A stretch of DNA of 64,000 nucleotides from Opitutales bacterium (lineage in GTDB: Bacteria; Verrucomicrobiota; Verrucomicrobiia; Opitutales; PNEW01). A model generated the notes under the pieces. It made no database searches and was not told where the DNA came from. It saw only the letters and a program-made list of their open reading frames with translations. Where the stretch lies: contig CBDANS010000005.1 of assembly GCA_965197745.1 (NCBI GenBank), positions 224,001 through 288,000 of the forward strand. Reading direction: 5' to 3'. Both the position numbers and the translations under genes were made by a program. Positions 1 through 64,000 of this stretch are shown in pieces. Numbering within the stretch: position 1 is the stretch's first letter; each line of letters begins with the position of its first letter.

Positions 1-456
1 ATGGACAAAGAGGGGTGGAAGGTAAGCCGTAAATTCGTGCAAAAAGTGCGAAGAGCTGAAGGGCTTGGAGTGAAACCCTCTCGTCGCCGACAGAGACGAC
101 GAGGGCACTCTACTGGGCTCCCTACCAAAGCAGTAAAGCCGAACCATGTATGGAGTTGGGATTTTGTTGCCGACCACACCGATCGCGGAGGACAACTGCG
201 GATGATGACTTTGATCGATGAATATACTCGTAAATGCCTGGCCATAAAGGTATCTCGTTCGCTCAAAAGCGAAAACGTGTTGCAAGTCTTAGTCGAAGCT
301 ATTGAAGTGTATGGCAGCCCCCCATGCATCCGTTCCGATAAAGATTCGCAGTTCGTAGCACAAAAAGTCAGAGAAGCACTCCTAAATAACCAGATCGATA
401 TTATCTACATCGACCCTGGCAGCCCTTTGGCAGAATGGCTATGTTGAATCCTTTAA
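1..456 (+). pseudogene. IS3-family transposase OrfB fragment (integrase core), frameshifted and truncated
   Basis: Motifs PNHVWSWDF, LIDEYTR and IRSD. An extra T at about 426 breaks PGSP-WQNGYVESF (agccctttggcagaatggctatgttgaatccttt). Similarity ends at about 456. The 5' part lies outside the window. Confidence 0.9.
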
Positions 457-474
457 ACCATCGACGGCGTGACG

Positions 475-511
475 TACCGAGGAACGTAGTAATGCCATAG
501 CGAAGCACTCC
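475..511 (+). repeat. Degenerate copy of the GCGAAGC mini-hairpin insertion element
   Basis: taccgaggaacgtagtaatgccatagcgaagcactcc aligns with the copies at 6404, 10853 and 12552 (TnCCGAGGA start, second GCGAAGC, CC end). Confidence 0.5.
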
Positions 512-739
512 TGTACCCCGGTGGCCTGGGCGGATCGGTGGAATGGTGCGGAGTCTCGGAGACTGCCACGGATGCATCGTTTTGAGGATTCTCGTATAAC
601 GCAAATAAACGACCGTTTGGATCAATAAAAAAATTGATTTAAAGGGTTGACTTATTTAATATTTTTATCACAATATAGTGCAGAACTACAATTATTTAAG
701 AAATGAGATAATTCAAAGGGAATCAAAGGAATCACGCAG

Positions 740-988
740 ATGCTCCCCCAAAGAAAGGATAATAAGATGAAAGTAAAAGATGATCTAAGCATAGCGGAAA
801 AAATCAAAGCGGATTCACTATCAATTCAGCATCACGCTTTGCACATTAGCGAGTCGATGACTTCTTACGCTCGCTATAATGAACCACCATCAAAGGCAGC
901 GTTAGAGGAAGTTATAGAAACGTTGCAAGAAATTAGCATTCTTACGGAAAACCTTGAAGCTGATATTTCCGACCAGGATCAAAATTGA
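740..988 (+). CDS. Hypothetical protein (start may be ATG 767)
   Basis: ORF with purine-rich RBS-like sequence, directly upstream of the recombinase. No motif recognised. Confidence 0.55.
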   Translation: MLPQRKDNKMKVKDDLSIAEKIKADSLSIQHHALHISESMTSYARYNEPPSKAALEEVIETLQEISILTENLEADISDQDQN

Positions 989-1012
989 TTTATAGAACGA
1001 AAGGAAAAATAG

Positions 1013-1663
1013 ATGAAGGATGAAAAGATCGTGTGGGGCTATTGCCGGGTATCGACAACGGGCCAGGATTACCAGGGGCAAAAAGCTTCAATCTATGAGT
1101 ACGCCAATAAGCAGGGTTGGCAAATAGACCGCGTTTTGCAAACGACGGTGGGTAGTCGCAAGGGTGAGAAGGAACGTGGTATTGATGTTCTAAAGGATGC
1201 GGTACTGGAGGGTAAGGTCGATGTAATAATCTTCAGTGAATTATCGAGACTTGCCCGGAGCGTTGGCCAGATATGCCGCTTAGTTGAATTCTTTGTAAAA
1301 GACAGTGGGGCCTCGCTGCATTTCGTTAAGGAGGGTTTGGTTTTGGAGGATGGCAAGCGTGATGTAGGGACTAAGGTTACCTTCTTTATGTTCTCGATGC
1401 TCGCGGAGATTGAGCGTGATTTAATTAGTGAGCGAACGCGTGAAGCTTTGGCTGCACGAAAGGCTCAGGGCGTGGTTCTCGGTCGTAGAAGGGGTAGTCG
1501 GATTTTGAACGGCCGTGGCAATGAGATCCGGGACAAGATTGACCAAGGTGTGAAACAATATCGCATTGCCGAGGAACTCCATTGCTCCCCGAATACACTT
1601 TCGACGTGGTTAAAAGAGAACCGCAATGCCAAGGGTTGGATTATCAAAGAGGATGCATCGTGA
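1013..1663 (+). CDS. Serine recombinase (resolvase/invertase family) with C-terminal HTH
   Basis: N-terminal YCRVST (catalytic Ser), ELSRLARS, AEIERDLISERTREALAARKAQGVVLGR, and HTH-like IAEELHCSPNTLSTW. Confidence 0.92.
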   Translation: MKDEKIVWGYCRVSTTGQDYQGQKASIYEYANKQGWQIDRVLQTTVGSRKGEKERGIDVLKDAVLEGKVDVIIFSELSRLARSVGQICRLVEFFVKDSGASLHFVKEGLVLEDGKRDVGTKVTFFMFSMLAEIERDLISERTREALAARKAQGVVLGRRRGSRILNGRGNEIRDKIDQGVKQYRIAEELHCSPNTLSTWLKENRNAKGWIIKEDAS

Positions 1664-1809
1664 AGCGTGTATCAAAGCCTAAAGAACCTAAAGAACTTAA
1701 AAGAAAAAGAGATAAAGCTAGGAGCCGGTTTGTCAGCGATGGTAAAGGAGTTCGGGACGTTGTGTATGACCCGCCCAGAAAGAAAGGGAAGAGTAATGCT
1801 AGTAATTAA
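1660..1809 (+). CDS. Small basic hypothetical peptide (49 aa)
   Basis: GTG start overlaps the recombinase TGA (GTGA). Its stop overlaps the next start by 14 nt. It shares an A-x-x-RFV motif with 2094-2237. Confidence 0.5.
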   Translation: MKRVSKPKEPKELKRKRDKARSRFVSDGKGVRDVVYDPPRKKGKSNASN

Positions 1810-2059
1810 GATTGAGGATGAAGTGCTGACTTACAATCGGCGGCAGAGTAAATGGGTCTGTTCTGATCGAGTGCTCGAAGCCGTTGCCAACAACATGTTA
1901 CCCGAAGGGCGGATGTCGCACGAAGTTATATTTATGGAAGAGGGTGGGACAGAGGGCTTCGTGCTGCGGTACATGGAAAAGATATGGGACGACGATCTTG
2001 AAGTCATTGCTTATGACCCCGACCCCCCGCCCGAATCAGAGGAGGGAATTGTTTATTAA
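1796..2059 (+). CDS. Tandem paralog 1 (MLVIK... family, 87 aa)
   Basis: ATG 1796 follows an RBS-like gggaagag. Clearly paralogous to 2224-2484 and 2519-2794. Confidence 0.8.
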   Translation: MLVIKIEDEVLTYNRRQSKWVCSDRVLEAVANNMLPEGRMSHEVIFMEEGGTEGFVLRYMEKIWDDDLEVIAYDPDPPPESEEGIVY

Positions 2060-2089
2060 GGGTAAAATAATGATAACATAACAAAGGAA
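2059..2089 (+). repeat. 31-bp intergenic direct repeat, copy 1
   Basis: agggtaaaataatgataacataacaaaggaa, 30/31 identical to 2484-2514. Confidence 0.9.
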
Positions 2090-2093
2090 ATAT

Positions 2094-2237
2094 ATGCCAA
2101 AACAACCACTTGAGAAAGATAACATTGACGATTTGACAGAGGAGGAATTGCGGGAGCGTGCGAAGCGGTTCGTGTTTGAGCCGGATGACATCATTGTTAT
2201 TGATGACGGAGAGGAAGAGGAAGATGCTGGTAATTAA
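2094..2237 (+). CDS. Small acidic hypothetical peptide (47 aa; not in ORF track)
   Basis: MPKQPLEKDNIDDLTEEELRERAKRFVFEPDDIIVIDDGEEEEDAGN. RBS aaagga upstream; overlaps the next ATG by 14 nt, the same layout as 1660-1809. Confidence 0.6.
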   Translation: MPKQPLEKDNIDDLTEEELRERAKRFVFEPDDIIVIDDGEEEEDAGN

Positions 2238-2484
2238 GATAGATGATGAGGTGCTCACCTTTGATCTACGCAAGTGGGAATGGGTAAGCTCTGATGAAGT
2301 GCTGGCTTCCGTGCTTAATGGGATGATTCCCTACGATGAGATAAGCGGAGTTGAAATGGCGTTTGTTAATCGTGGCGTGGAGGGGGCTGTTTTGGACCAT
2401 TTCAAAGAGATCTGGCCTGAACTTAAAGTAGTGGTGTTTGAACCCGAACCTCCGCCTCCGCAGATCCCTGGTGTCCTGTATTGA
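2224..2484 (+). CDS. Tandem paralog 2 (MLVIK... family, 86 aa)
   Basis: MLVIKIDDEVL...WVSSD..L...LN...G.EG.VL....IWPELKV..FEPEPPPP..PGVLY. Confidence 0.8.
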   Translation: MLVIKIDDEVLTFDLRKWEWVSSDEVLASVLNGMIPYDEISGVEMAFVNRGVEGAVLDHFKEIWPELKVVVFEPEPPPPQIPGVLY

Positions 2485-2514
2485 GGGTGAAATAATGATA
2501 ACATAACAAAGGAA
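2484..2514 (+). repeat. 31-bp intergenic direct repeat, copy 2
   Basis: agggtgaaataatgataacataacaaaggaa. Confidence 0.9.
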
Positions 2515-2518
2515 GAAG

Positions 2519-2794
2519 ATGCTAGTAATTAAGGTATGTGACGAGGTTCTTATATTTGGGCCAGACGGGGAATGGGTGAGTTCGGATAATAAGGTATTGG
2601 CCGACACTCTCAACGCTATGTTTCTCGATGATTATGGGAATCCTGCCATAGTATTTTCAGAGGGTGGCAATGAGGGACTAATATTGCGTCATCTGCAGAC
2701 GATCTGGCCTGAGCTTGAGGTGTTGGTCTTTGAACCCGAACCTCCACCTCCGGAGAGGCCTGGTATTTTGTATTCCTGTAACGAGGAGGGTTGA
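2519..2794 (+). CDS. Tandem paralog 3 (MLVIK... family, 91 aa)
   Basis: Same motifs as the other two; the C-terminus extends 6 aa beyond GILY. Confidence 0.8.
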   Translation: MLVIKVCDEVLIFGPDGEWVSSDNKVLADTLNAMFLDDYGNPAIVFSEGGNEGLILRHLQTIWPELEVLVFEPEPPPPERPGILYSCNEEG

Positions 2795-2854
2795 AACGGT
2801 TTGACTGAAAGGCGGTGTTTTGGTACGCCGCCGTGGGGCCCGTAAGGGCCAACT

Positions 2855-3235
2855 ATGGAGAAATCACAACAGGAATCGAAGAAGCGAAGCAAAGCCACGC
2901 CCACGCCCAGAAGACGGCTGCCAGTAACCTATGTGCCTAAGTTATGGACACAGGCAGATTTGAGAATGGCTTCGGTCCGAACGATTAGGAGTCGATATGA
3001 AGAATTCGTCAGTGATTCCAATGCGGTGTCAGTAATGAAAAAATCACTTTGTGACCGTGCTGCATTTCTATCTGTCTACATCGAAACGCTGGAAGTGATT
3101 GCCGTTGAGACGGGTGAACTTGAGAGCGGATCTTATGTTTAGGCGGTCAATGCTTACTTAGGGCTTCTCAAGACGCTGGGACTTGATAAGGCAACCACTG
3201 AAATAACTTTGAAGGCATACCAGAATGCGAATTAA
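2855..3235 (+). pseudogene. Phage-like gene upstream of terminase (possible small subunit), interrupted by in-frame TAG at 3140-3142
   Basis: The frame continues after the TAG as AVNAYLGLLKTLGLDKA...NAN to TAA at 3235, overlapping the terminase ATG at 3225. Confidence 0.55.
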
Positions 3236-4250
3236 CAACATCATCGAGGCCATTGAGGACGAGAACATTTTTAAGCCCTTCCTGGGCGATTTGGATTCAT
3301 GGCAGGGTTGGTTGACCGCCCTGCAGGTGCTTTACGGATAGGATATGAAGTCAACGAAGGACAAAGCCAATCTCATCTGCCTTTGCACCGGCTGGGAGCG
3401 AAAGCCCCAGTTTGAACCTGGAGGTTTTAAAACAGCTTTGTTTCTGATCGGTAGAAGAGGAGGGAAGTCACGTGTCATTTCCATTGTTGGAGCATTCGAG
3501 GCCATCTTGGCAGAGCATGACAAAAAATTGGCCAAAGGTGAGAAAGGGATTTTACCGATCATAGCCCCGACCAAGGCACAGGCCGGAATCATCAAGAATT
3601 ACCTGCGCTCGATCTTTGAAACAGACATCCTCAAGAATGAAATTGCGGAGGAGACAAGAGACGGATTTGACCTGATAAATAATATCTCTGTGCGGGTCAT
3701 GGCCGGCGATTTCAGAACCGTTAGGGGCTTCACTTTGGTATGCTCAATAATTGATGAGGCTTGTTTTTTTGGTGTGGAGGAGGGAGCCAAGATCAGATCC
3801 GATACCGAGTTGATCCGAGCAGTCCGGCCGGGGCTCTCCACGCTCGGAGGACGCATGATCGTAATCTCCAGTCCATACGCTGAAAAGGGATGGTGCTATG
3901 AGCAGTACTGTTCGCATTTCGCAAATAAACCAAGTGGTGTTTTGGTTTGGAATGCTGCCTCAAGGACAATGAACCCCACGTTGCTCCAATCGGTGGTTGA
4001 TGATGCTTTGAGAGAAGACAAGAACTCAGCCAGAAGTGAGTACTTGGGCGAATTCAGGGATGATATTTCGGACAACCTGCGCCGCGCCGCGGTCGTGACC
4101 TGCGTTATCGCGGGAGAAACGACCGGGATAGAGTCCCAGAAAGGAAGCTCAGTTTGTAGCATAAACCCCTCCCTTTCACATCACACGCATCAAACAAACA
4201 CGCCTCACAATGCACATTACGCAAATGAGCCGAGTCTACAATCCAACTGA
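3225..4250 (+). pseudogene. Phage terminase large subunit, ATPase domain only; in-frame TAG at 3339-3341; nuclease domain missing
   Basis: Walker A GRRGGKS, Walker B IIDEACF, coupling motif ISSP and SEYLGEF. In-frame ATG at 3225 ([21 protein letters not shown]). Sequence looks non-homologous after about 4115. Confidence 0.8.
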
Positions 4251-4285
4251 TAAGGTAAATCCCTCTCAATTCTGTTGTCAAAAGT

Positions 4286-4804
4286 ATGAATACATCCGTT
4301 TTAGCTCAGCTCCACCGTAGGGGCGTTCACCTTTTGAGGATAAACTCTGCCCCGTTCCTGCCTTTCAAGGGAGACTCGAAATACCTTCCAAGTTTGATCC
4401 AACTGCGCCAACACGTCAGGAAGGGAGGCCTGATCGGCATGAGCCCTGGCCCCGATAGCATAGCCGTGATGAAAGTCTCTGGCAAAGAGTCGAGTGTGGT
4501 TTTCGATGCCCTGGTGGGATACGATCCGCTTTGCATCTCTCGGAGCGCAGGCAACGGGTTCTTGTTCTGGTTTGGTGATCATGTGGGGGAACTCAAGGGA
4601 TTGTTAAAGTGGGAGTTCATGGGGGCCAGGGGTAGCGTTGTTTGCGGCAAACGATGGTTCATACTGGCCGACTTGGGCAAGGCTTATGTCGAGTCGATCC
4701 AAAAGGGCCGCGTTAGTGACGATCACCCTTTACCCCTGGAATTGCTAAGAGGAGGATCGCAAGCGCACTCGGCCGCAAGCGGGGATGCGAAACTCTTTGA
4801 CTGA
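4286..4804 (+). CDS. Hypothetical protein, possibly a degenerate Prim-Pol (bifunctional primase-polymerase N-terminal) domain
   Basis: Spacing of GGLIGMSPG / IAVMKV / SAGNGFLFWF / RGSVVCG recalls Prim-Pol motifs, but the catalytic DxD and His are absent. Confidence 0.35.
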   Translation: MNTSVLAQLHRRGVHLLRINSAPFLPFKGDSKYLPSLIQLRQHVRKGGLIGMSPGPDSIAVMKVSGKESSVVFDALVGYDPLCISRSAGNGFLFWFGDHVGELKGLLKWEFMGARGSVVCGKRWFILADLGKAYVESIQKGRVSDDHPLPLELLRGGSQAHSAASGDAKLFD

Positions 4805-5211
4805 AAGGTGTTCCTGGTCCTGTGCAACTGCGATAAAACCCCGTTGTGATAGGGCTGGAACACAGGGAACTTGGCCCCAATATTGGATGCGGTCCTTAAA
4901 CACGACGTGGCCGCGGGCTTTACAGGGTGGATCCCGTGGATAAGCAATCCTTAAAGAGTACCTGAACGAATTCATGTAATATCATTGGCATTGATTCAAG
5001 TTCAACACATTCTCCCGCGTAAAAATTGCTTCGTGAATGGTGGTACATACATGGATTCGAGAAAAGGACTTGAGTGTTATCTCTATTTCGAGTACAGATA
5101 CGTGCTGGATTCCAGCATGTATTCCAACATGGCCAAAGCTTGGGCACATCCGCGCTCGGTGTGACAAAAAAGTAAGAACTCCTTAACGACACCGAAAAGA
5201 AAGACAACACA

Positions 5212-5924
5212 ATGAGTGAATTCCTTAGTCCTGCAGTTCAGGCGCAGAACATTATTCGATACGTTTGTGATAAAATTATTGAATCAAGAAATGTTATTCC
5301 TGAACTCTCTGGCGACTTGCACAGTGAGATCGGTGCACCAAGCAGTGATCTTGCCTTTAAGCTGATAGTGGAATTGGTGGAAAAGGGAGTTCTCAATGAT
5401 GGTACTAACGGAAAAATTCACCCAGCAGCTTCTGCTCTCAGGAACGTTAACCTAACTCTTGAAGGATGGGAAAAGTACGAAGCGGAGAAACGTGGCAGGT
5501 TCGATGGAAACTACGGTTTCATTGCTATGAAGTTTGGCGATGACGATCTCGACGACCTTGTTCAGAACGTTGTGAAACCTACATTGAAAGAAGGTATCGG
5601 CTACGAACTCTATAATATGAAGGATGTCTCGCGGGCGGGGATTATAGATGACACATTATGCGCGTTCAAATCAGAGACTCTGCGTTCGTCATTGCCGAAC
5701 TAACGCACGACAATCCTGGCGCCTATTGGGAAGCAGGATACGCGGAAGGTTTAGGTAAGCCCGTAATCTATATCTGCAAAAAAGAAAAATTCGACGAGAT
5801 ATCAACCCACTTCGACACAAATCACTGTACAACGGTTTTATGGTCCAGAGACAACGATGAGGGCTTCCAGCAAGAATTGATTGCCACACTTCGCCGCTCC
5901 CTCGATCTCAGATCAGAAGTGTGA
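5212..5924 (+). pseudogene. Nucleoside 2-deoxyribosyltransferase-like domain protein, frameshifted at about 5652
   Basis: GFIAMKF...IIDD in the first frame joins MRVQIRDSAFVIAELTHDNPGAYWEAGYAEGLGKPVIY...HFD in the second. A 1-nt deletion in gatgacacattatg explains the split. Confidence 0.75.
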
Positions 5925-6280
5925 GACAGTCGCTCACCTGTAGAGGCACATGGATCACAAAGCTTTACATTACTGATCGGACCACGTTTTTCGTACCAAT
6001 TTTTAAGTGAGAGAGTTACCGAGTGTTGATGGTTTTAGGATTGATGTATATGAGAAATCTTGGCGAAGTGAGGGCGTAGCCCTAACGCGGCCAGGATCTG
6101 AAAGGAATCTGACAAACTCTTGCGGGCTTTTAAAGCCTAAACGACTGTAAGGATGTTCATGATTAATAGGTATGACGCCATTGTTCGATTACCACTTGAG
6201 CTTCAGCCACGCTGAGCAACACTTCGCGATTCAAACACTCATCGCGTAAGCGGTTGTGAAACGACTCAATGAAACCATTT

Positions 6281-6323
6281 GTTATTCTCGCTTTGGCTCG
6301 TTGAGGTGTCGCTTCGCTCGGTA
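6281..6323 (-). repeat. 43-nt GCGAAGC-type insertion (net +42, in frame)
   Basis: taccgagcgaagcgacacctcaacgagccaaagcgagaataac splits the conserved PGSPW-Q-NGFIES motif. Confidence 0.8.
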
Positions 6324-6403
6324 GCCAGGGACTGCCCGGATCGATATAGATCGCCTTGATGTTTTTGTCGGACAACCACTGCTGCACCTGATGAGCAATG
6401 AAT

Positions 6404-6435
6404 GGCTTCGCATGTCGTCGCTTCGCTCCTCGGGA
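6404..6435 (-). repeat. 32-nt GCGAAGC-type insertion
   Basis: tcccgaggagcgaagcgacgacatgcgaagcc splits SDNGS-E-FI; 31/32 identical to 10853-10884. Confidence 0.9.
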
Positions 6436-6973
6436 CACTGCCGTTATCACTACGGATATAGCTGGGAGCTCCCTCCTCTTCAATGGCCTCGCTAAGCACA
6501 GAGAGGACATCGGATGAGGTGAGTTGACGAGCTACCCGGATACTCAGATATTTACGCGTATATTCATCGATCAGAGTCATCATCTTTAATGGACCGCCAT
6601 TGTCTGTGCGGTCATGGACAAAGTCCCAAGACCAGACGTGATTGCGCCCCTGTAGAGACCCCTTGACGGTGTCTACGCTTTTTCGGTGGCTTTATCTGCA
6701 GCCCTTCTGAACGTCGTACCGCCTGGACAAACTTCCTGCTTGTTGCCCAGCCTTCCTTTACCAGCAAGGCACGGATGCGCCGGTAACCGTAGCAGGGATG
6801 TTCCCAGGACAGGGTTACAATCCGCTCGGTCAACCTCTGAGCTTTCTTACTGGCTTGCTTGGGCCGGTAGCTGTACGTTGACCAACTGAGGCTGAGATAA
6901 GCACAAGCCCTCCGCAACGAGCACAGCCCTCTGTCAGCCGCATCTTTTACTACTCGCTTCTTCTGCTTTGGGC

Positions 6974-7240
6974 TCACCACTTTTTTGATAGCGTTTCCTC
7001 CATCACCTGATTCTTGAGCATTTGATCAGCGAGCAGTTTCTTCAACTCGGTGTTTTCTTTTTCCAGCTCTTTAAATCGCTTCGCATCGGCCAGTTCCAAG
7101 TTGCCATACTTTTTACGCCAGCGATAGAAGGTCTGTTCACTTAGGTTGTTGCTGCGGCAGATTTCCTCTACCGTTTTACCGGTGTCGGCCTGCCGAAGTA
7201 TTCCTATAATCTGTTCTGTTGTGTATCTTTTTCTTTTCAT
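6974..7240 (-). CDS. IS3 OrfA (HTH transposase)
   Basis: MKRKRYTTEQIIGIL...SEQTFYRWRKKYG...ELEKENTELKKLLAD. Confidence 0.9.
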   Translation of the reverse strand: MKRKRYTTEQIIGILRQADTGKTVEEICRSNNLSEQTFYRWRKKYGNLELADAKRFKELEKENTELKKLLADQMLKNQVMEETLSKKW

Positions 7241-7412
7241 TGAGGTTATCTGTTTATCCCGATAACCTCTCTCTGTAAATGATACGATTTTTGGGGGCAC
7301 ATCAGTGACGTCTGATTACTGATAACTGTAATTCAATTGTTTTTCTTTGACTCATAACACTTAACTCTCAACTTTGCTTACCCTTTTCCGTTAGGTTTCA
7401 TAGTCAGACATT

Positions 7413-8504
7413 TTGAAATATAATCCTTATTCTTATTTTACTTTTGGGTTTTTAACTTTGCTGCTTTCTGTACTGCATACTGGAGGTGAGGATATAAAAA
7501 AATCTTCAGCTAAAACGGTCGACCATCCGCAAAACATTCAAAGCCCTGCAGGTATGTTATGGATTCCAGGTGGCGCTTTTATGATGGGAGATGACACAGG
7601 GAATAAGGTAATGCCGCATGGCGGCTATAACAATGAGAGCCCTGTTCATGAGGTGAAGCTCGATGGATTCTGGATAGATATGACTCCCGTGATAAACGAA
7701 CAATACGCGAAGTTTGTGGAAGAGACAGGTTACATTACCTATTCAGAACAAAAGCCCAAAGCGGAAGATTGGCCGGGTGCACTACCTGAGATGCTTATTC
7801 CCGCATCGATTGTTTTTAAACAACCCACCGGCAAAGTTGACATGAGAAATTTATATAACTGGTGGGAATATAAACCAGGTGCAAATTGGCGACATCCCGA
7901 AGGACTGGAAAGCAGTATCGAAGAGAGAATGAATCATCCCGTGGTACATGTGACCTATGATGACGCAATGGCTTATTGCAAATGGGCAGGTAAGGAGATG
8001 CCTACCGAAGCACAATGGGAGTACGCAGCACGTGGTCGCTTGGATAATAAGGTATACACATGGGGAGATCAACCCGAGCATCTTGAGAATAAAGTGATGA
8101 ATTATTGGGAAGGGAATTTCCCTTACGAAAACAGTGGCAACGATGGCCATAGTATTACATCACCTGTTGGCAGTTATCCACCCAACGGATACGGTCTTTA
8201 TGACATGGCCGGCAATGTCTGGGAATGGGTATCAGATTGGTATCATCCCCGGTATTATGAAGTCAGCTCTAAAGAAAACCCTACAGGAGTTATTAAAGAA
8301 CATAGCCTTGATCCTAATGAACCCGGTATTCCAAAACGCATTGTTAAAGGCGGATCATTCTTATGCAGCGAAAATTATTGTACCGGATTCAGGCCGAGTG
8401 CCCGTATGGCTACAGACCCACGATCCAGTTCTAATCACACGGGTTTCCGTTGTGTCGTGACGCAGAAGATGCGGGGAAATATAAATTTCCCAAAATACAA
8501 ATGA
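7413..8504 (+). CDS. Formylglycine-generating enzyme family (FGE-sulfatase/SUMF1) protein
   Basis: FMMG, HPVVHVTYDDA, PTEAQWEYAARG, NGYGLYDMAGNVWEW, GGSFLCSENYC..R, HTGFRC. Hydrophobic N-terminus. Confidence 0.92.
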   Translation: MKYNPYSYFTFGFLTLLLSVLHTGGEDIKKSSAKTVDHPQNIQSPAGMLWIPGGAFMMGDDTGNKVMPHGGYNNESPVHEVKLDGFWIDMTPVINEQYAKFVEETGYITYSEQKPKAEDWPGALPEMLIPASIVFKQPTGKVDMRNLYNWWEYKPGANWRHPEGLESSIEERMNHPVVHVTYDDAMAYCKWAGKEMPTEAQWEYAARGRLDNKVYTWGDQPEHLENKVMNYWEGNFPYENSGNDGHSITSPVGSYPPNGYGLYDMAGNVWEWVSDWYHPRYYEVSSKENPTGVIKEHSLDPNEPGIPKRIVKGGSFLCSENYCTGFRPSARMATDPRSSSNHTGFRCVVTQKMRGNINFPKYK

Positions 8505-8655
8505 CAAAATACAAATAAATTCTAATGATTGAGAAACCAAAACGACAAAAAGGATAAAAGAATATCTGATTCCTTATTATTTAATACCGTTTGGTAATTT
8601 AGATTTTGTAATTTAAATATTATTTGAGATTTGTGATTTGTCTTTTTGTCATTTG
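8498..8655. repeat. AT-rich imperfect palindromic intergenic element, copy 1
   Basis: Ends caaatgacaaaa (8498-8509) and ttttgtcatttg (8644-8655) are perfect complements. A/C-rich left arm, T/G-rich right arm. Confidence 0.65.
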
Positions 8656-8704
8656 AATTTCATGATTTTTCTTTTGACAATTTACCGATCAATCCGGTCC
8701 CACC

Positions 8705-9391
8705 ATGAGCCAATTTATCGACATACGACACGACGAAGAGCGTAATTTTCTTCGTGCCCTTAGATCTTACGACGAAGAACTGGTTAGCGCCGGTCGGGTT
8801 TTCATTGAGACGCTTCACGCAGCTGCCGAGCTTAAGGATTTAGGAAAATGTGTGACAGTATTCGGATCTGCCCGTTTTTCAGACGATCATCCTAGCTATG
8901 TACTGGCTCGCGAGATGGGAAGGCTGTTGGCGATCGATGGCTATACCGTGGTGACCGGAGGAGGTCCAGGAATCATGGAAGCAGCCAATCGCGGAGCTAA
9001 AGATGAGGGGGGCAGATCAATCGGTTGCAATATCAGTCTACCCAGGGAGCAAAAACCAAACCCCTATGTGGATCAGTTTGTTGAATTTGAACATTTCTTT
9101 GTACGCAAGATGATGCTGGTGAAACTCTCCTCCGCTTTTGTCGTTCTGCCTGGTGGATTTGGTACGCTTGATGAAGTTTTCGAGACGCTTACACTCATAC
9201 AGAACGGGAAGATCGAATCCTTTCCTCTCGTCGTCCTGGGTGGCAAGTTCTGGGACGCAATGAGCGAATTTATCACGAATACAATGATTCGTGAAGGAAC
9301 GATCGGTGAAGAAGATCTCAATCTTATTTCCTTCGCAGAGACTCCGCAGGAAGCGGTGCCATTCATCAAAGGCGATAAGAAATCAGAGTAA
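8705..9391 (+). CDS. LOG-family (TIGR00730-type) nucleotide phosphoribohydrolase
   Basis: VTVFGSAR, TGGGPGIMEAANRGA, FFVRKMML, PGGFGTLDE. Confidence 0.93.
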   Translation: MSQFIDIRHDEERNFLRALRSYDEELVSAGRVFIETLHAAAELKDLGKCVTVFGSARFSDDHPSYVLAREMGRLLAIDGYTVVTGGGPGIMEAANRGAKDEGGRSIGCNISLPREQKPNPYVDQFVEFEHFFVRKMMLVKLSSAFVVLPGGFGTLDEVFETLTLIQNGKIESFPLVVLGGKFWDAMSEFITNTMIREGTIGEEDLNLISFAETPQEAVPFIKGDKKSE

Positions 9392-9411
9392 GGTGAAATG
9401 AATTTAAGCAC

Positions 9412-9555
9412 AAAATAACAAGTTACAAACCACAAATAAATTCCAGTAGCCAAAAAACCAATTTACACAAAATAATAATCGAAAACAGTTTGGTTATTTA
9501 GAAATTGTAGTTTGGCTATTATTCGAAATTTGTATTTTGATAAATTGAGATTTAT
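9412..9555. repeat. AT-rich imperfect palindromic intergenic element, copy 2
   Basis: Shares acaaataaattc (9432 vs 8511) and gtttggtwatttaga (9488 vs 8589) with copy 1, with the same arm polarity. Confidence 0.6.
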
Positions 9556-9566
9556 TTAATAATATT

Positions 9567-10220
9567 TTGATTAATCATTCAGAAATTCATAAAAACTCGG
9601 CAAGTCGGATCATTGCGATTACGCTAATCTTTTCGATTGGATATACGATACTTCGCTACCACATCGTCGGTCCGGTACCGTGGAAAGATTTCCCCTTTTT
9701 TATTTTAAATAAAGGGGTCTCACTAAGTGCATTTATATTGCTGACTTTTAATTTCAGTTTGGGACCGTTGAAAAACCTGGGATTAAAAGTTCCTGAAAGC
9801 TGGCTCAATGCCCGCAATGCTTTAGGTATGAGCGGATTCTTGCTAGTGCTCATCCATGCATTAATGAGCTTCATGCTGTTTAATCCAAAAATATACGGAA
9901 AGTTTTTTGATCAAGACGGTTCGCTTACACTATTGGCAGGCATAAGTATGCTCGGTGGTGTTTTAGCCTTTGTCATTCTCTGGGGTTACAACCTGAGTTT
10001 TCTAACCCATCTGAGAGAAGACAAGGCATTCATCCAATTTATTACCACACGGAAATTCCTCCTAGTAGCGATGATACTCGGTGCAGTTCACTTGTTTTTT
10101 ATGGGCTACAAAGGTTGGCTCAACCCATCCAGCTGGCATGGCGGGCTGCCACCGATCAGTCTGGTGGCGTTTGCATTTTTTGTGAGCGGGTACATGATTA
10201 ATTTGTTTGGGAGAAAGTAA
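9567..10220 (+). CDS. Polytopic membrane protein, ferric-reductase/MsrQ-like transmembrane domain
   Basis: About 6 hydrophobic segments; R-N-A-L-G followed by intramembrane His (LIHA) and a second His (AVHL). Confidence 0.6.
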   Translation: MINHSEIHKNSASRIIAITLIFSIGYTILRYHIVGPVPWKDFPFFILNKGVSLSAFILLTFNFSLGPLKNLGLKVPESWLNARNALGMSGFLLVLIHALMSFMLFNPKIYGKFFDQDGSLTLLAGISMLGGVLAFVILWGYNLSFLTHLREDKAFIQFITTRKFLLVAMILGAVHLFFMGYKGWLNPSSWHGGLPPISLVAFAFFVSGYMINLFGRK

Positions 10221-10351
10221 ATTCTGAAGGACGATTCATCTCATTCGCTGAGCTATAAATAAATATTAAAATATTCCGTTTATAGTACCAAAGATGAAAT
10301 AAGAAATAGTCGAGTGTCGAGGGGCAGGTGTCGAGGGAGGAGTGAAGATAT

Positions 10352-10459
10352 ATGAAAAGTGGATTAAAAGTTTTTGGAGCTTATCATAAATCTATGGAGT
10401 TATTTGATCTTGTTGCACAAGATATGAAAACACTGAAGCCAGAATATTCTTTAACCCGT
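10352..10459 (+). pseudogene. N-terminal fragment of a four-helix-bundle (23S rRNA IVP-like) protein, truncated by IS
   Basis: MKSGLKVFGAYHKSMELFDLVAQDMKTLKPEYSLTR ends exactly at the IS IR. Preceded by short tandem-like repeats (gtcgagtgtcgagggg...gtgtcgaggg). Confidence 0.5.
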
Positions 10460-11753
10460 TGGTCGGGTTACACAAACTGGACCACTGTGAGAGTTAGTCT
10501 GGAGAGGTTAATGTTGAAGTTAAGTTGGTAGAGGGAGTCAAGACTTGGGCGCAATGAGGGCGTAGCCCGAATGGAGCCCGAGCCTTGGGTATTGATGTTT
10601 TCAGCGAAACGTTGTGGAGTAATATTGCCGAGGCTGCGGTGGGGTCGAACATGATTGTAAAGCCAGCGCCAATCTTCGATCACCACACGGGCTTCGGTCA
10701 AAGTCCACAGCTGTTCACGATTTAGACACTCCTCGCGAAAACGTGCATGCAACGATTCGATGTATCCGTTCTGCCAAGGGCTTCCTGGTTCGCTATAGAG
10801 GGTATTGATTTTCATCGCAGTTAGCCAGGCTCTCAATTCCTTTTCAATGAATGGCTTCGCATGTCGTCGCTTCGCTCCTCGGAACGGAACCGTTGTCACT
10901 GCGAATATATTGTGGCGACCCATGACGGGCAAGCAGTTTTTGCATTGATATGGCGATCCACATGGATCACTCGACACTCGCGGGTGCACTCATCGAGCAC
11001 GGTCAACATTTTTAAACTGCCACCGCGGACTGTTTTGTCGTGGATAAAATCCCAAGTCCAAACATGGCCGGGATGTTCGGCCTTTGTCGGCAGCCCGGTG
11101 GAGACACCCCTACGCCGACGCCTTGACTTGCGTGGAGGAATCGCCAAGCCCAGTTCACGTCGCAGACGTTGCACGAGCCGTTTACCCACCTGCCAGCCTT
11201 CGTCCTTCAACAGCTTCGTGATCTTCGGATAGCCCCACCTCGCGTATTACCGTGATAACCGCCTTACTGCCACCTTCAGTTTCGTTAGCCAAGCATCCGG
11301 ATGTTTGAGCCTCATAGGTATAAGTGCAACGGTCCATATGAAAGTATCGGCACGCTGCACACATCGAACACTGGCCCCGAGCCACAAGTCTTTCTGCCAC
11401 TTGCTGCCTGTACTCAGGGCTTACAGTTTTTTTTCAAGCGTCTCCTGCAGGATCTCTATCCCCAGCAGCTTGTCCGCCAGCATCCGCTTTAACTGCGCGT
11501 TCTCCTTCAAAGAGTTCCTTCATCCGCTTGGCCTGGTTGACATCAATCATCCCAAACCACTATTCCAACGGTGGAAGGTCTGTTCGCCTAGTTGTTTTCG
11601 CGGCACACTTCCAGGATCGTTTTCCCTTTGTCTGCCTGCTGCAGCATCCGTATCTCCTCTTCGGTTGTGTAGCTTTTACCTTTCATTGTCTGTGTCCATT
11701 CTAGGTGTCCCAGACTAACTTTTCAAGTGGACCAGTTTTCGTGGTCACGACCA
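10460..11753 (-). mobile_element. IS3-family insertion sequence, degenerate
   Basis: IRs TGGTCGTGACCACGAAAACTGGTCCA (11753 end) and TGGTCGGGTTACACAAACTGGACCA (10460 end). OrfA starts at 11686 (MKGKSYTTEEEIRML) but is frameshifted. OrfB motifs HVWTWDF, VLDECTRE and PGSPWQNGYIES are split across frames. Confidence 0.9.
10853..10884 (-). repeat. 32-nt GCGAAGC-type insertion
   Basis: ttccgaggagcgaagcgacgacatgcgaagcc splits SDNGS-E-FI. Confidence 0.9.
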
Positions 11754-11924
11754 ATATGTAAGTTTAAAATCTGTCATTCCTAGGCACTAAGGTTATTTTT
11801 TTGAGTTACTATTGTATTCCATCGCACTTGGATATTGGCGAATCTATTGTAATAATTATTGTAATTTAGGCCTATTACAGAATTAAAACATTCATAAAAT
11901 TCCTCTTAATAAAGACTTATAAAA

Positions 11925-12010
11925 TGGTGGTGGGAACAGGATTCGAACCTGTGAAGCGAAACCGCAGCAGATTTACAGTCTGCCCCCTTTGGCCGCTTGG
12001 GTATCCCACC
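11925..12010 (-). tRNA. tRNA-Tyr(GTA)
   Basis: GGTGGGA acceptor, anticodon arm gcaga-ctGTAaa-tctgc, long variable arm, GGTTCGAATCC, encoded CCA. Confidence 0.96.
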
Positions 12011-12220
12011 ATCCGGAAATAAGTAGTGAAAAATGTATGCCTATGACAACTTTGCCAAGTATAATTTTGAATATTTTCTATAAATTACGAATGAATGATA
12101 GATACCGAAAGAGAATGCTCCACGGTTAAATTTAACTCGCTTTGAGGATAACAATTAGACATTTTTCCTAGGATTCTATTAATGGTCTGAACTAAAATAA
12201 AAACATTGATAGTTCTAATG

Positions 12221-12297
12221 GCCGGCTTAGCTCAGTTCGGTAGAGCATCCGCCTTGTAAGCGGACGGTCGCCAGTTCGAATCTGGCAGCCGGCTCCA
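12221..12297 (+). tRNA. tRNA-Thr(TGT)
   Basis: GCCGGCT acceptor, tccgc-ctTGTaa-gcgga, GTTCGAATC, CCA. Confidence 0.96.
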
Positions 12298-12386
12298 TTT
12301 TATATACGAATCACTTTCATTGACCCTTAAAAAGAAGATTGAAAATTATTTGTCCCTCGCCTTCTATGAAGCCCCTTTAATTATTC

Positions 12387-12460
12387 TGCCTGGTAGTGTA
12401 ATGGTAGCACGACAGATTCTGGTTCTGTTTGTCTAGGTTCGAATCCTAGCCGGGCAGCCA
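12387..12460 (+). tRNA. tRNA-Gln(CTG)
   Basis: TGCCTGG acceptor, acaga-ttCTGgt-tctgt, GGTTCGAATCC, CCA. Confidence 0.95.
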
Positions 12461-12543
12461 TACGACGCGCTCACTGCGTTCTCTTGCTCATAACAGGTTA
12501 TTTAAAGTAGTAAGGAGATGAGAATAGGCTAGGATGAGAATCG

Positions 12544-12609
12544 TAGATTCGTTCCGAGGAGCGCTATAGCGACGACACAAGCGAAGCGTCCATCCTAGCC
12601 GGGCAGCCA
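12544..12609 (+). repeat. Duplicated tRNA-Gln 3' end, interrupted by a 40-nt GCGAAGC-type insertion (12552-12591)
   Basis: tagattcg[ttccgaggagcgctatagcgacgacacaagcgaagcgtcc]atcctagccgggcagcca versus the tRNA taggttcg-a-atcctagccgggcagcca. Confidence 0.85.
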
Positions 12610-12704
12610 TTAGTTATCACGACCTGTTACCCTCAACTCATTACTCATTGCTGTCGTCTGATCTTAAGGGGTGCCTCCTCTTGGGATGTCTATGATGAGG
12701 AAAG

Positions 12705-13331
12705 TTATTCGCGCTTGTGCCCATTAAAACTCGACGAAAGAATTTTCTTCAATCCATCGAAGTAGCGATTATCCCAATGAGAACTATCTAAGTTTAGACC
12801 CAAGCGATGGGCATATTGGTGCCTGCCCAGATACCAGCCTTCAATTAATGCCCATAACAGACTCAAAATAATCTCTGCCGGTAAATCGTCCCTTAATCGC
12901 CCCAGCTTTTGTTCGCGTTCGATGATTTTGACTATTTGTCCCGCTTTTCCCGTAGCTTCTTCTGGTGGCAACTCCCTTTCTGCTATGATCCACGCTGACA
13001 GTCGTATGAAGTCAGGTGTGCTTCTGAGATAATTAAAGTAGTGGTCCGCGAATTCATAGGGGAAATTATGCCCGCGCGCCGCAGCGCTCAGACCGGGTCG
13101 TAATGCTTCAAATACCTTTTGAAAATAACGTTCACGTACCGCGGACCACAACGCTTCTTTATTTCCGTAGTGATGGTGGATAAGACTTTGCGTGACTCCG
13201 GAAGCTGCTGCTATATGCTTCATCGAAGCTCCATCGAAGCCCCTGGAAATAAAAGTCTTCTCAGCACCATCAAGTATCGCTTCACGTGTGCGTTCCTTCT
13301 GTTTTTGGCGATTGCTTCTCTTTTCAGCCAT
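12705..13331 (-). CDS. TetR/AcrR family transcriptional regulator
   Basis: ILDGAEKTFISRGFDGASMKHIAAASGVTQSLIHHHYGNKEALW. Confidence 0.93.
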   Translation of the reverse strand: MAEKRSNRQKQKERTREAILDGAEKTFISRGFDGASMKHIAAASGVTQSLIHHHYGNKEALWSAVRERYFQKVFEALRPGLSAAARGHNFPYEFADHYFNYLRSTPDFIRLSAWIIAERELPPEEATGKAGQIVKIIEREQKLGRLRDDLPAEIILSLLWALIEGWYLGRHQYAHRLGLNLDSSHWDNRYFDGLKKILSSSFNGHKRE

Positions 13332-13763
13332 ATTTCATTGATTGATTAATCAGTTATTCAAGCAATGTAAAGGCTATTTTAACCTGACAGTGAAAATTTC
13401 AGGGTCTTGCGACCGATAATTGCACCTTCATGGCAAAGGTATCAATATGAATAGAGTGACATAGAATATTCCCAGAGGATGGTCCTGTCACACATAGATA
13501 AGCGGGTGAGAAAGCATAAGCCGACATTGGCAGTCCATGATGAAGATATTACTGTGGCATTGCGTTCACGGGGAGCGGACAGCCGGATATATAAAAAACA
13601 GGATATATAGGATACAGCCCCATGAGGTAGCATCTCGACCCTGCACCGGGTTCAATTTTCAATAGTCGAGCAAAATATAGGGCCTCTTTTTCAATAAAGA
13701 AATGACGGGAAATGAGTGTACTTTAATATGTTCAATCGTCTGGAATAGTGGTAGAAAAACGAT

Positions 13764-14222
13764 ATGGCTGCTAAGCTTATGAAGTCGTCATATGGAGACA
13801 CAATAATACAGTTTTCGGTATTTGCTGATAACAAAGTAGGGCGATTAAATGAAATGATCAATCTGCTTGGTTCACATGACATCCAAGTCATTGCTTTAAC
13901 GACTCAGGATACGACTGACTGCACGATTCTTCGCATCATTGTAAATTATCCCGAGAAAGCTCGTGAACTGCTTGATAAGGAAGGGTACTCTTTCACATCG
14001 AGTGAGATGATTGGCGTGGAGATTGATGACGCGACTAAATTAAGGGAGGTGTTATACGCCCTTTTGGAAGCGGAATTAAATATTCATTACATCTACTCCT
14101 TTATAATCAGGCCGCATGGAAAATCAGCACTTGCCATTCATTTAGAGGATAACGAACTTGCTACTGCTGCTCTTGAGCAACATCATTTGCGCGTGCTGAA
14201 GCAGACGGATATTGCACGCTGA
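13764..14222 (+). CDS. Tandem ACT-domain protein
   Basis: QFSVFADNKVGRL...ILRIIVNYP and a second repeat LLEAELNIHYIYSF. Confidence 0.85.
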   Translation: MAAKLMKSSYGDTIIQFSVFADNKVGRLNEMINLLGSHDIQVIALTTQDTTDCTILRIIVNYPEKARELLDKEGYSFTSSEMIGVEIDDATKLREVLYALLEAELNIHYIYSFIIRPHGKSALAIHLEDNELATAALEQHHLRVLKQTDIAR

Positions 14223-14433
14223 CAAATTAATTTTCAGATTTTATATCCAAGGGTAAACAGCGCTGAAATAATCGTTGAATACGATATACTTCTGCGGTCA
14301 TTAAGTTTCACCCCATGTTATACGGTAGTAGAATCATGGGCTTCAATGATCGCTCGGGACAGGGCTGGGGTAAACGACGAAGCTGAAGAAAAACCAATAA
14401 CTTATCTTAGAAGGGATTGAGATATATCCGCGT

Positions 14434-16631
14434 TTATTTTGATGTCATCGTATAAACGCCATCCCAATTATCACCCGGTGGGGATAATTTTAACAAGAGG
14501 CAGCGGGTTTTCATGATCAGTGACGGATTTGTGCTGACGCCAGGAGTAACATTCGGAATATTCGGTTCCAGTTCTGAAGATTCCCCAAATAATTCTATAG
14601 CCTTATTGAAATCCTGATCGAGGTAGCTACTCATTGCCTTGTCAAATATTTCGTGGCAGTCGAATGTTTTCTGCGGCATATCCTTGCTGAACCCTACGAC
14701 CTCGTATACTCCGACGGGCTGGCTTCTCCCTTTAACTATGATGCGGTCAAGGAAACGAAAAACGCAGCCGTTACCTTGTTCTTCCGCCATTTTCTTAGTG
14801 TCTTCGGTGATCATAGTAAAAACACCATAACTTTTTGCTCCGCTTTCACAACGCGCAGCAAGGTTTACGGCGTCACCCATCATCGTATAATTAAACCGTT
14901 TCAGTGAACCCATATTACCAATGAGCGTCTAACCTGTATTGAGCCCGATACGGGACTGCATGGTAAAGACAATATCGGGCCACGTATCGCCCTCAGCCCT
15001 CCATTTTTCACGCAACTCAGCCTGGCGAAGCTGCATTCTTTGCGTGGCAATACAGGCACGGCTGGCATGATCTTTCATCGGGAGCGGGGCACCAAACATC
15101 GCGCACATAGCATCGCCGATGTACTTATCGAGAGACCCGCCCTCCTCTTGAACGATGTCGGTCATAGCGGTAAGGTATTCATTCATGAGGTCAACAAGTC
15201 TTTCTGGAGTGAGATATTCAGAAAAAGTGGAGAAGCTCTGAATATCACTGAAAAAAGCAGTGATTATTTCCTAGCGGCCACCCAATTGAGGTTCCTCTTC
15301 AGACTCGATCATCTGATGGACCACTTCCGGTGATACATAAGTCCCAAAAAGGTTTTTAATCCTGCCTTTCTGCTTTTCCTCGATGATCAGCTGGTGAATG
15401 CACCGATCAAACTTGTCGTGAGCGATGCACCGATTGGGGCGACCAGGGGCAAGACAAGATGATTATGAGAAAAATACCAGAATACGAGAACGATATACCC
15501 AAAAAGAAGAATACCACTGGTGAGTTTCAGATCTCGGCTATGTTTCCCCGTATTAGTTGCCATCATTGAGACAAAAAGAGTGAGGGCGAGGGTAATAAAA
15601 TATTTAACCCAATCGGGAATGCGTTTGATATAAATTCCTGAGAAAATGGTCTTCAGGACATTTGCGTGAACTCCCACTTTAGGGACCGGATAGTCATCCA
15701 TGGGGCTGGGTGCCAGGTCCTGGAGAAGGGGATCGGTAGGCCCGATAAGTATTATGGCGTCATTAAATTCACGAAAGAATTCTACAGCCTGTGCTTTCTG
15801 GTCTTCATCGCCTTCAGAGTAAAAGGCAAAGGCCTGGGCGACTTGCAACATGCTATAACGCGGATTTTTAGGGGAGTAGAATTTTGAAAACCAGTTAACT
15901 TCCATCATCTGTTGGCCCCATAAGGGAATACTCATGAGGGTCTCCCCTTCGTTACTCACTAATTCGATAAGGTCTTCGCTTCGTTTAATCGCTTCCGGAG
16001 GCAATCCGTAAGAGGTACGTGCTAATTGAAGGGCAATCTGGTAATAAGTAAATTTAAGACCATATTGGGATACTTCCGCAAACATGGGAACCCACCTTGG
16101 AGTGATACCATCACTGATTTCCTGATCGTAACCGATCAGTCCCATTTGATTAATTCCGCGACGCGCTGTAAATTGAGGGTGAGGGGTTTCAGGAAAATCA
16201 AAATTCTCCAGATCGTCATCACCTTTATAAATCAAAGGCATTCGATCACCTTCGGAGTAAGCGGTAGCTAATATTATACTCGGGTATTTATTCGTGACTC
16301 GAGCAAACTCCGCGACATCCTGATTAACAAGTTCCTGAGGCACCAAAACAGAGGCGTTAAATTTAGATAAGACGAGGTCAAAGCCGATAGCCTTAACTTT
16401 ACCCAGGACCAGTAATATTTCGGATATTTTTCCAAATTCATTGCGTGGCCATGGTCTTTCTCCCAGGTATTTACGGAAAGATTCAGCGTCGAGATCGACA
16501 TAAATTAATTTAACCGGAGCGTCAATCTCACCTCGCAGTCGAAAACGCCAGTCCATCGCTTTGTTTTCAAAAAGCTCAGTGCTCCAAAATGAGATAGCGC
16601 AATCCAAATTAACGGTATGGAAAGAAGCCAT
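14434..16631 (-). pseudogene. CHASE2-domain adenylate/guanylate cyclase, inactivated
   Basis: CHASE2 (RPWPR, IGFDLVL, GVHANVL), transmembrane helices, cyclase motifs FFSDIQSF, DKYIGDA, RIGLNTG, YTMMGDAVNLAARCES, VKGR. Frameshift at about 15394 and in-frame TAGs at 15271-15273 and 14929-14931. Confidence 0.88.
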
Positions 16632-16805
16632 ATCGCCCTAACAATAATCTTGATGAGAGCTTTAGACATCATTCTGCAGCCAGGACTTTATCGTAAGTCT
16701 GTATAATTTTCATTACAGTAATTCTTGAAATAATGGCAACTAACAAATGATAAGCTTCATAAGCCTGACGGTGAATAGAAAAGCTTACGATGATGGTTTT
16801 TAAAT

Positions 16806-18752
16806 TCAATGGCTGCTGGTCGTATTAACTCTTCCTTGGAGGGTATAATCTCCCAGTAATTCAGTATTCCACCAGGAGCCAGTATTCTCGCGTGTAATAC
16901 GATCGGTAAAACTGTAGTGATGGAGTTGGATACGATAAAACTGCGGTGGGTTTTGAGGAAAAGGATTATCGGCCAAAAGAGTATTTACCTCGATATTGCC
17001 ATTGAATAATTCATGGAGAAAGCGCCCAAGCCAGGGTGGAAGGGTGCGTGATCTTTCGAAAGATAATCCCGCAAACCACATTTGCCAATCCAATCGTGGC
17101 ATATGCGGAACGCAGAAAAAGGGTCGTAGTTGGGGAGCACCAGGTTTATATTTAAAAGTGTAATCTTTCCATTCGATGCCGTCATCACTTCCTGAAATAA
17201 TTATTTCGGGTCGTGTCATGGTCATGACCCTGAAGAGGCCGTATGCGTTGATAGTATGAAAATGGCTGATTTGAAAATATGTTTTTCGGAAATAATCATG
17301 ATCTTGCATCCATTTTCTGGATTTTCTTGGCTTACGTGTGTCTTCACAACTTTGCCTTAACTGAAAACCGCTGACCGGGATAGTAACGAGGACAACTGAA
17401 ATCAGGAATATTCGATGAATCCTGAGAATCCAGTGCCGGGAATCTTTTTTCCTAAAGTTATTGCGAAGATTTTTTCTCAATAATTCCGGGAGACTCTGAT
17501 CATCGATAAGCGGTATACACAGAATAATTGTTAAAAGATTAAAGAACCCGTAATTACCGGTCAGAATTATACACAACTGGATTATCGTCATCCCTGAAAA
17601 TGCAAGATTGCGAATTCGGCGCGGACCAATAATGAAGAATGGCAGAACCAGTTCTGTAAAATAGAGTAGATAGAGGGATAGCTGGTGAAACCAGGGCGGC
17701 AGGTTGTGGAAATACCAACTGATCCCCGTTGGCAGCGGTTGACTCCAATAATGGTAATTAAGAGCGGTAAAATCGCGCCAGGTATTTACCTCGTCGAGAC
17801 CATAACTTTGAAGTTTGACGACACCCGATTCAAAATAAAGTCGAAATAGTAAAAACCAGATTAGCCAACGACCGAGACGGGTCGGATCGGAGTGAGATCG
17901 CAGGCGATCGATCATTTTCCAATGGCAAAAAAAAATGGTCAAAAAACTCATTTCTATAAGCAGGATATCCCACTGAAAGCTGAGAAAATCTTGCCCGGCG
18001 ATAAGCAGAGAGAGGTAAGATACCCATAGAGCGAGTGCCGACAGAGCGGGGAAAAGGCCAAGCGTGAGGCAAAGGGAAGCAATCAGTGCGAAGGAGAAGA
18101 CCGCGTTGATGGCAAAGTCGCTTTGATTAAACCAGAATAAAGTGGGTAAATAGAAAAATTTACAGCCTTCAAATTGGATCTCATTTAAATAGTTTTCTAA
18201 CCCTTGAAAATAAGCGGAAATGGGCAGTATGCCTTGGCTTCCAATTAAACCTTTTGCCTGGACCCAATAGGAAATGACAGCGATAGCGGCAATTACCCCT
18301 AAAGCCCTGGGGAAAACCCAGCTAGAGAATACATAGGTAGACGGTTCGCTGTTTTTTCCACTGAGAAGACGTGAGCAGAAAGATAGGAAATAGCGATTTT
18401 TCGATACCAGCTGATAGATCTTTTCTGAACCCCGGGCAAATAGTGAAAATTTGCAATAAAGACGGTACAGCCACGATTTTTTCGACGATAGGTGGAGACA
18501 TTTAAAAACGGCCTCAGCACCGGAGCATACACTTCCATCAGGTTCGATGAAATGGACCGCCTCTTTAAACTGTTCGCGTGGAATTTCAGAAAAACGCTCC
18601 CCGAGTTCCTGGTACGAGAGATACTCAACTTGTCCCTCGGTAGTAATTTTCCAACGCGCAATCCACCGTCTGCAGTATTCACATTCACCATCATAAATGA
18701 GTAAGGAGCGCTTTTCCGGAGGATTGGTAAGACTTGGATATTTATGCTTCAT
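16806..18752 (-). CDS. Lipase maturation factor family protein with N-terminal DCC thiol-disulfide domain
   Basis: LIYDGECEYC; GQDFLSFQWDILLIE, FESGVVK, HYWSQPLP, TGNYGFFN, YGLFRVMT, PHMPRLDWQMWFA. Confidence 0.9.
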   Translation of the reverse strand: MKHKYPSLTNPPEKRSLLIYDGECEYCRRWIARWKITTEGQVEYLSYQELGERFSEIPREQFKEAVHFIEPDGSVCSGAEAVFKCLHLSSKKSWLYRLYCKFSLFARGSEKIYQLVSKNRYFLSFCSRLLSGKNSEPSTYVFSSWVFPRALGVIAAIAVISYWVQAKGLIGSQGILPISAYFQGLENYLNEIQFEGCKFFYLPTLFWFNQSDFAINAVFSFALIASLCLTLGLFPALSALALWVSYLSLLIAGQDFLSFQWDILLIEMSFLTIFFCHWKMIDRLRSHSDPTRLGRWLIWFLLFRLYFESGVVKLQSYGLDEVNTWRDFTALNYHYWSQPLPTGISWYFHNLPPWFHQLSLYLLYFTELVLPFFIIGPRRIRNLAFSGMTIIQLCIILTGNYGFFNLLTIILCIPLIDDQSLPELLRKNLRNNFRKKDSRHWILRIHRIFLISVVLVTIPVSGFQLRQSCEDTRKPRKSRKWMQDHDYFRKTYFQISHFHTINAYGLFRVMTMTRPEIIISGSDDGIEWKDYTFKYKPGAPQLRPFFCVPHMPRLDWQMWFAGLSFERSRTLPPWLGRFLHELFNGNIEVNTLLADNPFPQNPPQFYRIQLHHYSFTDRITRENTGSWWNTELLGDYTLQGRVNTTSSH

Positions 18753-18805
18753 TTAGATGGAATACAATGAAGGGAACATCCACCCGGAAGTGATTGCGCA
18801 TTGAC

Positions 18806-19504
18806 CTAAGTTTCAGCACGGTGGATAGCAACAATGGAAAATGTAAGCCCTTTTGCGGTAACATTATTAAACCCTGCATCCTTAATCTGATTGCTGATAA
18901 AACTTTTTGAGGGAAAAGACTCGATGCTTCCTGCCAGATATTGGTAGGCATCTGATTGTCCCGTTAATAAGCCGGCCAGCTTTGGAAGTATAAGTTTAAG
19001 GTATAAATAGTAAATGGGACGGAACCAGAGTGACGGTTGAGTGAATTCAAGGATAAGTAATGTTCCACCTGGTTTACGCAATACTCGGCGCATCTCACTT
19101 AGTCCCCGGGTTCTATCCTCAAGATTCCGAATACCAAAAGCTATCGTCAGCACATCAACACTATCATCATCCAAGGGCAGATCAAGAATATCGCCATGGG
19201 TAAATTCTATATTTCTTAACCCCTCCTTTTTAGATTTTTTTTCATTGGCTTTATCAAGCATGGGTTCACAGAAATCGATCCCCTTAATGTGAGCGCTGTC
19301 ACCCAGTGATTTCTGAAGCGCGAAGGCGACATCACCGCTCCCTGTAGCCAGATCAACTACCCATGCAGGACGACAGGCCTTTACGGCTCTTACCAGTACT
19401 TTTCTCCAATAATAGTCGAACCCCAGGCTGAGAAAATGGTTGGCCAAGTCATACCGCCGGGAGATCCCAGCAAACATCTTTTTGATGTCGGCACCCTCGG
19501 GCAT
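18806..19504 (-). CDS. ubiE: Ubiquinone/menaquinone biosynthesis C-methyltransferase
   Basis: [45 protein letters not shown]. Confidence 0.9.
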
Positions 19505-19622
19505 GTTTCAGTAGGAGTAAGAATGAATGATAAGCATATTACAAAAATTCGATTTCCTGTAATTGCAGGTTCTACATTTACGACTAATTTGAGCAATACA
19601 GACTGCTGAATATTGACCTGGA

Positions 19623-21215
19623 TTAATCACTCTGCTGCTGCTCGCGAAAACTTTCAACAACCATACGCGAGAGTTCCTTATCGGGATTGTCCACTATGGA
19701 TTTTGTGATGGTGAAGATTTCCTCTTTTGTGTTGCGGGAAATAATTTTAAGGCCGTGTTGAAAATCGCGAAACTTTTCCTCACATAGTGCGCGGATAGTT
19801 TTATCAAGATCAGTGGCAGCGTCAATGAGTGCATCGCAAGCTTCATCATCAAATTTCAGTTTAAGTCCATGTGCCTGATGAAAGCGAAGAGCAAAATCTT
19901 CAATATCCCTTCGCAAAACCTCGCGTTGTGCGTGTTGATTTTCCTTGAGTAGTGTCTTTAATGAATCCTGGAGTTCAGTAATCGTCTCTGAGGTAACCTC
20001 AAATGTTTTGACCGCGGTAGAAGGTAATTCGAATTTATAACTTCGAAAAATCTTTTCAAGAACAGTCATAAGTCCACGAGCTCCCGTTTGTTCCCGGTGT
20101 CCACGTCGTGCAATTTCTTCAATCGCTTCGCTGGTTATTTTGAAGTCTATGTCATAACCTCTGAAATCACTCAGATACTGTTCGAGTATACTTCCTTCAG
20201 ATCCCGTGAGAATTTTTGTCAAATCTTCTACTTCGAGCGCTTGACAGGTGACGCGAACGGGTAGGCGTCCGATAAATTCCGGTTCAAACCCATATTTAAT
20301 AAAATCTGTGGTTTCCACTTCATTAAGGTAGTCGAATCTGGATTTTTCCTCTTGATCCTGTGCTGTAGCGAAACCTATTTGGCTGCTCTCAATGCGTTTT
20401 TTTACGGTATTACCTAATTCTTCAAAGGCTCCACTGACAATAAAGAGGATATGCCGCGTGTTAATATTCTTTTTATGCGATTTTCCACCCCGACTAACCT
20501 CCATCATGGCTTGCATTTGAGCCATCATATCGGTCGGACTGAAGAGGTTGACTTCGGTTTCTTCCATCAACTTTAAAAGGTTAATCTGTACACCACGTCC
20601 CGAGACGTCACGCCCTTGAATATTGCTGGCCGAAGCGATTTTATCAATTTCATCAATATATATAATGCCGTATTGCGCGAGTTCGACATTCCCATTGCCA
20701 ACTTTAACAAGATCACGAACGAGATCTTCAACATCATGACCGACATAGCCCGTTTCAGAAAATTTTGTGGCATCCGCTTTAACAAAAGGAACCCCTATCA
20801 GTTTAGCGATGCACCGCATAAGATAAGTTTTACCTACGCCGGTGGGGCCTAATAGAATGATATTTTGTTTTTGATATTCCTTCTCTGCGAGTTCAGGGTT
20901 TTCAATACATTGACGCACATGATTGAAATGATCGCAGATAGCAACGGAGAGCACTTTTTTTGCCTCCTCTTGTTTGATTACGAATCGGTTCAAATAATCT
21001 CGGATTTCCCGAGGTTTCAGATTAAATTCATGTATCCGCTGCAATATTTTGCTGTCTGTATCTTCATTTTCAGAAGATTTCTTCTCTTTGTCTACCGCGG
21101 GGGAAGGCTCGTCACTGAACTTTTTGAAAGCTGAAATCACTTGAGGATTACGCATGGCATCCTGAAGTTGTTTTTGTAATTCTTCCAATGGGTTATTAGG
21201 ATCCTTTTCGCTCAT
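19623..21215 (-). CDS. ClpX-like AAA+ ATPase (no N-terminal Zn finger, C-terminal extension)
   Basis: [39 protein letters not shown] loop, [14 protein letters not shown]. Confidence 0.88.
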
Positions 21216-21304
21216 TATTTATGGGTTGACATAATTCTTTGATATTTACAGAAGTATCAGATAATTAATAACTTTTACTGGAATATCAACCCTCGGCATC
21301 AAAT

Positions 21305-21616
21305 ATGTCAGGTAACTTAACAAAAAGAGATATCGTTCTTTCTATCTACGAAAAAACCGGGTTTCCACAAAAAGAGGTCCGAGAGGTAGTACAACAGACA
21401 TTGGATACCATTGCTGCGGCTCTCGCCCAGGGGCGAAATGTCGAATTACGGAATTTCGGTGTGTTCGAGGTCCAAAAGCGAAAGTCCAGAATCGGACGTA
21501 ATCCTAATAAACCTGAAACGGATGTAATTATTCCCGATCGAGCAGTAATTAAGTTTAAAGCCGGTAAAGAACTCAAAGCCGAGCTTAAAGGTATCAACCT
21601 CGATAATCTTATTTAA
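21305..21616 (+). CDS. HU/IHF-family DNA-binding protein
   Basis: LTKRDIV...VELRNFGVF...RIGRNP...FKAGKELK. Confidence 0.93.
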   Translation: MSGNLTKRDIVLSIYEKTGFPQKEVREVVQQTLDTIAAALAQGRNVELRNFGVFEVQKRKSRIGRNPNKPETDVIIPDRAVIKFKAGKELKAELKGINLDNLI

Positions 21617-21663
21617 TATCACTCCGGGCCGACTTGTGCTACCGGATGTATGGAAAATACCGC

Positions 21664-22989
21664 ATGTTCGAAAGTCTACCGGGATTCCGTGACTTTTATC
21701 CTGAACGATGTGCTGTTCGTAATCATATTTTTAAATTATGGAAACAGGCCGCATTGAGCTTTGGGTTTTCTGAATACGACGTACCATTACTCGAACCGCT
21801 TGAACTTTACATTGAGAAAAGTGGCGAGGAAATCGTTGAACAACTTTTTAATTTTACCGATAAGGGAGGGCGCAAGGTTGCCCTGCGCCCGGAATTAACC
21901 CCTTCCCTTGCGCGTCTCGTAGGGGCACGTGCCGCGAGCCTGAAAAAACCGATTAAATGGTTTTGTATCGGTGAGAATTTTCGATACGAACGCCCTCAAA
22001 AGGGGCGATTGCGCGCTCATTATCAATTCAACGCGGATATATTCGGTGAATCTGATGCCGGAGCTGATACTGAACTCATTGCGCTCTGCATCCATGCTCT
22101 CACCACTTTTGGTCTCTCCTCTGATGATGTAGTTGTCCGCCTCAGTGATCGGAATCTCTGGATTTATTTCCTGTCCGCATATGAGATTAATGCGGATCAA
22201 GCTGTTGAGGTCCTCACCATTATTGATAAAGTTGAGCGTGTGGAGAGGGATGAAACGTTAAAAAAACTCGAGATCCATTTTAATCAAGCATCTGAAGATT
22301 TCCTGAACAGGCTCGAGGTTCTGGTGAGCATTCGAAACTTGGATGAACTTCGTTCTTTTTTTCTCTCTCAATCGCTAAATGAAGAGATCAAAGAAAAAGT
22401 TGAAGCTCGACTGGCTGATTGGAATATACTCATAGACAACCTGAATGCGATGGGACTAACGCCGTTTATCCAGATTGATTTTGGGATCGTTCGCGGCTTA
22501 GCCTATTACTCAGGGTTCGTATTTGAAGCCTATGAAAAGTCCGGCAAGACACGATCTCTTGCCGGAGGAGGGCGTTATGATCACCTTGTTCATAGACTCG
22601 GTGGGCCCCTTTTATCCGCGGCCGGTTTTGGAATGGGTGATGTAACTTTAACCGATCTTCTCGAAGAAAAAAAACTGGTTCCTGCCGATCTTGATGCTCC
22701 GGATATCTATGCAATTATAGGTGGAGAAAATGAACGGAGGATAGCGTTTGCTTCTATTAAGATTTTGCGTGACCGGGGTTACGGTGTGGACTATCCCTTG
22801 AAAAATATCAGTTTTGGCAAACAGTTTAAACTTGCTGATCAGTCGGGAGCTCGTATTGCGCTGATTTATGGTGCCGAGGAAGTCTCAGCACAGTCAGTTA
22901 AAATTCGGGACCTCGCGACGGGCTCGGAAATTCTTATTCCCGATGACCAATTAGAGTCTGAACTTCAAAATATTTTAAGAGTGAACTGA
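21664..22989 (+). CDS. hisS: Histidine--tRNA ligase
   Basis: PGFRDF, LRPELTP, FRYERPQKGRLRAHYQ, VRGLAYYSG, GGGRYD. Confidence 0.96.
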   Translation: MFESLPGFRDFYPERCAVRNHIFKLWKQAALSFGFSEYDVPLLEPLELYIEKSGEEIVEQLFNFTDKGGRKVALRPELTPSLARLVGARAASLKKPIKWFCIGENFRYERPQKGRLRAHYQFNADIFGESDAGADTELIALCIHALTTFGLSSDDVVVRLSDRNLWIYFLSAYEINADQAVEVLTIIDKVERVERDETLKKLEIHFNQASEDFLNRLEVLVSIRNLDELRSFFLSQSLNEEIKEKVEARLADWNILIDNLNAMGLTPFIQIDFGIVRGLAYYSGFVFEAYEKSGKTRSLAGGGRYDHLVHRLGGPLLSAAGFGMGDVTLTDLLEEKKLVPADLDAPDIYAIIGGENERRIAFASIKILRDRGYGVDYPLKNISFGKQFKLADQSGARIALIYGAEEVSAQSVKIRDLATGSEILIPDDQLESELQNILRVN

Positions 22990-23043
22990 AGTCTAAACCA
23001 TGAGATTGAGAAATAAAGGAGTATTCTCTCAGGAAATTTGGAG

Positions 23044-23571
23044 ATGTCGCTGAATCCCAGTCTTAAAGAATTTCTGAGAAAAGATCCTCAGATCGACCCA
23101 AGCGCATACATCGCACCGGAAGCAGTAATCATTGGGGATGTAAGAATAGGGCCACACGTAAGTATTTGGCCACAATGTGTGTTGAGAGGAGATATCAATT
23201 ACATTGAAGTTGGTGAATGTAGCAATGTGCAGGATGGTTCCGTCATTCATCTGGCAGATGATAAAGCGGTGGTAATTGGTCGCTATGTTACGATTGGCCA
23301 TTTAGCCATGTTACATGCCTGCACCATTAATGACGAATGTCTCATAGGAATGCATGCCACGGTTCTCGACGGCGCGGTCGTTGGTCACAATTCTATTATT
23401 GGGGCTCACACTTTGGTCAAACAGGGAATGGAAGTGCCACCAGGTTCCCTTGTCCTTGGTGTGCCGGGAAGGGTAGTACGTCCCTTGAGTGACGAAGAAC
23501 AAAAAAAATTACCGAAGTGGGCTGAAAACTATCTGGAGATTGCCGCCGCATTTCAGGCCAAAACGGTTTAA
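23044..23571 (+). CDS. Gamma carbonic anhydrase family protein
   Basis: Hexapeptide repeats, LRGDIN, NVQDGSVIH, TIGH, LHAC. Confidence 0.92.
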   Translation: MSLNPSLKEFLRKDPQIDPSAYIAPEAVIIGDVRIGPHVSIWPQCVLRGDINYIEVGECSNVQDGSVIHLADDKAVVIGRYVTIGHLAMLHACTINDECLIGMHATVLDGAVVGHNSIIGAHTLVKQGMEVPPGSLVLGVPGRVVRPLSDEEQKKLPKWAENYLEIAAAFQAKTV

Positions 23572-23640
23572 TTAGAGTGGTAGTCCAGGCCGCAATCGAT
23601 GAGTTGCAGCCAACAAATAACCGCTCTCTAAAATATTAAG

Positions 23641-24669
23641 GTGATATCTTATAAGCAATATTCAAAATACCGTGAGGCAAAGATCGACAAGCGATTGCAG
23701 TATTACCTTATTGGCGTTATTCTCGGATGTCTGATCTTGATCGTCATACCTAGACCATTTCGCTTCGATCGATCGAGGATAGGAGATACGACAAATCCTT
23801 CACATGAATACTTTCCAGTCCTTTACAGCGACGGATATGATCGTCCTGTAGAAGTCACCGCTCCTCCCAAGCGTATAATTTCTTTATCACCAAATATTAC
23901 AGAAATCCTATATGCTTTGAACGTTTCTGATCGTTTAGTTGCCAATACGCGGTTGTGTAAATATCCCGGAGAAGCGCAAAATAAGGTAAAAATTGGAGAC
24001 CCCAATCATCCTGATTTTGATTTGCTGTTGCGACTTCAGCCCGATCTTATTTTGGGGACGGTTCTCAGCCCTCAACCCCTTTACGAGCGCATGGAAAAAT
24101 CAGGGTTGGTTGCGATAGCGATGAAGCATACGCGGATGAATATAATTCTGCACGATATGCTCATGATTGGAAAAATAATTGGAGAACCTGAAACCGCATT
24201 GGGCCTTGTCGTTGAAATACAGAATAAGCGGGATTCGATTATAAATAGAATATCGACATTAAGAATTGAGCAATATCCAGTTCGTGTTGTAATTCTATAT
24301 GATTCAGAACAATTATACACTGCTGATCATAATACATGGATTGAAGCATTTATAAAGCAGTGCGAGGCGATTAATATTGCCAATAAAGCCTTCATGCAAT
24401 CAGCATCGAATTCGCTGGAAGAGATAGCGGTGTCAGACCCGGAAGTAATTATTTTAGCATTACCCCCAGAGGAATCGGGACAAAACGAAGGTGATCATAT
24501 TATTAAAACTATCGAGAATCATCCTCTCTGGCAAAAGACCACGGCGTTACGTGAGCAGCGAATAGTGAAATTAGATAAAAATTTGCTCTTCGCTTCAGGG
24601 TTTCGCATCATTGAAGCGATGGATGCTTTGGGCCACGCCATTCACCCTGAAATTATTTTACCTCCTTAA
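23641..24669 (+). CDS. Helical-backbone ABC substrate-binding protein (BtuF/siderophore type)
   Basis: PKRIISLSPNITEILYAL, CKYP, LQPDLIL, LEEIAVSDPEVII; N-terminal membrane anchor. Confidence 0.85.
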   Translation: MISYKQYSKYREAKIDKRLQYYLIGVILGCLILIVIPRPFRFDRSRIGDTTNPSHEYFPVLYSDGYDRPVEVTAPPKRIISLSPNITEILYALNVSDRLVANTRLCKYPGEAQNKVKIGDPNHPDFDLLLRLQPDLILGTVLSPQPLYERMEKSGLVAIAMKHTRMNIILHDMLMIGKIIGEPETALGLVVEIQNKRDSIINRISTLRIEQYPVRVVILYDSEQLYTADHNTWIEAFIKQCEAINIANKAFMQSASNSLEEIAVSDPEVIILALPPEESGQNEGDHIIKTIENHPLWQKTTALREQRIVKLDKNLLFASGFRIIEAMDALGHAIHPEIILPP

Positions 24670-24740
24670 TCGGATTTAGAGGCCAGGACACCGGCCTGAA
24701 TCCATTGAATGTTTATCTCGTGAAGGGTGAGGGTAAATAA

Positions 24741-25328
24741 TTATACGATACTTTTTTCGTTCTTTAGAAATTCACGGCTTTGCCGTTTCAATTTTCTAAG
24801 CTCGGGTTTTAATTCATTTATCATTTCTTTATCCATGTGGTCAATAAAGAGGATTCCATTGAGGTGATCTACTTCGTGTTGAACAACACGTCCAAGAAAG
24901 CCATTGCTTTGTATTTTATGGTGAGCACCTTTTAAATCCTGGAATGTAACTTCCATATTATCAGATCGAATAACATCGCCTTTAATTTCTGGAAAAGATA
25001 AGCAACCTTCTTCGTAAATGCTTGTTTCACCAGGATTTATTTTAACCACAGGGTTGATTAAAATCAGAGGCAAAATTAGCTCAAGGGGTGGTTGTTTAGC
25101 GTCGTAGGTATAGGGTTCATCACTGAGATCTTTAGAGAGCGGAAGATCAACAACGCATATCATTTTATCCTGATCTATCTGTTGTGCGGCTAAACCAATT
25201 CCTTCATTAGCATACATCGTCTCAAGCATATCAGCTGCTAATTTATCTAATGCTTTATTAAATATTCTGATTTTTTTACCCTTCTTGCGAAGGATGGGCT
25301 CACCGTAATGTGTAACGCGTAAGATCAT
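24741..25328 (-). CDS. def: Peptide deformylase
   Basis: GIGLAAQQ, EGCLS, QHEVDHLNG. Confidence 0.96.
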   Translation of the reverse strand: MILRVTHYGEPILRKKGKKIRIFNKALDKLAADMLETMYANEGIGLAAQQIDQDKMICVVDLPLSKDLSDEPYTYDAKQPPLELILPLILINPVVKINPGETSIYEEGCLSFPEIKGDVIRSDNMEVTFQDLKGAHHKIQSNGFLGRVVQHEVDHLNGILFIDHMDKEMINELKPELRKLKRQSREFLKNEKSIV

Positions 25329-25476
25329 TTTTAAAATATTAACTTAATCTCGAATTGTTTGTTTTCAACTTTAAAACCCCCGGTCTCAACTGCTGCTTCA
25401 ATGCAATTTCCATTGAATGTTTTATAGCCTAATGAGGGTTTGCCAGGCAGCCAATTCGGAATAATCTATTTATAAA

Positions 25477-27183
25477 ATGTTTAAAAATTCATCGCCATTG
25501 GAAAGCCTCCTTTTTTTCGTGTTGTCTTCTCTTCTCGCTCTTTTTGGAACGGGCATCCCTGTTCATTTTAAGGCAATAGCTCCTGGCGTTCTGGTGGAAG
25601 CAGGGCGAGACACTGAGAATACTAAAGATCTCGCCGGAAGCTTTCTGGACGGCGGACAAGTGGGTCCGGCTGCTCTGCTCTGGTCCGCCGATGATCAACT
25701 TCCCGATACTGAAGAATCCCGCAAAAGGTTTAAAGCCTTAAAAGAAAATAACCCCTACTATCGTTTTTCAGGAGGTCCAGCGCCCTATTTTGAAGAATTC
25801 CTGAAGATGATTAATACTGACACGGTAAGTGATAAAGACAGTGAATCATTAAAATTACTCATTCCCCAGAATAACCGGGAGCACCTCTTAAACTACCTGA
25901 TTTACAGCAATAATGCGTTGGTTCATTCCTTATTATCAACGCGCGGACTAACCAGTTATACGCACTTTATGCCTGTCAGTTCTCCTGCCGGTCAACCATT
26001 GGATGCCACTATCCTGATGACGGCACTCCTTGTTCAGGGAGGACACTATTCATCAACTTTCCTGCGCAACCTGAAACCTTTGCTCGATGAGGCCGTTGAG
26101 AATAGAGAGGAGGGCGAGGTGGAGCGTTTAGAAATATTTTATTTGAATATGTTGACGCTAGGTAAACGATTTAACTGGTTACAACTTACAACACTGACGC
26201 GACTATTTACTGATTTTGATTCAGTTGAAAATTCTGCGATTCTCTTTCGCCGTTTTCCTGATCTTATTCCCCAATTTTACGCTCTCATATTACTATCCGA
26301 AAATCCATCCGGAATTGTTGATTATATCAATGATAGAGATGAAGCGGGGCTCAGTGACATGTTATATACATTGCCCTTAGGACGGGGTGCGGTCTTACGG
26401 CTCATGCAATCGCGCCAGCCTTTATATCGACCTCCGGCTTTTGTGCAGTGGATTGATCAACCTATATCCTGGGTAAGACAGGCGCCTCTCTTGAGTTTTA
26501 CCCATCAACATCCACAGGCAGCCATCTATCTCAAAATGATCGTCATTCTATTTTCGGGATTTGCACTCGCTCTCGGGGTCAGCAGTTTATTCGAAAAGAG
26601 TGATCGCTATAAAGAAGTAAATAGAATCAGATCCCTGCTCTTATTACGTAATACGATAATAGCTTTATTTTTTTCCACTACAATATGGGTGCTGATAGAA
26701 CCAGCCTTGCTGGATATAGGTTCGGAACCCAAAGCGAAGTTGCGATTAGTCTTTGAATTTGTTAACAAAGTAGAATCCTTAAAATCAAAAAACGTTGATA
26801 CCGCCATGCTCGACCAAATCACTATCCTCATCCTCCTTATCTTTTTTCTACTTCAACTTACGATATATATTCTAGGGGTGATAAAAGTATCAGAAATCAA
26901 GAAGCAGGAAGCATCACCCGAGCTTAAGCTAAAGCTTCTCGATAACGAGGACCATCTTTTTGACCTCGGATTATACATTGGACTTGGAGGCACGGTGTTA
27001 TCGCTCATATTGCTCGCCATGGACATTGTCCAGGCAAGTTTGATTGCTGCCTATGCATCGACCCTCTTCGGCATAATATTTGTGGCGTTATTAAAAGTAA
27101 TTCACGTTCGTTCCTTTCGTCGGTCAATAATTCTGAAAGAGGAACATTCAGGTCATGAGTCGAGCACTTCTATTGATAATTAG
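25477..27183 (+). CDS. Membrane protein with C-terminal MotA/TolQ/ExbB-like helices
   Basis: Large soluble N-terminal domain; C-terminal GLYIGLGGTVLSL and AAYASTLFGII resemble the proton-channel signature. Confidence 0.6.
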   Translation: MFKNSSPLESLLFFVLSSLLALFGTGIPVHFKAIAPGVLVEAGRDTENTKDLAGSFLDGGQVGPAALLWSADDQLPDTEESRKRFKALKENNPYYRFSGGPAPYFEEFLKMINTDTVSDKDSESLKLLIPQNNREHLLNYLIYSNNALVHSLLSTRGLTSYTHFMPVSSPAGQPLDATILMTALLVQGGHYSSTFLRNLKPLLDEAVENREEGEVERLEIFYLNMLTLGKRFNWLQLTTLTRLFTDFDSVENSAILFRRFPDLIPQFYALILLSENPSGIVDYINDRDEAGLSDMLYTLPLGRGAVLRLMQSRQPLYRPPAFVQWIDQPISWVRQAPLLSFTHQHPQAAIYLKMIVILFSGFALALGVSSLFEKSDRYKEVNRIRSLLLLRNTIIALFFSTTIWVLIEPALLDIGSEPKAKLRLVFEFVNKVESLKSKNVDTAMLDQITILILLIFFLLQLTIYILGVIKVSEIKKQEASPELKLKLLDNEDHLFDLGLYIGLGGTVLSLILLAMDIVQASLIAAYASTLFGIIFVALLKVIHVRSFRRSIILKEEHSGHESSTSIDN

Positions 27184-28591
27184 TGATTTTCTCTTGATTA
27201 GTTTACTTGCTTTGGCCCGATTTGATCTGCCCAAAGAAGATACTCCTGCGCTTGCCATAGAGGAAGCAAGCAGGGGAGATCGACACGAGGAAGACCTGAT
27301 TGAGGTTTTGAAAAATGCCCTGGAAAATGAAAAGGGGGAGAGCAGTAAAACGATTGAGGAACTCGAATCTGACAAAGATAATCTTGAAAGCCACTTACGT
27401 GATACCCGCGATAGTTTAAAAAAGAATGAAGAAGCTGTGCATCGGTTAGGGTTAGAAAAGGAAGACTTTGCTAAACGCTACATGGACACGAATGAGAAGC
27501 TGAATTTATCGAAAAAAGAACACGCAAATCTATTAGAAAACCTCACTTTATCAAGAGAGCGGGCTGCAGCGAGCAATGAGCGGGTCAAGCTTCTACAAGA
27601 GCAACTTCAATCAAGAGAACGGGATATTGAAAAGAAAGAAAATGAACTCCAGTCAGCCCAGGAAAAGCATTTGGCTATAGAACGTGAAAAACAGAATCTT
27701 TTCACTGAAATGAAAATTTATGAAACGGAAAAGAGATTACTGGAACAGAATCTTGTGGCTGCGAAAGCTGACATTGACACGATTAGAGTGGAAAAAGAGG
27801 TAATCCAAAGGCAGGCTGCGAAGTTAGCAGATGGTGTCTCTAATCTATCGGTGCAATCCACGCGCATTGAGGAAGAAATGCGACAGATGCAACCGCGATC
27901 GCTTAATTCAATATTTAGCGATTTTACCGATAACCGTGTCCTCGTCAGTTTCGATACTGAGGTGCGTAGCATTATAGGTTCGCGTAGTCGGCGCTACGAA
28001 GCAAAGTCGATATTTATTACCGAGGGAAAAGACATTTACGCGCTCATCCATACACGGGACACTCCGTTTTATGTCACGGAAATCGTGGGAAGCCTGTCAA
28101 AAGTTGACGGTATTTTGACGGTCAATGACCGGGAGCTACCGATCTCTCAAGTGGGATTCCTCACTGTCGACCCACGGCTTATGGTAATTGCAGTATCACC
28201 ACAGGTAGCTGAGCAATTGGATATCAAAGTGTTTCCCTTAGCTAGAGATCCCCTAAAGTATTCTCAGGCCGTCCTTATCGGAAGTGATGAAGGATATTAT
28301 GGGGAAAGTGATTTCAAATTAGATCACCAGGGAAATCGGTTTTTAACCATGCAGCCCCGATTATTTAATCGGCTTTTTGGGGAATTTTCACCATCACGCA
28401 GTGATTTGGTATTTGCCAAAACAGGGAGTTTCATGGGGCTTATGATAAATAAGGAGTATTGCGTTCTGGTGGATGATTTCGGGATAGAAGATAGGTTACT
28501 TATTGGAAATGATTTTAAGAGCGAAGAGTCTGAAACAATCACCCATAAGCTTCGCGAACGGCTCAATCAACTCCCCGTCGATTTACAATGA
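27155..28591 (+). CDS. Single-pass coiled-coil protein with MotB/ExbD-like N-terminal helix
   Basis: LLLIISDFLLISLLAL with an Asp in the membrane segment, about 200 aa of coiled coil, and a beta-rich C-terminal domain. Overlaps the upstream gene. Confidence 0.6.
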   Translation: MSRALLLIISDFLLISLLALARFDLPKEDTPALAIEEASRGDRHEEDLIEVLKNALENEKGESSKTIEELESDKDNLESHLRDTRDSLKKNEEAVHRLGLEKEDFAKRYMDTNEKLNLSKKEHANLLENLTLSRERAAASNERVKLLQEQLQSRERDIEKKENELQSAQEKHLAIEREKQNLFTEMKIYETEKRLLEQNLVAAKADIDTIRVEKEVIQRQAAKLADGVSNLSVQSTRIEEEMRQMQPRSLNSIFSDFTDNRVLVSFDTEVRSIIGSRSRRYEAKSIFITEGKDIYALIHTRDTPFYVTEIVGSLSKVDGILTVNDRELPISQVGFLTVDPRLMVIAVSPQVAEQLDIKVFPLARDPLKYSQAVLIGSDEGYYGESDFKLDHQGNRFLTMQPRLFNRLFGEFSPSRSDLVFAKTGSFMGLMINKEYCVLVDDFGIEDRLLIGNDFKSEESETITHKLRERLNQLPVDLQ

Positions 28592-28610
28592 ATGACCGAT
28601 TCTCGATAAT

Positions 28611-29447
28611 ATGGAAATAGCTCTATTCGACTCCCCGAATCGCTATTACCAACATATTAGAGGTTTTCTTTTAAAAAACGAAGACGAAAACAATCTAATA
28701 ATCGGTATTTTATCACGCTTGGAGAAAAATGATATTATTCTCAATGAAGCTTTTTTAGCGGCGGGAGTAGAGAACGCTATGGTGATCGGCGCGGCACTCT
28801 ATATCCCCCCGCGCAATTTAATTATTACACGCGCTAAAATAGAGGTCATAACCCTATTTGCAAATTACCTGGCCTCTCATATAACACCTATACCCGGAGT
28901 AATGGGGCCGGCGAAAGATGCGCAAGCGTTTGCCAATATCTGGGCGGATAAAACAAAAGCGCATGTCGCCGCCAATCGTCGAATGCGCATATACCGTATA
29001 GATAAAGTGAGTTTACCTAAAGCAGTGCCTGGAAATATGCGTCTGGCTGAGAGGGGGGATATGAAATTCCTGAATGGTTGGTTTACCGCTATGCTCAGTG
29101 AGATTGAAGAGAGTGATTCTCCAGATATTGCTCAAGAACTCTTGTCAAATACAATTGAAAAGAGAAATCTCTTTCTCTGGGAAGATGGCAGTGCTGTCTC
29201 AATGGCGGGCACTACCCGGAGCACACCGAACGGCATGAGTGTCAACCTGGTTTATACCCCAAAAAAATATCGACGCCGCGGATATGCCAGTAATCTGGTG
29301 GCGTCACTAAGTGAAAGTATTATTCAATCTGGGAAGAAATTCTGTACCTTATTTACAGACCTTGATAATCCAACGAGCAATCACATCTACATGAATATTG
29401 GGTACTATCCTGTGAGCGATTTTACCGAGTACCGTATTTCACAGTAG
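28611..29447 (+). CDS. GNAT-family N-acetyltransferase
   Basis: VYTPKKYRRRGYAS, LFTDLDNPTSNHIYMNIGY. Confidence 0.9.
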   Translation: MEIALFDSPNRYYQHIRGFLLKNEDENNLIIGILSRLEKNDIILNEAFLAAGVENAMVIGAALYIPPRNLIITRAKIEVITLFANYLASHITPIPGVMGPAKDAQAFANIWADKTKAHVAANRRMRIYRIDKVSLPKAVPGNMRLAERGDMKFLNGWFTAMLSEIEESDSPDIAQELLSNTIEKRNLFLWEDGSAVSMAGTTRSTPNGMSVNLVYTPKKYRRRGYASNLVASLSESIIQSGKKFCTLFTDLDNPTSNHIYMNIGYYPVSDFTEYRISQ

Positions 29448-29519
29448 CATAAGCAAAGTGAGCGCTAAAATATTTATCTATAATAAATGCGAAAGTCACC
29501 TCTGGTGAATCAGCAATTA

Positions 29520-30795
29520 TTAGTAGGGTTTTCGATAGCGCACCCCATTTTTATCGATAAACACTAAATATCTGGATTCGCTATCAATGGCAATAAAACG
29601 AATCCCTAAATCGTGATTAACAACTGCATCTATGCTGAAGACAGAGGTATTCAAAAGCACCATGGGGCGCTCACCTTTGGATTTTACCCCCTTGACAACA
29701 AGACTATTTAAAAATTCTACAACGGCTGGATCAGGAGTCGGTTTTTGAACAACGGGTTCGGGAGCAATTGTTTCTGCCGGCACTTCTGGTGCTGGTGCTT
29801 CATATAACTCGGGTTCTTCCGGGGGGACCTGTGCAACCGGGCTTTCATCTTCAGTGGTACTCTCTCGAGTGTGCCTGATGATTGATGGGCCCGGCTCTTC
29901 GTCCGAGGAAGAAGGCGGGCTCGCTTCTTCGGCATCAACAAGTTCGGAAAGCGGGGATTCAGCATCCATGTGAATGCCGCCAATTTTTTCAGCTACGGAA
30001 CGTGCCTTTTGAATGGGATTAGTAGGAGCGGGGGGGGTGATTTTTTCAGCGGTCGTTTCTTCAGTAGTTTCAGTGGAAGTAAAAGCAGAAACAATGAGAT
30101 AGATTGCGCCTACTAATAGTGCGGCAACAAGAATAAAACCGGTCCCTAATTTTAACAGTATCTTAAAATTTGAAGCTTTTTTTGGCGCAGTTGCTCCCGA
30201 TTCCTGGCCACCCGGATCTTCTGAATCTGTCCTGGCCGGAGGTGCGGGTGGGGGTGCCGCAGATGGGGGTGCAACAGGAGGGGGAGGTGGTGCTTGGACA
30301 GTAGCTTTCGGTGGAGCTACCGGAGGTGGAGGCTTTGCCGTTTCTTCTGGCGGCGGCTCGGGCTCCTCACTCTCGGGAACCAACGCATCCGTTTCAATCT
30401 CCTCATCGATGGGTTCCTCGATATTTTCCTCAATATCTGGCGTAGTTTCAACCGGGGGTGGGCTGGCACTAACGTCTTCTTCAGGGGGAGGAATCGGGGT
30501 TACTTTATTTTCTTCCGCCGGAGGGGTCTTTTTTAATGAAAGACTGGGTTTTTTTTCGGGAACAGCTTCCTCAGGCGTTTTTTCGCTTTCATTCTCAGCG
30601 GAAGATTGGGGGTTCCTCTTCAGGATTTTCTGAATCAGACGATTGAGGATCCTTCTCGGGTGGATTCTCACCAGAAGCTTTCTTACGTAATGAAAGGCTG
30701 ATTTTAGGGCGTTGTTCTTCTGATGAGCCCGAATCTGAATTACTGGGTGAATTCGGCTGTTCGTCAGAATTGTTTGGTGTAGGTGTATCCGGCAT
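29520..30795 (-). pseudogene. Pro/Glu-rich single-pass membrane protein with GspB-like C-terminus, frameshifted in a C5 run at 30608-30612
   Basis: The 30595-30795 ORF (MPDTPTPNN...EEEP) and the 29520 ORF (...PQSSAENE) join if one base is removed. The C-terminus resembles that of the upstream gene. Confidence 0.6.
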
Positions 30796-31567
30796 CGTCA
30801 ATTAATATTAGCTCTCTAGTTTTAATAGCCTTAATTTTCAATTTCAACTCCTTATTTATAATTGAATTAATACTATATACTTTGTTCCCCATCAATAGTT
30901 TACTGTTATTTCCTGAGATTCTGATCCCCCGAATTTGCAACTGATCTACATAGGCTATACTCACTGGATTAGGGCCATTGATCATCCCTTCTGCTGAAGA
31001 ATGAGTTGACGCGTTATGCGAAGTTAAGGCCTCCTGAGAAGGAGTCTGTGTATGTGGCGCCCCAGGAGAAGCGGGAACAGACTGGGTGCTGGAGGTATTA
31101 GCATTTTCTGCTATAGATGAGGGATCGGCGATGGATGGAGAACGGGTAAGGGTTTCAGGCGCTTGCTGGCTGTCTTTATTGTCATGAAGCGACTTAAAAC
31201 TGATAGCAGGAAGATTATTTCCCCCGGCTCCAATGGAAGGAGGGGTCAGCGCATTTGCGGTCTCATTAGTGGAGCCCGACTGCGTTGATGAAGCATCTAT
31301 ATCCTGAGGTTGTGGGACCACGACAACCTGTCCTCCTGTGGAATTTCTATCTATTATACTGATGACAAGAAATGCCACTAAAGCCGCGATGATAATAGTA
31401 AATATCATGACTCCCATGAGCACTTTAAATAAATCGGGTTGCCCTGAAGGAGTTGGTGTTAGTGTTGAGGACGGCGAACCCGGTGACGGGGGCGCGGTTG
31501 CAGAAGATACCTTACCTTCGGTTTGCACCTGCTGTGCCTTTTTAAGGGCTTCATTAATAAGGCTCAT
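30764..31567 (-). CDS. GspB/ExeB-like protein
   Basis: N-terminal MSLINEALKKAQ typical of ExeB, one transmembrane helix, low-complexity linker, small C-terminal domain; overlaps the exeA stop. Confidence 0.7.
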   Translation of the reverse strand: MSLINEALKKAQQVQTEGKVSSATAPPSPGSPSSTLTPTPSGQPDLFKVLMGVMIFTIIIAALVAFLVISIIDRNSTGGQVVVVPQPQDIDASSTQSGSTNETANALTPPSIGAGGNNLPAISFKSLHDNKDSQQAPETLTRSPSIADPSSIAENANTSSTQSVPASPGAPHTQTPSQEALTSHNASTHSSAEGMINGPNPVSIAYVDQLQIRGIRISGNNSKLLMGNKVYSINSIINKELKLKIKAIKTRELILIDDAGYTYTKQF

Positions 31568-32379
31568 TTTATTCGCAACTCCTTTATAGCCCGACGAACA
31601 TCCCAATAAGTTACATCATCTGATGATCTAATATAGGAAGATAGAAGCGATTTGTCACATATATTATTAACCATCCTGGGAATACCCCGACTTGCGTTGT
31701 ATATTTTTTTTAAAGCTGAATTCGTAAAGCGCGGGCGTCCTTCACTTCCCGCGAGAGTTAAGCGATGATGAATGTAGCGCTGGGTATCATCAAAATTGAG
31801 TGGGTTGAGTTCATAGTAGACAAGTATACGCTGCCTAAGCTGTCGCAATCGGTTTTGCGTTAGTTTAGCTTTTAATTCGGGTTGACCCAACATAATGATT
31901 TGCAGGAGCTTTTGTTTATCTGTCTCAAGATTGGAAAGCAGGCGTAAATGCTCCATCGTTTCAAAAGCTAAATTTTGAGATTCATCGATAATGAGCACGA
32001 TGTCTTTTCCCGCGTGAATACGATCGAGGAGCACCTGGTTCAAGTGATCGATAAGATCGATACGACTGCCTGTTTACGCTTTTTCTGTTTCACCCAACTC
32101 CATAAGTATGGCTTTAAGAAGTTGAGTTTCACTGAGACGAGGATTCAAGATTAAGGCAGTCTCGTAGCGATTAGTATCTATATCATTTAATAATTTGCGG
32201 CAGAGTGTGGTCTTACCACATCCCACTTCTCCGGTTAGGACTATAAATCCTTTCTTTTCCTCAATCCCATATTTCAAATGAGACAAAGCTTCCTGATGGG
32301 TGTAGCTGAGGTAAAGAAATTTTGGGTCGGGACTGATATTAAAAGGCATCTCCCGTAAACCGTAATGACGCTGGTACAT
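31564..32379 (-). pseudogene. exeA: ExeA/GspA-family AAA ATPase with in-frame TAA at 32074-32076
   Basis: MY..HYGL...PF...PDP.FLY, GEVGCGKT, IIDESQNL, LRLLSNLET, GQPEL, GIPRMVN. Both ORFs are in the same frame, separated by one stop. Confidence 0.85.
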
Positions 32380-32504
32380 TATTTATTAATATAGTTTGGC
32401 TATGTTTATAACAGAAAATGAGAGATTATAAAACAGCAATGTGCTTTTTTCTTTTCATAAGTCCGTTGAACTGTTAAAATGAATTTTGAAGGAACGGATT
32501 AGCG

Positions 32505-32807
32505 ATGAAAATAAATGGGTTACCTCGAATGTTTTTATTTCTGTTATCAGGGGTACTGTGTTTGGTCGTATTTTCTCTAGTTATGGTGCTTCTGCAAACG
32601 TGGCGCGAATACGATCATTTTAAAGAACGTGAATACCAGTATGAACAGCGCCTGTTAAAAACTCAGACTGAATTTCAATCCAAAGAAGAATATTTTAATC
32701 GTATTCTTAATGACCCGGAGTTTCTTGAACGCATCGTAAGAGAAAAACTCGGTTACACTCGTCCCGATGAGATGATATTCCGCTTTGAGGATTCCTCAAA
32801 GCGCTGA
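32505..32807 (+). CDS. ftsB: Septum formation initiator (FtsB/DivIC family)
   Basis: Transmembrane helix, coiled coil, DPEFLERIVREKLGYTRPDEMIF. Confidence 0.8.
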   Translation: MKINGLPRMFLFLLSGVLCLVVFSLVMVLLQTWREYDHFKEREYQYEQRLLKTQTEFQSKEEYFNRILNDPEFLERIVREKLGYTRPDEMIFRFEDSSKR

Positions 32808-33050
32808 GCTTCACAGCGTTTAAGTCCTCGTCTGATCAACGATTTCTGTTTTAGTAATTGTTCTTCAATTTCAATCCAGGGATCGATTGTCAAGCATATC
32901 TGAAATTTACCTGTTCAATAATGATCAAATATCCGATCTATATTGATTGAACATTCGATTTGTCTACGAATAGATTTCACCTTAATAGTCGTAGTCATTG
33001 TATTTTTTAAAAGAGGATACTTATCTGAATAGATAGGGAAATCTCGACCT

Positions 33051-35015
33051 ATGGATATCGTAAAAAAAATAAATTCCGCTCGTGATCAATCCAAGCTCTT
33101 TGAAGTTGCGGTTCAGAACATTGAAACCTGGCTCAACAGTAAATTTCTTCCAAGCTGGGTGTTAGCGAGTATTGAAGAGTTAGTGAAAAAAAAAGAATGG
33201 GGTGAACTTAACAACCGTTTTTATAAAAATTTGGAATTGGGGACTGGGGGTATGCGGGGGCGTACTATTGGAGAGATTGTCACTCGAGCAGAAAAAGGAG
33301 AGCCCTCCGAATTCGGTGCGCCTCAACATCCCGCGGTTGGATCGGCCGCTCTAAACGATTTTAATATAATCCGCGTTACTCTCGGACTCTATCGGTATTG
33401 CCGTATTTTTTTAAAAGAGAAATCCTCAAATAATGAATTACCGAGTATTGTAATCGCTCATGATGTTCGATACTTTTCGCGTCACTTTTGTGAGCTGGTC
33501 GCTTCAACATGGGTAGCACTCGGTGGTCGGGCAGAGATTTTTAATGGGCCGCGTTCAACGCCACAGTTGAGTTTTTCGGTGCGCTATCTCAAAGCTACAT
33601 GTGGCGTTGTTGTTACCGCCAGTCATAATCCGCCCCATGATAATGGTTATAAAATATATTTTGAAGATGGAGCGCAAGTGGTTACACCTCACGCTGATGG
33701 GATTATTAATTTTTTCAATGACGTTAAACTGGATGAAATCTCGACTTATCCGGATAAAAATATGGAGCGTGTAGTCACCCTGCCAGACTCTCTGGATCAT
33801 GACTATCTGGATGCATTAGAAGAAAATGTAATCGATCGGGACCTCCTGGAAAATAATAGGCCCAAAGTAGTCTTCACTCCTATCCATGGAACGGGAAGCG
33901 TCATTTCTTTTCCCCTGATGAAGCGGTACGGAATCGAAGTTATTTCGATTGAAGAACAAAATAAGTTGGATCCTCGCTTTCCCACGGTAAAATCACCCAA
34001 TCCGGAAAATCCGGAGGCGCTCAGGCTGGCAATGGAGAAGGCTGTAGAAGCAGGGGCCGAGTTAGTTTTAGCTACTGATCCGGATGCTGATAGAATGGGC
34101 GTGGCTGTAGCTCAGAGCGAGGGAGAAATGGTGCTGCTCAGTGGAAATATAATTGGAGCATTGCTCGCGGACTACCGTATCACGAAATTAAAGGAGATGG
34201 GACTGATTCCTGGAAATGGCAGCAATCAGGCAGCCCTTATAAAAACTTTTGTTACTACACCTTTCCAAGAGGCGATAGCTGTAAGTCACGGTTTAAAAGT
34301 GATCAATACGCTCACTGGATTCAAATGGATAGGGGAGAAGTTGAAGTTTTACGAAGATCAACTGGTAGAAAATATTCATGAGACTGAAAGTGTTTCTCTG
34401 GATTACAATTCCCTCACATATCACAAACGGGCCGAACTTCTTTTGCGTTACAGTACTTTTTATATATTCGGCGGCGAAGAAAGCTATGGTTTTCTTGGGA
34501 CTGATGGTGTTCGGGATAAGGATGCGAATGCGGCGGCCATAATGTTCTGCGAATTAGCCGCTGCTATAAAAAAAGAGGGCATAAGTATCGTTGAACATCT
34601 AGATAGGCTCTATATTAAATACGGATACTATCTCGAAGACTTGCTTAACATATATTATGAAGGCGCAAGCGGTGCCGCTCGAATACAAAGAATTCTAAAT
34701 TCTTATCGTTCTGATCCACTTAAAAATATAGAAGGATATGAGGTCGTTAAGTTTACAGATTTCGGGAGGCAACACATAGAAGATGCCGATGGCAAAGTAA
34801 TTCCCAAGCAGGATTTTTATATGTTTGAGCTGGATAATGGTTACTCTTACGCCGTGAGGGGTAGCGGTACCGAGCCCAAGATAAAGTTTTACCTCTTTGC
34901 TAAAGAAGAGGTGGAAGAACCTGGAAAACTTGATGAAATTAAGAAGAGAGCTGCCAGCAGCCTAATAAAAATAAAGCGAGCCATCGAGAAAGACGCTCAT
35001 CTCCGTGCCGGTTAA
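33051..35015 (+). CDS. Phosphoglucomutase/phosphomannomutase
   Basis: GTGGMRG, TASHNP, DPDADR, GEESYG, RGSGTEPKIKFY. Confidence 0.95.
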   Translation: MDIVKKINSARDQSKLFEVAVQNIETWLNSKFLPSWVLASIEELVKKKEWGELNNRFYKNLELGTGGMRGRTIGEIVTRAEKGEPSEFGAPQHPAVGSAALNDFNIIRVTLGLYRYCRIFLKEKSSNNELPSIVIAHDVRYFSRHFCELVASTWVALGGRAEIFNGPRSTPQLSFSVRYLKATCGVVVTASHNPPHDNGYKIYFEDGAQVVTPHADGIINFFNDVKLDEISTYPDKNMERVVTLPDSLDHDYLDALEENVIDRDLLENNRPKVVFTPIHGTGSVISFPLMKRYGIEVISIEEQNKLDPRFPTVKSPNPENPEALRLAMEKAVEAGAELVLATDPDADRMGVAVAQSEGEMVLLSGNIIGALLADYRITKLKEMGLIPGNGSNQAALIKTFVTTPFQEAIAVSHGLKVINTLTGFKWIGEKLKFYEDQLVENIHETESVSLDYNSLTYHKRAELLLRYSTFYIFGGEESYGFLGTDGVRDKDANAAAIMFCELAAAIKKEGISIVEHLDRLYIKYGYYLEDLLNIYYEGASGAARIQRILNSYRSDPLKNIEGYEVVKFTDFGRQHIEDADGKVIPKQDFYMFELDNGYSYAVRGSGTEPKIKFYLFAKEEVEEPGKLDEIKKRAASSLIKIKRAIEKDAHLRAG

Positions 35016-35081
35016 GCAGTCGGTTCTCTGGGAAGAGAAGGGCAAAGTCAGAGAGGGGGCAGAATCACAAGCGGCCAAATT

Positions 35082-36344
35082 TTATACCGTCAAAGTATTG
35101 CTGACTTGAAAAACGCTAAATATAATACTTAAAGCGATGATAGTAACGAGAAGAAAGGCAAAGATAAGTGCTCCCGTAGAGATCACCGCGGTTAGAATTT
35201 GCAAATACCGGGTCAGCTCTCTCCGGTAGATCTTTGTAATTTCGCGAAGACTGTTAACTAAATTCCCGGTATTTTCTCCAACCGCTAAAATGTCCAATGC
35301 GATATCAGGCATAAAATCTGTATGCTGAAAAGCTGAAGCCACGGATGCGCCTTCCTGGATCTGCTGACGGCTTTCACTAAATTTGGCTCTGAGCTGTGTA
35401 TTGGAAAATGATTTTTCAGAAAGGCGCAGGGTTTCCGTGGTATTGATTCCGCTCTCTATGAGGGTCGCCATCAGACTGGAAGACTGGAATATTTCAGAAT
35501 AGTAGAAAATAGTACCAATAAAAGGAATGCGGAGAAGCCAGTAATCGGTTTTTTTACGACCTATCGGTTTTTTTCTCCACTGCAGAATAACTACCGCTAA
35601 TAGAGCGGTAAAAAATACAACAAAAGGACCTGCTTTTAAGGTTAAATCTGCGCCATTGATAAGAATTTTTGCAAACAACTGTAATTCCCCCCCCAAAGTT
35701 TCAAGCATGGTTCGGATTTTAGGGAGAAGGAAAAAAAGAAAAAAAGCGACGACCGCGATGGCGATAATGCAAATAAACACAGGATATGCCAAACTGTTTA
35801 GAATACGACGGCGCAGTTCAGCTATTTCCTCCATTTGTTCGACGATCTTTTTAAGGATAGGCGTTAGATTACCGGTTGCCTCTCCCGCTTCCACGAGATG
35901 GATACTGGACTCACTGAAAATGTCTGGCATCTCAGCCATTGATTTTGAAAGGGTATAACCTTCGCTGAGATTTCTCCAAATTTTTTCGCAAAGAACTTTG
36001 ATATTCGGATCACTCAAGCGTTGCCCCAAAAGACGAACCGCGTCGCCAAGAGGCATGCCGCTGGCAAGCAGTTCCATCAATTTTTGCATAAAATTCAAAG
36101 ATAATTTCTGCTTTGAATAAAACCTGAATGACGGACGTATAAACTTCAGGATGCGACCTCGAAATAATGAGCTACTTGAATGCGAGAGATCTTTTTTGGC
36201 CGCCTGATCGAGAAGTGTAATCGCGATCGGTTTAATATCCTGGGATGTTAATTTTTGTATGACTTGCCTGCGGTCGACAGCATCAATATCGCCCGTAATA
36301 GTTTCACCGGCAGGAGCAATAGCTCTGTAATAAAAGGTTGGCAT
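35082..36344 (-). CDS. gspF: Type II secretion system protein F
   Basis: LLASGMPL, AGEATGNL, LAYP, LLRIPFIG, VGENTGNL. Confidence 0.9.
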   Translation of the reverse strand: MPTFYYRAIAPAGETITGDIDAVDRRQVIQKLTSQDIKPIAITLLDQAAKKDLSHSSSSLFRGRILKFIRPSFRFYSKQKLSLNFMQKLMELLASGMPLGDAVRLLGQRLSDPNIKVLCEKIWRNLSEGYTLSKSMAEMPDIFSESSIHLVEAGEATGNLTPILKKIVEQMEEIAELRRRILNSLAYPVFICIIAIAVVAFFLFFLLPKIRTMLETLGGELQLFAKILINGADLTLKAGPFVVFFTALLAVVILQWRKKPIGRKKTDYWLLRIPFIGTIFYYSEIFQSSSLMATLIESGINTTETLRLSEKSFSNTQLRAKFSESRQQIQEGASVASAFQHTDFMPDIALDILAVGENTGNLVNSLREITKIYRRELTRYLQILTAVISTGALIFAFLLVTIIALSIIFSVFQVSNTLTV

Positions 36345-36385
36345 TAATTTGAATAGATAATGAAGAATCCAGGATTAAGATATCT

Positions 36386-38071
36386 TCATTCATCACCGAG
36401 TTTTGACACTCTCATGATCTCGTGAAGAGAGGTATTCCCCTGTTTAACCTGGTCCCAGCCAGCTTGCTGTAAGGTAATCATACCCGATTTTAATGCTTGC
36501 TGACGAATATGTCTCGAAGTCTGTTTCTGGATGATCATTTCGTGTATTTCATCATTAACTCGCAGATTTTCGAAGATGCCAATTCTCCCTCGATACCCTA
36601 GGTTATGACAGATCTCACAACCCAGCGGTTCGTAAATTGTTGCCGATAAATCTTCAGGAGTGGGTTGAATTTGCAAGGTCTGTAAGCAACTCTCCAGATA
36701 TCCTCGTTCAAGTATTTCAGGCTTTTTGCATTGCTCGCATAGACGCCTTATAAGTCTTTGAGCTATAATGAGTTCTACTGACGAGGCAATCAAGAAGGGT
36801 TCGATCTCCATATCGATTAGACGGGTCAGAGCGCCTGATGCATCGTTAGTATGTAAGGTGCTGAAGACAAGGTGGCCGGTAAGTGCAGCGCGAATGGCGA
36901 TTTCTGCCGTTTCGCGGTCTCGAATCTCCCCGACCATAATGATATCGGGATCCTGGCGAAGGACATGTCTGAGAGCACCAGCGAAATTAAGGCCAATTTC
37001 AGGGCGCACTTGTATCTGATTAACACCGGCCACTTCATACTCTACGGGATCTTCGATCGTGATAATACGATTTTCGGGCTTATTAATATCCCGAATAAAT
37101 GCCGTCAGTGATGTCGACTTGCCGGCACCGGTAGGACCTGTGACTAGAATTATGCCATGGGGCAAATCGAGAACTTTCTTGATAACATTCTGCCCTTCAG
37201 CCGAAAGGCCCAAATCTTGAAAGCCCAAGGGTTGATTTTTCTGATTAAGCAACCTGAGGCTTACACTTTCCCCGTACATCGTGGGCATAGTCGAAATTCG
37301 AATATCCAGTTCATTGTCGTCCGCTCTGTAATTTATGCGTCCATCCTGAGGGCGGCGTTTCTCAGAGATATTAAGTTTTGCCATAATTTTAAGACGAGAA
37401 ATGATTGCCCCTTGAAAATTGATGAGATTATCAGGCATGCGAATGGCAATAAGTTCTCCATCAATCCGATAACGAATTTGCAGTGATTCCTTAAGCGGTT
37501 CGACATGAATATCCGTTGCGCGATCTTCCACCGCAGTACGAATAATATCATTCACGAAACGAATAATTGCCGCATTCTCATCTTCATTTTCTTCTATTTC
37601 GCGTCCGCTGTTATCACTTTCATTTAAGCCGGTATCACTTAAGCTGCTTGAGCCAACGCCGAAATTCTGGGTGATGGTATTTGTGACTGTTTTGGCCAGG
37701 CCAAGATACCATTGGGGGCGTTTTCCGCAGACCGCGAAAATCCAATCATCCATTGCGTGGTCAGGGGGCCAAAGAGTAATTAGGTTTAATTCTTCATCAT
37801 TGCGACCAATAAATGGTAAGCATTGGTATTCATGAATGAGTCGTAGGGGTATTAATTTTGTCGCCTCCGGGTGAGGATCAAAATCATCAATTACTTCAAG
37901 ATTACAGAGGTTACCGATATGGTTTATTAACTGGCTTTCAGTCTGACCCATATATTGAGATAATAGAGGTAGCCGGTTCTGGCGTGGAGATTCCTCGAGT
38001 AAAGTCAACTGGTCCGGTTCCAGTTTTACGGTAAAATCTTCAAGCGGATTCTTATTTAAATGAGCGATCAT
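36386..38071 (-). CDS. gspE: Type II secretion ATPase E
   Basis: ATDIHVEP, EKRRPQDG, GPTGAGKS, TIEDPVE, LRQDPD, TGHLVFSTLHTN, CxxC pairs. Confidence 0.94.
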   Translation of the reverse strand: MIAHLNKNPLEDFTVKLEPDQLTLLEESPRQNRLPLLSQYMGQTESQLINHIGNLCNLEVIDDFDPHPEATKLIPLRLIHEYQCLPFIGRNDEELNLITLWPPDHAMDDWIFAVCGKRPQWYLGLAKTVTNTITQNFGVGSSSLSDTGLNESDNSGREIEENEDENAAIIRFVNDIIRTAVEDRATDIHVEPLKESLQIRYRIDGELIAIRMPDNLINFQGAIISRLKIMAKLNISEKRRPQDGRINYRADDNELDIRISTMPTMYGESVSLRLLNQKNQPLGFQDLGLSAEGQNVIKKVLDLPHGIILVTGPTGAGKSTSLTAFIRDINKPENRIITIEDPVEYEVAGVNQIQVRPEIGLNFAGALRHVLRQDPDIIMVGEIRDRETAEIAIRAALTGHLVFSTLHTNDASGALTRLIDMEIEPFLIASSVELIIAQRLIRRLCEQCKKPEILERGYLESCLQTLQIQPTPEDLSATIYEPLGCEICHNLGYRGRIGIFENLRVNDEIHEMIIQKQTSRHIRQQALKSGMITLQQAGWDQVKQGNTSLHEIMRVSKLGDE

Positions 38072-38083
38072 CAGTAATAAAAA

Positions 38084-38635
38084 TTATTTTTGCTTTTTGG
38101 TGATTACACGCCTGCGTAAAGGTGTACTTCTATTCGTTATGGCTTTCTTTTCCTGTCTCAAGGCGGCGTTATTGACAACAGAACCTGCGGCATTTCTCTG
38201 TTGATCAGTAATCACCGGTAATGTCTCCCCCGAGGGCCTGATGCGCGTTAATTTCTCGGTTTGGCCCTTATACTCTATCTCAATTAAGTCATTATTTTTT
38301 TCAAAACGTAAAACCCGATAGGGTGCATTGGGCTCTCGAAGTTTAACCCAATCTCCTCGCTTATCTATGGTATTATAAATATTGAAGTAATACTGATTGG
38401 ATAGGGAAAAAACCCCCCGAAATTCAAGTTTCCGTGACAAAGGTATATTTGAAGCTCCACGCAGATTATGAATATTGGGCGCGTAGCGGGTAAAATCAGC
38501 AGGCACAAATGGGGAGTTTTCAATCAAATCGCTCGCATGAAGAAGGTCAGATGGGCACATGGTTAGCAGTACCCCCACGGAAAAGCATGCCGTGGTATAT
38601 ATTTTTGATACTAATATTGTCACATAATCTTTCAT
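38084..38635 (-). CDS. T2SS-associated protein (GspC-like position)
   Basis: Lies between gspD and gspE; N-terminal hydrophobic segment, SPF and LEFRGV motifs. Confidence 0.5.
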   Translation of the reverse strand: MKDYVTILVSKIYTTACFSVGVLLTMCPSDLLHASDLIENSPFVPADFTRYAPNIHNLRGASNIPLSRKLEFRGVFSLSNQYYFNIYNTIDKRGDWVKLREPNAPYRVLRFEKNNDLIEIEYKGQTEKLTRIRPSGETLPVITDQQRNAAGSVVNNAALRQEKKAITNRSTPLRRRVITKKQK

Positions 38636-40611
38636 TATTTTCTTCCATCCTCGGGATTGTTATTTCCGATTTTACCGGTGTCTAAGTATCCCTCAATTTC
38701 TACATTTTTCGAAAGACGGTTTAATTGTTCTACTGCATCTCGATTGGCTTCATCTGTGGTCAATAATACTTCTGGTCTGATGAACATAAGCAGTTCTCGT
38801 TTCACTTGTTCATCTGCTTTGGACCGGAATAGCTTTCCAATGAGGGGGATTTCACCCAGGAATGCCATGCGTCCTCGAATTTCGGTGTTATCTAGTTGCT
38901 GTAGTCCGCCTAAAACGACCAACTCCTGATCCGCTACACTGATAAATGATTTTGCCTGTCGCTTTCCAATAATCGGTTGATCATTTCCGTCTATCGTTAC
39001 CGTATCCACTACGCTTTCAACTTTCTGATCAATTTCCATTTGGATAATACCGTTGGGCCCGATAAGTGGCTTTACTATTAATTCGATTCCAATATCGCGA
39101 AACTGGACATTGCTGCGAATTGAAGTACCCAAAGTGCTGTCTGACTGGGTAGCTGTGATGACAGGGCGGGATTGGGCGACGTTTATTGTTGCTTCCTGGT
39201 TATGGGTTGTGACCAGTGTAGGTGCAGATAAGATTTTAACTTCTGTATTTCGCCGCGCCGTGTTTAATATAGTTTCAATGGAAAAGTTTTTTAACGAACC
39301 ACTGACTGAATAAGCCTGAGGCAGTCTTGTCGTCCCCGGACCCTGGACACCGAAATTTATTTCATCTAAACCCGCCAGGTTGAAATCAATATTGAAGGCG
39401 TCAATGCCCCGCACATAATCATTGCTCAAGGTCACTTCAGCTATCACTACTTCAATGCGGACCTGCGCTAAGAGCGTATCAATTTTATCTACAATATCGC
39501 GTAAATATACGAGGTCATTAGGAGTCCCAGAAGCGACAATAGAGTTGCTGCGAGGGTCAGCAACGATCGTAAGAAAGTCACTGAATTGAAGATTTTTTGT
39601 ATTAATTTTCGAAAGAATATCAGCACGAGTGGATGCGCCTGTTTGCCCGGCTCTTTGCCCTCTCGTTGTTCCACGATCACTGCGTTCATCTCTTGACCGC
39701 TGCTGTCCGGTGAGGACCTGCTCAATGAGATCGGTAACCTCAGTGGCATCAGCGTGTTTGAGAGCCAGTATCTCAGTTTGGGTGATCGGAGCGACATCGA
39801 CATCAAACTTGGAAATGAGGTCGTCGATTAGATTCTTATTACTTGGGTGGGTAAAAATAACCAGTTGATTGCTGCGTTCGATAGCCTCGAATGTTGTATT
39901 ATTTTCCAGATGGCGTTTCAGGCTGCCCGTTTGCATGGACTGAAGACGTTTCACGACATCAGTAGCTGATGCGTGCTTTAATGTAAAAAATAGAATTTCA
40001 ACTTTCAACTCCGAGGGTTGGTCCACCTTCGACAGCACATTTTCAATACGCTGGAGGTTGATTAAAGGATCAGTGACAAGAAGGGCGTTTGATTTAGGGA
40101 AGGCGATTGGTGCGCCTTGCGTAAGCAATGGTTGAATAACGGGGACAACCTCTTCCGTAGTCAAATAACTCAGATAAAAGAATTTTGAAAAAATTTTCTG
40201 GCTCGGAGTGCTGTCAAGCGTAGTTTCCTTAATCATGCTGGGTGCCTGAGTAGCGACAATATTTGAGGGGACAGCCTTAAGGAATTTGTCACCAATTTCA
40301 GTAATGGCGATACCGTTTAGACTGAGAAGACTTTCCATGGCGAGGATGGCGTCAGCTTTTGTCATCGCACTTTGACTGCTGAAATTAATCTGTAATTTAG
40401 GCAGATTCTGCTGCCTTAAAACCGATTTCCCGGTAAAGCGTTCCAGCATGTCGAGGACTTCATTCGCGCCCATATCGCTAATACGAATTATACCCACCGA
40501 TTCCAATTCCTCGGGAGGCAAAGAATCTTGTTCCTGTGCTGAAATAGACAACACAGGCAAACAAGAAGTTACCAAAGTAAGCAGTAAGATATTAGGTTTA
40601 AGGGTCATCAT
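38635..40611 (-). CDS. gspD: Type II secretion secretin D
   Basis: Signal peptide, N-domain repeats (LKHASA, LKHADA), QVRIEVVIAEV, LSAPTL, VLGGL, IPLIGKLF, ELLMFIRP. Confidence 0.92.
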   Translation of the reverse strand: MMTLKPNILLLTLVTSCLPVLSISAQEQDSLPPEELESVGIIRISDMGANEVLDMLERFTGKSVLRQQNLPKLQINFSSQSAMTKADAILAMESLLSLNGIAITEIGDKFLKAVPSNIVATQAPSMIKETTLDSTPSQKIFSKFFYLSYLTTEEVVPVIQPLLTQGAPIAFPKSNALLVTDPLINLQRIENVLSKVDQPSELKVEILFFTLKHASATDVVKRLQSMQTGSLKRHLENNTTFEAIERSNQLVIFTHPSNKNLIDDLISKFDVDVAPITQTEILALKHADATEVTDLIEQVLTGQQRSRDERSDRGTTRGQRAGQTGASTRADILSKINTKNLQFSDFLTIVADPRSNSIVASGTPNDLVYLRDIVDKIDTLLAQVRIEVVIAEVTLSNDYVRGIDAFNIDFNLAGLDEINFGVQGPGTTRLPQAYSVSGSLKNFSIETILNTARRNTEVKILSAPTLVTTHNQEATINVAQSRPVITATQSDSTLGTSIRSNVQFRDIGIELIVKPLIGPNGIIQMEIDQKVESVVDTVTIDGNDQPIIGKRQAKSFISVADQELVVLGGLQQLDNTEIRGRMAFLGEIPLIGKLFRSKADEQVKRELLMFIRPEVLLTTDEANRDAVEQLNRLSKNVEIEGYLDTGKIGNNNPEDGRK

Positions 40612-40633
40612 ACCTTAAACAGGTGTTATTACA

Positions 40634-41167
40634 CTAGAAGGATTTATTTTTCAGCTCAAAGGAAGAGACGAGAAATTGTGCATCAAGCATACTCGGGTTA
40701 GCTTTGTTTGATACGATACGCATCCTTTCTAATCCGAGATAGGGGGATTCTTCTTTAATTTTTCGATCAAACTCGATGAGGTCTTCAATACCACCCTGTT
40801 TAAATTGAATGCGCACGGTATGAGCGTTAAAAATATCGCCTTCTTGTGTCGAAGGAGAGTTGATATCAAAATTCAGGCCTTCATTTCGCGCGATGTTGTC
40901 CAGTTTTTCCACTAATCGTGAGCTGGAATATGTTTTCTGGGGATCGAGACGTTCGAGAGCGCGTGATAATTGTGTTTCAATCGTGTCTTTTTCTTTAATT
41001 ATTTGCGCCTGATATTTTAATTTATAACCGGTCTTTTGGAAGTTTCCGAAAAGGATTTTAAAATCATTTATCAGACTACCCACCCAGACAAAAGCAATAA
41101 TCCATAGAAACACGGTTAATAGCGTGCGTTCTCTAAGAGACATCCTGTTATATAATTTTTTAAACAT
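40634..41167 (-). CDS. gspM: T2SS protein M-like
   Basis: MSLRERTLL followed by a transmembrane helix and coiled coil; position in the cluster. Confidence 0.65.
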   Translation of the reverse strand: MFKKLYNRMSLRERTLLTVFLWIIAFVWVGSLINDFKILFGNFQKTGYKLKYQAQIIKEKDTIETQLSRALERLDPQKTYSSSRLVEKLDNIARNEGLNFDINSPSTQEGDIFNAHTVRIQFKQGGIEDLIEFDRKIKEESPYLGLERMRIVSNKANPSMLDAQFLVSSFELKNKSF

Positions 41168-41185
41168 GGATAAGATGCAGTCTGT

Positions 41186-42406
41186 TTATGGTATCAGCTG
41201 TGCGTCAGCTACGATTTTATCTGAATTAAAGGGCGAAGTATTAAAAGTGACGATCAGTGAGAAAGGGGCCTTGCCGCTCCGGGAAACTATTTTTTCAATT
41301 TTAGCATCAGAAATATGAGGCAGAGTGCGTAATTGCTCGATATAGCGGTTAACGATCTCAACATTACTGGCTTCACCATCGACATGGATCTTATTGTAAC
41401 CATCGGCAACAGCCTGGGTAAAATATATCGATTTCGGTCTTTTTAAATTCAATGCCGCGAGCATTTCAAATGGTTTAAGTTCATTTTGTGCTATTTGTTC
41501 GATGCGCAGGAGAAGGTTATTTTTCTGCTCAATAATCGCAACTGAGCCATCCCTTTCTTCGATTGCATTCTCCCTGAAGTTGATCCAGAGATTCGCGGTT
41601 ATAAACAGAATTTGTAAAAGCAAAAATAGTGCAGCGGCAATACCCACAGCCAGCGTCGAGTGCCATACGCGGCGAGAAAAACTACGCTTTTTGCGCTCTT
41701 TCTGTTTGAATGGAATTTCACGTATATCAGCCTCCCATAATCTATTTTCACTTACAGTATAAGGAGTGGTCGCATTGTCTCCTAATTCGGCATTCTCTTT
41801 TTGTGGCAGAATGCGATGTTCGAATTGGACTTCATTATCAGAATCTACAAAGGTGCCAGTGACCACATTTATAAAGCTTTCAATGTGATAGTTTAAATCC
41901 CCCAAAGAGGATATGAGCATCTGCCTCGTTTCAAAGAGGGCATCTTCTGAAATGTTATTTTCCGGTAATTGAAGCGTTGTGATTCTGACTGGTAAAGTGC
42001 TTTGGGGATTGAACACTAATGCAGAAAGTGAATTCTCATGAGATAAGAATATAATGGTCGGGTCCGCATAAGACTTGTCACATGCGCTGATAAAACCAGG
42101 TAAGACATGATAATACCTCTCTAACTCTTCGATTTTTAAATTCTCCAGCCTTTGTCGATAAGCAGCATAAATTAATATTGTGGGTGATTTCTCATCATGC
42201 AAATAACCCCACGACAATTGCTCCAAGGGGAAGGGTGAAAGTCCCTCGAGTGATAATTCGACAAACTGTTCGATTTCGCTCTCACTAATTCCGGAAGGCA
42301 ACGCTACTGAATGACAGTAAAAAACCTCCCCCGGAACAAGTAATATTTCCCGTTCAGAAGGGTCGTTTCCCAGCTTCAATTCGAGATTATGTAATACGCT
42401 AATCAT
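41186..42406 (-). CDS. gspL: T2SS protein L-like (PilN-like C-terminus)
   Basis: LEGLSPFPLEQ motif, one transmembrane helix, periplasmic domain; position in the cluster. Confidence 0.6.
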   Translation of the reverse strand: MISVLHNLELKLGNDPSEREILLVPGEVFYCHSVALPSGISESEIEQFVELSLEGLSPFPLEQLSWGYLHDEKSPTILIYAAYRQRLENLKIEELERYYHVLPGFISACDKSYADPTIIFLSHENSLSALVFNPQSTLPVRITTLQLPENNISEDALFETRQMLISSLGDLNYHIESFINVVTGTFVDSDNEVQFEHRILPQKENAELGDNATTPYTVSENRLWEADIREIPFKQKERKKRSFSRRVWHSTLAVGIAAALFLLLQILFITANLWINFRENAIEERDGSVAIIEQKNNLLLRIEQIAQNELKPFEMLAALNLKRPKSIYFTQAVADGYNKIHVDGEASNVEIVNRYIEQLRTLPHISDAKIEKIVSRSGKAPFSLIVTFNTSPFNSDKIVADAQLIP

Positions 42407-42449
42407 TACAGAAGAGTAATTAATACACTTTTTAGGGTTAGGATGTCGA

Positions 42450-43553
42450 TTATATTTTACTATTCTCAGTAAGGAGGAGAATCATCATTGAATTATTAAG
42501 GGCAAGTTGTCCGCTTTTATCTTGGTCATTGAGACCATCCGTTGTGTTCCCTTCGTCCTTAACATCCTGTTCTCGACTATTACTTTCAGAAGTAGTGGAA
42601 GTGTTTTGATTCGAGACAATTGCCGTAAGAAGAAAACTGGAATCACCACGACTTACTTGAATAGAAATTTTTAAGACTTGTGCCAATAGGCCGGCCATAC
42701 TGTTGCGAGGATTAAGGCCTTGAGGATAGAATAGGTGGGAGCGTGAATTAATCAGTTGATCGTCTACAGTCCCAACCTGTTCATCGTCACCTTTAAGATA
42801 ATCATATATTGCTTGAGTATCAAATCCTTCAACCCGAGTAACTACGGCAAGGGCAAGGGGAGTGGCAGTATTAAGATTGAGAGGTTCATTATGGTAGAGG
42901 GATACGGCACTTTTGAATTGATCAAATAATTGATTAGGAGTCCCGTCTTCATTTAAAAAATAGGAATCGAAGTCCTTTATTAAAAACAGTTCATCCCAAT
43001 TTTTTATAGCAGTATTGGCTGGCTTGTAAGATGGATTCTGGCGTTTATAATATTCCAACTCAGCTCCATTCAGGCGTGTCAGACTATCGTTATCAATCCA
43101 GTCAAGAAGGCAGTCCGTTAAAGGTTCTGCCTCGGAGAAAGGAATACCTATCTCTTCGAAGAGTGTGTTCAAGATAAGCGGCGTGGCTTGAGCCAGTGAA
43201 ATTTTACCGGTTTCATCTTCAATTTTCACCCCAACTTTCAGATCACTGATTACAGGTATTTGCGCGTAACCAATAGGATCACTCCACCCCTGGACGGGAG
43301 CGTAGAGCCCTCTGTCTATTTCTTGAATTTCGCGTAATACGGCCATCGCTGCCTGGAGATGGGAATGGGCCTCAACGCGCAGCTCATCACGGTTCTGAAA
43401 TAAGCCTGAGTACTTTATTTTAGCAGTCGCTTCTTCCATGAAGGCGAGGACAACGAATGAAGCCAGTGCTATCATCCCCAGGACCGCGGCGAGAATACTG
43501 GCGCGGTTTTTCTGAGAAGCCGAAATGTAATTATTTTTAAAATATAGAGACAT
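42450..43553 (-). CDS. gspK: T2SS minor pseudopilin K
   Basis: RASILAAVL N-terminus, EDETGKI, LLDWID, DELFLIKDF, LNLNTA. Confidence 0.85.
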   Translation of the reverse strand: MSLYFKNNYISASQKNRASILAAVLGMIALASFVVLAFMEEATAKIKYSGLFQNRDELRVEAHSHLQAAMAVLREIQEIDRGLYAPVQGWSDPIGYAQIPVISDLKVGVKIEDETGKISLAQATPLILNTLFEEIGIPFSEAEPLTDCLLDWIDNDSLTRLNGAELEYYKRQNPSYKPANTAIKNWDELFLIKDFDSYFLNEDGTPNQLFDQFKSAVSLYHNEPLNLNTATPLALAVVTRVEGFDTQAIYDYLKGDDEQVGTVDDQLINSRSHLFYPQGLNPRNSMAGLLAQVLKISIQVSRGDSSFLLTAIVSNQNTSTTSESNSREQDVKDEGNTTDGLNDQDKSGQLALNNSMMILLLTENSKI

Positions 43554-44184
43554 TTTTACTGTGTAATGGAAGATGAAGAGGCATTTCGCGAAATTCACCG
43601 TCATGTTCAAATTTCAATAAAAGGAAATCAGGAACAATGGGTTTCCTCCTTTGATCAAGATCAGGAGAATCCAGAATTTCCCACTTATCATCATCGGTTT
43701 TATAATAACAGTAACGGATACTGTTTAAGAGAGGAGATAGGACAGTGCGATGAACATCGTCTATGTCTTCAATTTCCCGCAGATTTGAATACCAGAGAAG
43801 ATACAGGCCGTCGCTCTTCTGAAAGTAAAGATAACAGGTTAAATCAGTATAATCACGCCCGGGCATTGCTAAGAGCGCGGGTATTTCCTTCAGATTAAAA
43901 GTAAGGAGAGGTTCATCAAATTCACTGTAACCGGGTGGTCGGTTCCAAGTGATAGAAGATGTCTGATAATCATTTGAAATTTCTGATTGTTTGAGAGCCT
44001 TATTGAGAAAATAAATCACCCCTTCTACATGCTGGTCAAAAAAATGATCATCTCCTTTTATAAACCAGATATGGGCTAGGGAAACGAGATACACGGAAAC
44101 AGCGGTCAACAGCATACTTCCTACGGCAAGGGCGAGGAGTATTTCTATCAGCGTAAATGCGTTTATGCGTCGTTTAGAATACAT
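43537..44184 (-). CDS. gspJ: Minor pseudopilin (GspJ position)
   Basis: Prepilin motif AFTLIEILLAL; position in the cluster. Confidence 0.7.
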   Translation of the reverse strand: MYSKRRINAFTLIEILLALAVGSMLLTAVSVYLVSLAHIWFIKGDDHFFDQHVEGVIYFLNKALKQSEISNDYQTSSITWNRPPGYSEFDEPLLTFNLKEIPALLAMPGRDYTDLTCYLYFQKSDGLYLLWYSNLREIEDIDDVHRTVLSPLLNSIRYCYYKTDDDKWEILDSPDLDQRRKPIVPDFLLLKFEHDGEFREMPLHLPLHSKNVSIF

Positions 44185-44187
44185 GAA

Positions 44188-44655
44188 TTAATAGTTATAT
44201 AAACGATTTGAAAACAACCGATCAGAGTTTTCTACAATTATTGCCGATCGCTCTATGGGGTCAGACCATTCAGGTCTTAATAGAATCAAATTTTGGGTGA
44301 AGACATTAGTTGTGTTATCATCCGGTGATTGAAGCTCTAGCGATAAAGTGACATAGAATAGATCGCTGACCTGGGCTTGTTCTATTGTTGCTATCCAGTA
44401 GACGGTTCCTGAAGACAAAGTTTCCATCTGACCGCCAGCTTCGAGTAAATCGCGATTCGTTTCTTTGATAATCTGTGAACGCGCAAACTTTATATCAGCT
44501 TCAAGTAATGATTCACTTCCTATAGTATTTAAACTTACCATGGTGTTAACGAAAGCCTGGGTGATGACAACTACGGCGAGCGCAAAAATAGCTAAAGCCA
44601 GAGTGACTTCAATAAGGGAAAAAGCGGACTGGTATCGGGTGGGGACTTTTTTCAT
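44188..44655 (-). CDS. gspI: Minor pseudopilin (GspI position)
   Basis: AFSLIEVTLALAIFA. Confidence 0.7.
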   Translation of the reverse strand: MKKVPTRYQSAFSLIEVTLALAIFALAVVVITQAFVNTMVSLNTIGSESLLEADIKFARSQIIKETNRDLLEAGGQMETLSSGTVYWIATIEQAQVSDLFYVTLSLELQSPDDNTTNVFTQNLILLRPEWSDPIERSAIIVENSDRLFSNRLYNY

Positions 44656-45164
44656 TTTTCAGCATTTACTAACTCGAGGTCAGAAAATGGGTCGAATTGA
44701 TGTGTCGATTCTATATCTTCATAGACCAGGGTCGCCATAAACGGGGTAGATGACCGATCGGGGTCGAAGGCAATTCTCTTAACCGCTTCGCTTTTAGGTT
44801 TCTGAGAACTTGAAAAAAAAGTACCCCTATCCGGCAATAGTTGGTGAAAAGTAACCTGATGACTGCTGTTATTCACGTTTTTACCGCTATCAAATGACGA
44901 TAAGACATTTCCCTGAGAATTAATGATGATGATTTCTTTTTTCTCTTCATCGAAACTTAAAAAGACGATCTCTTTTCGTATCGCGGCGATATAACGAGCA
45001 TCCCGAACAGCAATTTTTAAAAGTTGGGGTAGTGTTTTTTCATTTTGACCGGCAAATATGGCATCAATGTTAGTTATCACCAGACCTGTAATGAGGGCTA
45101 AGATGCCCATCGCAAGCATCAATTCAATGAGCGAGAAAGCGTGTAGTTGATTGCCCTTTTTCAT
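44652..45164 (-). CDS. gspH: Minor pseudopilin (GspH position)
   Basis: AFSLIELMLAM; ARYIA motif. Confidence 0.7.
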   Translation of the reverse strand: MKKGNQLHAFSLIELMLAMGILALITGLVITNIDAIFAGQNEKTLPQLLKIAVRDARYIAAIRKEIVFLSFDEEKKEIIIINSQGNVLSSFDSGKNVNNSSHQVTFHQLLPDRGTFFSSSQKPKSEAVKRIAFDPDRSSTPFMATLVYEDIESTHQFDPFSDLELVNAEK

Positions 45165-45334
45165 TTTAAATTTTTTATAAGGGGGCTACGAATGAGCGAT
45201 CTACGCAGGAAAAGCATTTACCGAAATATAAAGTTCAACGCTGAGTTTTAGAGATCGAGCGATACGTTATATATTCTGATAAACCCTCTCTCCACTGGGT
45301 TTGATTCTTAAACTAGCGATAAAGTAATCAATGA

Positions 45335-45754
45335 CTACCAGTTACCTATATCATCCCCGCTTTCACTTCCATCCGGGCCGAATGAATAAAGGTCATAACT
45401 ATCACTTTTCTTAGTTCCGGGATAGCGGTACTGATAGGGGGTTCCCCAAGGATCTAAAGGTATCGTGGAATCTTTTAGGTAAGGTCCTTTCCAACGCTGA
45501 GCGCTAGCCGCAGGCGGCTTTATGAGCGCTTCCAGCCCTTCCTGGGTAGTGGGATATCTCCCGATATCCATACGGTATTTTAAGAGGGGAGTTTCAAGGC
45601 TGTTTCTGACGAAAGTTCTAGCCGTATCTTCCTGGGCGCCACTAAAAATGCCAGTGAAGTTCGCAACCACAATACCCGCGAGGAGGGCTATTATGGCGAG
45701 AACAATTAATATCTCAATGAGCGAAAAACCCGATTTGATTCTGATAGCGCGCAT
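45335..45754 (-). CDS. gspG: Major pseudopilin G
   Basis: GFSLIEILIV, YPTTQEGLEAL, WKGPYL, DPWG.PYQY, SFGPDG...DDIGNW. Confidence 0.95.
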   Translation of the reverse strand: MRAIRIKSGFSLIEILIVLAIIALLAGIVVANFTGIFSGAQEDTARTFVRNSLETPLLKYRMDIGRYPTTQEGLEALIKPPAASAQRWKGPYLKDSTIPLDPWGTPYQYRYPGTKKSDSYDLYSFGPDGSESGDDIGNW

Positions 45755-46077
45755 GGGTTAAATTGCTATTTTTATAAAGGGATAGATAATTAAGATCTTG
45801 AGCCTTATCTTAAAGTTACTAATTCCGGTAATTAGCGGAACCAAGGCATTACTCTATTATACCAATAGCTGAGATTGAAAATATTGTATTTTTTTCAGTT
45901 TGTCAATTGACAACTAAAGGCACCGCTTCAGAGGGTATGATTACAATAATAAGCAAGCGTGTGTTCAGGAAAAGAGAAAACACCGATCTAATTATAAACT
46001 TAGCTTACAACTATAAAGTGTGAACCTGCCCCGTGACCGTGTATTAAAATATAGAAATGCAATGCATTCACCTGCGA

Positions 46078-47457
46078 TCAGGAACTCCTGGCAGCGGCGC
46101 GTCGAATACGCTCTACTTGTTCGAGTAAATCTTGAACAAAATCCTTGTAATCTGCGCTTTGAGCATCGCGTAATAATTCGGTAGCATTACTCCATTTATT
46201 GTTGGCAACCATCAATCGGGCATGGGCGACGAGCGCTTCTGCGCGAAATTTGTCCACTTCCTGTGCTCGTTCAAACATCAAAATCGCTCTTTCGATTTCA
46301 CCATTATCACCGTAATAGGTGCCCAGGGTAATCAGTGCCGGTCCGCGCAGGGGGTCGCGTTCTACAATTTTTTCCAAGGTGGCTTTTGCTTTTATTCCCT
46401 CTCCCTGAGCAATCGCTATCTGCGACTGTAATGTCATGAGCGTTAACTCCTCCTCGTCAGTAGTCCGACCACGATAGACCCTTCTTATTTTATTAACCAG
46501 CGACGATGCCTTGTCATAGGAGCCTTCTTGAGTTAAAGAATAGGCTACTTGCAGGGGTCCATCGAGTTTTTGCTTGGGGTTTTTATCAATTGCCGCGAGA
46601 TAGGCTTTCAGGGCAGGTTCGAGCATTTGCTTTTCCAAGTAAATTTCTGCCAGCAATTGCAGGCTCTCTGCCGGAGCTTTACCCGTTCTCATCAGAATTA
46701 ATATATTGGCGGCAGCTTCATCATATTCTTTAAGACCGGCTTGACTGATCGAGAGAAGCACCCAGTTATCAGGTTCATTTGGATTCAATCGAAGCATCTC
46801 TTCAAAGAGATCTCTACTCTCCTTGTATTTTCCCTGATTAAGCAGGCTTCGCGCTAAACCGTTTTTCCAATCCAAATTTCCAGGCTCCGCAATGAGCGCT
46901 ACAGAATAGGCTTGCTCAGCAGCGAGCGTTTTTTCCTGTAACTGGTAACAATAGCCTAAGAGCCCGTAAGTGCGCCCTTCATTGTCACCCAAAACAATGG
47001 ATTTCGTGAGATATTTTACGGCGTCATCAATTTCCTCTAATCTGACACTTATTATAGATAGCGCTTTGTGTGCCCGTAAGTAGTTAGGGTACTTTTTAGC
47101 AGCCTCTAACATATGAAGTTTGGCTTGTTGTAAGTTTCCAATCTGGAGATTGAGTTGACCCAGGACGAAGGTCATGGCAGCGCTCGATTCAGTGGTAAGT
47201 GATTCATCCAGTATTTCTATCGCTTCTCCGGCACGATGGGGTAAAAGGTCTCTAATCTGGTAAAGTAAATCACGTTCTTCCACTGAGATTCTAGGTTCTC
47301 TTTCGACAACGAACGCAAGATCGCCCACGAATCTTTGTTGCCAGTATGGATTTTCGTACATATCTGCGAGGGGATTTTTTGGGCGTCTTCTTTGTCCATT
47401 GAGAATCCCCCAAATACTAAATATTGCGATGATCAATAAAATAATAGATTTTTTCAT
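46078..47457 (-). CDS. Tetratricopeptide repeat protein (TonB2-cluster type)
   Basis: Signal peptide and multiple TPR-like helical repeats; directly downstream of tonB. Confidence 0.8.
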   Translation of the reverse strand: MKKSIILLIIAIFSIWGILNGQRRRPKNPLADMYENPYWQQRFVGDLAFVVEREPRISVEERDLLYQIRDLLPHRAGEAIEILDESLTTESSAAMTFVLGQLNLQIGNLQQAKLHMLEAAKKYPNYLRAHKALSIISVRLEEIDDAVKYLTKSIVLGDNEGRTYGLLGYCYQLQEKTLAAEQAYSVALIAEPGNLDWKNGLARSLLNQGKYKESRDLFEEMLRLNPNEPDNWVLLSISQAGLKEYDEAAANILILMRTGKAPAESLQLLAEIYLEKQMLEPALKAYLAAIDKNPKQKLDGPLQVAYSLTQEGSYDKASSLVNKIRRVYRGRTTDEEELTLMTLQSQIAIAQGEGIKAKATLEKIVERDPLRGPALITLGTYYGDNGEIERAILMFERAQEVDKFRAEALVAHARLMVANNKWSNATELLRDAQSADYKDFVQDLLEQVERIRRAAARSS

Positions 47458-47478
47458 AATTAGGATTTACGACACAGA

Positions 47479-48135
47479 TTAACGAACAGAAAATGCAATA
47501 GGTAGACGCATCTTGGTTTTTACTTTTCTCCCATCCTTGATCCCTGCCGTAAAGCGCCATTTCTTGATTGCGTCTAAAGCCGGTTTATCAAAGGCATAGT
47601 CAGTTGAAGATTCTATACGCGGAAGACGGACCGTTCCTGATTCATCCACGATAAACATAATGACTACTCTCCCCCCCGCGCCAATACGCCGCAATGATGT
47701 TGGATAGACGGGGCGAACCGACGTAAGGACTCGTGGAATTTCATCGAGATCTTCCAAATCGAACAAAAGATTGCCAAGATTTGCCCCGATCTCGAACGCG
47801 GGAATGCTGAAAGCACCTGAAAAGTTCGTGCTTAAATCCGTATTCAGAGAAAGTTCAAGCTGTTCAAGGGTCGGTGGTTCACGCTCTTCCTCCATTTCCG
47901 GTTCCTCTTCTTCAAATTCCTCTTCCTCTGGAGGCGGCGGTTCCGGAGGTGGGGGGGGCGGGGGAGGTAACATCATTTCAGAGAGGGTAATATCTGTTTT
48001 GTCTTTCTGAAAGGAAAGCATCTGCGATAGCGGTATGAGCATGAAGAGTAAAAACGAAATAACAACAGAACCAATTACCGCGATTCTGGGATTCCCCCCC
48101 AATTCAGGAACGGTGTTAATATTTTTATCGGCCAT
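47479..48135 (-). CDS. tonB: Energy transducer TonB
   Basis: Transmembrane helix, poly-Pro/Glu linker, PVYP...G.V...FIVDESG...FDKPALDAIKKWRF. Confidence 0.92.
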   Translation of the reverse strand: MADKNINTVPELGGNPRIAVIGSVVISFLLFMLIPLSQMLSFQKDKTDITLSEMMLPPPPPPPPEPPPPEEEEFEEEEPEMEEEREPPTLEQLELSLNTDLSTNFSGAFSIPAFEIGANLGNLLFDLEDLDEIPRVLTSVRPVYPTSLRRIGAGGRVVIMFIVDESGTVRLPRIESSTDYAFDKPALDAIKKWRFTAGIKDGRKVKTKMRLPIAFSVR

Positions 48136-48180
48136 GCGATGATGCTTAAATTGATGAAATAGTGATTATAAAAATAGACC

Positions 48181-48585
48181 TTATAATTCTGTTGAGATAC
48201 TGATACGTTCAGCACCGCCCAGTTTTGATTCGTCAACAACGCGAACGACGGTGCCGGCAGCCGCGGATACATCAACTTGCAGAATCACGGGCATTGGTTC
48301 TTTTTGTGTAAGTCGAGTAACTATGGGGCGTACACCGCCAATACCAATTTCTCTACCCCCGTAGACCACTTTACTCGAATCAGTGATGGCAATGAGAATG
48401 CTATTCTTCGCCAAATCCTTTGCTGAAATGGCAAACGGTTTTCTAACCTCTACCCCGGGCTCCTCAACAAATACGGTGGTGACGATAAAAAAAATGAGGA
48501 GAATGAACACCATATCAATCAGTGGTGATATATTTAACTCATACTGTTCTTCTTCTTGATTTAAAAGTGTGGATTTTCTGGGCAT
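48181..48585 (-). CDS. exbD: Biopolymer transporter ExbD
   Basis: [20 protein letters not shown]. Confidence 0.93.
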
Positions 48586-48604
48586 GGCGGCTTTTTAATT
48601 CAAT

Positions 48605-49225
48605 TTAAGCTGCTTTAGATTTGATGCCTTCCTGGATGGCGTTATTTTCTAATTGGGCAAGGAAGGCGACATACAGGTTACGCCGTTTAATGATTTCGGA
48701 AATCATGATAAGACCCGGAATCGCTACCATGAGGCCGGTTTGAGTGGTGATGAGCGCTTCTGAGATACCCGAGGCGACAAGATCAACGGTTTGACCGGTA
48801 CTACCTGCCAAACCTTTAAATGTTGTTAGCATTCCTATTACGGTGCCGAGCAATCCCATTAATGGCGCGGTCGTGACAACGGCGCTGAGGGTGACAATTC
48901 TCTGATTAACATCTGGTAGAGTCTGCGTTTTTACATCCTGGATTCTATCGACGATGGTTTGCGGTTCATAACCTTCATCGACTACATAGCGTATGACATC
49001 GCCTATATGCCCTTTACCGGTATCCGGTTTTCGGACCCACGGTAGCCAGATTTCAATGGGGTTGTCTTTTAACCGGGCTTTGTTCAAGTGGACAATCATC
49101 TCTGTCGCCTGATAGTAAATATATATGGTCACTGCCAGCAAGGGAATCATGACCCAACCACCCTGGGTCCATACCCCTATGATATAATCAATTAGGCCAA
49201 TTTCCGACTGAACATTACTAGGCAT
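48605..49225 (-). CDS. exbB: MotA/TolQ/ExbB proton channel
   Basis: APLMGLLGTVIGM, GISEALITTQTGL. Confidence 0.9.
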   Translation of the reverse strand: MPSNVQSEIGLIDYIIGVWTQGGWVMIPLLAVTIYIYYQATEMIVHLNKARLKDNPIEIWLPWVRKPDTGKGHIGDVIRYVVDEGYEPQTIVDRIQDVKTQTLPDVNQRIVTLSAVVTTAPLMGLLGTVIGMLTTFKGLAGSTGQTVDLVASGISEALITTQTGLMVAIPGLIMISEIIKRRNLYVAFLAQLENNAIQEGIKSKAA

Positions 49226-49246
49226 GAGAAGCGGCTTTTGATTTAT

Positions 49247-50617
49247 TTATTTATGGACCACTCCATTGACAAAACTTACAGCCGTTTGTTCCATACTGGC
49301 AACCACCCCTTTTGCTTTGCGGCTCAGGAGTGCACCAAGAATAAGTGCAGGTATAGCAACGATGAGTCCAAATTCTGTGGTGATAAGGGCCTCTGAAATA
49401 CCCGTTGAGAGGGATTTTGCATCACCCGTTCCGAATACCGTGATCAATCTGAATGTTTTTATCATTCCCGTGACAGTTCCAAGAAGACCTAAGAGGGGAG
49501 CGGTAGCCGCGGTAACATGGATAAGCGGTAACATGCGTTCCAGTTTAGGCTGCGTGGTGATAATCTGTTCGTAAATCACTTCTTCCAACACCTCTTTTTC
49601 CTGATCAACGTTTTCAACCGCAGCCGTCAGCATTCCACCCACCGGGCCGCGAACCGATTTTGCATGAGCCAAAGCCTTTTCATTTTCATTGGCTTTAATA
49701 CTATTCAGGATGGTAGTGACATCGTCGGTTCGGGCGGGTTTTACTTTCGAGAGCTCAATCCATTTGTAAATAGCGATTAATAAAGCAAAGGTGGCCAAGC
49801 CAAGAATAGGGAACATAACGATACCCCCTTTCTTAATATGTTCGATCACGGTTTCCTTAGTAGCTGCAACTTTCAGGGCATCACCAAGCGTCGTATCAAT
49901 GGGTGCAATTCCGGCGCCGGTATTAGCCAGATTGGATATATTCTCATAGTGTTCTTCACCAATATCCTGAATGACAGCATTGGCTGAGCCAAGCGCCAGT
50001 TCTGCCAGACCGGCAACACCTTCATTACTTGCGAAATAAGCAATGGGTCCCATGACCACAAAATTGCCATCTTCATAGAGACCGTTGGGCATAATCGCCT
50101 TACCTTGGAAGGTGTTACCACCAATAATTTGACTGATTCGCTCAAAAGCCAGGTCGATTACTTCTAATTGATTTTCAAACTTTTCAGTGCCCGTTAAATT
50201 AATATTTTCCTGAGACTGCTTGGCGGTTTTTATCGTATCTTCATAGAGTTGCAGTTCTCCAATATGGATCTGCGTTTCAAAACGCCTGATATAGTCACCT
50301 AGCAGGCTGCTGAGGTAACTATTATTATCCTTGAGGCGGGCAATTCTATTTTCATATCCACGCAGGTCCACTTTACGGTTATCCCTGAGCCGCGCGGCTT
50401 GACTCGCTTCCTGGCGTTTTTGAATGGCTTCACTTTCCAAGGTGTTAAGTTCATTGGAGAGGGGTATGCGCTCGTCGACTACGGTTTTCCTCAAATCGGC
50501 AAGTTCGCTTAGAGAATTTTTTAAATCGGCCTCAGCCTGTTTGCTGGCTTTCTCAAATGTCTGTCCCGATAAAATCGTAGTGAATACCAGTGCTATAAAA
50601 AGGAGATATTTTTTCAT
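49247..50617 (-). CDS. Large ExbB-like protein with periplasmic N-terminal domain (TtpC type)
   Basis: Signal peptide and coiled coil; APLLGLLGTVTGMI, GISEALITTEFGL. Confidence 0.88.
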   Translation of the reverse strand: MKKYLLFIALVFTTILSGQTFEKASKQAEADLKNSLSELADLRKTVVDERIPLSNELNTLESEAIQKRQEASQAARLRDNRKVDLRGYENRIARLKDNNSYLSSLLGDYIRRFETQIHIGELQLYEDTIKTAKQSQENINLTGTEKFENQLEVIDLAFERISQIIGGNTFQGKAIMPNGLYEDGNFVVMGPIAYFASNEGVAGLAELALGSANAVIQDIGEEHYENISNLANTGAGIAPIDTTLGDALKVAATKETVIEHIKKGGIVMFPILGLATFALLIAIYKWIELSKVKPARTDDVTTILNSIKANENEKALAHAKSVRGPVGGMLTAAVENVDQEKEVLEEVIYEQIITTQPKLERMLPLIHVTAATAPLLGLLGTVTGMIKTFRLITVFGTGDAKSLSTGISEALITTEFGLIVAIPALILGALLSRKAKGVVASMEQTAVSFVNGVVHK

Positions 50618-50645
50618 AATTATGAGAATTCAGGAATTAGATAAA

Positions 50646-51434
50646 TTATTTAATGGTAACCGGTAAGTTTATAAAGACTTCAGCAGGGATTGTATTCTCA
50701 TAGATGGCAATCGAACGGCTGATACCAGCAGCTAAATCATTATTCTCTTCCCATTGCCATCCTTCCGGAGAGGGCACCCCAACACCTGAATATTTAGCGT
50801 TGCTATCAACATAATAGCCCTGGGCCAATCCAATATAGATAGTTTTCACCTCGGTAGTTTCACCCGTAGGCATTTCCCGGAGTTCACCAAATAAATTGAT
50901 GCTGTTGTTAAATTTATCTATTTCATTAAGCGTGCCGATAATAACGGCCATACGCTCTCCAGCGGAAAGTCGCGTTTTGCGGGGATTTTCCGGAATTTGA
51001 TTTAAGAGCGGTTCCAGTTTATTCTGCAGGGGGTCGGGAAGAGATTTTGCAATAGCTTTAACTTTCTCTTCGTACTTAGTAACAACATTGTCGACCACTT
51101 TTGAAGCGCTGCGCAATTCAGCTTCCTCATCTTCCAGCTCTACTCTCGCTCTATCAGCTTCAGTCGCTTCTTCTTCCGACTCTTCAATCTGAATATTGAG
51201 GGCTTCAATTTCATTTTTCAGAAGCTCAATCATGTAAGTCATGACACTCTTCTTTTCACGCCAATCGTTATCTTCCTTGGAGATAATCTGGCGGGTTGTT
51301 ACCCATTCTCCAACTATGGTGCGCGCCTTTTCAATCTTGTCTTCACTTTTCTTTATCGGACTTACTTGCGCCCCAATGGTGCATACTAGCATAAGCCCAA
51401 GTGAAGATATGCCGGCTAATAATTTTATATTCAT
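50646..51434 (-). CDS. DUF3450-like periplasmic coiled-coil protein
   Basis: First gene of the TonB2-type cluster; coiled coil, IYIGLAQGYYV, WQW, LPV C-terminus. Confidence 0.75.
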   Translation of the reverse strand: MNIKLLAGISSLGLMLVCTIGAQVSPIKKSEDKIEKARTIVGEWVTTRQIISKEDNDWREKKSVMTYMIELLKNEIEALNIQIEESEEEATEADRARVELEDEEAELRSASKVVDNVVTKYEEKVKAIAKSLPDPLQNKLEPLLNQIPENPRKTRLSAGERMAVIIGTLNEIDKFNNSINLFGELREMPTGETTEVKTIYIGLAQGYYVDSNAKYSGVGVPSPEGWQWEENNDLAAGISRSIAIYENTIPAEVFINLPVTIK

Positions 51435-51934
51435 ACGATGAGTTAGTTTTAGTTAAATAGTGTTTATTACAGGGATGACTAAAAATTTCGACTAAAGTGG
51501 TAATGAATTCAGCTCTATTATAAGCTGTATTAGCAGGGTGGAAATAAATTGAAAAGTGTCAGATTGGTCATCCACCCGCGATATTACAAATAAAAAATCA
51601 CAGTTTTTACATTTTTACAGGCAATCAGAATCACATAATCACTATAATAGAATATATTCACACCTGATAGAGAATCTTATCCCATCAGACTGAAATGAAG
51701 GGAGAGGGATTGAATGATCGACCATGGATCAATTAATCTGAAGCAAAGCTTGGGTATCTATTTCTAACCTGATTGAGAGCTTTACAAAGGTGTCCATCGG
51801 GGTTTTTTGCTTCTTTTTTAATTGTCAATCGATGTAAAATCATTTGGGTTAATTTCCTGCTGCCTCTATGGGTGCTTCCAAATGACTGGAACACCGATGT
51901 GATAAGCAGTTCACTTTTTAAGAATAACCGGTAT

Positions 51935-51950
51935 TATATATATATATATA
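51935..51950. repeat. (TA)8 microsatellite
   Basis: tatatatatatatata ending 2 nt before the rpmI ATG. Confidence 0.9.
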
Positions 51951-51952
51951 TT

Positions 51953-52141
51953 ATGCATAAAACGCGTAAATCTATTTCCAAGAAATTTAAAGTAACAGGG
52001 AGTGGCAAAATCATGCGTCGCAGCCCGGGTATGCGTCACAATTTGAGTAAGCAATCAGTAAAGCAAAAACGCGCGAACTCGAAGGATAAACCGGTCTCGA
52101 AAGCCTATTACTCAGTTATCAAGAAATCATTAAATATTTAA
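51953..52141 (+). CDS. rpmI: 50S ribosomal protein L35
   Basis: MHKTRKSISKKFKVTGSGKIMRRSPGMRHNL; upstream of rplT. True start is 51953, not 51773. Confidence 0.9.
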   Translation: MHKTRKSISKKFKVTGSGKIMRRSPGMRHNLSKQSVKQKRANSKDKPVSKAYYSVIKKSLNI

Positions 52142-52252
52142 GTTTAGAAAATTATATTATGTAAGCATTTATTTTTTAGGGTTTGCTGGGTAAATCATCA
52201 CTCATTACAATTAAAGGCGACCTGGCTGCCCTGAAGAGCAGGAGAAAGAAAC

Positions 52253-52615
52253 ATGCCTAGAAGCACACAATCTGTCGCAACGCGAAAACGCCGCAAACGG
52301 ACCCTTCAGCAGACTAAGGGTTATTGGGGCAATAAATCACGACTCTACCGCTATGCTAAAGAAGCGGTGGACCGGGCCGGTCAGTTTGCTTATCGAGACC
52401 GTCGAAAGAAGAAAAGCACCTGGCGGCAACTTTGGATTGTCCGAGTTAATGCCGCTTGCCGAGCGCATGATATCAATTACAGCCGATTTATTCATGGTTT
52501 AAAATTAGCAGGTATCGAACTGGACCGTAAATCGCTATCGGAAATTGCTATTAATGATGAACCTGCCTTTAAGGCTCTGGTAGAAAAATCAATAAAGGCA
52601 AATAAAGCTGCTTAA
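52253..52615 (+). CDS. rplT: 50S ribosomal protein L20
   Basis: KGYWG, AYRDRRKKK, RQLWIVRVNAA, YSRFIHGL, LDRKSL. Confidence 0.97.
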   Translation: MPRSTQSVATRKRRKRTLQQTKGYWGNKSRLYRYAKEAVDRAGQFAYRDRRKKKSTWRQLWIVRVNAACRAHDINYSRFIHGLKLAGIELDRKSLSEIAINDEPAFKALVEKSIKANKAA

Positions 52616-52713
52616 AGTCCGTTGTAATCATCAGGGTCTTTGTCCCATTATAAATATCTCGGATAGAGGGGCAGTTATTAACTGTAGTTAGATTACCTTC
52701 TTCCCTATTAACC

Positions 52714-53754
52714 ATGGAAGATAAGCTTAAAGCTATCCTAGATGAAGTGCAGACCGGTGTTAATGAACTGCATAGTCGCGCTGATTTTGAAGCTTTTAAA
52801 GCGCGATTGATTGGCCCCAGAGGTAGTTTCACGCAAATTGGAAAAGGGATAAGTGAATTACCGAAAGAAGAGCGCCCAAAATTTGGGAAACGTATCAATG
52901 AAGTAAAAAGGCAAATCGAGCTGTTACTCAGTCAATCACTTGAAAAAATTGAAAAAAATGAATTGTTGAAAAGTCTGGGTGCTGAGGTTGACCCCACGCT
53001 TCCCAGTCCTGATGATGGACCGGGGTCTCATCACATCCTTAGCCAGGTGCGACGGGAAATCTGCAGCATTTTTCGAAAAGTAGGTTTTACGGTTGCTGAG
53101 GGTCCCGAGCTCGAAACCGAATTCCATTGTTTCGACGCCCTTAATACTCCGCCGGACCACCCAGCTCGTGATGTCCAGGATACCTATTACCTTCCCCCAT
53201 CATTTAAATCTGGAAACCTGTCAAAAGGTGATGATGAGCGGTATGTTTTGCGGACTCATACATCAACGGTACAAGTGCGAACACTAATGGCGGAAGATCC
53301 ACCCCTTCGAATTATATCGCCGGGACGGGTTTTCCGTCGCGACACCATGGATGCAACCCATAGCGCTAATTTCACACAGATTGAGGGGCTCTATGTTGAC
53401 AAGAACGTCACGGTTAAGGATCTCAAGGCTGTCCTTGATTACTTCATTCAGTCCCTTTTGGGAGAAAATACGCGATTCCGATTCCGGCCGCATTTTTTCC
53501 CCTACACGGAGCCCAGTTTTGAAGTTGATTTCTATTCGGCCCATCTAGCCAAAGTGGGAGCTGAATGGACAGAAATTATGGGGTGTGGCATGGTAGATCC
53601 CGCTCTATTTGAAGCCGTTAATTATGATCCCCATGAATGGACGGGTTATGCTTTTGGCATGGGAATCGAACGCATTGCCATGATCCTCTATGGTATAGAT
53701 GATGTCCGTTACTTTTACCATAATGACCATCGGTTTCTTAAGCAGTTTTCATGA
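52714..53754 (+). CDS. pheS: Phenylalanine--tRNA ligase alpha subunit
   Basis: HPARDVQDT, LRTHTS, DATHS, FPYTEPS, GCGMV, AFGMGIER. Confidence 0.97.
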   Translation: MEDKLKAILDEVQTGVNELHSRADFEAFKARLIGPRGSFTQIGKGISELPKEERPKFGKRINEVKRQIELLLSQSLEKIEKNELLKSLGAEVDPTLPSPDDGPGSHHILSQVRREICSIFRKVGFTVAEGPELETEFHCFDALNTPPDHPARDVQDTYYLPPSFKSGNLSKGDDERYVLRTHTSTVQVRTLMAEDPPLRIISPGRVFRRDTMDATHSANFTQIEGLYVDKNVTVKDLKAVLDYFIQSLLGENTRFRFRPHFFPYTEPSFEVDFYSAHLAKVGAEWTEIMGCGMVDPALFEAVNYDPHEWTGYAFGMGIERIAMILYGIDDVRYFYHNDHRFLKQFS

Positions 53755-53865
53755 CACGTCAGGGTATGAATCTGTATTGATTTTAATTTATGATTTAAAA
53801 CGTCAAGCAATTTGAAGCGTAAATCCGAATCCCATCTACCAGTAAATCACTAACATTCAACCTCT

Positions 53866-56313
53866 ATGAAAATAAGCCTTGAGTGGCTCAGTCGATATAT
53901 AGAATTGGATAAGTCTCCTCAAGAAATTGAAGAGGCGCTTACTCTTATTGGCTTTGAAGTTGAAGGCGTTGAAAATAGGGGACTGCCCCAAATGGATAAG
54001 GTTGTTGTGGGAGAGGTTATAAGCAGCGAAAGGCATCCCAATGCTGATCGTCTGAGTGTGTGTGAAGTTGCTGTGGGTGGCAATTCAGACAACCGGCAGA
54101 TTGTCTGCGGCGCTGATAATTATAAGGTGGGCGATCGAGTCCCGGTAGCCCTTCCCGGAGCTGAATTACCAGGCGGTTTGAAAATAAAAAAATCCAAATT
54201 GCGCGGAATTACATCTAAAGGGATGATGTGCAGCCCCAAAGAATTGGGCCTTGGTGATGAACATATGGGCTTGCTCATTCTGGAAGATCGTCCGGAGATC
54301 GGATTGCCCATAAATGAAGTATTTACAAACAATGATGTTGTCTTCGACATTGAAGTAACGCCGAACCGATCAGATTGCCTAAGTTATATCGGTATTGCGC
54401 GTGAACTGGGCGCTTTTTTTCACCAGAAGTTTTATTATCCTGAAGTAAAAGCAAGTTCAAGTAACAGCGATACCGGGAATAACCTTATAGACACGGTTCG
54501 CGTCGATACTGTGGAAAACTGTCCCCATTATCGTGCCTATTCCATTCAGAATGTGAAAATTGTTTCCAGCCCCGACTGGTTGCAACGATTGCTTAAAACT
54601 GTGGGACTGCGTCCTATTAATAATGTTGTCGATATTACTAATTTCGTTCTCCACGAACTCGGACATCCTCTGCATGCTTTTGATGCATCTAAAATACGCG
54701 GACGCCAACTGATTATCCGACCTGCTCAGCAGGGGGAAAAGATAATTACGCTCGACGATCATGAGCGGGAATTACTGTGGGATATGACGGTAATTGCAGA
54801 CACTGAAAGGGCATTGGTGATTGGTGGTATAATGGGAAGCATAGAAGCGGAAGTGGATGAGAATACAACGGATCTGGTTTTGGAAGCAGCCTATTTTAAT
54901 CCCATCAATATCCGGCGCACCTCACGTACCCTCGGTCTCTCTACTGACAGCTCATACAGGTACGAGCGCGGTGTCGATCCTTGCGGCGCTGAGTATGCCG
55001 CCATACGTGCAATCGATTTGATAGAGGAAATTGCCGGTGGGGAATTAGCGGGATCACCCCTTGTTAAAGGCGAACCATCAATGATTGAACGGGAAATTGA
55101 AATTTCGCCAGAATTCGTGTGTCAACGGCTCGGTTTCAAAGTTGAAAATGGGCTTATTCAAGAAGCTTTCGAAGGGCTGCAACTCAACGTAAGTATTCAT
55201 GAGACGGAAAATGGGAGCGAAACCTGGAATGTTGGGATACCGAGTTACCGACTGGATCTCGAAAGGCGTGTTGATCTGGTCGAAGAATTCCTTCGCATTT
55301 ATGGAACCAATAACATTCCTGCAGCTAAGGTTGTAACCCCAGGACTGATGCGCGAAGATGATTCCATCAGCGTAAATTTAAACGATATGTCCGATTATTT
55401 AGTGGGCCAGAATTTCAATGAATGTGCCAACTATAGCACACGCAGTGAAGAAGAATTGCTGCACTGGTATACTCAAACTGACGCCAACAGCTTGCAAATA
55501 GCTAATCCTCTCTCAAGTGACCAAAGCCATTTGCGAAGTTCCCTGATACCTGGGCTCCTTGATAACGTGAAGCTTAATCAGTCCCGTGGAAATAATTTGA
55601 GACGGGTATTTGAAAGTGGGCGGGTATATAAAGAGCGAGACGGCTCAGTGTGGGAACTCATTTCTGTAGCTTTTCTTGTAGTTCAAACCCCGATGCCGGA
55701 AACCTGGCTTGCTCGCGAAGCACCTGATTTCCATCATGCGAAAAATACGGTGCGCAATATTTTAAAAATATCCGGAATTAACTGTGTAGAAGAATCATTT
55801 ATCCCGCTCGTTGGAGAAAATTCCTGGCAGGAAGGTCATTCGGCGACAACCGGTGATTTCATTAACGGATACGAAGCGAGGGTTGGTCTTGTCAGTCATC
55901 CCATGCTTAGAAAATGGGACTTCATAGGCACTATCCTTGGGGGTGAAATATATATCCAACCTGAATTTCTAAAACAGAAAAGAGAGAAGCCTTATCACCA
56001 GCCTTTTAGCCAATTTCCGCCCACCACGAAAGATCTTGCTCTCCTTGTCGATGAAAAAGTTCTCGCTGGTAAAGTTAGGTTGGATCTGGAGAACGTCGCA
56101 CGAGAATGCGTTGGCAGTGATTATGAATTAGAGTCGGTTACAATTTTTGATCTCTATCAGGGGAAAGAACTTCCAGATGGCAAGAAAAGCATCGCGTTTT
56201 CACTGGTATTTCGCTCTTTGGGCCGAACCTTAACTGATGATGAGGTCAATCCTGTCTTTGAGGCCATTCAAGGTAAGATAACTGAAGGTAATGATTACAG
56301 TGTTCGATCATAA
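53866..56313 (+). CDS. pheT: Phenylalanine--tRNA ligase beta subunit
   Basis: HPNADRL, IVCGA, TPNRSDCLS, NNVVDITN, FDLYQG, KKSIAF. Confidence 0.97.
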   Translation: MKISLEWLSRYIELDKSPQEIEEALTLIGFEVEGVENRGLPQMDKVVVGEVISSERHPNADRLSVCEVAVGGNSDNRQIVCGADNYKVGDRVPVALPGAELPGGLKIKKSKLRGITSKGMMCSPKELGLGDEHMGLLILEDRPEIGLPINEVFTNNDVVFDIEVTPNRSDCLSYIGIARELGAFFHQKFYYPEVKASSSNSDTGNNLIDTVRVDTVENCPHYRAYSIQNVKIVSSPDWLQRLLKTVGLRPINNVVDITNFVLHELGHPLHAFDASKIRGRQLIIRPAQQGEKIITLDDHERELLWDMTVIADTERALVIGGIMGSIEAEVDENTTDLVLEAAYFNPINIRRTSRTLGLSTDSSYRYERGVDPCGAEYAAIRAIDLIEEIAGGELAGSPLVKGEPSMIEREIEISPEFVCQRLGFKVENGLIQEAFEGLQLNVSIHETENGSETWNVGIPSYRLDLERRVDLVEEFLRIYGTNNIPAAKVVTPGLMREDDSISVNLNDMSDYLVGQNFNECANYSTRSEEELLHWYTQTDANSLQIANPLSSDQSHLRSSLIPGLLDNVKLNQSRGNNLRRVFESGRVYKERDGSVWELISVAFLVVQTPMPETWLAREAPDFHHAKNTVRNILKISGINCVEESFIPLVGENSWQEGHSATTGDFINGYEARVGLVSHPMLRKWDFIGTILGGEIYIQPEFLKQKREKPYHQPFSQFPPTTKDLALLVDEKVLAGKVRLDLENVARECVGSDYELESVTIFDLYQGKELPDGKKSIAFSLVFRSLGRTLTDDEVNPVFEAIQGKITEGNDYSVRS

Positions 56314-56390
56314 ATATCCTCTCCGAGTTAACCCCTTCCGTAATCCTTTGATCTTGCCTTTAGGTTGATACTCATCAAAACCCCATTGGC

Positions 56391-56681
56391 ATGGCTGACC
56401 CCTTAAGAATTGATATCGACTATGTGTCGAATCTCGCGCGCCTGGAATTAACGGATGAAGAAAAAAAGAAGTTTTCCGCCCAACTCAGAGATGTGCTGAC
56501 CTATTTTGAACGGATCAACAAAATAGATGTTAGCGGGGTTGAACCGATGGCCCATGCTTTTCCCGTATATAATGTATGGAATGAAGATAAGGGAGTAGAA
56601 GGATTTACAGTTGAAGAAGCGCTGAAAAACGCACCGGCTGAGCGTGATAATCAAATTGTCGTGCCCAAAATAGTCGAGTAA
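56391..56681 (+). CDS. gatC: Asp/Glu-tRNA amidotransferase subunit C
   Basis: VSNLARLEL, GVEPM, ALKNAP, VPKIVE. Confidence 0.95.
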   Translation: MADPLRIDIDYVSNLARLELTDEEKKKFSAQLRDVLTYFERINKIDVSGVEPMAHAFPVYNVWNEDKGVEGFTVEEALKNAPAERDNQIVVPKIVE

Positions 56682-56748
56682 TAAAGGACGCCAGTGACCT
56701 TCACAAGTTCGAGGGTATATTGTAAATAGATATCAATATATATAAAAA

Positions 56749-58212
56749 ATGTCCGAACTCTATTATAAGACAGCAATTGATTTAAGCGGCATGCTTGAAA
56801 ATGGTGAAATCTCTTCCTCTGAATTGACAGAGGCGATAATTGAACGCACCAAGGCTGTTGACCCAAAAGTAAAAGCATTTCTTCAATTTGATGAGGGAAA
56901 TGCGATTAAACAGGCTAAAACCAGTGACGCACGTCGTGCTCGCGGCGAATCCTGTGGACCCCTCGAAGGGATACCCGTTGGTCTTAAAGATGTAATATCA
57001 GTCAAAGGAGAACAGCTTACCTGTTCGAGTAAAATACTCGGAAATTTTATCTCTCCCTATGATGCGACAACGACGACGAAGCTTAAAAATGCGGGGGCCG
57101 TTCTTTGGGGGCGTTTAAATATGGATGAATTTGCCATGGGATCGTCAACGGAGAACTCTTCATTTCAAGTTACCTCTAATCCATGGGCATTGGAACGGAT
57201 TCCCGGTGGGAGCAGTGGCGGCAGTGCCGCCTCTGTGTCTGCAGGAGAAGCGGTAGTAACTTTAGGTAGCGATACTGGTGGATCCATTCGCCAACCTGCC
57301 TCTCTTTGTGGAGTTGTTGGTATGAAGCCGACTTATGGGCTAATTTCACGATATGGGCTCGTAGCCTATGCTTCTTCACTGGATCAGATTGGACCTATCG
57401 GTCGTTGCGTTGAAGATGTCGCGATACTCTTGCAGGTCATTGCCGGACATGATCCCTTGGATTCAACTTCTATAAGCACGGAAATTCCCGATTACCGCGC
57501 TGCCCTTAGAGAGCAATCCGATCCCTTGAAACTAGGCGTCCCACGGGAATATTTTGGCGAAGGTTTGGATAAAGAAGTAGAAACAGCAATAGAGAATGCC
57601 ATAGAATTTTATAAAAATGAAGGTTGTGAGATAATTGATGTCTCCTTGCCGCACACCGATTTAGCGGTCCCTGTATATTATATCATCGCTACAGCGGAAG
57701 CCTCGTCAAATCTCGCCCGTTACGATGGGATTCGCTATACCCATAGGAGTGAAAAGGCTACCGACTCGGTAGATATTTATTTCAAATCCAGAGCTGAGGG
57801 ATTCGGGGAGGAAGTTAAACGACGTATTATCCTGGGCACCTACGTATTGAGTAGCGGTTATTACGATGCCTATTACCTCCGCGCTCAAAAAGTGCGTACT
57901 CTTATTCGGCAGGATTTTATGAAAGCCTTTGAATCGGTCGATGCCTTGATTACCCCTACGTCTCCAACTGTCGCTTTCAAAATAGGAGAACGTTCTGACA
58001 ACCCACTCGCGATGTATCTAAGTGATATATACACAATATCACTCAATCTCTCAGGATTACCCGGCCTCTCTATTCCCTGTGGATTTAATTCGGAAAATCT
58101 ACCCATCGGGTTGCAAATCATTGGCAGACCCTTTCACGAAAGTGATATCCTCTCTCTGGCCCATAAATTTGAAAGCCACCACGATTTTCATCTGCAGCAC
58201 CCCGTGCTTTGA
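56749..58212 (+). CDS. gatA: Asp/Glu-tRNA amidotransferase subunit A
   Basis: NMDEFAMGSSTENS, PGGSSGGSAA, GSDTGGSIRQPA, SSNLARYDG. Confidence 0.97.
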   Translation: MSELYYKTAIDLSGMLENGEISSSELTEAIIERTKAVDPKVKAFLQFDEGNAIKQAKTSDARRARGESCGPLEGIPVGLKDVISVKGEQLTCSSKILGNFISPYDATTTTKLKNAGAVLWGRLNMDEFAMGSSTENSSFQVTSNPWALERIPGGSSGGSAASVSAGEAVVTLGSDTGGSIRQPASLCGVVGMKPTYGLISRYGLVAYASSLDQIGPIGRCVEDVAILLQVIAGHDPLDSTSISTEIPDYRAALREQSDPLKLGVPREYFGEGLDKEVETAIENAIEFYKNEGCEIIDVSLPHTDLAVPVYYIIATAEASSNLARYDGIRYTHRSEKATDSVDIYFKSRAEGFGEEVKRRIILGTYVLSSGYYDAYYLRAQKVRTLIRQDFMKAFESVDALITPTSPTVAFKIGERSDNPLAMYLSDIYTISLNLSGLPGLSIPCGFNSENLPIGLQIIGRPFHESDILSLAHKFESHHDFHLQHPVL

Positions 58213-58269
58213 ATTTTATTTAATAATCTTTTAATCGTCACTCATTAGAATTTTATTATTATTGTTACA

Positions 58270-59727
58270 ATGGAGTATGAAGCAGTAATTGGGCTTGAAG
58301 TACACGTTCAATTAAAAACCGAGTCTAAAATGTTTACCCGCGTAAGCTATCGTTATGCGGCGCCGCCTAACACTTTGACTAACCCCGTTGTTATGGGGAT
58401 GCCCGGCACCTTACCGGTAATGAATAAAGGAGCTGTTGAAAAAACTATTATCGTAGGGCTGATGTTTGGTTGTGATATCGCTCATCTCTGTAAATGGGAT
58501 AGAAAAAATTATTTTTATCCCGACATGCCTAAAAATTATCAAATATCCCAGTACGACCAACCGCTCTGTGAAAGGGGAGCGGTAGAGATAGAATTACCCG
58601 GTCCATCGCGCAATACAATGGGTGAACATCGCAAGGTGGATCTTACGCGCATCCATTTGGAGGAAGACGCCGGTAAATCAACGCATTATGAATACGATAG
58701 CACTTTGGATTTCAATCGGTCAGGGGCATGCCTTATAGAAATTGTGTCAGAACCGGTTTTACACAGTGCGGAGGAAGCTTTTGCCTATTTGACAGCATTG
58801 CGCATGAATTTGATGTATGAGGATATATCAGACTGTGATATGGAAAAAGGGCAGATGCGCTGTGATGCCAATATAAGCATTCGCCTGAAAGGAGATACCG
58901 AATTGGGCGAAAAAGTTGAGCTGAAAAACCTGAATACTATATCTGGTGTCCGCAATGGTCTGGATTTTGAGATCGAACGCCAAATCAATGCCTTGAAAAA
59001 GGGGGACAGAATTGTTCAGGAAACACGTCTGTGGAATGCGGAAAGGGGAATAACTGCCCCGATGCGTTCAAAAGAAGAGGCGCACGACTATCGTTATTTC
59101 CCCGATCCCGATCTTATGCCGGTAAAAATAGAAGAGGATACGATTGAACGATTACGCGCTACACTTACTGAAATGCCTTATGACAAGCAGCGCCGCTTCA
59201 TGGAAAAGTATGATTTGCCTTACACCGTAACTTCAGTGCTCTGTCCCGATAAAGCATTATGTGATTTTTTTGAAGCAGCGGTGACCCTATACAATAAACC
59301 CAAACCGATTGCTAATTTTATCACGAATGATCTGTTGCGCGAACTTTCCGCGTCGGGGACGAATGGAACACTTCCCCTTAAACATTGTAAAGTGACTCCT
59401 GAAGACATTGCCTGTCTGGCGAGAATGGTCGATGAAGGCACTATTTCAAAACAGATTGCTCAGGATGTTTTCATCGATACATTTAAAACGGGTAAGAACC
59501 CTGAAAAAATAGTAAATGAGAAGGGCCTTATACAATCGAGTGACACGGAAGAGTTGGAGGAAATATGCAGTGATGTTATAAGCAAGAATCCGAAGCCCGC
59601 TGAAGAATTCAAAGGAGGTAAGGATAATGCCATAAATGCTTTGAAAGGACAGGTAATGAAGGCTACACAAGGCAAAGCTAACCCTAAAATCGTAGATGAT
59701 CTGTTACGTAAATTATTGACCAGCTAA
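58270..59727 (+). CDS. gatB: Asp/Glu-tRNA amidotransferase subunit B
   Basis: VIGLEVHVQL, RKNYFYPD, RIHLEEDAGK, RCDANIS, DYRYFPDPD. Confidence 0.97.
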   Translation: MEYEAVIGLEVHVQLKTESKMFTRVSYRYAAPPNTLTNPVVMGMPGTLPVMNKGAVEKTIIVGLMFGCDIAHLCKWDRKNYFYPDMPKNYQISQYDQPLCERGAVEIELPGPSRNTMGEHRKVDLTRIHLEEDAGKSTHYEYDSTLDFNRSGACLIEIVSEPVLHSAEEAFAYLTALRMNLMYEDISDCDMEKGQMRCDANISIRLKGDTELGEKVELKNLNTISGVRNGLDFEIERQINALKKGDRIVQETRLWNAERGITAPMRSKEEAHDYRYFPDPDLMPVKIEEDTIERLRATLTEMPYDKQRRFMEKYDLPYTVTSVLCPDKALCDFFEAAVTLYNKPKPIANFITNDLLRELSASGTNGTLPLKHCKVTPEDIACLARMVDEGTISKQIAQDVFIDTFKTGKNPEKIVNEKGLIQSSDTEELEEICSDVISKNPKPAEEFKGGKDNAINALKGQVMKATQGKANPKIVDDLLRKLLTS

Positions 59728-59793
59728 GATACATTTTCTTCGTCTTTAATCTTTCATCATTTATGAAATGGATTATTCTAAGGACAAAACAAT

Positions 59794-60069
59794 ATGATGG
59801 ACGCAAAAATATCTAAAAATTTAGGCATCTTCACCCTAATTTTGGGCATTGCATCATGGGCATTGCTCACCCTGTCTTTGATAGTCGGACACGGCGAACC
59901 CCATGCCTGGGCTATAGCTGCTGCTTCTGCTGCCGGAGCTTTTGCTCTAGTGGGATCTTTTACGGGCTTAGTAGCACTGGCCCGTTACCCTGAAAAAATT
60001 CACAACTGGTTTGGTCTTCTGCTATGCCTCGCATGGTTGGGCTTTTTTACGGGGGCGAGAATGCTTTGA
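59794..60069 (+). CDS. Small membrane protein (3 hydrophobic segments)
   Basis: Hydrophobic ORF that fills the intergenic gap. Confidence 0.6.
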   Translation: MMDAKISKNLGIFTLILGIASWALLTLSLIVGHGEPHAWAIAAASAAGAFALVGSFTGLVALARYPEKIHNWFGLLLCLAWLGFFTGARML

Positions 60070-60122
60070 GCAGATATACGGAGTTATTATTCCATCGTTC
60101 GAAGGACAGCTCAAATCAGGGG

Positions 60123-61628
60123 CTATAGATAGAGGGGTAAGTAGCGCTCTTCCAAATATTTGATCAGACTTTTCGGAGAAAGGGCCTCTCCTGTCACCAT
60201 CTGTGTTAAAGTGAGCGTGTCGTATTGTTTTCCGTGACCGTGAATATTTATCCTTAACCAATTAAGGAGTGTGGAAAAATCACCCCTGAGAAAATCCTCT
60301 TCGAGACCGGGCTGTGCCTTGCGCACGGCAAACCAAAGTTGGGCTGCAAGCATATTGCCGAGGCAGTAGCTGGGGAAATATCCAAAACTCCCGGAAGACC
60401 AGTGGATATCCTGAAGCACTCCCTCACTGTCACTCCTTGGTTTCAATCCGACTATCTCCAGGGATAAGCGATTCCACTCAGCAGGGAGGTCTTCGATGGT
60501 GAGATCACCTGAAAATAGTCTTTTTTCCAATTCGAATCGCAATATGATATGCAGGTTGTAAGTGACTTCGTCGGAATCGACCCGAATCGGATTCAAAGCC
60601 ACCGCATTTAGGGTGAGATAAAATTGTTCACGCGAAATTTTTGCCAGTTGACCAGGGAAAAGTTTGCGGTATTTAGGTTCCCAATATTCCCAGAACGACC
60701 TGCTCCGCCCCACCTGGTTTTCCCAAAGTCGGCTTTGGGATTCGTGGACAGCCATACCAACCGCCGAACCCAAAGCAGTCCCGAGATGCGCGGAAGGTAA
60801 GCCCTGTTCGTACATTCCATGTCCGGTTTCATGAATAGAGCTGAAAAGCGAACTTAACGGGTTATTAGCCTCATAGCGTGTGGTCATGCGCGTATCGCTG
60901 CCATCTCCCCCGCAAAATGGGTGTAGGGCCTGGTCGATGCGGCCATGATCGTAATCAAAGCCGAGCGCGGCGGTAACTTCGCGTAAAAAATCCTCCTGCA
61001 ATTCTCTGGGGAATTCTCTCAATATTGAAGTGTCTGCCCTGGTTGATGATTTTAAGATTTTCTGCACAAGAGGAATGAGATCCTTTTTAAGAGCATTAAA
61101 AAGCTTGTTAATGATATCAGCATTTAAACCGGGATCGTGATTATCTATATGGTAATCATAGGCATTTTCACGGGTGTAGCCAATATACTGGGCTTCCTCG
61201 ATGGCACTGTTCACCTGTTGCTTTAAAAGAGGAGCAAAGAGACTAAAATTATTTTTTTCACGCGCTTCCGCCCACGCATGATAGGCCTTACTATCCAGGG
61301 CGGATTTTCTAGCAACAAATTCAGCCGGCAGTTTTGTCATTCGGTCGTAATTACGCCGTGCCTCTTTAAGCACAGCCAGCTCTTGATTGCTAAACTGCAC
61401 AGTATTATTTTCCAATTCTTCAATCCACTGACCCATTTGCGGCAGTGTCGATTCCCGATGGACAAGGTCGGCTAAGGCGGATAGTTGCTCGGCACGCTGA
61501 CTGGAACTTCCTTTGGGTAAATTTACCTGCTCGTCCCAGTGCATAAGACCCAATGCACCGCCAAGAAGATAGATGCGTTTTAATTCAACAAGCAGTTTAT
61601 TATATGTCGTAGCTTCATTCACTGGCAT
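60123..61628 (-). CDS. Carboxypeptidase, M32 family
   Basis: HPF, HETGHGMYEQG, HESQSRLWEN, IRVDSDE, LQDIHWS, YFPSY. Confidence 0.95.
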   Translation of the reverse strand: MPVNEATTYNKLLVELKRIYLLGGALGLMHWDEQVNLPKGSSSQRAEQLSALADLVHRESTLPQMGQWIEELENNTVQFSNQELAVLKEARRNYDRMTKLPAEFVARKSALDSKAYHAWAEAREKNNFSLFAPLLKQQVNSAIEEAQYIGYTRENAYDYHIDNHDPGLNADIINKLFNALKKDLIPLVQKILKSSTRADTSILREFPRELQEDFLREVTAALGFDYDHGRIDQALHPFCGGDGSDTRMTTRYEANNPLSSLFSSIHETGHGMYEQGLPSAHLGTALGSAVGMAVHESQSRLWENQVGRSRSFWEYWEPKYRKLFPGQLAKISREQFYLTLNAVALNPIRVDSDEVTYNLHIILRFELEKRLFSGDLTIEDLPAEWNRLSLEIVGLKPRSDSEGVLQDIHWSSGSFGYFPSYCLGNMLAAQLWFAVRKAQPGLEEDFLRGDFSTLLNWLRINIHGHGKQYDTLTLTQMVTGEALSPKSLIKYLEERYLPLYL

Positions 61629-61653
61629 GGGGATGTTAAATATGAATTTTATA

Positions 61654-62406
61654 TTACTCCCATATTTTTCCAATTTCATCGAGCAGGACCCAACCGGATT
61701 TACCCTGAGGGGTGCTTAAGAAAAGAAAATTCTGATGGGCTCGCTCCATAATTGCCAATTCACCCGCTTGGACATATGCCGTAGATGGACTGATCTCCGT
61801 GGGAGCAACTCTTAGAGTAGTATCATTGTTGAGAATCACTACTTCTTTATTTTTATTTTGGTAACCATAAAGAGCCAGTATGGAAATCAATGAAAATATT
61901 GCACCGGTAGCCATCAGCATGCGAGTGACGGTACTGCTTACACCATAGAGGCGCGGTAGCAGATAGAGCGCTATCATGGCCCAAAAACTGACGGTACAAA
62001 TCCAGCACCATGTGGAAAGCGAAAGAGCAATCGCAATACGTGTGATCCAGTGATATTCCGGTGAAGTGAGGTCTGAGTTTTCCCTCACAAATTTCAGGTT
62101 TGCCTGAACATCTGGATTGCCCGGTTGCAGGGCCAGTGATTTCTCATAATGCAATATAGCATTACCTGTTTTTCCACTTTTATACCAGGCGTTACCCAGA
62201 TTGTAGTGAAGCGCGGCAGATTGAGATATATTCAGGCATTCCTCGTAAAGCATGATTGCTTCATCAAGGTTATCTCGACTGTAAGCTTCATTCCCTTGAT
62301 TAAAGAGAGATTCCAGCTTTGCTCCATAAGTATAATTCTGCGGCCAGACAATAATAATTACGAGGCACATCAACGCTATCTGTATCGTTCTATTTATTAC
62401 TATCAT
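61654..62406 (-). CDS. BatE-like TPR/SH3 membrane protein
   Basis: FNQGNEAY, YNLGNAWYK.G..G.AILHYEK, two transmembrane helices, SH3-like GKSGWV; downstream of BatD. Confidence 0.8.
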   Translation of the reverse strand: MIVINRTIQIALMCLVIIIVWPQNYTYGAKLESLFNQGNEAYSRDNLDEAIMLYEECLNISQSAALHYNLGNAWYKSGKTGNAILHYEKSLALQPGNPDVQANLKFVRENSDLTSPEYHWITRIAIALSLSTWCWICTVSFWAMIALYLLPRLYGVSSTVTRMLMATGAIFSLISILALYGYQNKNKEVVILNNDTTLRVAPTEISPSTAYVQAGELAIMERAHQNFLFLSTPQGKSGWVLLDEIGKIWE

Positions 62407-64000
62407 CCCATGGCCTCGATACTGTTCAGGACTTTGCTTAAGTTTTTCCCCCACTTTGCAAGCGGCTCAGTTTCGTCTATGCCATCCGCAAATTTGATGG
62501 CGTCGGCAGCGTTGAAAAACTGGCGCAAGCTCATTCGCAATTCGTCGGAGGCATTGTGCTCGGATAAATATTGATCGATTTCCAGCAAAATGAGAGTCTC
62601 CGGACGGCTGGAAAAATGTCTTCCTACACTTTCCTGAAGCGCGCGTTGTGCCGCTTCAAAAAAAGCGGGCGCGTCATTATTGGCAACCGCTTTCCTTGCT
62701 TTGGATAACCATTTGCGAACGGACTTGCTTCCGCTTACATGACGGGCAAATACTTCATCGCTTTGCAAACGAATTTGTCTTCGACGAATGACCGCAATGA
62801 CACTAAGGATGATCACGGGCAGAAGCTGGCTGATGAGAAATGTCGGTTCTTTGTATACGGGGGATATCTTATTGACCCATTTACCAGGCAACAGCTGAAT
62901 AGGCAAGAGGGTAGCCGGTGTTTTAATCCCCTCTGATTCGTTTGTTTGCGCGGTTTGCTGTGCCATGACGGCAGTGGGAGAAACAGCGCTGGAAGTGGAA
63001 GCGGGCAGCACTTTTATAGGAAACGACTTGGTGCTTAAATCCACATATTCTCCGGAATCAGGATCAAAGTAATTAAAAGCGACAGCGGGGATAGCATCTA
63101 CCTCCTCTGATTGCGGAATTATGATGTATTCAAATGATTTTTCTCCTCGGTAGCCGATCTCGTCACTTGGAGTAAATTCGGATTTTGGGGGATAGCGTTT
63201 GAAATTATCAGCATCCGAAAATTCAGGTGCGGCAATACGATCAAAGTTTCCCTCACCCGTAGCAACCATCTTAAGGGTTATAGGTTCACCTGCTTCGACC
63301 TCAGATGTCGATACGTGAGTCTTGAGAGCAAAGGTCCCTATGGCCCCAGAGAAGTTTTTCGGTTTCCCCTTTTTCGGTAAATCGAGAATTGTCAATTTAA
63401 TATCTCCAGTAAATAAAGTTGTATCTTCATATTGTCCCCGATTAAAAAATGAGTCATCGAATAAACTGTCGAATGGGCTGCGGCGGGAGGGTTTACCTCG
63501 CATCACGACCGCCATATCAAGGTGATAGCTTAGTATTCCTTCACCTGCTTTAATTGCAGTGAGATTAAGCGGCCAATTAAATACACGATAGATTTGTCCG
63601 TTAACAACTTCCTGTGAGCCCAGGGGTTCTTCTCTCAAATCACTTTGCGTGAAGGCATCTCCTTTCTTTTCCGGATAGGCGCGTAATCGAGCTTGAATAT
63701 CCCGGCGGATATACACTTTTAAATTACTGGGGATGCTTTCTCCGACATAGTAGGTTTCTTTAGGCAGATCCAATCTAAGAAACATTGATTCCTCGAATTC
63801 CTTACCGCGTGGAACGACTTTCAGTTGTGATTCAGGAACCTGAAAATTGCGCCCTTTTATATTCACTAGCCATGGATCAATCGTAAATGTCCCTTCGTGT
63901 TCAGCTTGCACGCTAAATGCATAGGTAATAAGTACCGTCTGTCTTCCTTGAACAATGTTTATCCCACGAGACACTGAAGGTGTATTGTCTATCTTAAGAC
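62403..64000 (-). CDS. batD: BatD-family protein (5' end outside window)
   Basis: YYVGE, FSGAIGTF, GEPITL, GEGN, FNYFDP..GEY; late transmembrane helix. Confidence 0.82.
   Translation of the reverse strand, partial: LKIDNTPSVSRGINIVQGRQTVLITYAFSVQAEHEGTFTIDPWLVNIKGRNFQVPESQLKVVPRGKEFEESMFLRLDLPKETYYVGESIPSNLKVYIRRDIQARLRAYPEKKGDAFTQSDLREEPLGSQEVVNGQIYRVFNWPLNLTAIKAGEGILSYHLDMAVVMRGKPSRRSPFDSLFDDSFFNRGQYEDTTLFTGDIKLTILDLPKKGKPKNFSGAIGTFALKTHVSTSEVEAGEPITLKMVATGEGNFDRIAAPEFSDADNFKRYPPKSEFTPSDEIGYRGEKSFEYIIIPQSEEVDAIPAVAFNYFDPDSGEYVDLSTKSFPIKVLPASTSSAVSPTAVMAQQTAQTNESEGIKTPATLLPIQLLPGKWVNKISPVYKEPTFLISQLLPVIILSVIAVIRRRQIRLQSDEVFARHVSGSKSVRKWLSKARKAVANNDAPAFFEAAQRALQESVGRHFSSRPETLILLEIDQYLSEHNASDELRMSLRQFFNAADAIKFADGIDETEPLAKWGKNLSKVLNSIEAMG

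Follow-up and report, generated by a model that had tools for sequence, protein, structure and literature searches.

Hairpin-bearing mini-inserts at fixed codons of IS3-family transposase genes in an Opitutales bacterium

The movement of the smallest dispersed repeats of bacteria, such as REPs without a RAYT and the SDRs, is a long-standing question. It is raised again by several inserts of a few tens of bases in the window, that is, the whole stretch of 64,000 nucleotides from the genome of a marine-type Opitutales bacterium that was analyzed here. A preliminary description had listed four insertions and a degenerate copy at 475-511, and on re-reading of the window their coordinates and sequences were found to be as given (Table 1). 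It had also read them as an ultra-short non-autonomous element or templated-insertion system and had pointed to HUH-type transposases (IS200/IS605, RAYT/REP) as enzymes that recognise hairpins. The question is then whether each of the inserts borne by insertion sequences (IS) arrived by a movement of its own or was multiplied together with its host.

Table 1. Host elements and inserts in the window
Feature	Position	Strand	Length and sequence	Context
IS3-family element, B clade	5974..7297	-		orfA, A AAA AAG slippery site, orfB (rve)
IS3-family element, A clade	10443..11765	-		Site 1 alone filled; approximate coordinates from sibling alignments
Type-1 insert	6404..6435	-	32 nt, TCCCGAGGAGCGAAGCGACGACATGCGAAGCC	E codon of D-N-G-S-E-F, IS3 orfB
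Type-2 insert	6281..6323	-	43 nt, TACCGAGCGAAGCGACACCTCAACGAGCCAAAGCGAGAATAAC	First A of Q codon, P-W-Q-N-G, replaced
Type-1 insert	10853..10884	-	32 nt	D-N-G-S-E-F site, different IS3 subfamily
Type-5 relative	12552..12591	+	40 nt, TTCCGAGGAGCGCTATAGCGACGACACAAGCGAAGCGTCC, then A	Just 3' of two tRNA genes
Degenerate type-4 insert	475..511	+	36-37 nt, TACCGAGGAACGTAGTAATGCCATAGCGAAGCACTC+C	R-D-E-C site, decayed IS3 orfB

The two type-1 inserts of the window share the 32-nt sequence TTCCGAGGAGCGAAGCGACGACATGCGAAGCC, the copy at 6404 starting with TCCC. In the clade B element sites 1 and 2 are filled and sites 3 and 4 are empty, there is an additional frame break upstream, and contigs from public runs show loose ends at 7297. 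Its type-1 insert adds a net 31 nucleotides and shifts the frame, and its type-2 insert adds a net 42 and leaves the reading frame open (LPSEATPQRAKARIT). The host of the insert at 10853..10884 is of the A type with a single-frame transposase, and both filled and empty siblings of subfamily A exist.

The insert boundaries were tested in two independent ways, namely in an alignment of 94 orfB loci of this genome and in the public-run contigs, and the junctions were read by eye in the alignments. Contigs from three runs join 6280 to 6324, skipping 43 nucleotides with one T between (A on the sense strand), and public-run contigs join 6402 to 6436, skipping 33 with CT in the gap (sense strand AG). 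Filled and empty forms are both present in the public-run contigs, which come from three studies. An artefact was ruled out, the same inserts being found in three genomes and in public-run contigs from three studies. In addition, one RNA-library contig runs through both window inserts without splicing. Excision in RNA only was set aside, as filled and empty forms both occur in contigs of RNA-library and other runs, which speak neither for nor against expression. The boundaries first drawn therefore hold for the IS3 copies, of which filled and empty forms were seen in the genome and in the contigs, but they are less firm for the copy at 12552-12591: no empty allele of it was found in the source genome (G000), G032 or G060, and therefore its target is only a reconstructed one. 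This copy sits within a larger hairpin (GGCTAGGATG...CATCCTAGCC). A tRNA-like or other known RNA family was considered for this structure and rejected, the only match being a non-significant one to RtT (18 bits, E 1.3).

Genome-wide, four insert sites are found in orfB, each of them a GAR or CAR codon adjoining a residue of the catalytic motif (D, D, E). The inserts in the IS3 transposase genes are 32-45 bases long, all four types lie in the sense orientation of the host gene, and at all four sites 1-2 bases are lost with zero target duplication. At least one insert is present in 79 of the 85 main-clade IS3 loci (94 orfB loci were found in total). The core alignment of the 94 loci has site 1 filled in 71, site 3 in 32 and sites 2 and 4 in 11 each, and paired upstream and downstream tblastn matches gave 69 filled and 13 empty alleles for site 1. 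Further copies in the genome, expected from the preliminary description, do exist, in numbers well beyond chance: the 32-mer with at most 3 mismatches has 73 copies against 0 for the reversed control. The bare GCGAAGC heptamer occurs 16 times in the window against 7.6 expected, a borderline enrichment since 1 of 100 shuffles reaches 16. An ultra-short gene-less repeat family made of true insertions without target duplication, as had been proposed, is borne out by the filled and empty alleles. The replacement of one A is correct where a single base is lost, but the empty alleles with GAG, at site 1 and site 4, lose AG, that is, two bases, for the insert followed by A.

Type 1 causes a frameshift of +1 and type 4 one of +2, type 3 brings an in-frame TGA and type 2 stays open; three of the four IS3 insert types thus break the frame or add a stop, and the majority of the IS3 copies in this genome are disabled by inserts. 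The transposases would nevertheless stay functional if the inserts were passed over by recoding or removed from the RNA, by ribosomal bypass as in T4 gene 60 or the yeast mitochondrial "byps", by frameshift or by splicing. The insert-bearing copies are young and, apart from the inserts, have open frames where these are expected; the type-2 insert leaves the frame intact and the type-1 insert is open in both frames, all of which would suit such a mechanism. It is nonetheless highly improbable, given the TGA of type 3 and the shifts of types 1 and 4. Moreover, inspection of the junction sequences revealed neither matched take-off and landing codons, with no in-register codon pair of the kind that marks bypass elements, nor a conserved slippery site. 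Exact removal of an insert leaves the gene 1-2 bases short, empty forms exist at the DNA level, both in this genome and in runs without an RNA label, and the RNA-library contig carries both window inserts unspliced.

The distribution of the inserts over the IS3 copies does not agree with independent transposition of the IS-borne copies, as each variant is locked to one homologous site. In the BLAST census type 1 stands at D-N-G-S^F in 73 of 73 copies, and the other types are likewise confined each to its own site (33/33 for type 3, 15/15 for type 2, 17/17 for type 4). The alignment between subfamilies A and B extends over just 125 nt of orfA (76%), yet their insert is identical. Near-identical IS3 copies show every combination of presence and absence of the inserts. 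Over about 1320 nt, filled and empty A copies differ only by one distant SNP and by the change of GAGTTT to G, the 32-nt insert and ATTC, although it is conceivable that these flank changes are synonymous SNPs already present in a GAA-TTC allele. Furthermore, chimeric IS elements are joined at the insert, B on the left and A on the right at C7:1673777, and A on the left and B on the right in genome G032. The locus C6:1393315, considered as a larger insertion, turned out to carry a deletion that runs from the site-1 insert to the site-4 insert. The B2 copies are 99-100% identical at different loci, with two inserts each and frames otherwise open. Variants restricted to one site, chimeras joined at the insert and flanks that change together with it therefore point to amplification of the IS and gene conversion, not to repeated transposition. 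Conversion across subfamilies would have no more than about 15 nt of homology on the left and 8 nt on the right to act upon, which is short for RecA-type recombination, and site-locking is also what would result if each variant homed or were re-inserted efficiently at its specific site.

The inserts derive from a wider repeat family. Its architecture is TWCCGAG-hairpin-CGACAY-tail-CA with overall lengths of 25-45 nt: T(T/A)CCGAG forms the 5' box and is followed by a short variable hairpin, often with a GAA triloop, then by a box CGACA(T/C), a variable tail, which often holds a second GCGAAGC mini-hairpin, and a 3' CA. The basic module of about 28 nt has 27 exact-pattern matches in 25 flank clusters, that is, in unrelated contexts, with flanks made of heptamer-like AATCG/AATCCG words. 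In the pattern TACCGAG-NNN-RAR-NNN-CGACAT all three pairs are kept in 17 of the 27 matches, two in 9 and one in 1, where about 5% would be expected to keep all three, and five different perfect stems occur. Nearest-neighbour DNA folding of the IS3 inserts was not better than that of shuffles (z +0.03 to +1.6), so that the hairpin claim rests on the covariation of the basic-module stems and on the measured stability of d(GCGAAGC), for which PMC13037366 gives a Tm of 76.5 C. In a survey of 121 genomes of the order the pattern was present in six: three of one family, with 27, 37 and 35 occurrences, and three others, with 5, 2 and 1; the reversed-pattern control gave 0.

This family also provides filled and empty alleles. 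A palindromic repeat, repeat R, has one site that is empty in 38 copies and filled in 24, the hairpins there being of at least 5 kinds; modules lie on both of its arms, hence in both orientations, and at its junction AA is replaced by T...CAT, one T beyond what the IS3 rule predicts. The target preference reads [G/C]^A-A(T/A)TC. The bias to G/C^A-A-T-Y-C seen earlier is upheld by IS3 site 1, repeat R and the heptamer-like AATCG regions. Of the three G-A-ATYC sites from which it was first drawn, two represent one homologous site that occurs in two IS subfamilies and are therefore not independent.

Such a target bias may also be read as the mark of an active site-specific mini-transposon or homing element, each copy being inserted separately by an enzyme acting in trans, either a HUH/Y1 protein (RAYT-like) or another nuclease or recombinase. 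This enzyme would read the hairpin module and the conserved target and possibly cut empty sites, which would drive conversion. The occupancy of site 1 is high (69 of 82 alleles, with at least 6 flank variants), the termini are conserved while the hairpins vary and covary, as is expected of structure-reading ssDNA enzymes, one site of repeat R has been taken by different hairpin variants, and of the 6 genomes carrying the family 5 contain Y1_Tnp homologues. Separate insertion of each copy is nevertheless rather unlikely. The variants are strictly locked to their sites, and in a distant IS3 subgroup, which shares the CCG-AG-TTT core but lacks homology on the right flank, 9 of 9 copies are empty. 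No acting enzyme is encoded in the window, as had been supposed, and the HUH/RAYT candidate fares poorly: the sole PF01797 (Y1_Tnp) locus of the source genome is a frame of 198 aa (320-350 aa in relatives) flanked not by family repeats but by unrelated 25-nt inverted repeats. Within 1.5 kb of the Y1 loci L001, L014, L016 and L017, four of the five inspected, no family element was found; in G012 a truncated Y1 gene has one type-2-like copy on its 3' side, at a distance of about 270 nt. The co-occurrence check likewise speaks against this candidate, Y1_Tnp being present in 62 of the 121 genomes of the order and the repeat family in just 6, so that 57 genomes have Y1_Tnp without the family. The loss of 1-2 target bases is also unlike IS200/IS605.

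Reverse transcription of an RNA intermediate is another conceivable way of copying the modules. All four IS3 types are sense-oriented in a transcribed gene, filled forms occur in RNA-library contigs, and there is an analogy with the cyanobacterial SDRs, for which an RNA route has reportedly been proposed. This route is improbable, since RVT_1 (PF00078) has no match in the 92%-complete genome, a result that also lends no support to the proposed co-occurrence with a reverse transcriptase; the modules of repeat R are in both orientations, and carry-over of DNA is possible in the RNA-library contigs. The position of all four sites beside D, D and E residues, the ruined frame in three of four types and the inserts in 79 of 85 main-clade loci might instead suggest a dedicated host defence system that writes hairpin modules into catalytic codons of IS transposase genes. 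Related modules, however, stand in 25 non-IS contexts and in repeat R, the conserved codons are equally needed for conversion across subfamilies, and a candidate system was not found, which makes such a defence very improbable. A bias to IS genes is to be expected anyway because insertions in needed genes are purged (survivorship) and because of the IS copy number. The mini-inserts are not scars or ends of the tyrosine-integrase element of the genome either, as the end of that element has no TWCCGAG and the element lies at ..CATCGAATCGTT^ in I-E-S-F codons.

The probable explanation, therefore, is a lineage-specific gene-less mini-repeat family that made few insertions and was then multiplied passively with the IS and by conversion. 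The basic module would be mobile, or have been so recently, entering [G/C]^A-A-(T/A) sites and swapping 1-2 bases without duplication, and the acting enzyme apparently recognizes both structure and sequence. A few events of this kind evidently struck the four orfB codons by the D, D and E residues, three of them with ruin of the frame. In outline, the defective but otherwise intact IS copies seem then to have been amplified, presumably mobilized in trans, and homologous recombination or short-patch gene conversion seems to have moved the inserts across IS copies and subfamilies, the flanking homology being supplied by the conserved codons and the insert itself acting as a recombination hotspot. 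Transposase could be supplied by four A copies that are intact, with a frame of 415 aa. No insert-free clade B copy that might serve as such a source was found in this genome, so mobilization of the B copies in trans is assumed. A less likely possibility is that the family would be a new kind of ultra-small mobile element of 25-45 nt, with single-stranded conserved boxes on either side of an exchangeable hairpin. It would insert by cut-and-replace at [G/C]^A-A-T-Y-C sites, with an enzyme outside the known transposase families and a homing-like conversion drive through transposase genes; if so, it would in effect be a parasite that sterilizes insertion sequences.

For the study of very small repeats this lineage is unusually clean material, as it offers dozens of pairs of filled and empty alleles with exact junctions, a defined replacement of 1-2 bases and covarying hairpins between fixed boxes, and the search for the enzyme is narrowed to a restricted set of genomes. 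It also presents a concrete route by which a tiny repeat inactivates most copies of an IS family, and the inserts, as recombination hotspots that give chimeric IS elements, bear on the taming of insertion sequences by genomes. The open-access full-text literature searched yielded no account of mini-inserts with hairpins in IS3 transposase genes at fixed codons.

Among known systems, the IS200/IS605 and REP-RAYT elements resemble the family in their hairpin ends, absence of duplication, short target preference and favouring of one strand or orientation. IS200/IS605 elements enter on the 3' side of a tetra- or pentanucleotide and no target base is lost, whereas here 1-2 bases are replaced at the four IS3 sites and in repeat R, and the family is not tied to any cognate Y1 enzyme. 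MITEs differ as well, for T(T/A)CCGAG at one end and ..CA at the other do not form inverted repeats, and the junctions show no duplication. The Rickettsia palindromic elements (RPE), of about 100-150 bp, are similarly short palindromic repeats inside open reading frames, but they usually keep the frame of functional host genes, whereas here three of four types ruin it and the hosts are transposases. RPE are mentioned in PMC3733652.

The closest known elements are the REPs, with their GTAG- and CGTC/TGTC-tagged superfamilies, and the cyanobacterial SDRs. According to Di Nocera, De Gregorio and Rocco in 2013 (PMC3733652), CGTC/TGTC-tagged REPs have an unpaired CGTC (or TGTC/CCTC) tag at one end, stems of 8-9 bp starting with A/T, loops of 4-5 nt and a CCA tail, and those of the CGTC type are without a dedicated transposase, which is also the case for the family here. 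Like these REPs, the family consists of short dispersed hairpins with an unpaired tag by the stem, the module reading ..TGTCG-stem on the reverse strand (PMC3733652). The basic module is a palindrome with covarying stems and bears a TGTC-like tag (ATGTCG), but its stems are 3-4 bp, its loops 3 nt (GAA/AAA) and its tail CTCGGTA. In contrast to REPs, the copies lie mostly inside transposase genes, which they break, and a single-copy Y1 gene (RAYT) flanked by the REPs that it mobilizes has no counterpart here.

The SDRs resemble the family in being gene-less and tens of bases long, with covarying hairpin, heptamer-like embedding, nesting and recent mobility. Elhai et al. in 2008 (Genome Res 18:1484, reference 43 of PMC3116915) are said to have described SDR1-8 of Nostoc punctiforme and relatives as repeats of 21-27 nt with a conserved predicted hairpin and compensatory changes, reportedly embedded in tandem heptamers or other mobile elements, nested, recently mobile and confined to one coherent cyanobacterial group, and are also said to have proposed an RNA intermediate with reverse transcription for them. 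The family described here shares with them covarying stems, AATCG/AATCCG flanks and copies within other repeats, namely IS3 and repeat R. It differs in belonging to the Verrucomicrobiota (Opitutales) instead of the cyanobacteria, in its length of 25-45 nt and its boxes TWCCGAG and CGACAY, in the defined replacement of 1-2 bases at [G/C]^A-A and in its heavy colonization of the catalytic-motif codons of IS3.

The inserted blocks constitute a well-defined, real family of ultra-small inserted repeats, and the sequences that the preliminary description had listed are present where it placed them (table) in the window, C5:224001-288000 of the genome under study (G000). Bare GCGAAGC is weakly enriched (16 in the window vs 7.6 expected), and the 32-mer, at three or fewer mismatches, has 73 copies in the 4.45-Mb G000 genome, the reversed control giving 0. 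The blocks at 6281, 6404 and 10853 sit within two IS3-family elements, composed of orfA, a slippery A AAA AAG and an orfB with the rve core, and the host of the block at 475 is a third, decayed IS3-family copy. The copy at 12552 is enclosed by a larger hairpin directly 3' of two tRNA genes, and neither G000 nor two other genomes of the order, G032 and G060, yielded an empty allele of this copy; two tandem relatives of the enclosing structure lie at G000:C6:355520-355700, and its RtT match was weak and not significant.

Insert blocks and neighbouring features (window coordinates), and insert sites in orfB
Feature	Position	Strand	Insert	Remarks
Type-1 block TTCCGAGGAGCGAAGCGACGACATGCGAAGCC	6404-6435	minus	32 nt	this copy begins TCCC
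Type-1 block TTCCGAGGAGCGAAGCGACGACATGCGAAGCC	10853-10884	minus	32 nt	same block as 6404-6435
Relative of the 32-nt block	6281-6323	minus	43 nt	
Relative of the 32-nt block (type 5)	12552-12591	plus	40 nt	
Degenerate relative	475-511	plus		
tRNA gene	12221-12294			71.5 bits
tRNA gene	12387-12457			63.1 bits
Hairpin, 10-bp stem	12527-12600			contains the type-5 module; 3' of both tRNA genes
orfB site 1, D-N-G-S-E-F			type 1, 32 nt	net +31; frame shifted
orfB site 2, P-W-Q-N-G			type 2, 43 nt	net +42; frame open
orfB site 3, I-D-E-Y			type 3, 43 nt	net +42; in-frame TGA
orfB site 4, R-D-E-C			type 4, 36 nt	net +35; frame shifted

The sites were defined by MAFFT alignment of the 590-nt orfB cores of 94 loci in G000, gathered by tblastn with window-derived pieces. 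Four polymorphic insert sites were found, each a GAR or CAR codon, and every insert lies on the sense strand. All four follow one junction rule, N-A-R -> N-[T(T/A)CCGAG...C]-A, so that the insert takes the place of one A in an AA empty allele and of both bases in an AG allele, and no target duplication occurs at these junctions. Public-run contigs, which come from three studies, show the junctions independently: comparison with window 6281-6323 gives 43 letters against one letter and with 6403-6435 33 letters against CT, while the empty sites 3 and 4 of the window IS copy are filled there by 43 and 37 letters, respectively. The same contigs carry an extra block of about 20 nt (GCGACCGGTTGCTTTAGTAG) after 6643, near a frame break of the window IS copy (6643-6648); the window copy has probably lost this block through a small deletion, and the block lies outside the insert family.

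In the core alignment, filled loci number 71 at site 1, 11 at site 2, 32 at site 3 and 11 at site 4, and when upstream and downstream hits were paired separately, site 1 was filled 69 times and empty 13 times, site 2 filled 13 times and empty 69 times. At least one insert is borne by 79 of the 85 main-clade loci and none by six. The commonest type of subfamily B (1351 nt, TG...CA ends) occurs at different loci in copies 99-100% identical, all bearing types 3 and 1 in otherwise open frames. Four empty copies of the other main subfamily, A, have a single open 415-aa frame, and their filled siblings terminate after ...DNGSVPRSEATTCKAIH. It is unlikely that recoding or splicing keeps the insert-bearing transposases functional. 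Type 3 carries an in-frame TGA, types 1 and 4 throw the gene out of frame, and no pair of take-off and landing codons was seen; cutting an insert out precisely leaves the gene one or two bases short, empty forms are present as DNA, and an RNA-library contig runs across both window inserts. A dedicated anti-transposase system writing the inserts has a low probability and is not required, as survivorship and copy number would account for the pattern.

Every variant keeps to a single homologous site (type 1 73/73, type 2 15/15, type 3 33/33, type 4 17/17), which speaks against an element transposing freely to N-A-A sites, as such an element should occupy many. The insert is identical between subfamilies whose remaining DNA barely aligns, and is therefore younger than they are. 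In a host tree with the inserts masked, every filled/empty combination appears among near-identical copies. Within one A subfamily, empty and filled members differ over some 1320 nt only in GAGTTT>G[32]ATTC and in a single SNP some distance away, and the two extra changes adjoining the insert, which agree with the flank of other subfamilies, are read as a short co-conversion tract. Furthermore, a chimeric IS (G000:C7:1673777) has a B-type left part and an A-type right part joined exactly at the 32-nt insert, and the reverse chimera, likewise joined, occurs in G032 (extracted loci L006 and L012). In the copy at G000:C6:1393315-1393420 the stretch between the site-1 and site-4 inserts is deleted (junction TTCCGAGG|GAAGCGCTC), a sign that two directly oriented inserts have recombined. 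A distant IS3 subgroup, with a similar core (CCG-AG-TTT) and an unrelated right flank, is never filled (9/9 copies empty). True site-specific re-insertion or homing is the main rival to passive conversion as an account of this site-locking. Site-locking, the young insert, mosaics, conversion signature, chimeras, deletion and flank homology together point to passive copying, in which primary insertions into orfB would have been few, defective IS copies would have been amplified afterwards, and homology-dependent copying would shift inserts among IS copies; because the conserved codons would supply the homology, the surviving sites adjoin catalytic-motif residues.

The IS3 variants are built on the same plan as a basic module, TACCGAG-NNN-RAR-NNN-CGACAT(C)TTCC, which with free stem positions has 27 exact matches in G000, in 25 unrelated flank contexts. 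Three stem pairs are formed in 17 of these, two in nine and one in one, with five different perfect stems. Nearest-neighbour folding did not set the IS3 inserts apart from shuffles, and the stem covariation in the basic module is better evidence than folding for what may be a role of the folded single strand. In Table 1 of PMC13037366, d(GCGAAGC) is exceptionally stable (Tm 76.5 C), and the paper also describes mini-hairpins of this type in phage and plasmid origins, at the priming signals. A screen for filled loci with an empty partner gave 87, that is, 71 of IS3 type and 16 others, the majority of the latter in a long palindromic repeat, R. At one site of R, 38 copies have the empty form GC-AAT-CCAG and 24 the filled form GC-[TACCGAG..hairpin..GACATCTTC-CAT]-TCCAG, with inserts of 25-36 nt, at least five different hairpins and a junction one T beyond the prediction of the IS3 rule. 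The module flanks are mostly AATCG/AATCCG-type words, with G before and AAATC, AATCC or ATTCC after; both these contexts and the R series bear out the target preference proposed earlier, the basic module favouring [G/C]^A-A-T-Y-C, and the fixed boxes can enclose one hairpin or another. Repeat R (GTCATTGCGAGGAGCGAAGCGACGAAGCAATCCAGGGG...CCCCTGGATTGCTTCGTC...) occurs genome-wide in G000 (e.g., C6:507637, C6:1404212 and C7:385241), either arm can bear a TACCGAG module with differing hairpins, and its outer part has a GAGGAGCGAAGCGACGA core in common with the type-1 insert.

Among 201 genomes sampled from the order, the 32-mer occurs in three members of a single family (G000 73, G032 12, G060 14), and it is absent from a fourth member, an 82%-complete genome; the basic pattern occurs in six of 121 genomes (27, 37, 35, 5, 2 and 1 matches; reversed control 0). 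The sole Y1_Tnp (HUH) locus of G000 has a 198-aa frame, vs 320-350 aa in relatives, and is bracketed by a 25-nt inverted repeat unrelated to the insert family. Y1_Tnp is widespread (62/121 genomes, including five of the six pattern-positive ones), so no specific link to the inserts follows. No insert-family element lies near the Y1 gene at four of five loci examined, and in another genome, G012, a truncated Y1 gene is followed on its 3' side, at about 270 nt, by one type-2-like copy. The mechanism first proposed is only partly right: inserted ultra-small repeats with a target preference are retained, the IS-borne copies are site-locked, and an HUH enzyme found no specific support. The Y1_Tnp genes of loci L001 (878-1924; G000:C6:162757-163803) and L015 (G012), both truncated relative to the 320-350-aa relatives, are flanked by repeats of about 25 nt starting GGGTCAGA(C/T)TG, resembling the TIR-flanked tyrosine transposases ('TIRYT') as outlined in Di Nocera 2013 (PMC3733652); in one relative, G038, this protein has 66 matches. 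G000 gave no match to the RVT_1 reverse transcriptases. It has 14 tyrosine recombinase matches, several of them no more than 1-2 kb from an IS3 locus. A multi-copy tyrosine-integrase element sits in orfB just after ..CATCGAATCGTT, at the N-G-Y-I-E-S-F codons (G000:C7:~1066100-1066400; sibling G000:C1:8827); as a source of the mini-inserts it was rejected, because it occupies the I-E-S-F codons and its ends are unrelated, and it is thus a second, unrelated parasite of IS3 orfB.

No description of hairpin inserts at fixed IS3 codons was found in the open-access literature searched. In its behaviour the insert family comes closest to the small dispersed repeats of cyanobacteria. It also resembles REPs of the CGTC/TGTC type, which are without a dedicated transposase (PMC3733652); it departs from the CGTC families in stem, loop and tail, and from the RAYT-linked REPs in that its elements do not flank a RAYT gene.

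Follow-up and report, generated by a model that had tools for sequence, protein, structure and literature searches.

A putative REP- or SDR-like micro-element predicted to break the catalytic motif in most copies of its host IS3-family insertion sequences

Several kinds of short repeated or inserted sequence bear on the element described here. Rickettsia palindromic elements (RPE) measure 100-150 nt and lie in frame in functional host genes that tolerate them, while translational bypass elements are known from T4 gene 60 and, in the form of the mitochondrial 'byps', from Magnusiomyces. Small dispersed repeats (SDR) are nested in other repeats, and we know of no enzyme that has been assigned to them; such repeats, 21-27 nt in length, are said to have been described in the Nostocaceae by Elhai et al. 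in 2008 (Genome Res 18:1484). Among the HIP1-enriched cyanobacterial genomes examined in another study, SDR were not found outside the Nostocaceae (PMC5861425). REP elements, which are associated with RAYT transposases, are stem-loop repeats tagged by GTAG or CGTC (Di Nocera et al. 2013, PMC3733652; Bertels and Rainey 2011, PMC3116915), and according to the former Opitutus terrae, a member of the Verrucomicrobia, has the most intragenic GTAG REPs.

The window analysed here is a stretch of 64,000 nucleotides from a marine bacterium of the Opitutales, and it holds two IS3-family copies that are interrupted by a 32-nt insert, I1. Coordinates of inserts and genes are given on the + strand, while the coding strand is the - strand.

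5974..7304, - strand: IS3-family copy of B/D type, degenerate, placed from its ORFs and sequence, with ends from the terminal repeats
6404..6435, - strand: insert I1, copy 1, 32 nt, the variant starting TCCC, in the Glu codon of SDNGS-E-FI
10460..11753, - strand: IS3-family copy of A type with extra frame breaks, 1,294 bp against 1,318 bp for the family majority
10853..10884, - strand: insert I1, copy 2, 32 nt, in the Glu codon of SDNGS-E-FI as in copy 1

In the sense of the coding strand both window copies read G[T(C/T)CCGAGGAGCGAAGCGACGACATGCGAAGCC]ATTC, and I1-empty alleles elsewhere read ...GGCAGTGAATTCATT... or ...TCCGAGTTTATT.... The preliminary description of this DNA had reported the same insert at the same Glu codon of both IS, and this holds: the two are identical at 31 of 32 nt (97%) against 53-68% for their flanks, in which identity is 187/328 (300 nt), 57/108 (100 nt) and 21/31 (30 nt) upstream and 19/31 (30 nt) and 62/103 (100 nt) downstream. 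The 30-nt core of I1 appeared in none of 100 shuffles of the window. The insert swaps out one A of GAATTC for a net gain of 31 nt within the Glu codon, so that the downstream part of the integrase core comes to lie in another frame; the frameshift claimed earlier for both transposases is borne out, as it is only in the shifted frame that the regions past I1 match rve_3 (E 7e-26 and 2e-13). The B/D-type copy contains two micro-elements and an extra frame break near 6583-6640, and loose contig ends at 7297 support its end. The further claim that the insert postdates the split between its hosts agrees both with the contrast in identity and with a comparison, over the 1.3-kb IS, of the empty lineage A' and a nine-copy filled variant, which differ only at alignment columns 298-300, at the insert and at its flanking codons (GAG TTT against G[I1]A TTC).

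It appears probable that I1 is a REP- or SDR-like micro-element that was inserted as DNA, kills the transposase and rides on IS copies mobilised in trans. The element lies in the codon that follows the motif of the second catalytic Asp (SDNGS-E-F), and the added 31 nt throw the C-terminal half of the catalytic core out of frame, which would knock out the gene; judged from the sequence, I1 is predicted to break this motif in most copies of the host IS and to abolish transposase function. Its rise in copy number would be owed mostly to hitch-hiking, defective insert-bearing IS still being transposed in trans, and the insert has probably also been copied among IS copies by very short patch conversion.

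I1, which is locked to its site and has two hairpins, is a divergent member of a family of hairpin repeats of 23-43 nt that extends across the genome. The members consist of T(A/T)CCGAG, a small stem-loop whose sequence varies, CGAC(GAC)A and lastly a tail of 5-26 nt, and the pattern T[AT]CCGAG-N3-26-CGAC(GAC)?A has 250 matches against 14 for the backwards-read pattern used as control. A stem of at least 3 bp is present in 34 of 96 distinct middle segments, compared with 4.8% of shuffles, and one of at least 4 bp in 27%, compared with 0.9%; the stems vary among copies with complementarity kept (GGC/GCC, GAC/GTC, AGC/GCT, TCCCGC/GCGGGA, TCCTG/CAGGA). The elements are almost confined to the interiors of other repeats: at least five further sites within these IS3 genes, a MITE-like repeat of 52 copies, heptamer repeats and copies of tRNA 3' ends. 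Every IS3 site is tied to a subtype of its own, with the I1 tail restricted to SDNGS-E-F in all 73 copies of the genome. No complementarity between tails and targets was seen by eye, and the non-IS elements show no strand bias relative to the leading strand inferred from GC skew (51 against 39), which counts against a lagging-strand mechanism on single-stranded DNA, as this might predict such a bias.

An artefact of assembly or library preparation, be it an adapter or a chimeric consensus, was weighed solely on account of a sequence that is short, GC-rich and repeated; no support for it was found, and we give it practically no credence. The 73 copies share one coding context, variants are linked to IS sub-lineages, and the insert recurs in a separate public Opitutales assembly (11 copies), in two further genomes from the same bacterial family and in contigs of four public runs that cover the I1 region with the insert included. 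The same observations dispose of a chimeric assembly of the two window loci, which the preliminary description had weighed against its own reading. Nine of the 121 Opitutales genomes searched contain 11-143 element copies, while controls gave 0-2 (G060 143, G038 138, G032 130, G000 86, G087 65, G012 37, G057 21, G097 12 and G065 11).

Further sites of the family, filled or empty, lie in and beside the two IS3 copies.

6238..6239, - strand: empty I5 target, RD-E-CLN, GATG-AG-TGT
6281..6323, - strand: insert I3, 43 nt, TACCGAGCGAAGCGACA plus a 26-nt tail, at PW-Q-NG, in frame, one A replaced
6563..6564, - strand: empty I2 target, LID-E-YTR, GATG-AA-TATACG
11425..11426, + strand: empty I7 target, CTTAC-AG-TTTTTTTT, adjoining the A8 slip site of orfA/orfB, which lies on the opposite strand
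12387..12457, + strand: tRNA-Gln(CTG), uninterrupted, its 3' end duplicated downstream
12552..12591, + strand: insert I4, 40 nt, two-hairpin type, at T-loop-like TTCG-A-ATCC in the duplicated tRNA-Gln 3' end

Filled and empty alleles both occur, empties being known for I1, I2, I3 and the 52-copy repeat, and the elements were inserted at the DNA level. The I3-empty allele joins 6280 to 6324 with one T between them in contigs of runs X5 and X18. Elsewhere in the genome, B and C copies have the I2 target filled, the element bringing an in-frame TGA, and loose contig ends at 6563/6565 bear I2 sequence; I5 is filled in 13 genomic copies and, by a 37-nt TACCGAGGAACGTAGTGACGACA... insert, in one contig of RNA-library run X18, while I7 is filled in seven copies elsewhere. 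Where an empty allele exists, the element follows a G or a C and takes the place of the first A in an A-A or A-G pair, a junction grammar of YG-AR-T becoming YG[T...C]A T with no target duplication. No clean empty site was seen in unique DNA, where the one orthologous locus aligned has diverged too far at the element for a reading. A self-splicing intron or other known structured RNA was rejected as a candidate, as Rfam gave no match at E up to 10 over window positions 10780-10960 around I1, and around I4 only the tRNA and weak matches below threshold, among them an RtT-like one (12513-12609, E 0.54) under the gathering score.

The preliminary description had read the two inserts as independent site-directed events, owed either to targeted IS inactivation or to a plain preference for GAATTC. 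The preference fails: the genome has 1,422 GAATTC sites, yet 73 of 73 subtype copies lie at one IS3 codon, and related inserts occupy GAATAT, GAGTGT, CAAAAC and TCGAATCC. Directed targeting gains support from the five more sites with the same junction grammar and from G114, a genome of another Opitutales family, in which a different variant, TACCGAGGAGCGAAGCGACGACAAAGCGAAGCGCCC, sits at the equivalent DNG-x-E-F codon (DNGP-E-F) of an IS3-type transposase that is divergent and matches rve_3; the proteins of G000 most like this transposase share about 40% identity with the A-type protein. A second G114 copy beside the filled one reads GGACCTGAG at the codon, followed by a masked stretch, and therefore looks empty.

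The assignment of the hosts to IS3 was borne out by two reading frames (an OrfA of 88 aa and an OrfB of 307 aa in L046) with an A8 run at the orfA/orfB junction, and by the intact A' OrfB, which scores 217.1 bits against NF033516 transpos_IS3 (cut-off 160), with further matches to rve, rve_3 and HTH_21; the IS ends are TGGTCG...GACCA and TGGAGTG...GATCA. Among 79 full-length copies, one element is carried by 40, two by 29, three by 1 and four by 5. The 4 element-free copies are intact, the same at the site, and encode an 88-aa OrfA and a 307-aa OrfB. Besides I1 and I2, an extra nonsense codon is present in all 15 B copies, which are spreading nonetheless and indicate that mobilisation in trans happens anyway. 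The spread of defective copies also shows in perfect 4-bp target duplications, each of them different, around 6 of 24 B/C and 6 of 27 A copies.

If filled copies did make transposase, it would be through recoding (a +1 shift or a hop, e.g. from CCG to CCA 28 nt on) or through removal of the insert from the mRNA, which we hold to be very unlikely. Many near-identical filled copies do have fresh 4-bp target duplications, I1 contains the CCG...CCA codon pair and an AGGAG stretch, and in 25 of 28 A copies no stop interrupts the shifted frame over the 125 codons after I1, with 19 of these 25 equally free of stops across the 285 codons upstream. B and C copies, however, would need three events, namely a -1 shift, read-through of the I2 TGA and a +1 shift in I1, and the B copies have spread with their further nonsense codon; moreover, I2 lacks a take-off and landing codon pair that would restore LID-x-YTR, the Rfam search around I1 was empty, and the same elements are found in non-coding repeats. 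Contigs of the RNA library contain the inserts, and the insert-free ones there read GAG, which marks them as other alleles and not as spliced RNA. A programmed bypass or frameshift signal was rejected on the same features (CCG...CCA in I1, an in-frame TGA in I2 with no restoring pair, elements outside genes), and no evidence of ribosomal skipping of the elements was found.

A dedicated anti-transposon or homing system, in which some host or selfish machinery would aim the two-hairpin subfamily at conserved IS3 codons, for example a site-specific nuclease with copying from a filled allele, would make the few intact IS copies escape alleles. It would account for the 75 of 79 full-length copies that have been struck, at up to four sites each and in the most conserved motifs (LIDEYTR, SDNGSEF, PWQNG, RDECLN and the A8 slip site). 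The sole intact copies have GAG TTT and not GAA TTC, being otherwise near-identical to a filled lineage, and the empty alleles at the I1 codon are GAG or TAG in 7 of 8 cases in this genome and in all 3 contig forms from public runs. Against this, GAG-type targets are filled at I5, I7 and G114, so that GAG alone is not protective; no nuclease or guide was identified, the tails show no visible match to their targets, and members of the family also occupy non-IS repeats and tRNA-end copies. Neutral survival accounts for the pattern equally well, insertions persisting where they are harmless and then riding high-copy DNA. Such a system is judged distinctly unlikely, no evidence of one having been found, and targeted IS inactivation as a dedicated function, which the preliminary description had raised, is left unsupported by a repeat family of genome-wide spread.

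The lock of each subtype to its site may reflect either a single founding event at each site with later spread or target information within the element; it counts against a free element, since a common pool should put one subtype at several sites. A reading in which each site had one founding insertion, which spread only through recombination or short-patch conversion and IS proliferation, is considered rather unlikely, even though several observations besides this lock speak for it. In chimeric A/B copies the two parts meet at the insert, and an I1 variant (GCAAAGCC) accompanies a single IS sub-lineage in all 9 of its copies. Conversion between IS copies, named earlier as contrary evidence, is partly borne out in one lineage, in which two synonymous flanking positions shift along with the insert (A' versus the nine-copy variant), the pattern that copying out of another IS copy would leave. 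However, in at least six IS subfamilies I1 ends at its own edges, with subfamily-specific bases 1-5 nt away on both sides (the neighbouring Ser codon is TCC in A copies and AGT in B copies); conversion tracts would have to end exactly there, and homology-driven conversion alone explains this poorly. The distinguishable variant at the same codon of the divergent G114 transposase also argues against it.

Under the preferred reading, of a micro-element inserted as DNA, the only enzyme candidate seen in the genome is a RAYT-like HUH tyrosine transposase, and a weak one. The best NCBIfam match of this Y1_Tnp protein is REP_Tyr_transpos at 66 bits, under the cut-off of 80, and the G000 copy is split into frames of 198 and 171 aa, its relatives being of about 330 aa. 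RAYT-like homologues are present in 8 of the 9 genomes that contain at least 10 elements versus 26 of 112 others, the genomes being related and not independent.

In comparison with the systems described at the outset, RPE share with these elements the form of palindromic repeats within protein-coding genes, as mentioned in PMC3733652; I1 differs from them in being 32 nt long, frameshifting and placed in a mobile-element gene. Bypass elements are likewise short (27-55 nt), GC-rich hairpin inserts in coding sequence that are seemingly mobile, but here take-off and landing codon pairs are not consistent and the elements also occupy non-coding DNA. SDR, likened here by description only, resemble the elements in being very small, in being regarded as mobile and in having a defined short insertion site, although their host phylum differs; the targeting of a transposase catalytic codon is seen here and is not a trait that we can attribute to the SDR work. 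REP elements differ in their tag, which is GTAG or CGTC at the stem foot in PMC3733652 and T(A/T)CCGAG with CGACA here, where the REP tetranucleotide is not conserved and GTAG arises only by chance with some flanks. Stems are 2-6 bp here and 6-9 bp for the REPs of that account, which also reports intragenic REPs as 20-30 added in-frame residues, whereas I1 shifts the frame of its host gene. Further departures are the long tail of up to 26 nt, the near-confinement to other repeats and, unlike a REPtron, the lack of an adjoining element at all 10 RAYT-like loci within about 1.5 kb of fetched flank. The likeness to REPs lies in a unit of 20-40 nt in which a conserved tag is joined to a short stem-loop and a tail, in copy numbers from tens to hundreds, in stems that differ among copies with complementarity kept, in locations within genes and within other palindromic repeats, and in the presence of a RAYT-like gene, RAYT genes of REP systems not always being flanked by their REPs.

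Each of two IS3-family copies in the window carries the 32-nt insert I1 at the same codon of its transposase gene:

~5974-7304, minus strand: IS3-family copy, with I1 at 6404-6435
~10460-11753, minus strand: IS3-family copy, with I1 at 10853-10884

Read along the coding strand, the filled site is G[T(C/T)CCGAGGAGCGAAGCGACGACATGCGAAGCC]ATTC. The preliminary description of a shared insert in the Glu codon of SDNGS-E-FI is borne out, as the two inserts are identical at 31 of 32 positions while flank identity is only 53-68% (187/328, 57/108 and 21/31 upstream; 19/31 and 62/103 downstream). Empty IS3 relatives in the source genome (G000) read GGCAGTGAATTCATT, GGCAGTGAGTTCATT or GGTTCCGAGTTTATT at this site, indicating that I1 stands in for a single base in the Glu codon and lengthens the gene by a net 31 nt; the integrase-core portion downstream of the insert matches rve_3 in the shifted frame only. 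Additional private frame breaks are present in the two copies at 6583-6640 and 10884-10960, implying that both are decaying.

The finding reaches wider than could be seen from the window. At up to 3 mismatches, the 4.45-Mb genome contains 73 copies of the 30-nt core of I1 (reversed control, 0), and all 73 lie at the SDNGS-E-F codon of IS3-type transposase genes. At 95% identity these genes form 21 clusters, three of them large: A with 28 copies (1,318-1,323 bp), B with 15 (1,351 bp) and C with 10 (1,350 bp). In the genome collection, one further species record has the exact core (G or A permitted at two positions); it is an Opitutales assembly whose 11 copies share this context. Among 121 Opitutales genomes, a pattern anchored on the codon places I1 in G000 (69 copies), G032 (12) and G060 (14), which belong to one family.

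Related inserts occupy other sites, including further sites in these IS3 genes, and those with a known empty allele have a common junction:

Related inserts, their sites and their junctions
I1: 32 nt; SDNGS-E-FI; GTG-AA-TTC becomes GTG[...]ATTC
I2: 43 nt; LID-E-YTR, with an in-frame TGA inside; ~31 copies; GATG-AA-TAT becomes GATG[...]ATAT
I3: 43 nt; PW-Q-NG, in frame; 12 copies, the window copy at 6281-6323; GGC-AA-AAC becomes GGC[...]AAAC
I5: 36 nt; RD-E-CLN; 13 copies; GATG-AG-TGT becomes GATG[...]ATGT
I7: 24 nt; adjoins the A8 slip site on the opposite strand; 7 copies
I4: 38-40 nt; TTCG-A-ATCC within duplicated tRNA 3' ends, of tRNA-Gln (window 12552-12591) and of tRNA-Asn

At the sites with a known empty allele, the element follows G or C and replaces the leading A of AA or AG, and no target duplication is seen at these junctions. 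A target rule of YG-AR-T fits I1, I2, I4, I5 and a case in G114, a genome from a different Opitutales family. The GAATTC preference suggested initially does not hold in its plain form: the genome has 1,422 GAATTC sites (and 35,079 YGART sites), but members of the IS-type subfamily occur nowhere except in IS3 genes and the tRNA-end copies. Models based on an integron-like G/TT crossover, a TA duplication or a serine-recombinase dinucleotide were worked through by hand and misfit the junctions. Flank searches and one alignment gave no readable empty orthologous site in unique DNA, as the aligned region has diverged too far at the element.

The tRNA-Gln and tRNA-Asn genes near the I4 copies are intact. 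Located 3' of these genes (window 12458-12609; locus L044, 268-361) are one to two units which repeat the tRNA 3' end including CCA and have the conserved spacer CTTGCTCATRACAGG in common; these units give weak RtT-like Rfam matches (E 0.54 and 0.083), under the gathering score.

The micro-element is a DNA-level, polymorphic insertion. Filled and empty alleles coexist in G000, and contigs from public runs, which have a word share with the window of at most 0.35, include an empty I3 site (6280 joined to 6324 with one T between) and insert-free alleles of the I1 codon, all of which are GAG or TAG. An RNA-library contig carries the I5 insert where the window is empty, inserts are included in RNA-library contigs, none of the public-run contigs has an insert removed from an otherwise filled (GAA-type) allele, and Rfam scans at the insert gave no matches at either gathering or permissive settings; nothing in these observations points to splicing. 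A bulge-helix-bulge intron and a hammerhead were dropped by eye, their pairings and core motifs being absent.

I1-I5 and I7 have a common layout of T(A/T)CCGAG, a short stem-loop, CGAC(GAC)A and a tail, typically TACCGAG-GGCGAAGCC-CGACATCTTCC. A regular expression for this layout matches 250 places in G000 compared to 14 for the backwards pattern, with approximately 100 family members outside the IS3 sites. The middle segment is variable and self-complementary: stems of at least 3 bp form in 34 of 96 distinct middles versus 4.8% of shuffles, and stems of at least 4 bp in 27% versus 0.9%, and stem differences between copies are compensatory variation. I1 and its IS-borne cousins make up a two-hairpin subtype, each holding a second motif, GCGAAGC, a DNA mini-hairpin of unusual stability. 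Of the 121 Opitutales genomes, nine have 11-143 element copies and the remainder 0-5 (controls, 0-2), implying that the family is old and patchy within the order; searched across all species, the generic pattern gave, among the matches listed, mostly chance hits with several Opitutales records. No full-length parent element with I1-like ends is present among all T[AT]CCGAGGAGC contexts in the genome, 105 of 109 of which are I1, I2 or I4, the other four appearing to be chance. In G012, from another Opitutales family (37 pattern matches), most of the copies listed have the stem-incapable middle TTGAAAA, a variant without the hairpin.

Outside IS3, the elements reside in a 52-copy MITE-like repeat, in heptamer tandem repeats and in a few other small repeat families. 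The MITE-like repeat (~300 bp, terminal inverted repeats GTCATTGCGAGGAGCAACGCGACG; G000:C6:123731 and 51 other places, e.g., L043, none of them in the window) resembles the 5' part of I1 in its terminal 17-18 nt. At the target GTCATTGCGAGGAGCAACGCGACG..GC-A-ATCCAGG, 23 of the 52 copies are scored as filled, with the micro-element lying within the repeat arm.

The consequences for the IS3 population are considerable, as 75 of 79 full-length copies in G000 hold at least one element (none in 4, one in 40, two in 29, three in 1, four in 5), making the family a source of dead IS copies, which annotation pipelines would record as frameshifted pseudogenes with their common cause unseen. The sites are filled in varying combinations: 35 copies have I1 alone, 25 have I1+I2, 4 have I1+I2+I3+I5, 3 each have I3+I5 and I1+I3, and other combinations occur once each. 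The four copies without an element (A') share one sequence at the site and are intact (OrfA 88 aa; OrfB 307 aa, above the IS3 NCBIfam cut-off). Filled copies have moved nevertheless, since 6 of 27 A copies and 6 of 24 B/C copies lie between perfect 4-bp target duplications that differ from one another. All 15 B copies (e.g., C6:1052214) have a common nonsense codon in orfB (CSF*RAC), which together with the target duplications indicates that dead copies have been mobilised in trans in G000, and therefore that movement of filled copies requires no bypass of I1; G000 yielded no intact B-type transposase. In 20 of 28 A copies, no stop interrupts the frame upstream of I1 across orfA, and in the representative copy this stretch differs in frame from the A' OrfA.

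Two signals on the spread of I1 between IS subfamilies point in different directions. Copying between IS copies would account for each site having its own subtype and for I1 occurring at no other site. Over the 1.3-kb element, A' and a nine-copy filled variant differ only at alignment columns 298-300, the insert and GAG TTT/G[I1]A TTC, a pattern resembling a very short tract converted from a filled donor. Chimeric A/B copies are also joined at I1, the upstream half belonging to one subfamily and the downstream half to another; such chimeric IS3 copies, switching subfamily at the 32-nt insert, are seen at G000:C7:1673744 and at loci L032, L034 and L039 (second Opitutales assembly). Directed insertion is favored by at least six subfamilies in which subfamily-specific bases begin 1-5 nt away from either edge of I1, by the fit of YG-AR-T to I1, I2, I4, I5 and the G114 case, and by the G114 element itself, a distinguishable variant (36 nt, TACC start, different tail) at the same codon (DNGP-E-F) of a divergent rve_3 transposase. 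A neighboring G114 copy has GGACCTGAG at the codon followed by a masked stretch, and so looks empty. Our reading is that both processes are at work, in which rare directed insertions would come first and be followed by hitch-hiking and short-patch copying. The shared 32-nt patch is a stretch of identity between diverged IS copies, at which the chimeras are joined, and may contribute to rearrangements in a genome rich in IS.

A more far-reaching proposal is that the two-hairpin subfamily (I1, I2, I4, I5 and the G114 variant) would be a targeted "parasite of parasites", in which a 32-43-nt element homes by a guide or nuclease into IS3-type catalytic codons and tRNA T-loop-like sequence, swapping A-R for T...A by chemistry unlike known transposition; this would be an IS-silencing natural drive with GAG TTT copies as escape alleles. 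We consider this proposal unlikely. If truly targeted, the element would be a natural means of disabling transposases, and its short target rule would be directly testable.

We know of no enzyme that accounts for a one-base-replaced, duplication-free junction. RVT_1 (PF00078) and Cas1 (PF01867) have no match in the 92%-complete G000, and a CRISPR-type or RT-type origin was set aside accordingly. The sole Y1_Tnp gene in G000 has the REP-associated tyrosine transposase model as its best NCBIfam match (66 bits, cut-off 80); this Y1 (HUH) transposase-like gene (L042/L150, G000:C6:163149-163742) is split into frames of 198 and 171 aa, where relatives are ~330 aa and the G032 gene is intact at 341 aa. 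Homologs are present in 8 of 9 genomes with at least 10 elements versus 26 of 112 others, the genomes being mutually related and thus non-independent. No element lies near a RAYT-like gene at any of 10 loci, and the replication-strand distribution of elements (51 versus 39) gives no signal of bias. In G038, a related Opitutales genome, the gene has 31 matches.

In the literature covered, which took in few subscription journals, no account was found of this element, of a subtype fixed in a transposase catalytic-motif codon and shifting the frame, or of the one-base-replacement junction. Of the repeats already described, REPs with their RAYTs come nearest to the family; the small dispersed repeats (SDRs) of Nostocaceae, 21-27 nt in length, are also close. 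According to Di Nocera et al. 2013 (PMC3733652), REPs are tagged stem-loops of 20-40 bp which occur within genes, above all in Opitutus terrae, and some of which sit inside other palindromic repeats. Unlike REPs, the micro-elements do not have the defining GTAG/CGTC tag, and their stems are shorter and tails longer. Their junction is unusual in replacing one base without target duplication, and at 23-43 nt, with copies numbering in the hundreds across several lineages of Opitutales, they bear on the size limit of mobile DNA. The family is best filed as a micro-repeat of the REP/SDR kind with a striking side-effect on IS3 elements.
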